From NCBI RefSeq assembly GCF_004010195.1, contig NC_057746.1:9486142-9550141 (forward strand): a DNA stretch of 64,000 nt. Reading direction: 5' to 3'. Positions 1 to 64,000 of this stretch are shown here, in pieces. The position numbers and the translations under genes were made by a program. The DNA is from Chiloscyllium plagiosum. Taxonomy: Eukaryota. How positions within the stretch are numbered: position 1 is the first letter of the stretch; each line of letters starts with the position of its first letter. The notes under the pieces are model-generated. The model saw nothing but the letters and a program-made list of their open reading frames with translations. It was not told the DNA's origin and ran no database searches.

Positions 1-262
1 TGTAGTAAACCCCTAACGAGGTGACTGCGCTCTTGCTGTTCCTAATTTCCACCCAAACCGACTTGGTAGGCAGATCTTCCTCAACAATGGAAGCTTCTGT
101 AGCTGTGATACCCTCTGTGAGTAGTGCCACACCCCCTCCTCTTTTTCCCCCCTCCCCTATTCTTTTAAATGCTCTAAACCCTGGAACATCCAGCAACCAT
201 TCCTGCCCCTGAGAAACCCATGTCTCTGTTATGGCCACAACATCATTGCACCAGGTACTGAT
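1..262 (-). mobile_element. CR1-type LINE ORF2 AP-endonuclease fragment
   Basis: Minus-strand reading gives DVVAITETWV...DVPGFRAF...RGGGVALL...SVWVEIRN...LGVYY, typical APE motifs; truncated by the window start. Confidence 0.8.
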
Positions 263-263
263 C

Positions 264-1830
264 CAACTGGCTAAATACTTCAGCCAGTTCAGGAATCAGA
301 TTTTTCGCCTCCAGAAAAAAAAAAGGAGCAGAAACCAACAGTGACACACTGACTGTAGCACCAGCCAGCACAGGGTCAGTCCCCTAAATTGAGAAGACCT
401 CTGAATCTCCTGTTTATTTATTTTTGGATTTTTTCCTGTTTATAATATTTTATTAAACAAATTACGAAACACAGTTTACAAAAAACAGTTAACATTTACA
501 GCTGGTTACAACAGCAATTTTACAAGGGAGAGGAGCAGCAAAGCCAGAGCCCAAACCCTACTGTTCAATCAGTTTACAGGGAGAGGAGGACAAACCTCAA
601 ATCCCAGTTCCACAGATAAAAGACAGCGACAATGACATTTGTACATAAAAAGCTAATCCAGTGCATACAATACAGACCCAGCAAGCCCCCATCCCTCCCA
701 CTCTAAGGCAGCCCACCCCTACGTACCTTCCAGCTCTCGATCCACCCCATGCCCCTTCCATTTCTGGTCTGCCCTGACACACCTTTCGACCACCTCTAGG
801 GCAGCCCACCCCGGTACCTGCCCAGGGTGACAGCTCTGAGGACGGCTACCCGCCTTCTGGCTCTCAGTCTGCCCCTACGTACCATTGGGCTCTTACTCAC
901 CCCGATGCGCCATCCGGCCAGTGGGCTATCCTGGCACACCTTCCAGCCCATCCCCTTCCCTGGAACGACAGCGTGCAGGGTAGCCCACAAGCCTTCCAGA
1001 TCTCAGCCCGCCCCTAAGCGCCTTCTGGCTCTCGGCTGCTCTGACACACCTTTCGACCACCTCTAGGACAGCCCACCCCGATCACCCCTTTTCAGGACGA
1101 CAGTGCTCAGAACAGCCTCCCCACCACCTGGCTCACAGCAAACGCACACAGGTGTTCAGTCTCCATGCAGTCCTGGCACATCCTTGGAGAGCCAGGCCCA
1201 CTCACAGGAACACAGTATATTTTAAAGGTGCAGTTAACTCACAGGGGTTTTTGGTTCACTCCTGAAGGCAAGATCTTCTCCAGAACTCCAGGATATAGCA
1301 ATTGCTCACCTCCCAGCGCGTGCACACACACACATAGGTGTTCAATCTTCAGAGGTCGAGGCCCAGTCCTAGGCCTCCCCACAGGAACAGCTCCTCTGGT
1401 AAAAAAATGTCTTCCACAAGGGCTCAGTCCAAACACCAAAAACAGTGAGGATACGTACAAAAAGCAAAGAAAACTAGAGTTCAAGGCATAAGTCCTATCA
1501 CAAAATTAAACATTGTCCTTTCCTCAAAAGAGTAACACACAGGCTGTAACCAACCAGTGAAACAGCAATCCCCTAATGTGAGCTGAGTTACACCTGAAAC
1601 ACATTATGTGCATCAGGAGTTTAACAATCAATCCTCACTGAAAGGAATGCCAGTTAACAAACTGGCTAAATAATTCAGCCAGTTCAGGAATCAGATTTTC
1701 CCCCTCCAGAAAAAAGGGAAGCAGAAACTAACAGTAACACACTGACTGTAACACCAGCCAGCACAGGGTCAGTCCCCTAAATTGAGAAGACCTCTGAAAC
1801 TCCTGTTTATTTATTTATTTATTCCTGTTT
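264..1830 (-). repeat. ~185 bp direct repeats (264-~450 and ~1660-1830) flanking a ~1.2 kb internally repetitive segment; probable head-to-tail non-autonomous retroelement
   Basis: actggctaaata...ccagccagcacagggtcagtcccctaaattgagaagacctctgaa occurs twice ~1.4 kb apart; T-rich tail-like sequence at 415-455; the internal repeat ctgacacacctttcgaccacctctagg occurs at ~773 and ~1041. Confidence 0.6.
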
Positions 1831-4099
1831 ATTCAGGATTCCCTGATTAGACCAGGTTAACAGCCCCAGTTAGGGAACTCACATTCTATGATGTCCATCT
1901 GGCTTTGTGAGAAACACTACAATGTTGAACTACCTTCTTGTACTACTGCAGTTCTAGTGCTGTTGGTTGTTTTTAAAGAGGACGTTCCAGGGTTTTGACT
2001 CAGCCACATTGAATGAATGATATATTTTCAGGTCAGGATGGTGAGCGGCTTGGAGGGGAAATTGCAGCTGAGGGCATTCCCTTGTATCTGCTGCCCTTGT
2101 CCTTCTAAATTATTGTGGTTGTGGGTTTGGAAAACTTTTTTGGGCAAGTAATAATTGTCATGATTTGAGTTTGTTAGAGCTAAAGGCTGCAGTGTTCCTT
2201 CTCCTCTTCCTAACTCACACAGTGTTTGTACAATTTGAAGAATTATTACTACTTGAGGGTTGTGGTATATCTGACATTTTTTTAGAATATGAAGGTGGGT
2301 TCTCATTGGATTTGTATTCATGCTTTAAGCACGAATGTTTATTTGATCTTCAGAAGATGTGGTGTGTTGCTCCAGTAACATGCAGATTTCTATTACATAT
2401 TTAGCACAGGTGCACATTCAACCTTCAAGAGCATTCACATGTTTTTAGTATTTGTTCACAGGATTTGTGTATCGCTGGCTGGTCCCAGTATTTATTGCTC
2501 ATTTGTAATTGCCCAGCATGTAGCTAAGGGTCAGCTACATTGCTGTGGGTCTTGCACCACTTGTTGGTAAGGACAGCAGATTTCCCTCCCTCAAGCGTAT
2601 TAATGAATTAGCTGGGCTTTTACAACAATTGACAGAAAATTTATTGAATTCAAATTTCATCGTCTCCCATGGTGAAATTCAAACACGTCCTCGGAGCAAT
2701 GGTCTAGGGTACTGGATAATACTATTCCAGTGACATAACTATTACACCATCTCCACCACTTTCATTGTGTGTGAAGTGGCATTTTTTTGTCGCTAACTAA
2801 AGGAACAGAAAGGCAATAAGGAATTGGATGCACAACTTACTACATTTGTGTCTAACTTGTCTCCAAAGGTCATAGAATTATAACAGTGCAGAAAAAGGCA
2901 ATTTAGTCCATCGTATCTGCATTAACTCCCTTGAATGAACATCGAGGTTTGATTGCCAGGCTCCCATTTATTTTCTATCATTTTCATTTAAATCACTAAT
3001 GCTTTGTTGAATGTCTCAGTTGCCTCACACTTCCAGGCAGTGCATTTGAGACCCAAAGCACTTTTCCTTCTCATCATGTATTGATCAAGTTTGCAAGTCA
3101 CTCTGACCTGCACCCTCGTCTTGAGCCTTTTATGAGCAGGAACAGATAATCCTCGTCTACTCTTTTCAGACCTTTCATGACCTCAGTCAGATCTGCTTTT
3201 GGACAACTTCCTGTGGAAAAGCAGAACTGACTTTTCGGGATTTTCCTAGGTCTGTGGGTGACCCCCAGTGAACATGACAAGTGCAGTTTCCAGAGCAAAG
3301 TTTTTCTCCAGTTCAGTGTGTGCCTATCTGAATGCATACACAGCTAAATGATTCACAAAAATTCTCATCAGAACAACCTGGAATGTTTGCTTAACTCCCA
3401 AAGTCACCACACTGATTATTTCTCTGAATGCAAGCAACTGATATTGAAGCAAAGATTAAAGATGAAGTTTGTGTTAAACTGGAGACCCAGAATTTGATTG
3501 TGTTCAGTGTTATGGTGATGATTTGTGAGCTTCCATACACACTTACTGACTGACCATGTCCAAGTTCCTGGACTAGTAGTGAAGAGTGGCTCCCACTGAC
3601 GTGTCAAAGGACGGCTTCCTTTCAACTTTGTGATCTTGCCATTTACTTGCAACCTGATTTTGCTACATACACGCTGTCATATGTGGCACATTTGTTATTG
3701 ACATGTTATCATAATGAGCAGCAACATGAGACTTATGACTTCTGATAAGTGTGACAAGCTTTCTGGCTTGATGTGTGTGCTAAAAGGCAAGTTGCAACAA
3801 AGGTACTGAGCATATATTGTGCTGTTGATGAAGAAGAATGCCATAGGCAAGGCACTGTGGTGATGGTGTGAACATTCAGGGAGCTGCTAAGTGAGTGAGC
3901 TTAAAGGGAGTATGCAAGCAGCCCTGAGATGCAGCCTGGTCTAATGCAGAACTGGGTGTTAGTCCAAATGTCCATGGTATCCCTGCAGCTGCAGTTGTAG
4001 GTGTGACCCAATGTACAGCATGGGAGTGCACAAGCCTCTGTCAGTGGATCAGAGTCAGAGGTGTGCTATGGCAGTGCACAGAGTCTGAAACGTATCAGT

Positions 4100-4512
4100 G
4101 TTTATGCTTAGAAAATCATGCGGGGTATAGATAGGATTAATGGTGCCTCTCTTTTCACTAGGTTGGTGGGGATTTCAAGATTCAAGATTTCACGGGGTAC
4201 ATTTTTAAGGTGAGAAGAGAGAGATTAACAAAAGACATGAGGTTTTGCAAAAAAGGTGGTTCATGTGTGGAATGAACTTCCAGAGGAAGTGGTGAATACA
4301 GGCAAAGTTACGATGTTTAAAATATATTTAGACAAGAACATGAATAGGAAAGACTTGGAGGGATACGGGTCAGGAGCATCGACGACTTCTATCCAGAAGG
4401 GTTAAAGGCCAGGAGCAGGTAGGTGGGGCTAGTTTAGTTTGTGATTATATTTGGCAAGGACTGATTGGACTGAAGAGTCTGTTTCCATGCTGTATGACTC
4501 TATGACTCTATA
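4100..4512 (+). mobile_element. CR1/HER1-like LINE 3' end
   Basis: Characteristic 3' sequence (gtgtggaatgaacttccagaggaagtggtg...) ending in a ctgtatgactctatgactcta tandem tail. Confidence 0.7.
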
Positions 4513-5047
4513 ACTCTCCCTGGATAGGATCTTCAAAACTCAAGCCTTGACTCTCCAGTCTGGAAGGCTGAAGGCAGCAGATACATGAAAGCGTCATTGC
4601 CTGCGTGTTACTGTCCACCCCACACACCATTCAACCTATGTCACCATTCCTTCATTGTCACCAAATCAAATTCCTGGAGCTCCATTCAACACCACACATT
4701 ATCATAAAGTATGATTGTTGGAACAAATTTCTTGAACATAGACACATTCTTCTCAACAAATATGTTTTCTCAGGCTTTTTCTGTTTGTGTTTATTGAAGG
4801 ACTTTAACTTTCTGTGTAATGTGTCATAACTTGCTTATCATTTCAAACCTTTCAGTAAGCTGTAATCAATTCTGAAGAAGGGACCCTGGACTTGAATCAT
4901 TAACTCTGTTTTCTCTCTCCAGCTGCAGCAGTTTCTCCTTTAGTTTCAGATCTCCATCATCCACGGTTCTTTATTTTGTTGTAGTTTTATGATAATTCTA
5001 GTGTTTGATTGGTTAATTTTAAGGTTTTTCTTTTTGCTTTCTTCCAG

Positions 5048-5308
5048 AGTCTCACTCTCTGCTCTATCAGTACAATCTCAATCATGGGGACAAAGACCTA
5101 CCGGAGTACAGTGTCCTGGGAATTTTGGATGACTGCGAGATATTCTATTTTGACAGCAATATGAAAATAACCATTCCAAGGCAACAATGGTTGGTGGACG
5201 CATTTGACAAGGCTTACTGGGATGAGTGCACTATCACTGAAGTTGGGTTCCATGGACTAATCAAGGGACAGGCTGATGGATGGCTCCAGAAAGAAAATCA
5301 AACATCAC
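5048..5308 (+). CDS. Non-classical MHC class I heavy chain, alpha1 exon
   Basis: Acceptor ttccag|AG, donor C|gtgagt; 261 nt, phase 1/1. Encodes (E)SHSLLYQY...PEYSVLGILDDCEIFYFDSN...PRQQWL...YWDE...KENQTS, with the class I HSLxY start, FDS, PRxxW, YW and the N86 sequon NQT. Confidence 0.93.
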
Positions 5309-5696
5309 GTGAGTTTATCCATTTGAAGTCATTGCAGTGAGGTTCAGACATGATATTCATGTTAGATTATAGTGTGCACCAGGAGTGTTGAACTATTCTG
5401 CTGTCTGTTTGACCTTTCCTTCCCTTTCCCTTTCTGCATCCAGCTTGGTTTTCCTTGACCTTTCCCTTTTTAAAAAAAAAATTACTTCTGCCATGTGTGC
5501 ATCGCTGGCTGGGCAGGTAACTGTTGTGCTGTACCTGATAATGCTTGTACACTTGTTTCATGTACTTCACTCAGTACTTAACTAATGATGAGAATAACTG
5601 GGTGTGAAGTAACAAAGGGAAAACTGAAATTCTCGGATTTGATTTGATCAGAGACAATAAATGTTGAAGGACTCATGCACTGAATTAATGTTTTAG

Positions 5697-5972
5697 GTAC
5701 CCATTACCTACAAGGACTATTTGGCTGTGAACTACATGAGGCCACTCCGAGTGAAGGGATTTTGAAGTTTGCTCTTGATGGCAAATACATCCTCAGCTTT
5801 GACAAAGATGCATTAGTTTGGATTGTACATGATCCAGTTGCAGAGGAATTCAAAACAAAATGGGATAAGGAAACAAAGCTGAACCATTACTTCAAGAATC
5901 TGCTGGAAAATGATTGTATAGATCAATGGAAGGCAATCTATTTCTTTGGAAATGCCTCTTTAAGCAGAAAAA
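5697..5972 (+). CDS. Non-classical MHC class I heavy chain, alpha2 exon
   Basis: ttttag|GT ... A|gtaagt; 276 nt, phase 1/1. RTHYLQGLFGCEL...FALDGKYILSFD...W...KTKWD...LENDCIDQW...SRK, retaining the C101/C164-equivalent pair. Confidence 0.95.
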
Positions 5973-6146
5973 GTAAGTTCCAAAAAAAAAACTATTTTAA
6001 ATTTTCCGCTTAGTTAGTGTGGAATACATTGACTTACATGTGACACCTCTCACCGTGTACGTTTTAACCAGTGGCTGTTTCAAATCCATTAACTTAATGA
6101 TGTAACTTGCGATTTGTGTTGATGTTGATGTCTTTGTGTCATACAG

Positions 6147-6413
6147 TTTCTCCTGAGGTCTCACTTATTGCCAAGGATGGCCATCACTGGTTCCTGCACT
6201 GCATTGTGATTGGATTTTACCCACAGTCCATCAATGTGACCTGGTTGAAGAATGGAAAACATGCCGATGAGACGACCTCTACTGGGTTATTGCCCAATGA
6301 AGATGGGACTTTCCAACTGAAGACAACCCTCCAATTTGACCCGTATGATGGCAACCAATATGCTTGTCATATTGAGCACAGCAGCATCCCGGGTGGAAAG
6401 ACTGTCCTGTGGG
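6147..6413 (+). CDS. Non-classical MHC class I heavy chain, alpha3 (Ig C1) exon
   Basis: atacag|TT ... G|gtaagt; 267 nt. LHCIVIGFYPQSINVTWLKNG...LPNEDGTFQ...YACHIEHSS are the C1-set motifs. Confidence 0.96.
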
Positions 6414-6532
6414 GTAAGTAGTATCATTAGATCCTCCTATAACTAATGATCGATGTGTTCTCCACAGGCCCTGAAGCAATTGAATCTCTGAAAGCCTATC
6501 AGAGCACAGTCTACTCCACTACTCCTCCAAAT

Positions 6533-6660
6533 CTGATGAAGGAGCGTTGCTCCAAAAGCTAGTGTGCTTCCAATTAAACCTGTTGGACTATAACCTGTTG
6601 TGTGATTTTTAACTTTATACACCCCAGTCCAACACTGACATATCCAAATCCAAATCTTCA
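6533..6660 (+). mobile_element. Penelope-like terminal repeat with degenerate minimal hammerhead motif
   Basis: CTGATGA-A-GGAGC-GTT-GCTCC-AAAA-GCT followed by aattaaacctgttggactataacc..., the same repeat that bounds the GIY-YIG element at 41.9-43.1 kb. Confidence 0.65.
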
Positions 6661-7356
6661 ATATTGTATATTTCAGCCAGGTTACGTAGCTGAAAGTAGT
6701 TTCAAAAACAGAAGAAAAATCCTGACTAGCTCCTGCATCTCTCCATAACCGCCATTTTTTTGTAAATCAATTTTTGTTGGAGGAATAACGATACCATACT
6801 ATCAGAATGGTGAGAGATTGCCGCTGTTTGAAATGCAAAGGGATCCAGGTATCCCACTGCATGAATCACCAAATGATTTGCATGCAGGTACAGCAAGTTA
6901 TTGGGAAAGTAACAGAATGTTATCATTTATCGTAAAGGCAAAATTAAGGAGGTTGGGCTTCAGTTACTACAGTTCAGACCCTGGCCAAGGAACAGGCCCA
7001 CAAACAATTAAGTAAATTGGTGTGTGCCTTCCAAACTTCTATAGCAGTTCCTACAGATAGGCGAGTGACAAGGGTAACCCTGTTATTTGAAAAGGAAGGG
7101 AAGAAACAACAGGGAATTACAGATCAGTTAGCCAACCATCAGGAGATGTGATAAATGACATTTGGAAAGGATTAACAGGATTGGACAATGACAGCATGGG
7201 TTTCTGAAAGGCAAATCAGGCTTAACAAGTCTGCTGAGGTATTTTGAGGATGTAACTAATAGAATAGATTGGGGTGCACTTTGATTTTGAAAAAGTTTTT
7301 GATGAGGCGTTGCCAGGTGTAGTGAGAGGACGGGGATGGGGGCAGGATAATGTCAG

Positions 7357-9020
7357 GTCATAGAGATGTACAACATGCAAACAGACCCTTTGGTCCAAAT
7401 CATCCATGCAGACCAGTTATCCTAAATTAATCTACTCCCATTTGCCAGCATTTGGCTCATATCCCTCAAAACTCTTCCTATTCATGTGCTCACACAGATG
7501 CCTTTTAAATGTTGTAATTGTACCAGCCTCTGCCATCTCCTCTGTAACTCATTCCATATACACAGTCCTTTGTGTGATAAAGTTGCCCTTTGTTCTGTTT
7601 GGTATCTTTTCCCCTCTCACCGTAAATCCGTGTCCTCTAGTTTTGGAACTCTGCTACCCTGAGGAAAAGTCCTTGACTATTCACCCAATCCATGCCCCTC
7701 ATGAATTTATAAACCTCTATAAGGTCAGGTTCTGGTACGCCAGTGAAAATATGCCCAGCCTATTCAGCCTCTGCACAGCCAAAACACTTCAATCCCAGCA
7801 ACATCCTCGAAAATGTTTTCTGCACACGTTCAAGTTTAACAGCATCTTTTTTATAGTACAGAGACCAGAACTGAATGTAATATTCCAAGACTGGCCCTGT
7901 ACAGCTGCAACATGACATCCCAACTCCTATGCTCCATATACTGGTCAATAAAAGCAAGTGTACCAAATGCCGCCTTCTACCCGTGCTTTCAACTTCAAAA
8001 AACTGTAAATCGGCTGCCTTATTGAAATGCAATATCCTCTACAGTTTATCTCAACTAAACTCCATCTGCCACTTCTCAGTCTATTGTCCATCTGATCAAG
8101 TCCTACTGTACCCTGAGGTTATCTTCTTCACTGCTCACCATGCCACCAATTTCGGTGACATCTGCAAACTCACTAACCATTCTGCTATGTTCACGTCTAA
8201 GTCATTTGTATAAATGTCAAAAAGCAGTGGATCCAGCACCAATCCTTCTGATACACCTCAGATCAAATGACTCCAGCCTGAAAAAAAGCCCTCTACCACC
8301 ACCTTGTGTCTTCTACCTTCAAGCCAACTTTGTAACCAAATAGCTCGCTCTCCCTGGATTCCATGCAATCTAACCTTGCTAACCAGTCGATTATGTGGAA
8401 CTTGTTGAACCCCTTGCTGAAGTCCAGAAAGACAAAGTCCACCGTTTTGCCTTCATCAGTTTTTTTTTGCCACTTCCTCAAAAAACTCAGTCAAGTTAGT
8501 GAGAGATGATTTCCCACTCACAAAACCATATTGACTATTCCTACTCTGTGCTGAAAATGTGTTGCTGGAAAAGCGCAGCAGGTCAGGCAGCATCCAAGGA
8601 ACAGGAGAATCGACGTTTCGGGCATAAGCCCTTATTCCTACTCTGTCCTTAACTTCCCAAATACAAAAAAACCCAACTCCTGCAACAACTTTCCCACCAC
8701 TGATATCAGGCTTGTCAGTTGATAGCTCCCTGGCTTTTCCTTACCACCCTTCTTAAATAACAGCATCACATTATCCACCTTACAACCTTTCAGCACCTCG
8801 CCCATGGCTATTGACGATAGAAATATCTCAGCAGGGGACCGTGCATTCATTTCCATAGCTTCCCACAAAGATTTGGGATACACCCGATCATGTCCTGGGT
8901 CTTTATCCACCATTATGTATTTTAAGGTGTCCAGTACCACCTGCTCTGTAATAAGGACCCATTTCAACATATGACCATTTATTTCTCTAAGTTGTTTAGC
9001 TTCCATATCCTGCACACTGC
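7357..9020 (-). mobile_element. Decayed CR1/HER1-like LINE (RT and 3' end)
   Basis: Minus ORF fragments KKGGKEKPGSYQLTSLISVVGKLL, VDFVFLDFSKGF and LEYYIQFWS...LERVQKTFSRM. Confidence 0.85.
8550..8632 (-). mobile_element. 83 bp Penelope-like repeat fragment inserted in the CR1 with a 14 bp TSD
   Basis: TSD tattcctactctgt at 8536-8549 and 8633-8646; the insert reads aagggcttatgcccgaaacgtcg... on the minus strand. Confidence 0.75.
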
Positions 9021-9039
9021 TGCTACTGAGCATCGGTGG

Positions 9040-11560
9040 TGGAGAAAGTGGATGCTTTGAGGATATAGTGCCATTCAAGTGGGTTGCTTTGTGCCGGTGG
9101 TGTCAAGCTTCTTGAGTGTTGTTGGAGCTGTGCTTATTCAGTCAAATGAGGAATATTCCATCACATTCCTGACTTGTGCCTTGTAGATGGTGGATAGGAT
9201 TTTGGGAGTCAGGAGGTGAGTAACCCGCTGCAGTATTCCTGGCCCCTTACCTGCTCTTGTAGACACTGCATTTATGTGGTGAGTCCAGTTGAGTTTCTGA
9301 TCAATGATAACTCCGAAGATGTTGAAGATAGGGGATTCAGTGATGGCAATGCTATTGAATATCAAGGGCAGTGCCTAAATTGTCTCTTGTGGTTATGGTC
9401 ACAGAGTGTCCTTTATGTGGCATGAATGTTACTTGCTACTTATTAGTCCAAGCCTGGATATTGTCCAGGTTTTGTTGCATTTGAACAAGGACTGTTTCAG
9501 TGTCTGAGAGTTGTGAATGGTGCTGAACATTTTGCAATCATCAGTGGAACATCCCCCACTTCTGAATTTACAAAGAAGGCAAGATTATTGATGAAGCAGC
9601 TGAAGATGTTTGGGCCTAGGACACTACCCTGAGGAACTCCTGCAGAGATGTCCTGGAGCTAAACTGACTGACCTCCAACCACCACGGTCACCTTCCTATG
9701 TGTCAGGTATGACTCTATCCACTGGACAGCTTTCCCCCAATACCCATTGATTCTAGTTTTGCTCGGGCTCCATGATGCCACACTCATTCAAACGTAGCGT
9801 TGATGTCAAGGGCTGTCACTCTCACCTCACCTCTGGAATTCAGCTCTTTTGTCCATGTTTGAAACCAGACTGAAATGAGATCAGGAGCTGAGTGGCCCTG
9901 GTAGAACCCAAACTGGGCATCACTGAGAAAGTTATTGCTGAGCAAGTGCTGCTTGAGAGCACTGTTGAAAACACTTTCCATCACTATACTGATGATCGGG
10001 ATTTGGCTGATGGGACAGTAATTGGCTGGGTTGGATTTGTCCTGCATTTTATGTGCAGGACATACTGGGCAGTTTTCTAAATTGTCAGGAAGATGCCAGT
10101 GTTGTAACTGTACTGGAACAGTTTGGCTTAGGGATCAGTAAGTTCTGGAGTACAAGGCTTCAGTACTGCTGCTCAAATGTTTTCAGGGCCCATAGCCTTT
10201 GCAGTATCAGGTGCCTCCAGCCATTTCTTGATGACAAATGGAGTGAATCAAATTGACTGAAGACTGATAACTGTAATGCTGGGGACCACTGGAGGAGGCT
10301 GAGATGGATCATCCACTCTGCACTTTTAACTGAAAATTTCTGCGAATGTTTGAGCCTTATCTTTCACACTGACATGTTGGGCTCTTCCATCATTGAGGAT
10401 TGGGATATTTGTGGAGCCTCCTCCTCCAGTGAGTTATTCAATCATCCACCATCAATCACGAATGGATGTGGCAGGACTGCAGAGCTTATGTATGAACCGT
10501 TGTTTGTAGAATCGCTTTGCTCTATCTATCAGTTGCTCCTTTTCTTTGAGTGCAAGTAGTCCTATTTGGTGGCTTTGCCAGGTTGACACCTCATCTTCAG
10601 GTATGCCTGGTGCTGCTCCTGGCATGCCCTCCTGTTCTCTCCATTGAACCAAGGTTGAGTGGGCTATATACCGGGCCATGAAGTTACAGCCTGTGATGGT
10701 GTACAGTTCTGCTGCTGTTGGTTGCTCATGTGCCTCTTGGATGTGCAGCCTTGAGTGGCTAGATCTGTTCGAAGTCTGTCCCATTGAGCACAGTGATAGT
10801 GACACACAGCGATGAAGGTTATTCTCAAGTGAAGGTGGGACTTTGTCTCCACAAGAGCTGTGCAGTGGTCACTCTTACTAGTACTGTCGTGGACAGATGC
10901 ATCTGCAGCTGGCAGGTTGGTAAAGATGAGGTCAAGTCTGTTTTCTCGTCTTGCTGGTTCCTTCTCCACCTGCCACATGCCCAGTCTAGCAGTTATGTCC
11001 TTTAGGACCCGACCAGCTTGATCAATAGTGCTGCTCCTGCTGACGCACTCTTGGTCATTGAAATTGCCCACCCAGAGTATATTATGTGCCCTTACCATCC
11101 TCAGTGCTTCCTTGAAGTGTTGTTCAACATGGAGGAGTTCGGATTCATCAGGTGAGGCAGGGCGGTACATTGTAATCAGCAGGAGATTTCATTGTCTATG
11201 TTTAACCTGAAGCCATGAGATTGCATGGAATCCAGAGTCAATGTTGAGGACGCCCAGGGAAACTCCTTCCTGACTGTATACCACTGTGCCACCACCTCTG
11301 CTAGCTCTGTCCTGCTGGAGAGACAGGACATATCCAGGGACAGCAATGGTGGCATCTGGGGTGTTGTCTGTAAGGCATAATTTCATGAGTATGACTATGT
11401 CAGTCTGTTGCTTGACTAGTCCGTTGGGCAGCCCTCCCAATTTTAGCACTAAACTTCAGATGTTAGTGAGGAGGCGTTTACAAGGTCGACTGGACTGTTT
11501 CTGCCGTTGACTTTTCTGGTGCCTGATGATCCATCCAGTTTAATTTCTTTGTACAATTGA
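9040..11560 (-). mobile_element. Decayed L2/CR1-clade LINE, APE + RT
   Basis: Minus ORF fragments VPGYVLSLQQDRASRGGGTVVY, YRP...WVGNFN...LDLIFTN...SDHC, NPANYCPIS...QFGFYQGHSAPD...ALDI and GVIIDQKLNWTHHI. Confidence 0.88.
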
Positions 11561-11879
11561 ACAGCTTGCTTGGCCATTTTTGAGAGCACTGGAGAGTGAG
11601 ACTGGAGTCATATGGAGACCAGAGCAGGAGAAAATGGCAGATTTCCTTCCCTGAATGACATTAGTGAACCTGATGAGTTTTTCCAACATTCGGCAATGGT
11701 TTCATCGTCATCAGTAGATACTTAATTCTATTTTTAAAATTGAATTCAAATTTCCCAGTCTGAGGTGGCAGGACTCGAATCTGGGAGTCTGAGTTAATAG
11801 TCTCACGATCATACCATTGCCTTCCCAAAATTGCCATCTCTAAATGTGAAGTTTTTCACTTCAGTGTGAATAACAGAAA

Positions 11880-12560
11880 GAAAGCATATTACTTGAAAGG
11901 TACATTGGGAAATGTGAATGCATAAAGGGATCTGTGTGTCCTTGTACATCAGTCAATGAAAGAACACAGGCAGGTGCACTAGCAATTCAGAAAGCAAATG
12001 TTTCACTGCAAAAGGATTTGAGTTCAGAAATAGTGACGTACGGCTGCAGTTGTACAGTGAAGCCAAACTGGGGCTTTGCATGCAATTTTGGTCTCTCTCC
12101 CAATGAAAGGATGTAGTTACCAGAGAGAAAATGCAGTGAAAGTTTACACTGCGGATGCAGGGGATGACTTGGCCTGTAGTCACTTGGGTTTCAAGAATAG
12201 GAAGGGATCTGATTGAATAAAATATACTTCTAACAGGCCTGAACAGACTGGATGAGGTGAGGTTGTTTACCCTGGTTGAGTAGTCACAAACCAGGGGACA
12301 TAATCTCAGGACAAAGTGTTGATGATTTTGGACTGAGATGAGAGAACATTTCTTCACTTGAAGTGTACTGAACCTGTGGAATTCTCTACCAAAGCTGGCT
12401 GTGGAGACAGTCACTGAAGATATTTAAGAAAGAAATAGAGGCATTTGAAGATTTAAAAATTATAAAGGTGTTTGGGGAGAAAGCAGGAATATCACATTGC
12501 GACAGAGAAAGTCGTGATCACACTAAAGAGTGAAACATGCTGGAAGGACCGAATGTAACA
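11880..12560 (+). mobile_element. CR1-like LINE 3' fragment
   Basis: Recognisable CR1 C-terminal/3' sequence (gggatctgattgaa..., aacctgtggaattctctacc). Confidence 0.6.
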
Positions 12561-14222
12561 TTTCAGTACATAGTGCATGGTATCCAGGGCACTGGTGAAA
12601 CTACAAGTTGAATACTGTGCATTTACCCATCATGTTATTTATGGGAGGGTGTAAATAAATTGGTGACAGTTAAAAGAAGGTATCCCTGATCAACACCTGG
12701 AATAAGTGCGTATAAAAAAACGAATACTGTGGATGCTGCAAGTCTAAAATATAAATATAAAATGCTGATGAAACTCACCAGTTCTGATGGGATCTGTGGA
12801 AAGAGGACAAAAGTGTTAACATTCTTAGTCAAGTGGCTCTCCTTGAAACTGAATGGAACTGGAAAATGATTTTTTTTGTGTGTTTGTATGTTGATAAAGA
12901 GGGAAGAGGAGAAAGCGGAACAGATAGTGAGGGTGCTCAGATCAAAAGCGAAGGTGATAAAGGAGGGATTGAGATGCAAAATGGAAATTCATATTACATT
13001 GTACAGGAGAAAATAAGTCAGCTCTTCTGAGGCAAATCCAACAAGACACAAACAAGTGGCATGGGGTTAGGTGATTTTGTGATGCAAATGAAGGACAGTG
13101 TTCATGCTCAGAAGTTATTCAACTCAATTTTGAATCCTGAATGCTGTAAAATGTCTAAGTGGAGAATAAAATGCTGCCTGTCGAACACTCTTTGAGCTTC
13201 GATGGAACAAAGCAGCAGGCCTGTGACCGCAATGTTATATTGGGAGTAAGATCTTTTACTGATTTGATTGATTTCTTCAACCATGCTGTGAGACTAGATG
13301 AGTTTCTTTAGCATTTCTGTTTTCATACTTGGAGTCTCTCACTGAGATAGGTTTGGCTGAGTAATCTTTGTATCTGCGGCAATGTAGAAGAGTAAGTGAT
13401 CACATGCTGCAACGTATAAAGGTCGCAGGTTTGTGATAGGATAGATGTGAAGAAGATCTTTCCTCTTATGAAAGAATCATGATCTATGGCTCACAAACAA
13501 TACAAAGTGTGAGGAAAATTGTTATTCTCTTGGATTGACACAAGTGTTTGCTGTTTTCTTCCTGAAATTGTCGTGGGAACAGAATCCTTGAATACTTTTA
13601 AGGCAGGGATGGTTAGATTGCTGTTCAGCCCAGGGCAGAAAAGTTACCGTGCGAAGTGAATGTGTGGATTTGATGTTGCAATCAGATAAGCTATGATCTT
13701 GTTCAACAGTGGCAAAGACTGGAGTGCCTGAATGGCATACTGCTGCACCTTGTTTAAATGTTCTGATTCAACAAGGAGATTCTGACATCTGTTGGCCTTT
13801 TCCTCAAGCACTGTGAACAGTTCAGATTTTGCATTTGCGTCCACTGCACAGAGGTGTGAATGTAACTTACCTCGTATTCTCCCATCATTGCATTGAAAAG
13901 CTTCATTCTGGCCAATAGAATTGTAGCCAGCCCTCCATTCCAATGCCTCATCATTTATTTCTTCACCTCACTTACTTCTTTTTCTGGCCCTATTTTCCCC
14001 TCCTCTTCTTTGATTTTCAACCCCGATGCAGCCTCAGATTTATGTTCCCTTCCCTCTCCCTCCTTAGTAAAATGATAAATTGTGCACTTCATATCATGGG
14101 AATACAATTCATATTAAACATCATCATTACTTCAGCAATGTCATGACTTGACGATTATCATGTATATTATTGTCCATCAATTCAAAACTTTATAATAAAA
14201 AGTGCTACTTAATATTTTTCAG

Positions 14223-14327
14223 AAGGAAAAGTGAAGGATAGCAACAATGTGGGGATGATTGTCTTGGCTGTACTCGTTTCACTAGCAATCATTGTTATCA
14301 TATTTATATGGTGGAGAAGACGAAGAG
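14223..14327 (+). CDS. MHC class I connecting peptide/transmembrane exon
   Basis: tttttcag|AA ... G|gtatgc; 105 nt, phase 1/1, in frame with alpha3. EGKVKDSNNVGMIVLAVLVSLAIIVIIFIWWRRRR is a 22-residue hydrophobic helix followed by a basic stop-transfer signal. Confidence 0.88.
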
Positions 14328-14995
14328 GTATGCAAATTTTTCTTAATGTATCACAGAACAACCTTGCAATATTTTCTCACCCACGCCCATGATTATGGTT
14401 GATTTCCCAACATTCAGATAAAGCAGTAACAATTGACACTTGGTTTCTATTGCATAAGAACTGCAGTTTTCTTGAGGATAGATTTTTAAGTGAAATTTTA
14501 TGCTTCATCAGGAACATAAATTGTCAAGTGAAGAAGGGACGATAAACCCAGCAAGAAGTATCAAAAAAGACTCAATACAAACGAAGTGAGATGACCGTGG
14601 GAAATGTTGTGCAGAGTCATTTTGATGATCACGCTATGATCTTGTTAAATAGTGCACCTGTCCAAATGTCCTTTTAAATGTTGCAATTGAACCTACCTGC
14701 ACTAGCAGCTTGTTCCATACATGCACCACCCTCTGTGCGTAAGAGCCATCCCTCGGGTCCCGTCCCTTTTAATTCTTTCCTCTTTCACGTTAAACCTATG
14801 CCCTCTAGTTTTGGACTCCCTTATCCTGGGATAAAAAGATCTTGGCTTATCTATGCCCTTGACAATTGTATAGACCTCAATAATGGCACCTGTCATTGCT
14901 GCAGTGGGAGCGACAAGAGCGGATATCAGGGGCTGTCAGGAAACTAAATTTTTTATTAAAAAACTTACCTCTTGAGAGCAGCAGCCTTCATTTGT

Positions 14996-15233
14996 GGGCG
15001 GCACGGTGGCACAGTGGTTAGCACTGCTGCCTCACAGCGCCAGAGACCCGGGTTCAATTCCCGCCTCAGGCGACTGACTGTGTGGAGTTTGCACGTTCTC
15101 CCCGTGTCTGCGTGGGTTTCCTCCGGGTGCTCCGGTTTCCTCCCACAGTCCAAAGATGTGNNNNNNNNGCTTCGGCGGGTCGGTGTGGACTTGTTGGGCC
15201 GAAGGGCCTGTTTCCAACTGTAATCTAATCTAA
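14996..15233 (+). mobile_element. HE1 (V-SINE), young copy containing an 8-N gap
   Basis: tRNA-like head ggcacggtggcacagtggttagcactgctgcctcacagcgcc (A box), ggttcaattccc (B box), V-domain ctccccgtgtctgcgtgggtttcc and a (taatc)n tail. Confidence 0.92.
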
Positions 15234-15249
15234 ATTGCAGTTGAATTGT

Positions 15250-18200
15250 GATTTCAGGAGATGAGTGAGTTGATATGCTTGGACAGCAGCAAGAGGCAGA
15301 TTAACAAATTGAAATTCAGTTCGTGATATGGGACAACAGGGTGTGACTGCAAGTGAGGCATGTAGAGGGATCCTGAGTTCAGGAATGGAGGAGCTTCTGC
15401 TTTTGACTTTATCCAACAGGTAGGCAATACTTGCTCCCAGAGTGGATGAGGAAAAGGGCTGTGGGGAGGATGAGCCAACTGACCATGGCAACATGGAGTA
15501 GAAAGCCATTCAAGAGAGGGGAGCAAAATGACAAGTGGTAGTTATAGGGGATTCTATAATTAGGGGTCAGAATGGGAGTCCCACATGGTGTGTTGCCTGC
15601 CCGGTGCCAGGGTGCCGGACATTTTTGACCGGCTTGAAAGAATGTTGGAGTGGGAGGGGGAGGATCCAGTTGTTGTGATTCACTTTGGGACAAACAGCAT
15701 AGGCAAGGGTAGGAAGGATGACCTGTTTGTGGATTACCGAGCATGAGGAAGAAAATTAAGGAGCGAGTCCTCGAGGGTCATAATCTCCAGATCACTCCCC
15801 GAGACATGTGCAAATTGGCTTAGTGATAATAAAATTAGGGAAGTAAACATGTGGCTAAGAGAGTGATGTGTGTAAGAGGGGTTCCATTTCATGGGGCATT
15901 GGTATCAGTTTTGGAACTGGTGGATCTGTACTGATGGTGGCGGTCTCCACCTGAACCGACATAGAACCTGTGTTCTAGTGAAAAGGATAAATAGGATGGT
16001 CACTCGAAGTTTAAACTTGTGAATTGGGGGAAGGGAAAGGGAAAACAACAGGATGGTAAATTGAAAAGGTAAGCAGCAAATTAGCATGTGTGCAGGAAGG
16101 TTTAATTTCAAGTCAGAAAATGAAAGAAGCAAAAAGGATGGATAACTCAGGAGAGATTATTAGAGATGTTGGAAATTATAAGGGTAAGAAGACTAGCATG
16201 AGGGCACTTTGCTTGAATGCTCATAGCATTTGTAACAAGGTTGATGAGTTAACAGCACAAATCGTTGTGAAAGAATATGATTTAGTAACCATTATGGGAG
16301 ACATTACAGGATGGTTACGACTGGGACTTAAGTATTCAGATGTATCAGACTATTCAGAAGGGCAGACAGAAAGGGAAGGGAGGTGGTGTATCTTTCATAC
16401 TCAAGGGCAAAATCAGGCCAATGCTGAGAGATGGTATAGGTTCCATTAAGAATAAGTTTGAAACAATTTGGCTGGAAATTAGAAATTTGAAGAAGAAAAA
16501 GTCACTGATAGGCCACCAAGTAATAACATCACACTGGGGTGGGCAAAAGACAAAGAAATAACTCATGTTGGAAAAATGGGATGATGAATATCATGAGAGA
16601 TTTTAATCTACATGTAGGTTGATCGAACCAGCTTGCTGAGTGTAGCCTTGAGGGAGAGTTCATTGAGTGTATCCATGAAAGTTTTCTTGAACAGTATATA
16701 ATGGAACTGACGAGGGAGCAAGCTATCCTAGATCTGGTCCTGTGTAATGACATAAAAATAATTAATGACCTCATAGTTAGGGATCCCCTCAGAAGAAAAA
16801 GAAATACAGTATGGTTGAATTTAGAATAAATCTGGAGAGTGTGAAGACAAAATCAAAATGCCATGGCCCTGTGCTTAAATAAGGGAGACCATAACAGAAT
16901 GAGGGACGTCTTGGCTAAAGTAGACTGGAAATAAAGCGTTTATGTTGGGACAATTGACCAGCAGTAGAGAACTTTCAAAACAATTTTTTAAAAGCACTCA
17001 GCAAAAGTGTATTCCAGTGAAAAGGAAGGACTGTAAGAAAATGGGTAGTCTGCCATGGGGGTCACAGGAAATAAGGGAGGCTGCCAAATTGAAAGAGAAG
17101 GCATACAAAGTGGCCAAACACTGCATGAAATGAGAAGATTGGGAAAGGTTTAAAGGTCAACAGAAAGCCACAGAAAGAGCTCTAAAGAAAAGAAATATAG
17201 AGCATAGAAAAAAAAAACTAGTACATAATATAAAGACAGACAGCAAAAGTTCCTATAAATATATAAAATGAAAAGGAGTTGTTACATTTGGTCATTTAGA
17301 GGAAGAGAAGGGACATTTAGTTATGGGATATAATGAAATAACCAATGCATTGAACAAGTATTTTGTATCATTGTTCACAGTGGAGGACACTATTGACTTG
17401 CAAGTAACTGATAAAGAAACAAAGGTAGCAGAGGAGTTGGAAACAATCATTATTACAGACGAGGTAGTCTTGGGCAAGCTAATGATAAATAAGTCTCCTG
17501 GCTCTGATAGAATGCATCCTAAGGTACTAAAAGAGATAGCGGGAGAAATCGCAGGTTAACTGGTGGTAATTTTCCAAAACTCACTCAACTTCGGGTGCAG
17601 TCCCAGCAGATCGGAAGACAGCAAATGTAACACCACTGTTTAAAAATGTTGGTAGACAAGAGATGGGGTATTATAGAAAAGTGAGATTAACCTCTGCAGT
17701 GGGGAGGATGCTTGAGTCTATTATTAAGGAAGAAGTAGCAAGGCATCTCAATAGAAATTGTCCTTTTGGGCAGATGCAGCATGCATTCATGAAGAGCAGG
17801 TCATGCTTAACAAATCTTTTAGAATTCTATGACAACATTAAGAGGAAGGTGGATAACGGGGACCCAGTGGATGTGCTGTACCTAGATATCCAAAAGACCT
17901 TTGACAAGGTGCTGCACATGAGGCTGCTGCATAAGATATGAATGCATGGTGTTACAGGTAAAGTATTAGCACAGATAGAGGATTCGTTGACTAACAGGAA
18001 GCAAAGAGTGGGGATAAGTGAGTGGTGCTCTGGCTGGCAATCAGTGACTAATGGTGTGCCTCAGGAATCCGTGTTGGGACTGCATTATTCACAATTTATG
18101 TTGATGATTTTTAGTTGGGGACCCTGTTCTTACAGAAACATTTAAAATTATGAAGGGAATAGATAAGACCGAAGTAGAAAAGATGGTTCCACAGGCGGGT

Positions 18201-18510
18201 GAAACTAGGATAAGAGGGCACAACCTCAAGATTAGAGGGAGTGGATTTGCACTAAATTATGAAGGAACTTCTTCAACCAGAGGGTTGTAAACTTATGAAA
18301 ATCCTTGCTCAGGGAAGTTAATGATGCTACTTCAGAAAATGCTTTTAAAGCTAAGGTAGTTTTTTTGAACAATGAAAAGAATTAAGGGATACGGTGAGAG
18401 CTCGGTTAAGCGGATCTGAGTCCAGGAAAAGATCTGCCATGATCTCATTGAATGTTGGAGCAGGCTCAAAGGGCCAGACAGCTTACTCCTGCTCCTAGTT
18501 CTTATGTTCG
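15250..18510 (+). mobile_element. Long, internally deleted CR1 LINE (ORF1 esterase-like, APE, RT, 3' tail)
   Basis: VCCLPGARV...DPVVVIHFGTN-like segment at 15.5-16.0 kb; LCLNAHSICNKVDEL (APE); KSPGSDRMHPKVLKE, QHAF..SRSCLTNLLEFY, DVLYLD and VTNGVPQ (RT); tcttatgtt tail. Confidence 0.88.
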
Positions 18511-19339
18511 TGTGTTCACACTCCTACTCTCCAGGGAAAAATGTCCCAGCCTATCCCAGTCTCTCCTTATGATTCAAACCTTCCAATTGTGTTTTTAAAA
18601 AAACTGGTAAATCTTTTTTACCATCAAAAGCATGGGCCATTACAGTCTACTTTTTCAACATTATTTCCTGGCAACAATGTTTCACAGGGGTTTGCTAGCC
18701 TCAGTGCCTACTCTGAGGAGCGACACTATCCAGTATTCATTGGAGAACTGATTTTTCACTTCACCTCATACACTGGCAGGTGTCCGCAGGATTGAATGGA
18801 TAGCCAAGATCTGCACCTTTCTGTGCCATGTTCCCTCAGCTTTTAACTTCTAAGCTCATGAGCTACTGTCACCATACGCAAGCATGACAAAGTTGCTCGT
18901 GGTGATCTTTTCCCTACTTAGAATTTTCCTTCCAATATATTCCTCTGCATTGATTACAATAATTGCCTCTCATTTTTTGGAATTCAAACATATCACCAGT
19001 AGTAGATGACAGGCTGTCGTCAAATATTCACGAACAATGGGTCATTCAAATTACTTTTAAGCAAAATGTGCAGGACCCATTCTGAGCCTTCAGTTGATGA
19101 TTAACCATAACCTGCTCACTCTCCCAAACATGCATGAGCCCAAATAGGAAAAGAAAAGTTGTGAAAATTGAATTTTGGCCAATGTTGAAATGTTAGGAAA
19201 TGGCCTAATAAAATTCGCTGTCTTGTAGGTAATCTGCAGGGGACCATTGTGAAAAGAGCATGAACACATTGTATTTTTATGATACTATGGTCTGCACTGT
19301 TATGTCTGGATTTTCTAACATTTATTTTCCTTTCTCTAG

Positions 19340-19356
19340 ATTACAGTGTTGTTTAA
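19340..19356 (+). CDS. Candidate terminal cytoplasmic exon of the MHC class I gene (DYSVV*)
   Basis: Strong polypyrimidine acceptor tttattttcctttctctag|; phase 1 join gives GAT TAC AGT GTT GTT TAA; followed by AT-rich non-repetitive UTR-like sequence. Confidence 0.6.
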
Positions 19357-19856
19357 CCAGTGCCTTAGAAGGTTAAATGCTAGAATTGACAGCACGGACA
19401 GACCGAAATTGACAATTACTTCATAACTATGGTTGTTTTAATTGCAAATCATTTTATGCTTGTTTTCTCTTTTAATAATTTTACTGAAACATCAATCATT
19501 TGCTCAATTTTGGAAATGACCATTTACAAGTTTGATCTTCAATTGTATTAACTTATTGTACAAATTATCTAACAACAACTAGAAATTTCTGGCATTTTAA
19601 CATGTGTGTTGTGAATATTATTACACTCCTGACATTTCCTAGATAATTACCTCAGGTAGAGGCTCTGAAATTGTGGGGTTAGATAATGATTATGTTCAAT
19701 CAGTGGGCATGCAACTGAGGATCACAAGCATTTGACATAGTTACCAGTGAACAATTGCATCCATGCTTCAGTAGGTCAGGAGAGCTCTGAGGTGACTTCT
19801 CCCTTTTATAAATATATATGTATCACCTCTGTTGCCAACAGGAAGATTCCAATGGA

Positions 19857-19862
19857 AATAAA
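19857..19862 (+). terminator. Candidate polyadenylation signal of the MHC class I gene
   Basis: AATAAA ~500 nt after the predicted stop codon. Confidence 0.3.
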
Positions 19863-20114
19863 ACTAAGAGACCTTCTCCAACCTGTGGTCAATCTTCAGC
19901 TGTCAGTATTTAAATGGAGTTCATCTCCTGAAAATCAACACATACTATAAAGGTGTTTTCTGAGTGTTTCAGAGGGAAGCTTTAAAAGTGACTGGAGACA
20001 ACTGCAAACCTTGCATAAGTTGACTTTACCCTTTTCAGAGACTTGTTTCATCCTTCCAAGCAAATTAATCTCCATATGCATTGGAAAAAAAAAACCCACA
20101 GCAGATTGGGAGTT

Positions 20115-20544
20115 TTTTTTTATTCTTTTCTTTTTTCAATTTTTTTTCTCCCCCACACTACTGCCTAACTGCGGTAGTGCTTTTTTTTCTCCCAACACCC
20201 ATGTTGTGTGTGTGCAGGTGTGAGACACAGTGAGAGACACAAGGTGCATGAATCTTTATTCAAATTTCCACCACCAGGAAGAAAAGAAACACCCGAGTTG
20301 CCAGTGAGAAGCAGTGCCCTTCACATCAAAGGGCAATGCTGTGTGATCAAACAGTGAAGGGAGGGCACGGATTAAATCAAAATAGAATTGGAGGGGGCAG
20401 TAATGCACTCCACTCCCTGCAGTGGAGTGCACTTCTCCCTGAACAACTCCAGGGCGGTGGTGGACACCACATGCTCCTTTTCCAGAGTCACCCAGGCTCA
20501 AACGTAACTGCGGAAGAGGGGCAGGCAGTCAGCCCTAACGACCC
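20115..20544 (-). mobile_element. 5'-truncated Tx1/L1-clade LINE with 13 bp TSD
   Basis: TSD cagattgggagtt at 20102-20114 and 20545-20557; poly-T on plus is the A-tail; minus reading ...DCLPLFRSYV*AWVTLEKEHVVST... resembles a Tx1 ORF2 C-terminus. Confidence 0.75.
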
Positions 20545-20594
20545 CAGATTGGGAGTTGTTAGCTGCCATCATATATCCTGCTCAACATTTGGTG

Positions 20595-20600
20595 TTTATT
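20595..20600 (-). terminator. Candidate poly(A) signal of GPCR gene 1
   Basis: TTTATT on plus (AATAAA on minus), ~125 nt after the stop codon. Confidence 0.4.
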
Positions 20601-20723
20601 GTTCTTTGTGGAAAATGCTGTTTCGGAAATGTCACAAGTCTTATCTGCTCATTCCTATTTTGCACTGCTATCGAGGCAGTTATTTATTTGGAGGTCAATT
20701 CTAATTAACGTGAGACCTTTGTG

Positions 20724-21613
20724 TTATTTCTGTAAATTACTGACAAAATTCAATGGATATTTAAGTAGATTCTTTAACTGCTGTCTGAATTTAGTCTGGG
20801 AAACTGCATAAATAATGGTGTTTGTGCAAGAACTCAAATGTTGCAGCATGTAGCCTGCTTGCTCCATAATGGTGAAAGGATTACTATAATCTGTGTGCAA
20901 GTATTCCACATCCATAATTTGCACACATATGTAGTGAGTAAATGTGACTACCCACAGCAGTATAAAGCTGCCAGATATCGCTAATAGTAAAACAATAGAT
21001 TTCCATCGGTTTTCCATTTCTGGGTCTTTGTCACTGCTCCGGAGTCCCTTCCTGATCCTGCTTGTGAGTAGAATATGCCTGATGGTCAGGCTATTGAATA
21101 TAAGGATCAAGAGAAAGGGAATAAAAGGCATGAATGTGATATCAATCCATAGAAATGTAACCCACAGAGGGACAGTGTACAGACTTAATTTTACATTGCA
21201 GAACCATAATGTATCATCAATTATTACACGCGGTTCAAATGTAAAGTAAATTGGAATGTTTTCCAGGGTGCTGAATACCCATATCATAGTCACAACTACT
21301 GCTGCAGTTTTTGCAGTGCAATATTGTGTTCTTGTTTTTTGACAACAAATGGCAATAAATCTGTCAAAGGTGAAAGCTACAGTCAACCAGACAGAACATT
21401 CAATAGAAGCAAAAATTAGGAAGAAATTCAGACTGCAGACAGGTGTATAGTCCAGGAAGGAATCTGGGAAATAAATTTCATTCATCTCATAAATAACCAC
21501 ATCAAAAATGAGGACTAGTAGATCTGCTGCTGCCATGGATACCAGATAAATTGTGATGCATTTGGAGAGGCCACATTTTCCACGGGAGAGAATCACAATT
21601 GTCACCAAATTGG
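20724..21613 (-). CDS. GPR139/GPR142-like orphan class A GPCR, gene 1, exon 2
   Basis: 294-aa ORF with TM1 end to TM7: MAAADLLVL, CSVWLTVAFTFDRF, FILLW, SSCTNTIIYAVSQTKFR; acceptor ttcttctccacttacag|CC. Confidence 0.92.
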
Positions 21614-23344
21614 CTGTAAGTGGAGAAGAAATGGAATAAATCAGGAGTGTAAATTTGAAAAATTATTTGAGCAAAATAAGCAATAATAATCATTTTTTTC
21701 CATTCACTCATCATTCACAGTCATCCAAAATAAATTTGATAATACAGAGGATGCACATCAGTAAAATATAATTTATTGTCAGTCATTTGAAACAACATTA
21801 ATGAGGTGCTGTGAAATTGGTGCTTAAGTCTCTAATTTGCATTCAAACAACCTTACAGACAAGCAGTGAAGTCAGAGATTTCTTGCAGATTTAATGCATT
21901 GTGACAAATTTTCTCAATGATATTATAAACCACACAAAATAATGATTTGTTCCTCTTAAATCTAACATTTGTACAGCAACAGAGTCACTATTGACACAGA
22001 TGGCGCAATCTATTCATTATTGCTCTACTGCTCAATCTTCCGAAGTTTACAACGTTATTTGCTTCAACTATCTATTCAATCTTTTCTTGAAAACATTAAT
22101 TATTTCTGTTTCCACCTCATCATGAGCATTATCCTTCAGAGAATTACAACTCACTGCCTTAGAAAAGAACTCCTTCATCTCTTGTCTAAAATCCTAAATC
22201 TGTGTCCTTTCGTGCTTATACGATCCACTTATGGGGAGAGTGCTTGCTTGTTTATCTCTTTTCAGTTGATGATCCGAGAACCTTGAAATCACGGTTATGG
22301 TGTGGAATGGCGTCAAATGAGTATGATCACATCTCCTATTTGTCTTCTCATCTTGCAAGTTCCCTCGGAATTATGGCATCCCATCTATGTCATCCCACCT
22401 TATTTCTTCACTCAAAATATATCGAAGAAACGTTTTTTTTACATTGTTCCATACTGACTTATTAAAGGATTCTGATAGCCTGTGCCCTGTTGCAGACAAT
22501 TCGCAGTATTCTTACTGCTTGCAACTCCTACATTTTATAATTGGTGCCACATTTCAAAACTTTCCTCCAGATCGACGATATAAGTCAATGAGACATAGCA
22601 GAAAAGGCTGTGAAGATCAGTATCAATCCGTTTTCTTCCAATCCAACGCTGAACAAGTATGAACTCGGTGATTGATAACGCTCGATGAGGTTCCAGCAAC
22701 AGTATGGACAGGGTTACGAATTTCATCTAGGCACTGGTGAAAATTATTACCAGATGCATCAGTCAATAAACGCTTCTCTAGAAATCTAGCTTAATTTGAG
22801 GTCAAGTTAAATAGACCATCACAGTATTAATGTTTCCTTTTATCTCCTAAGTGAAAGTTACTTTCACGCAGATGACTAATGGGTGAAGTGAATGGGTTCC
22901 TGACATTGTTACGAGACGAACAACCGAGAAGCCCAAGCAAAAATTTGAAGGACATGAGTTTCAATCGCACCATGTCAATTGGTGAAACTTTAATTCTATA
23001 AAAAAGTTACTTTAACCACTGCCCAGTAATTTACGTGATTGACTATTGTCTTTTTCGTTTCCTTACATGATCTGGCATACCGGTAATCTAAAACCCATAG
23101 CAATTTGACTCTTTACTACCCTAAGTTAGCGATGGGGCAACAAATGTTGGCCCACATCAGCAACGTACACGTATAATGAACTAATTGGTTAAAAAGTGGC
23201 ACCACGTCGACTGATGCAATCCATGAAGTTTATCTTCAAAGTTCAAAACTGGGAAGTAACATAACCTTTCGGCAATGATAAAAAAATTGGGGTACACCAT
23301 TGCAATTGTGTATTAAATAGGTGGTGCCATTCTCTTTTCCGAGG

Positions 23345-23510
23345 TCGAAGTGGGTACTGCAGATGCTGGAGATTAGAGACAAGATTGGAGTGGTATTGGA
23401 AAAGCACAGCAGGTCAGGCAGCATCCGAGGAGCATTCCTGATGAAGTGCTTTTGCTCGAAACGTCGATTTTCCTGCTCCTCGGATGCTTTTCCAGCACCA
23501 CGCTAATCTC
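23345..23510. mobile_element. Penelope-like tail-to-tail inverted terminal repeats enclosing a minimal hammerhead-like motif
   Basis: Perfect inverted repeat gcatccgaggagca (23421-23434) / tgctcctcggatgc (23474-23487) around CTGATGA-A-GTGC-TTTT-GCTC-GAAA-CGTC. Confidence 0.65.
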
Positions 23511-23667
23511 GTTGCATGCTCTTTTCTGTCACAGTCAGAATGCACTGTTCTTGAGACACTGAAGCACTCGATCCATAGGCAGCAAGGCCGAGACAACATT
23601 CAGGCTTGGACTGGAAGTGGTGAGCAACAGGAGTGCAAGTGAGTGGCCGGACGGTGCCTGAATGGTT

Positions 23668-23935
23668 GGCGGCGCTGCCTCACAGCGTGAGGGCTCCGAA
23701 TTCGAATTCCACCCCAGTATCATTGGTGTGGAGTTAAAACACGGTGCTCTGCTTTCCTCCTACAGTCCAAAGATGTGCAGTTAGGTGGATTGGATATGCC
23801 CCTGATGTGCAGATTAGGTGTGTTAGCCGTGGTAAATATAGGGTTACAAGCACAGAGTAACCGAATGAGTCTGGGAAGAATACTCTTTGGCAGTTCGATG
23901 TGGACTCGATGGACCGACTGGCCACCTTATCCACT
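23668..23935 (+). mobile_element. Old HE1 SINE
   Basis: gctgcctcacagcg...ttcgaattcc...tttcctcctacagtccaaagatgtgcag. Confidence 0.7.
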
Positions 23936-25993
23936 CTAGTTTATGCCACGCAAGTACCAGGAAGTGACACCGTCCAACGGAAAGAATTTAACTGACTCCC
24001 TTCCTGTTCAAATACATTACCATCGTTGAATTCCAAAGGAAACGCCCTGGAAGTTTCCATTGAACAAAAGCTGAACCAGACCAGACTGTGGCTGTAAGAG
24101 CGTGTCAGAAACTTAAAATCCAGAGGCATGTATTTCAATCCCTGTCTCGTCAATGACTGTCTCCAGTCCCCCAGGCAGAAGTCGTGAATTGATGGAAAAT
24201 TCTCCACTTTCATGGATAGAGGGTGCTCCAACACAACTCAGGAAGTTCAACACCGACTATACTAAGGTAGCTCACTTGAATGGCATCCTGTGCCCGTTTC
24301 AATATTCATTTCCTTCATCACCTGGCATAGCGGCAGCGGTGTTTCCATCTGCATGCTGCAATGTAACAATTATTCAAGCTTATTCCAAACCCAATACGTC
24401 TACCACGCCGAAGGACAAACGAAGCAAATGAATGGTAATAGCACGCTTACATGTTTTGGTCCAAGTATATTCTCCACACACCACCGTGACATGCACCTCT
24501 CGCAGTTCCTTTACTGTTGAAAGAGCCAAAATCAAGAAACTTTGGCTATCAACACTGCGGTTGCCCCTCGCCACAAGGACTGCTGCAGTTTAAGATAGCT
24601 GCTCATTATCACCTTCTGCAGGGAAATTAGGGCTGAGAAATTGCTGCTGTTCTAGCCAGCAATGTCCACATCCCATGACTAACAAAACAAACGTAAATGC
24701 AAGCTATCTAGAACACGGACAATGAAGAGAGGCTCGTTTGCTAGTTTACAGTATCACTGTAAACTACATGTTACTCTACCTACCCACAGCACTTGAAAAA
24801 CATATACTGCAACTCTATTTGCTACCACAAATATGAGTCAAACATTCACAAGGCGATTTCTTGCGGCACGGCTTCATTGGAGAAACATAGAAAATCTCTA
24901 GCACATGGGCAGCTTATTTAAATACTCTTCTCCCCGAAAAAAGAGGAGGCAATTTTGCCTACCACCACGAAAGTTTGCAGTTACGTTCCTGATTGATGTC
25001 ACCTCTTTGATGGCCTGTAATTATTACTAGGGATATTCACTCATTTTGTTTTCCCTCTTCAGAAATCCAATGTTGAGTTGGACACTTCCCAGTCCGAAAG
25101 TTTATGTCCAATGTTGTGAAGATGAATTAGAACAAACCAGGCTCTGGATACAAGCTTTTGTAAATTAAAATGCAAGTCAAACAGAAGTCAAATTAGACAA
25201 GATGCGTATTGAGGGACGTCACTCAGCTCACATTCACGTCCATTGTTAAAAAGACTGCAATCTCTTGGAAACAAAGTGTAAGTAATTCTGAGAAATAAAT
25301 GGGAAGCTCTTTTATGTATGCTCCCATTCTTTTTGCATCATAATTTGAGGCTCCAACACCTCATCTGCGTTATTAAGATGACTCGCTATAAGCCGACTCC
25401 TTGGAGGAGAAAACACCCACACATCTCTTTTAACCCGAAATTCAGCCAGGCCTGGTTCCATAGATCCATTTCAGAAGCGAAAAGCGTTGTTGACGCACAG
25501 TACGCAGACTTGTGTTGCCTTGAAGAGCTACTGCTGTTGTCCATTCTGCAGCTCTCCCTCTCTAATTCGCTTCAAACGTTTCAAAAGTCTATTAACACTC
25601 AATGTCACAGAACAGTCATATGTCAATGAGCTGTGCTATCCCTTTCTGGCACGCCTCGCTAAGAAAGGCTGGAAAAATAAATTTCGTAAGACGGCCAGAT
25701 AAATCGATTGCAATGGGCAGGCTGAAAATTTGTTCTCCTCGCTCCGACTTCGAAGCAGAATGCCACTCTACACAAAATTGTGTGCGAACAAATCGGCAAA
25801 ACGTAAATTCTGGTAACTCCCAGAACACTGTACTTAATATAAGTTATTAAGCTGTAACGATTGATAAACGCGTTTACAGTGTGCCTAGTGTTATTTATAC
25901 CGAGTAACAGATTTACATGGCAATATCATACGGGCAGAAGGCAGTTGCACTGTCAAAGACTGGCAAAGACATTCGCTGATAAGAAATACTTAC

Positions 25994-26063
25994 AAGGAAC
26001 ACCAAACATTGCAAGTATAGGGTAGTAAATTTTTTCGACCTGTGTAATTATTGAATGTTCCAT
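25994..26063 (-). CDS. GPR139-like GPCR gene 1, exon 1 (MEHSIITQVEKIYYPILAMFGVP)
   Basis: 70 nt from ATG to T|gtaagt; the phase 1 join gives GVP-S-NLVTIVIL; total CDS 960 nt (319 aa); same exon length as genes 2 and 3. Confidence 0.85.
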
Positions 26064-26132
26064 TTTCTACCAGCCACGATGAAGTTTATTATAGAAAACT
26101 GAACAGAGCTGATAGGTGGCCGATCAAGCTCC

Positions 26133-26175
26133 TATATATCGAAGGAAGATCTGGAGAGATAATCTTCCACGTCAT
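26133..26175 (-). promoter_or_regulatory. Candidate TATA box and CRE/ATF-like site of GPCR gene 1
   Basis: TATATA ~70 nt upstream of the ATG; TGACGTGG on the minus strand at ~26166-26173. Confidence 0.35.
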
Positions 26176-29100
26176 AATTGGCACACGTCCCATCTACATG
26201 AGTTGGCATATGACATGCCTATTCTTAGCACTGTAGGAACTGGGGAATAACTTGAATCTCACTATCCATACAAACATCAGAACAAAAACAACGAGAAGAT
26301 ATTTCAGTATTTATTTTAAAGATGCAAATAAATGTGTGCACAGCTTCGAAATTTCAAACATTTGTCGTCACTTTGTCTCACTGAAAAATGTCTCTGTGTG
26401 CTGCTCTTTAATGATCTCTTGGCGGTACTGAAATTTAAGAACGTTTGTTTTATTTCCTATTCATAAGAACATAAGAATTAGCAGCATCAGGCCCCTCGAA
26501 CTTGCTTCATCATTCAATAAAAGTTGGTTGATTTGATTGTTCTCTCCTCCCGCCCCCCAAACAATCCTTGTTTCACTTGTTAATCAGAAGTGTCTATTTA
26601 ATCCTTCGATCTAACCAATGACCTCGGTTCCACTGCAATGCAAACGATCCTCCTCATGCCCGTCTTAGTTGGGGGGCTCTTTATTTTGAGCTCAAACGTG
26701 TCGACTCCAATCAAAGCAGCGAAGAAACGTTTGGAAGTTCTTTTCCACACCCATCGGATTCAATATTGGCCTTTACACTGTGTCTAATTATTCCATAATA
26801 ACAGAGGATGATAATTTTGGAATGCTGTATGAAATTTGCAGTTTGTTTTCTCTCTGAAACTATTGACTGTTGACACCACTATTTGTTCACACATTTATCT
26901 GTTGTCAGAATACTCGTGCTTTGGGAGGAATTAAGAGCGAATCTTCGCTGAGAAGCTTCATGTAAGTCGTTCGACATACACAGGTCATGCGAAGAGAGAT
27001 GTCTGTGCGCGCCAATCTAAAGTATGGATGGATATGAATCAATGTGGAATGGTGAGCAGGGACATGCTACATGATTTTATATCAGAGTGGTGTTGGAAAA
27101 GCACAGCAGATCCGGCAGCATCCGAGGCCAGCTTCACATTATCACCAAAGGCACTACCACAAAGGTTTAAAAGAATGGAAAATAAAAGATTTGCAAAACG
27201 GCCGTTGATCTGTTATTGGCCATTTTGCACTTCTGCCAATCGCTAATTTTAGGTTGGAGGAGCTCATCTTGATTCAGTCATGTGATTCAGTATTTCCGTA
27301 AATTTGCGTTGTCCTTTGTTAGTAGCTGAAAAGAAAGAGGAACAAGAGAGCGAAAGAGTGAGAGAGATAGAATACAGAGTGTCAGACACTTTTCAACGTT
27401 CCAGAGAACAAATTCTGACGCATTTAGTTAATGGCAGCACTTAGATTAGATGAGATTGGGGTCGCTTTTTCTGAAACCCGTCATTAACAATTAAGTTTAA
27501 GGGATGTTGAATACCATTCTTCGACTTCTCTTTGATATTACCCTAATCCATTCTGTAAGTCTAAATTTCTGTGCATGAACTCAAACGTTGAAAAATATAT
27601 CACGTCTTCCATGATGGCGAATGGATCATGTCATTTGTGAACATAAATTGAAGACCTTCACTATGTGAACAGAGGAAGTGTTCAATTGTTAACGTCCACA
27701 ACAACGTAAAGCAGCTCGAAAAGACAAACAGCATTGGATAGGTTTCTTTCTATTTTCCAATTCAAGGTCATCCTGGTCCTCCAAAATAATTACTCACCGC
27801 AGACCCTTCACTCCTTCACTATATCAATGGAATGCCCATAAATGTCGTTCAATGAGCAATGCAACTGGCAAAGATAGTGCAAATAGTGATAACGTACAAC
27901 ATTCTTATAATTTAGGTCGAATGATTTGCCAAACCAAATTGACAATCTGTTCCAAAAGGCCATTGCCAGAGTAAATTGGAATGATGTCTACAAGCCTCAG
28001 TTTAATAATTAAACAATGACCCTCCTTGCCCTTCTCTTAGCGCACCACTTCATTCTCAATATTTGCCAAGAAGATGCATGTAGATGAACATTGAGAATGC
28101 TAGGGCATTTTAGACGATGGGCCAAGTGCAGACAGATGGAATTACTGTCGTTTGCTTTTTTGTTGTTTGTCATAGACCTGGTGGCCAGAAGGAACTGTAT
28201 GACTATGACTATGAAATGGCGACATATCAATCAAAGATAAAATTCAACAGTGAACAAAAGGAGTGTATCAATGAAAAAAATCACGGCTATCCATATTCAC
28301 ACTACAAGCGGTCGACTAATATGAAGATGGATATGAGAAATATTCATTTCATATAATATTACTTCAACTAATCCCAGCAGTATACCTGCCACTGGCACGG
28401 CCAGCATCCGAAGAATATTGCATTTAGACGAGAAAAAAAAACCCTCTTTCACGTCAGAAAATGACAATGACATTATCAAGAAAGGCGTGAATCACTTTCC
28501 TAGCATACTCAGTTTGAAAATATTCTGTACAGAAATTTGCATAAAATAATAACGCAATTTATATCCTTTTAGAATAACAATATAATAAAAAAAACAAACC
28601 TGCAGAGATAATAATGATAATAATAAACCAATATGTTTATAACCACGTTGACTTCAGCCTGTATCCTTGGAGAGACAATAAGGGTTAAATCGTTTGAGGA
28701 GAACATTATATCTTCTGAACACAGGGCAGATAGAAATGTGATGGGTTTTATGACATCATCGACCAGAGATGAAGGGAAAATGTGAGTGGTGGGGTTGGGA
28801 GTTGGGAAGGGGGAACGGGGGATGCAGAAATGGGGTTACAGAGAGAGAGAGAGCGAGGCTTTTTTAAGACAGTTTGGGTGGTAATATCAGAGATGTCCTT
28901 GATAGGCAAAGGGAGATGTCATGGTTATTGCAACGGCCAAAGGCACTGTTAATAAATTGAGTACTTTTTGATATACCCATTTTGTAATATAAACCGAGTC
29001 TGAACTGTAAACTGACCCCAACCCATAAATAACTTCAAACGGACACTTCTCCATACCATGTCCTTTCATAACAAATAGAGAACTATAAAAGTAAGATTAT

Positions 29101-30299
29101 AGATAAAAACAAATCGTTATGTAAACTCTGGATGCATTTAAGAAATGGACCCTAAACTAGGAATCAATTCTCTCCCAGAAATTGATCGTGAGCCATGAAT
29201 TGAATCTACCTCAAGAAACTAAACTCAATCTATAAATTGACATTGATTTACCCTCCTTTGCTGACCGATGGGTCGACTAAGACTAAGACAGCGAGTTCTC
29301 TCAACAGCGAGTCCCCTAACTCTGAGTTGGCTTGCAATCATGAGTTGAATCTTGCTCTGCGACTTTTTTTCCCCAAACCATTAACTGAAATTTGTTCATA
29401 AATTGGCCCGTTACATAAAGCGACTCCTTTTTCTAAATTGATTCCAACTCATTGAATAATTACAACCGAAAAAAAAACTGTCTGACGCAGAAATTAACTG
29501 AAATAATTGGACAGGTACTTGGATATGAAAATGTTAAAATGATATGTGCCAAACACAGGCAAATAGAACTAGTTCAGTTTAGGAAACTTGGTTGGCACGG
29601 ACGGATACGGTTGATGGGCCAATTTCTGTGCTGTATTTCCATGAATCAATTACTCTATGGTTCACCTCCGTTAAATGATCTAGTTCAACAAGTATATGCT
29701 GAATGCAAAAATTGTATCTATAATACACACCATCTAGAAATTGTCAGCTACTCATAACCTAAGGCAACCAAAGCTGAATGTGCGCCCAAAATGCATTCGA
29801 TATACAATATAACACTGTGCATAAATGGACACAAGACTAAAACCGACCTTGATCTTTTTTTTGTAGTCACTCCGGTTGTGTGTGTCCCTGGCTGGTCAGC
29901 ATTTATTGCCCTTGAGCACGTGATGCGGTGTTGTGTTCTTGCAGTGCTTCACAAGCTGGAAGGAAGGAATTCTAAGATTTTGCACCAATGACAGCCAAGG
30001 AATGCTGATATATTTCCAAATCAGTATGGTGAGTGTCTTGCAGGGGAGCTTTCAAGTGGCGGTTTTCCTGCATCTATGCTGCCCTTATCTTTCTCGGTGG
30101 ACAAAGTTGAAAATCACACAAAACTAAGTTAGAGTCCAACAGTTTTATTTGCAAGTACAAACTTTTGGGCCTGTTAGACTATAACGTTGTGTGATTTTTA
30201 ACTTTGCACATGAGAGCCCAACATCAGCACCTCCACATCATTTCTATGTGGGAGCAGTTATTGGTTGGGAACGTGCTGTCTAAAGTCGTTGGTGAAATT

Positions 30300-33200
30300 C
30301 TGAATTGCCTCTAGGAAAGAGCACACATGGCTACCAGTGGTGGAAGTAGTGAAGACAATGGATGTTTGTGGATTTGGTGCCAATTGAGTGAGCTGCTTTG
30401 TCTTGGAAAGCTTCAAATTGCTTGCATCTTGTTGGAACTGCAATCATCCAAGCAAGTAGGAGTATTCCATCACACTCCTGACCCGTGCCTTGTAGATGGT
30501 GGGCAGGCTATGGGAGTGAGCTGGTGAGCTATTTGCTGCAATATTCCTCATCTCTGACCTGCTCTTGGAGTTATTTATATGACAAGTCTGGTAGAGTTTC
30601 TGGTCAATGGTAACTCCCAGTTGGGGTATTCAGTGATAGTAACACCATTGAATATCAAGATGTACAGTCTCGTAATGGAGACGGTCATTGCGTGGCATTT
30701 CTCTGCCATGAACATTAATTGCCACGTATGAGATCAAGCCGACATTTTGTCCAGCTTGGCTGCATTTCATCATGGAACTGCGTCAGTATTTGACAAGTCA
30801 CGAATGGTGTTGAATATTGTGCAATCATGACTGAACATTCCTAATTCCATCCCTGTGATGGAAGGAAGTTCATTGATGCAGCAGCTGTAGATGGTTGGGC
30901 CGAGCACACTACCCTGAGGAACTCCTGTAGACATGTCCTGGACTTGTGATGACTGACCTTCAGTGGCAATAATCATTTTCTTGTGTATCAGGCATAAAAA
31001 AACAACTAGTGTAGAGTTTTGCCCTGATTCCCATTGATTCCAGTTTGGTTAGGGCTCCGTGATGCCACAATAGAATTCAAAGGCTGTCACTCTCTTCTCG
31101 CTTCTGGAATTCAGTGGTTTTGTCAACATTTGAACAAAGCTTTAATGACATCAGAGCCTGAGTGGCCCAGACAAAATTCAAACTGGGCATCTGTGAGCAG
31201 ATTATTGCTGAGCAGGTACTGCTTGATAGCACTGTTAACGGCACCTTCCACCACTTTGTGGACGATTGAGAGTCGACTGAAGGGGTGGGAATTAGCTGGG
31301 TTGGATTTCTCTGATATTGTCAGTTACCGCCAGTGTTGTAACTGTACTGGAACAGTTTGTCTTGGACAGTCGCACCTTCTGGAGCATAGGTCTTCAGTAC
31401 TATTGCTGGAATGTTTCAGGTACTGTAGCCTTTGCAGTATCCAATGTCTCCAGCGCTTCTCACGTGGAATGAATTGAATGTTTTGATATTGTCGATATTA
31501 ATCTAAAATTTTCTGGGATAGCCAAAATGTCTTGATATGAATTTAAATTTGACTGGAATAAGATGGAGACAATATATGAAACGTAGAAGTTGACAGAGCG
31601 CTGCTCCTTTGTCAGGTAGCTAGTGGAGTAGGATCATAAGCCACAGAATTTATAGTAAAGGAGCACAGTCATAAACTGATGCGATATATTGAACAAACCT
31701 AGGTTGCTGTTAAGTCATTCATCTTTGAGAATAGGTTGTCGGTTTCGATTCATTAATACATAAATCCAAGAACTTCTTGCAAGTTACATCCCTGAGATAA
31801 CTAAAGGTTTTATGAAAAAAGGGTGATATCTCAGCTCAGAGAATGTATTAAACGTATGAGGTTAAGTCTGTATGTATTCCAGCTGTTAAAGAAGGCAAAC
31901 GGGATTAATGCCTTCAGAGGTCAGGGCATTGATTGTAAATGTCGACACGTCACGTTGCACCTGCGTAAAACTTTAGCCAGACCACATCTGGGGCATTGTA
32001 TGTAGGACTGCTGGCGGCTGTGTAGGAAGGATGTGCAGGCTTTGAAGAAATTTACCAGCGTTTTGCCTAGATAGGAGTGTATAAATTGGAAGGAGAGGTT
32101 GAAAAAAAAAGCTTGTTTTCAATAGATTTTGGAGACGAAGGCGAGACCTGATTAAAGTATATAAAAGTATACTTTATGTTAAATGTTAAAAAAAAGTAAG
32201 AGATGCGTGGATAGGTAGACAGTGACAGGAGGTGGTAGAAGCAGATACGATAGCAGCATTTAAGAGACATTTAGAAAGGCACACGAACAGGTAGGGAATG
32301 GATCTGCAAGCAGTTTGGATTTGTTTAGAATGGCATCACGGACAGCACAGTCATGGTGAGCTGCAGGGCTATGTTTATGGGGTGCAATGCACGATGCCTG
32401 CTTTGACCTGGATAACATTGAGCTTGGTGAGTGTTAATGGAATTGTATTCGCTGGGATAAGACGGATGTTCTCCATTATAGTCGTAACTTATACCTTGTG
32501 GATGGTGTACAGGCATTGGAGAAACAGAACGTAAGTCACAAATGACTTGTAGCCGGGAGTATTTTTATTTATAAACAGTAGCCCCGCGGAAGGTGACAGT
32601 GTGGTACTCTGACATGTTAATGTCATTAAATATCAAAGGACAATTGTTAGATTCGACTTTCTGGGAGATACTCACTGCCTGGCATTAGTGCAGTGCAACT
32701 GCTCTAGTTACTTCTCAGTTCAAGCCTGGATGTTGTTTACATCTTGTGGCATATTGACACGAACCCCTTCAGTATCAAAAGAATCATGAGTGTTTCTAAA
32801 CATTGTACAGTCTTTAGCAAACACTTCCACTTCTGACCTCATGATGTAAAAAAGATCCATTGTTGGAAACACCAAAAACATCTGGGATGGACATTATCTC
32901 ACTGCCACAATTTACCTTCAATAACCACTGCCATTTGTCATTGTTCCAGGTGTGACTGAAACCAGGACGGCGTTCTCCTCCAGATTCACATTGACTCTCA
33001 TGTTCCTGGGCTCCATGATACTATGCGAGGTTAAATGCTGCCACAATATCAAACAAATTCAGTCACACCAGACTTCAGAAATAAAAAAAAAATCTCTGTT
33101 TTGGCCATATTTGTAACGAGGGGAGGTCGGAATGACACTTTTGAAATGTAACGTGAACGTCAGTGTGCAGTTTGATGCTGAGCAAGTGTTGTTTGGAATC

Positions 33201-33500
33201 ACTTATGGCACTTGCCATCACTTTACCAGAAATATAGTGGAGAAGTCATTGGCTAGGTTGCATTTTTCCTTCGTTTTGTGCACAGAACGTGTCCGGGAAG
33301 TTTTGTTCCTTGATAAATTTGTTATTCTTATAGCTGGAAAGGAGCAACTTGTTTCGGGACATCGCAAGTTCTGGAGCACGTGTCTTCAGTACTGTTTATG
33401 GAGTATGTCTAAGCGCCCATCACCTTGTAGTATCCAGCACCTTCAGCAGGTCTTTGATATCTGGGGATGAAATCGAACTGCATGGGCAAAAGCATTTGTG
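30300..33500. mobile_element. Nested decayed LINE (L2-like minus, CR1 plus) and Penelope-like fragments; duplicated at ~51330-54620
   Basis: Minus [23 protein letters not shown]; plus ORF LARPHLGHC. Confidence 0.7.
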
Positions 33501-33787
33501 AGGCTGGGAACCTTACATAACCGAGCACATATGAACAGAGCGTGTGGAATATAAATGAATAGCAACACTTTCCATCGATGCATGAGAACAAAAGCTTTTA
33601 CTTACAGCAATGCTGAAGAAAATTGACATGACTACACATGTAGTCATGTACTGAAATATTATTAACAATTGAAGTCTTAAAAAAATCTTCCTATAGTTTA
33701 ACAGATCAGTATCTTTTAAAAAAAAACAAATCTCTGGTGAAAGCGATCAGATATTTGAAGCCCTCGATAATTTATTGCATTAATGCG

Positions 33788-33926
33788 CTTGGCATCCTTG
33801 CAAATATGTTGCCGTGTATTTAACGTCATCATGCTGTTTGTTCAATGGATTGTTATTGATGTCTACAAGGGCTTAAGTGGAATGCTTCACTGAGGTTGGT
33901 ATCTGTGTGTGTATATATATATAAGG
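33788..33926 (+). promoter_or_regulatory. Candidate proximal promoter of GPCR gene 2 (TTGGC-N5-TGCAA, TAACGTCA, TATA)
   Basis: Motifs conserved in the paralogue at ~54898-55022; TATATAAG ~50 nt before the ATG. Confidence 0.4.
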
Positions 33927-33973
33927 ATTCAGTTTGGACGCATTGCACTTCTTTCTGAACCAACACAGAGAAA

Positions 33974-34043
33974 ATGGAACAAGCTCCAATTCTCCAGGTC
34001 GGCAACATTTTCTACTGTGCTCTGGTAGTACTAGGAATTCCAG
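33974..34043 (+). CDS. GPR139-like GPCR gene 2, exon 1 (MEQAPILQVGNIFYCALVVLGIP)
   Basis: aaaATGG Kozak context; 70 nt ending G|gtaaat; phase 1 join gives GIP-A-NAITFL. Confidence 0.87.
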
Positions 34044-36359
34044 GTAAATATATAATCCGTTAAAATACGGGAATCTACAGTAATTGCATTAATGGGTTTT
34101 ACCCTCCATGTTGTGAGGTCAGAGAACCTTTCAATGTTCTGTGATGGATCTTGAATTTCTCTATACTGTTCCAACTCATGCAATGTTCCGTTACTGAGGT
34201 ATATTGGCTCCCTTTGCAGGAAAAAAACTTTATATTTAAAATGCCAAACCAAATTTAATTCCTTCCTTTATCAATTATCTCTGCACCAGCCTCGGAATGC
34301 ACTGCGATGTGAGATCTGCCCCTCCTTCACCTGTAAAGGGGATCCCATGGATTTTCTATATACAGGCCTTGGCAGCCCTACCTACGACTATGTGGGACCT
34401 AAGCTGTGGACTTGCCCAAACTCACTGCAACTCTGTAATTACTTTATTTTCTTCTTTTATGATCCCATTAATATCTATGTCTCTGTCAAGGTCGTTAACC
34501 AGTTGTCTTCATGCCAACGTAATACCGAATGATGTGTCAATTTTTTGTTTGATGACACTCCTAGGTATCCCTTAGACACCTTTCGACATTCCAAGCACTG
34601 CCTGACATTCTTGTAGTGACAGCCTATACTTTCTCCTCGAAAAGGTGGTGATTGTTGTCTTTACAACAGATGGCAGAAATTCGACAGAGTAACGTCGATG
34701 AATTTGCATTGAATGTGTAACTTTCTCGCCAACAGCTTACTCTAATAACCGTAACCAACGCAATTTGTCAGTTGTTGTTACCAGTTGCCAGTGTCGTTAC
34801 AACTGTGGATTAATTTCTAATCTGTGGGAAACCCTGTGACTCTCACTGAGCGAACAGAAGAGACAGAAGTATCCGGAGATTATAATGTTTCAGTCTAACT
34901 TTGGTCCGTCTGATTGACGAGATGCCCATCTAGGATTCGGAACTCTGATCGCATTCGGCTGAATATTGTGGCACTAACAGTTCAGTTCAGTATTACTGTT
35001 GTCTCTTTGATGACTAGAATTGCATTCGTAATTTTAGTGTTTTTAATGTAACTACCTTCCTTCGCTGGATGCACGTGATGTCTTACTGGATAATAATTTT
35101 GAGACATACAAAGATTCATTTTGGCGTAATCGATTGTTACTCTCAAGCAATTCATTCACTGCACGTGATGCCAAGAAAGTACCGAGACTCTAGAACTGCA
35201 TGTAATCGACCGATAGTCAGAGCATTCACGCAATTCTACTGAAGTCCCGAATGGTCCCAATGCTGGCAGGGCGATGTGGCTCCTTCTCTGTGCTGTCGTG
35301 TGCAGTTTCGTTTCACTCTTTGCATTCTTTCCTTACATTCGTTCCCTTTATTTAGCTTATGTCCTTGCCCTTTTCAAAAACGCTCCCTTTAGCGCAATGC
35401 CGTTCTCTACTAGTTCGACTTTTCCTTTGTTTGCAGCAAATACAAGTTCAACCCGACACTTCTTTTAAAAGCTGTAGTATGCCTAGTTTTAAAAACATCC
35501 TGCGCTATAGACTGCCTCTATCGCATCAATCCAGGATACGATTTATTTCATAAGTTTGATTCTTGCACGGAGGATGAATCCGACATTTCTAGCTCCGATG
35601 GAAACTATAGTATAAATTCTGTTATGTGATGCCAGAATGAGGGACGCATTTATGTAACATTACACGTAGTTTTCAATCAGCGCCAAAACAAACCTCCATT
35701 TGGAACCTCAATCTGAGTCAGAAATCTTCTCAAAACTCGCTAATACTGTCCTCCATGTTAGATTGGATGAACATTGTTTTTTTGGTTTTATTTGAATTAT
35801 CGATTTACAATTATCGCCAAAATTCACATTCTACCTATGCATAGGCAATATTTTGGACTTCCACTCCAATGTTCCACTTCCCGGAGGTCATATCACCCAA
35901 CAATCATTTTTGTGTCTTCTTGGCTGGCTCAGAAAATCTGCTTTAGATATGCAGGCCGATCAATGAATATTGATTGAGTATTCACATATCTGCCTTTGAA
36001 ATACTTATGCCTGAGAGACAGCGCCGTGATGTAAAGCTTGAAGGGATGCTATCCACGTTTAGATAGTTTATTGCCATTGGGAAAGACTTTAAATGCACTC
36101 TTCTTAACACAAAAACAGTGAACGACATCTATTGAACGGTGGCTGGTACTCACAGCAATAAAAAGCGCACGATGGGCATTGTTCTTAACTGCTGATAGTT
36201 CAGCAGGAACGATTTTGGATGACTACTACGATTTCAACCAACTTCACTGATACCTACAATCTGCAGAGTGGATGAAAAATGTTATCTTTCGTGTTTTAAA
36301 ACTGGAGGGTTTGTTTTAAAATTGTGTCTTAAAGTATTTTGTGGATTCCTGTACTGAGG

Positions 36360-36672
36360 ATTAGATTAGATTACAGTGTGGAAACAGGCCCTTCGGCCCA
36401 ACAAGTCCACACCGACCCGCATACCACCCAGACCTATACTCCTACATTTACCTCTTCACCTAACACTACGGACAATTTAGCATGGTCAATTCACCTAACC
36501 TGCACATTTTTGGATTGTGGGAGGAAACCGGAGCACCCGGAGGAAACCCACGCAGACACGGGGAGAATGTGCAAACTCCACACACAGTCGCCTGAGGCGG
36601 GAATTGAACCCGGGTCTCTGGCGCTGTGAGGCAGCAGTGTGCCACCGTGCCGCCCTCTGCCACTGTGCCGCC
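36360..36672 (-). mobile_element. HE1 SINE with duplicated 5' end
   Basis: Reverse-complement HE1 with a (ttaga)n tail; the 5' motif gccaccgtgccgcc is repeated as gccactgtgccgcc. Confidence 0.9.
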
Positions 36673-37999
36673 TAGCGTTGCTGGATAGGAATACAGCCAA
36701 CATTTGTTTCCGCCAAAACCGAGGTCTTCATGCTTGTTCAAATGCGTGTGGGTTGAGTCAGCATTTGAGGAAAGTCAATTAGAAAGTTTTATTTCATTGC
36801 TGATTTAGGACAAGTGTCTCAGAGCTATGGATTTAATCATGTTACATATCAAGGATTTAAGTCGAAAAGTACTCCCCGTGAAACAGTTTGCTTTAAAATC
36901 GCACTAATGTTGTGGGTTCTTATGCACTTATATTGGGGTAACTGTTACCTGTCTTCCCCGTGGGTGTTTGGGTTTGAGTTTGAATCCAAGAGATCGTAAG
37001 TTCTGAAGACGGGTCGTCGGACTCAAATCTTTAAAACAGCAATTAATTTTGGAACTTAAACCACGCTGTGGAAAAAAATGCCATCTGTTTCATGAATGCA
37101 GTCAAGGAAGGAAATGTGCCTTCTTTACTGGTCTGGCTTAATTTTAGATCCACAGGAGCGCAGCTGACTCTGAAATGGCGCTAACAAACCATTCAGTACA
37201 ATAACATTCGAGAGGAGCAAAATATTCTGCCATTGTCAGTGAAGCACACACCCATCTTAAATATGTTTTCACATGCCTGCCACTCTATGTTCGTGGTGGA
37301 GACAGAGAATGTTTAAATTGATGGGCTGCCAGCCAAATGGCTTCTGAAAGGCATCGAGATTCTTAAAGGTACTTGGGGGTATATTCGTTCATACATCCGC
37401 AAATTTCATCACAATGCTGCCTTGCGCCTTACATGTGCTGTGCAGGTATTGGGTAGTGAGCAGTTTAGTTACTCACCTCAGAGTTCTCAATCTCTGACGG
37501 TTTTCTGTTTTCACAGCATTTTTATGGCTAGGTCAGTTCAATTTCAGGGCAAAGGTATCCCCACGACATGTTCAAAACTTCTCCGAAACAAATGTCTAAA
37601 AACCAAAGCTCATTGCCAACGTTTCATGGAATGGACTGGAAAACCTGGCCTCTGATGTGATCCTCCGTCTGGAAAATGAACCCGAACGAGCAGTTATATC
37701 TTTGATTTGAAGGACCTGTTGAATGTGTCCACTTCAGATACATGACTGAAATAAGAAGAAGCTATGTCATTAATTATCTCTTAAAATTGCTTGCCAACGA
37801 CAGCAATTAATTATGGAAATTGAACCGTTTGTGGGTATTTGATTTCCATCATACCATCGAATTGTTAAAATATCAGGTACTGTTCACTAATGCATTCAGG
37901 AAATAATTCTGCCATTCTTTCCTGGTTTGACTCACATCTAACTCCACAAGCACATGATCCTAATCCAATTACTAATCCTGACCCTTCAGTGAAATGGCA

Positions 38000-62979: not shown

Positions 62980-64000
62980 ATACAATCACAGTGCCATACA
63001 GCAAGGTAACAGACCCTTTGGTAAAATCATCCATGGCGACCAGGTTTATCAAACTAATCCAAACGTTCTTGTATGCATTCAGCCCATATATTACTAAATC
63101 TTTCCTATTCATCTACCTATTCAAATATATTTTAAACGTTGTAACTCTACCTGCATCTAACACTTCCCCTGGCAGTTGATTCCACAAATGAACCACTCTC
63201 TGTGTGAAAAGGTTCTCTATCAGATCTCTTTCATAACTTTCTCCTCACATCTTAAGAAAGTATACCTCCTGGTTTTGAAGGACATTGTCCGAGGGGAAAC
63301 ACCATTGCTATTCATTTTATCTTGCTCCTTGTGATTTTATAAACATCTAAACGGTCACCCCTCAACCTCCTACATTCCAGTGGAAAAAAGTCCCACCCGT
63401 TCCTTGCACCTAAAATGACTCCTCCCCCATTTCCCCTCACCAACCCCAGCAACATCCTTGTAAATGTCTTCTGATTTACTACGCTAATTTAACGGTATCC
63501 ATCCAGTACAAGGTCGACCAGAACTGTACACAATAGTATAAAAGAGGCCTTGCCAACATCTTGTATGACGTCATAACTCCTGCACTGCACTTAATGGTCT
63601 GAGCAATGAATGCAAACGTGCAAAACGCTTTCTTAACCACCCCGTGTACTCTTGATGCTACTTTTAAAAAACTATGTGCCTAAACCTCCAGATCTCTCTG
63701 TTCTACAATACTACACAGGGCTCGACCATTAATTGCATAAGGTCTGCCTTTGCTGTTTTACCAAAATGCAACATATTGGATTTATTCACAAAAAATTCCA
63801 TCTGCGACTGTCCAGTTCATTGGCTCAACTGATCAAGATTTCTTTGTAATCTTAAATACCCATATTCTCTGTTGATATTGCCAATAATTTTATTGTCATC
63901 CATAACGTTCCAACCATGCCTCCTAAATTCTCATCCAAATCATTTATATTAATGACAAGTAAAAGTGGACCCAGCCCGATCCCTATTCACAGTCATCCTA
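62980..64000 (-). mobile_element. Decayed CR1/HER1-like LINE 3' portion
   Basis: Reverse-complement CR1 3' pattern (ccagaactgtacacaat, aaatcatttata...aagtggacccagc). Confidence 0.7.

What the first reader, a model, noticed from the sequence alone, without database searches (positions are those of the whole stretch)
5048..5972. Shark non-classical MHC class I with dismantled peptide anchors and a hydrophobic groove: candidate lipid-presenting (CD1-like) molecule
Seen (manual alignment to HLA-A2 numbering): Y7, Y59, K146 and W147 are kept and position 84 is K, but T143>F, Y159>L, W167>Q, Y171>I, Y123>I and D122>Y. Predicted groove-facing residues are largely apolar: floor L5, Y9, V24, L95, G97, F99, L114, F116, L118, I123, L124; alpha1 helix F70, L73, I74, W81. 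Established: classical class I molecules from sharks to mammals conserve the terminal-anchoring set, whereas CD1 replaces it with a hydrophobic cavity; true CD1 is known from amniotes. Inference: this gene presents lipid or other hydrophobic ligands. It is either a convergent CD1 analogue or a member of one of the shark non-classical U-lineages; I cannot assign the lineage without a search.
Basis: partly seen in the sequence, partly recalled or inferred. Interest (0 to 1): 0.8.

Follow-up and report, generated by a model that had tools for sequence, protein, structure and literature searches.

The report
Shark UGA non-classical class I gene
This is an intact, expressed shark gene of the non-classical MHC class I lineage called UGA, a CD1-like molecule thought to display lipids instead of peptides, and specialists already know the lineage.

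Summary
Window 5048-5972 (+) carries the alpha1 (5048-5308) and alpha2 (5697-5972) exons of an intact MHC class I-like gene. The alpha3, transmembrane and tail exons lie at 6147-6413, 14223-14327 and 19340-19356. Contigs of four public runs confirm the splicing. All five exon peptides are exact substrings of a public 332-aa bamboo-shark protein (P0182).

The lineage can be assigned. P0182 matches PDB 9CH4, "Crystal structure of shark nonclassical MHC CLASS I, UGA" (released 2026-03-18), without gaps at 79-80% identity (E 1.6e-152, Z 30.7). Orthologues in sharks and rays form one clade with 100/100 support. A 2025 review, citing a personal communication, says UFA and UGA are CD1-like and that crystal and mass-spectrometry data suggest lipid binding.

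My additions:
- The tail ends in a CD1-style YxxPhi sorting motif, found in 17 of 23 family rows.
- By sequence the gene is class I, not CD1 (Pfam MHC_I 76 bits; CD1-type model 19.6, below its cut-off of 35).
- 35 of 42 groove positions equal the crystallised UGA.

I did not see lipid binding itself. The scan also noted similar candidates about 30-49 kb and 419 kb upstream in this genome; I did not check them.

The parts
5048..5308 (+). alpha1 exon (phase 1; acceptor AG at 5046-5047, donor GT at 5309-5310)
   Evidence: Sequence; translation; exact substring of P0182; PDB 9ch4_A E 9.8e-46; spliced joint 5308>5697 in 4 of 4 runs.
5697..5972 (+). alpha2 exon (276 nt, phase 1)
   Evidence: Translation; Pfam MHC_I 47.4 bits; 9ch4_A E 1.4e-44; exon-sized contigs 5697-5972 and joint 5972>6147 in X13 and X14.
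6147..6413 (+). alpha3 exon (Ig C1-set domain)
   Evidence: Translation; Pfam C1-set 68.1 bits; 9ch4_A E 1.9e-50. Loose ends behind 6413 in X13 and X14 equal the first 30 letters of the exon at 14223.
14223..14327 (+). connecting peptide, transmembrane helix and basic stop-transfer run (ends WWRRRR)
   Evidence: Sequence; exact substring of P0182; tblastn of family proteins; model helix 300-330.
19340..19356 (+). last coding exon: end of the cytoplasmic tail (D)YSVV plus stop codon (19354-19356); YxxPhi motif
   Evidence: Sequence; exact substring of P0182; motif present in 17 of 23 family rows.

Best explanation
The gene is the bamboo-shark orthologue of UGA, a single- or low-copy non-classical MHC class I lineage of sharks and rays. 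It encodes a type I membrane heavy chain (alpha1-alpha2 platform, alpha3 Ig domain, one transmembrane helix, 9-residue tail).

Shown here: the identity of the gene, its intact exons, its splicing and its conservation.

Inferred: the groove has lost half of the residues that clamp peptide ends and is lined mostly by apolar side chains, with glycines at 69, 76 and 97 that make room. It would therefore hold acyl chains or other hydrophobic ligands rather than 8-11mer peptides. The short tail ends in a YxxPhi motif, as in CD1b, CD1c and CD1d. This would send the molecule from the surface through endosomes, where lipids are exchanged, before display to T cells. It works like CD1 but is a class I lineage by sequence.
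For: - Identity. The five exon peptides are exact substrings of P0182. P0182 residues 25-292 align without gaps to 9ch4_A (E 1.6e-152). Foldseek ranks 9CH4 ('shark nonclassical MHC CLASS I, UGA') first with TM 0.95 and 79% identity. VIA gives Z 30.7, rmsd 1.6 over 268 residues.
- Groove versus the crystallised UGA. 35 of 42 groove positions are identical (read from the alignment).
- Family. 18 of 18 hits at E<=1e-20 come from elasmobranchs. The 23 family rows form one clade (100/100) whose branching follows shark and ray taxonomy.
- Groove chemistry. Within the family F99, L114, F156 and L159 are 23/23; G97, I74 and W81 are 22/23; F/L/M at 143 is 21/23. Mean hydropathy of the 42 positions is 0.78 in the family and 0.11 in 12 other class I rows; for the whole alpha1-alpha2 domain it is -0.52 versus -0.80.
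- Tail. YxxPhi occurs in 17 of 23 rows. The role of this motif in CD1 trafficking is described in PMC11481681 (passages).
- Expression. GT..AG joints are seen in 4 of 4 runs.
- Literature. PMC12562908 and PMC10751288, passages read.
Against: - No ligand was seen here. The tools return no coordinates, so cavity size and openness were not measured for the model or for 9CH4.
- The lipid statement in print is a personal communication quoted in a review.
- By sequence the gene is nearer to peptide-binding class I and MR1 than to CD1. No CD1 chain is among the best 60 PDB sequence matches. Pfam MHC_I_3 scores 19.6 bits against a cut-off of 35.
- Y7, Y59, K146 and W147 are kept.
- Fold neighbours after 9CH4 are tied: ZAG 25.6, chicken CD1-1 25.4, HFE 25.3, class I 25.1-25.3.
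- Groove positions are not more conserved than the rest of the domain (0.773 versus 0.744, permutation p 0.26).
- The hydropathy ranges of the two groups overlap, and the rows are related, so this is no statistical test.
Confidence: 0.75

Rival explanations
1. A non-classical class I molecule that still binds peptides or lipopeptides with an unusual anchoring mode, as chicken YF1*7.1 does with N-myristoylated peptides.
For: Four of nine terminal-anchor residues are kept (Y7, Y59, K146, W147). The nearest sequences after UGA are peptide-binding fish, shark and bird class I. YF1 (Rfp-Y) chains match the alpha2 exon at E 1.9e-10. A paper on YF1*7.1 presenting lipopeptides appeared in a search listing only (PMC12212280).
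Against: T143, Y159, W167, Y171 and Y123 are replaced by apolar or non-equivalent residues, and position 84 varies across the family (K/Q/R/E). The review reports lipids.
Confidence: 0.12
2. An MHC-like molecule that presents nothing: its groove is closed or constitutively filled, and it acts as a receptor, ligand or carrier, like HFE, FcRn or ZAG.
For: ZAG (Z 25.6) and HFE (Z 25.3) tie with CD1 and class I as fold neighbours. ZAG also matches the alpha2 exon by sequence (E 3.3e-10).
Against: Apolar groove residues are conserved across sharks and rays. The protein has a membrane anchor and an endosomal sorting motif. The review reports bound lipids.
Confidence: 0.07
3. An MR1-like presenter of small metabolites.
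For: MR1 chains are among the best PDB sequence matches (E 1.1e-50 to 4e-41). NCBI names several orthologues 'MHC class I-related gene protein-like'.
Against: The lysine that forms the Schiff base in MR1 (K43, numbering recalled) aligns with T in this protein. The MR1 E-values for fusion chains are inflated by an extra beta2-microglobulin match. The groove is broadly apolar.
Confidence: 0.04

Closest known systems
Shark UGA (PDB 9CH4, 'Crystal structure of shark nonclassical MHC CLASS I, UGA', released 2026-03-18)
   Same: The alignment of alpha1-alpha3 is gapless at 79-80% identity (E 1.6e-152, TM 0.95, Z 30.7). 35 of 42 groove positions are identical.
   Different: It comes from another species. 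Seven groove positions differ (HLA numbering 24 V/I, 34 F/Y, 73 L/I, 80 G/E, 124 L/F, 167 Q/L, 171 I/Y). Five changes cluster at the end of the alpha2 helix in the bamboo/epaulette-shark rows.
Shark UFA (PDB 8GM8, 'shark nonclassical MHC CLASS I, UFA', released 2024-11-27)
   Same: It is a non-classical elasmobranch class I that is called CD1-like in print, with the same fold (Z 21.6).
   Different: Only 26% identity in the structural alignment. By sequence only alpha1 residues 1-61 match, at E 1.8e-10. It is a different lineage.
CD1 (amniotes)
   Same: An apolar groove without the peptide-end clamps; a short tail ending in YxxPhi; a beta2-microglobulin-type alpha3 domain. Chicken CD1-1 scores Z 25.4 and human CD1d Z 22.7.
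   Different: Pfam's CD1-type model is below threshold (19.6 versus 35 bits), while MHC_I passes (76.3). No CD1 chain is among the best 60 PDB sequence matches. Orthology was not tested.
Classical shark class I (UAA; PDB 6LUP)
   Same: Same domain architecture and exon phases, with 33% identity. Y7, Y59, K146 and W147 are shared.
   Different: T143, Y159, W167, Y171 and Y123 are replaced. W/R97 is replaced by G. The tail is short and carries a sorting motif.

Membership tests
Elasmobranch UGA lineage | Close, full-length similarity to the molecule deposited as UGA | tested here: met
   P0182 residues 25-292 align to 9ch4_A residues 1-268 without gaps, E 1.6e-152. Identity is 79-80%, TM 0.95, Z 30.7. 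Each exon alone scores E 1e-44 to 1e-50.
Elasmobranch UGA lineage | One clade with the shark and ray orthologues, apart from other class I | tested here: met
   The 23 family rows form a clade with 100/100 support on a stem of 1.08, and rays are monophyletic at 100/100. The 9CH4 sequence itself could not be put in the tree. Named UAA, UBA, UDA, UEA and CD1 rows were not available.
Elasmobranch UGA lineage | [quoted passage not shown] | tested here: inconclusive
   There is one class I gene in the 64-kb window. Most species have one gene; Pristis and Pristiophorus have three. Linkage cannot be seen within the window. Unchecked scan notes place a class II region 8.3 Mb away on the same piece.
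Elasmobranch UGA lineage | Binds lipids | not testable with these tools
   The only source is a statement in a review that cites a personal communication (PMC12562908).
MHC class I superfamily | alpha1-alpha2 platform plus a C1-set alpha3 domain; C101-C164 disulfide | tested here: met
   Pfam MHC_I scores 76.3 bits (cut-off 28.3) and C1-set 64.4 bits. Both cysteines are invariant in A1. The model has pLDDT 85.
Classical class I (UAA type) | Conserved set that binds peptide termini (Y7, Y59, Y/R84, T143, K146, W147, Y159, W167, Y171; list recalled) | tested here: not met
   Four of nine are kept. Position 84 is K. Positions 143, 159, 167 and 171 are F, L, Q and I.
Classical class I (UAA type) | High polymorphism | tested here: inconclusive
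   Contigs of two further runs show one synonymous difference in alpha1 and none in alpha2 or alpha3. Contigs drop variants and the sample is tiny. The sister species differs at 4 of 332 residues.
CD1 | Sequence membership (Pfam PF16497 above its cut-off; CD1 among nearest relatives) | tested here: not met
   Pfam PF16497 scores 19.6 bits against a cut-off of 35. No CD1 chain is among the best 60 PDB sequence matches.
CD1 | Tyrosine-based YxxPhi endosomal sorting motif in a short tail | tested here: met
   The tail RRRRDYSVV ends the protein. The motif is in 17 of 23 family rows. Its role in CD1 is described in PMC11481681.
CD1 | Deep hydrophobic pockets that hold acyl chains | tested here: inconclusive
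   By sequence, 25 of 42 mapped groove positions in P0182 are A, V, L, I, M, F, W or C (0.595). No coordinates were available, so no cavity was measured.
MR1 | Schiff-base lysine K43 (numbering recalled) | tested here: not met
   The aligned residue is T (alignments to MR1 chains).

The most novel reading that the evidence does not exclude
UGA and amniote CD1 descend from one ancestral lipid-presenting gene rather than being convergent. The short YxxPhi tail and endosomal loading route would then be retained ancestral traits, so lipid presentation is as old as peptide presentation, with loss in bony fish and amphibians. A smaller variant of this reading: the bamboo/epaulette-shark UGA has remodelled one end of its groove (167 Q, 171 I, two added phenylalanines) and has shifted its ligand range.
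Probability: 0.3. Interest if true: 0.7.

Novelty: already known. Interest (0 to 1): 0.3.

Why it matters
A CD1-like lipid presenter in sharks would push non-peptide antigen presentation back to the origin of jawed vertebrates. That point is already being made by the groups that named UFA and UGA and deposited their structures. This window adds an intact, expressed orthologue with its full exon map. It also shows that the CD1-style sorting tail is conserved from sharks to rays, and it lists seven groove differences from the crystallised molecule.

Tried and rejected
- Leader exon. I looked for it in window 1-5047 by exact 8-mers and by ungapped BLOSUM scoring of P0182's first 24 residues. The best score was 9, so it is not there and must lie upstream of the window.
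- Paralogues. tblastn of the gene's own exons against the window found none.
- Groove conservation. I tested whether groove positions are more conserved than the rest of alpha1-alpha2. They are not (0.773 versus 0.744, p 0.26).
- Fold ranking. I had hoped it would separate CD1 from class I. ZAG, CD1-1, HFE and class I are tied within one Z unit.
- ESM Atlas. It returned only generic MHC_I clusters.
- Primary paper on UGA. Seven literature searches found none. It may exist in a journal the library does not hold. Supplementary files were not consulted.
- CD1 in the tree. No CD1 sequence or named shark UAA/UBA/UDA/UEA sequence was available from a tool, and I did not type any from memory. The tree therefore says nothing about CD1 orthology.
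- Joined step. Whole-protein searches, the alignment and the fold used the public protein P0182, which contains the five exon peptides exactly.

Full report
**What is there.**
Window 5048-5972 on the + strand holds two exons, 5048-5308 and 5697-5972. Both are phase 1 and have AG/GT borders. They translate to 86 and 91 residues without stops. A third exon, 6147-6413, gives an 88-residue Ig domain. Pfam assigns MHC_I to the first two (23 and 47.4 bits) and C1-set to the third (68.1 bits). A connecting-peptide and transmembrane exon lies at 14223-14327, and a last coding exon at 19340-19356 ends the protein in ...WWRRRR-DYSVV-stop. tblastn with the gene's own exons finds no second class I gene in the 64 kb.

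**Gene model and expression.**
A public 332-aa protein, P0182 (source name 'class I histocompatibility antigen, F10 alpha chain-like', Chiloscyllium plagiosum), came back from a cluster look-up. It contains all five exon peptides as exact substrings. I used it by id for whole-protein work.
- Its first 24 residues (the leader) are not encoded in window 1-5047, so the leader exon lies upstream of the window.
- Contigs of four public runs carry the joint 5308>5697 (4 of 4 runs) and 5972>6147 (2 of 4), both GT..AG.
- In two runs, loose ends behind 6413 equal the first 30 letters of the exon at 14223.
- A loose end before 5047 in one run translates to the last ten residues of P0182's leader with one difference.
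- The gene is therefore transcribed and spliced as modelled.
- In the two deeper runs the three ectodomain exons show a single synonymous difference (place 5097). This is weak evidence of low polymorphism, because contigs drop variants.

On alignment A1 (23 family rows and 12 other class I rows), with HLA-A2 numbering recalled, every call was reproduced.
- Kept: Y7, Y59, K146, W147.
- Position 84 is K.
- Changed: 143 F, 159 L, 167 Q, 171 I, 123 I, 122 Y.

In the 12 other class I rows the classical residues dominate: T143 9/12, Y159 10/12, W167 10/12, W or R at 97 10/12.

Two qualifications apply. A W and a Y sit one position further along (168, 172). Most orthologues keep Y171 (17/23) and have L at 167 (19/23), so Q167 and I171 are special to the three bamboo/epaulette-shark rows.

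**Which lineage.**
- Each exon matches PDB chain 9ch4_A far better than anything else. The E-values are 9.8e-46, 1.4e-44 and 1.9e-50, against 1e-10 to 1e-13 for the next unrelated chains of alpha1 and alpha2.
- P0182 residues 25-292 align to 9ch4_A residues 1-268 without a gap, E 1.6e-152.
- An AlphaFold model of P0182 (pLDDT 85, pTM 0.67) hits 9CH4 first in Foldseek (TM 0.95, 79% identity) and in the Foldseek-independent search (Z 30.7, rmsd 1.6, 268 residues).
- The entry's title is 'Crystal structure of shark nonclassical MHC CLASS I, UGA', released 2026-03-18.
- The entry titled '...UFA' (8GM8) is a distant relative (Z 21.6, 26% identity).
- The gene is therefore the UGA orthologue of this shark.

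**The family.**
- An exhaustive HMMER search with the alpha2 exon found 406 proteins at E<=0.001 and only two cluster representatives at E<=1e-30.
- A search with one of these returned 18 proteins at E<=1e-20 among 2108 candidates. All carry shark or ray source names, covering 13 species.
- Cluster look-ups added whale shark, epaulette shark, catsharks, white shark and thorny skate.
- In a maximum-likelihood tree the 23 family rows form one clade (100/100) on a long stem. Rays, carpet sharks, and mackerel plus ground sharks are each supported groups.
- This pattern fits one old gene with a few local duplications (three genes each in Pristis and Pristiophorus).
- No CD1 or named shark lineage sequences were available, so the tree says nothing about CD1.

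**How it probably works.**
- *Shown:* a class I heavy chain whose groove-lining positions are apolar and strongly conserved across the family. F99, L114, F156 and L159 are 23/23; G97, I74 and W81 are 22/23; 143 is F/L/M in 21/23.
- Mean hydropathy over the 42 mapped positions is 0.78 in the family and 0.11 in the other rows. For the whole domain it is -0.52 versus -0.80. The ranges overlap and the rows are related, so this is descriptive only.
- 35 of the 42 positions equal the crystallised UGA (alignment).
- The tail carries YxxPhi in 17 of 23 rows: YSVV/YNIV-type at the very C-terminus in sharks, YQNI/YENI-type in rays. The six rows without it are alternative isoforms, extra paralogues or doubtful C-terminal models.
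- The same motif type steers CD1b, CD1c and CD1d through endosomes (PMC11481681, passages).
- *Inferred:* UGA pairs with beta2-microglobulin, reaches the surface, is internalised through the tyrosine motif, exchanges lipids in endosomes and displays them to T cells.
- *In print:* Verissimo et al. 2023 describe UFA as 'very similar to CD1' from unpublished data (PMC10751288, passages). A 2025 review says that UFA and UGA are CD1-like and that crystal and mass-spectrometry analyses suggest lipids like those of human CD1d, citing a personal communication (PMC12562908, passages).

**Against, and limits.**
- I saw no ligand and no coordinates, so cavity volume is unmeasured.
- By sequence UGA is class I or MR1-like, not CD1. 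Pfam MHC_I scores 76.3 bits and MHC_I_3 19.6, below its cut-off of 35. No CD1 chain is among the best 60 PDB sequence matches.
- Structural neighbours after 9CH4 are tied.
- Groove positions are not more conserved than the rest of the domain (p 0.26).
- The MR1 Schiff-base lysine aligns with T.
- No primary UGA paper was found. Supplements were not consulted.

**Verdict.**
The gene belongs to a lineage that is already named, crystallised and described as CD1-like, so novelty is low.

Noticed in passing
window 20724-21608 (-), 39893-40783 (+), 58131-59024 (+): Three intronless rhodopsin-type GPCR ORFs of 294-297 aa (Pfam 7tm_1, 55-83 bits). The last two are 98% identical and lie in a duplicated segment (blastn 78-94% over several kb). 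In little skate a 'probable G-protein coupled receptor 139' lies beside the UGA orthologue and is fused to it in some gene models, which suggests conserved synteny.
   Followed up: partly
P0182 mature residues 164-171 (window about 5920-5945): The three bamboo/epaulette-shark rows share a cluster of changes at the end of the alpha2 helix: 167 L>Q, 170 T>A, 171 Y>I, 173 S>F, 174 I>F/V relative to the crystallised UGA and most orthologues. This may be a lineage-specific reshaping of one end of the groove.
   Followed up: partly
about 30-49 kb and about 419 kb before the window's start (outside the window): Earlier scan notes report two more intact non-classical class I genes with hydrophobic, anchor-less grooves nearby (s1-885809, s1-885825), and a class II region 8.3 Mb away on the same piece. 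One of them could be UFA or a UGA paralogue. I could not read that DNA.
   Followed up: no
window 5139-5141 and 5232-5234 (alpha1 exon): There are two extra cysteines in alpha1 (HLA positions 31 and 63). The first is present in 20 of 23 family rows and the second in only 8 of 23. Whether they pair is unknown.
   Followed up: no
window 8638-9078 (-), 10664-11170 (-), 59852-60298 (-): These ORFs look by eye like fragments of retrotransposon reverse transcriptase or endonuclease, lying in the long intron and in the intergenic DNA. They were not scanned against any library.
   Followed up: no
window 14328 onward: The sister species has annotated isoforms that read through or past the donor of the transmembrane exon. 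Their tails differ and lack the YxxPhi motif (P0154, P0180).
   Followed up: no
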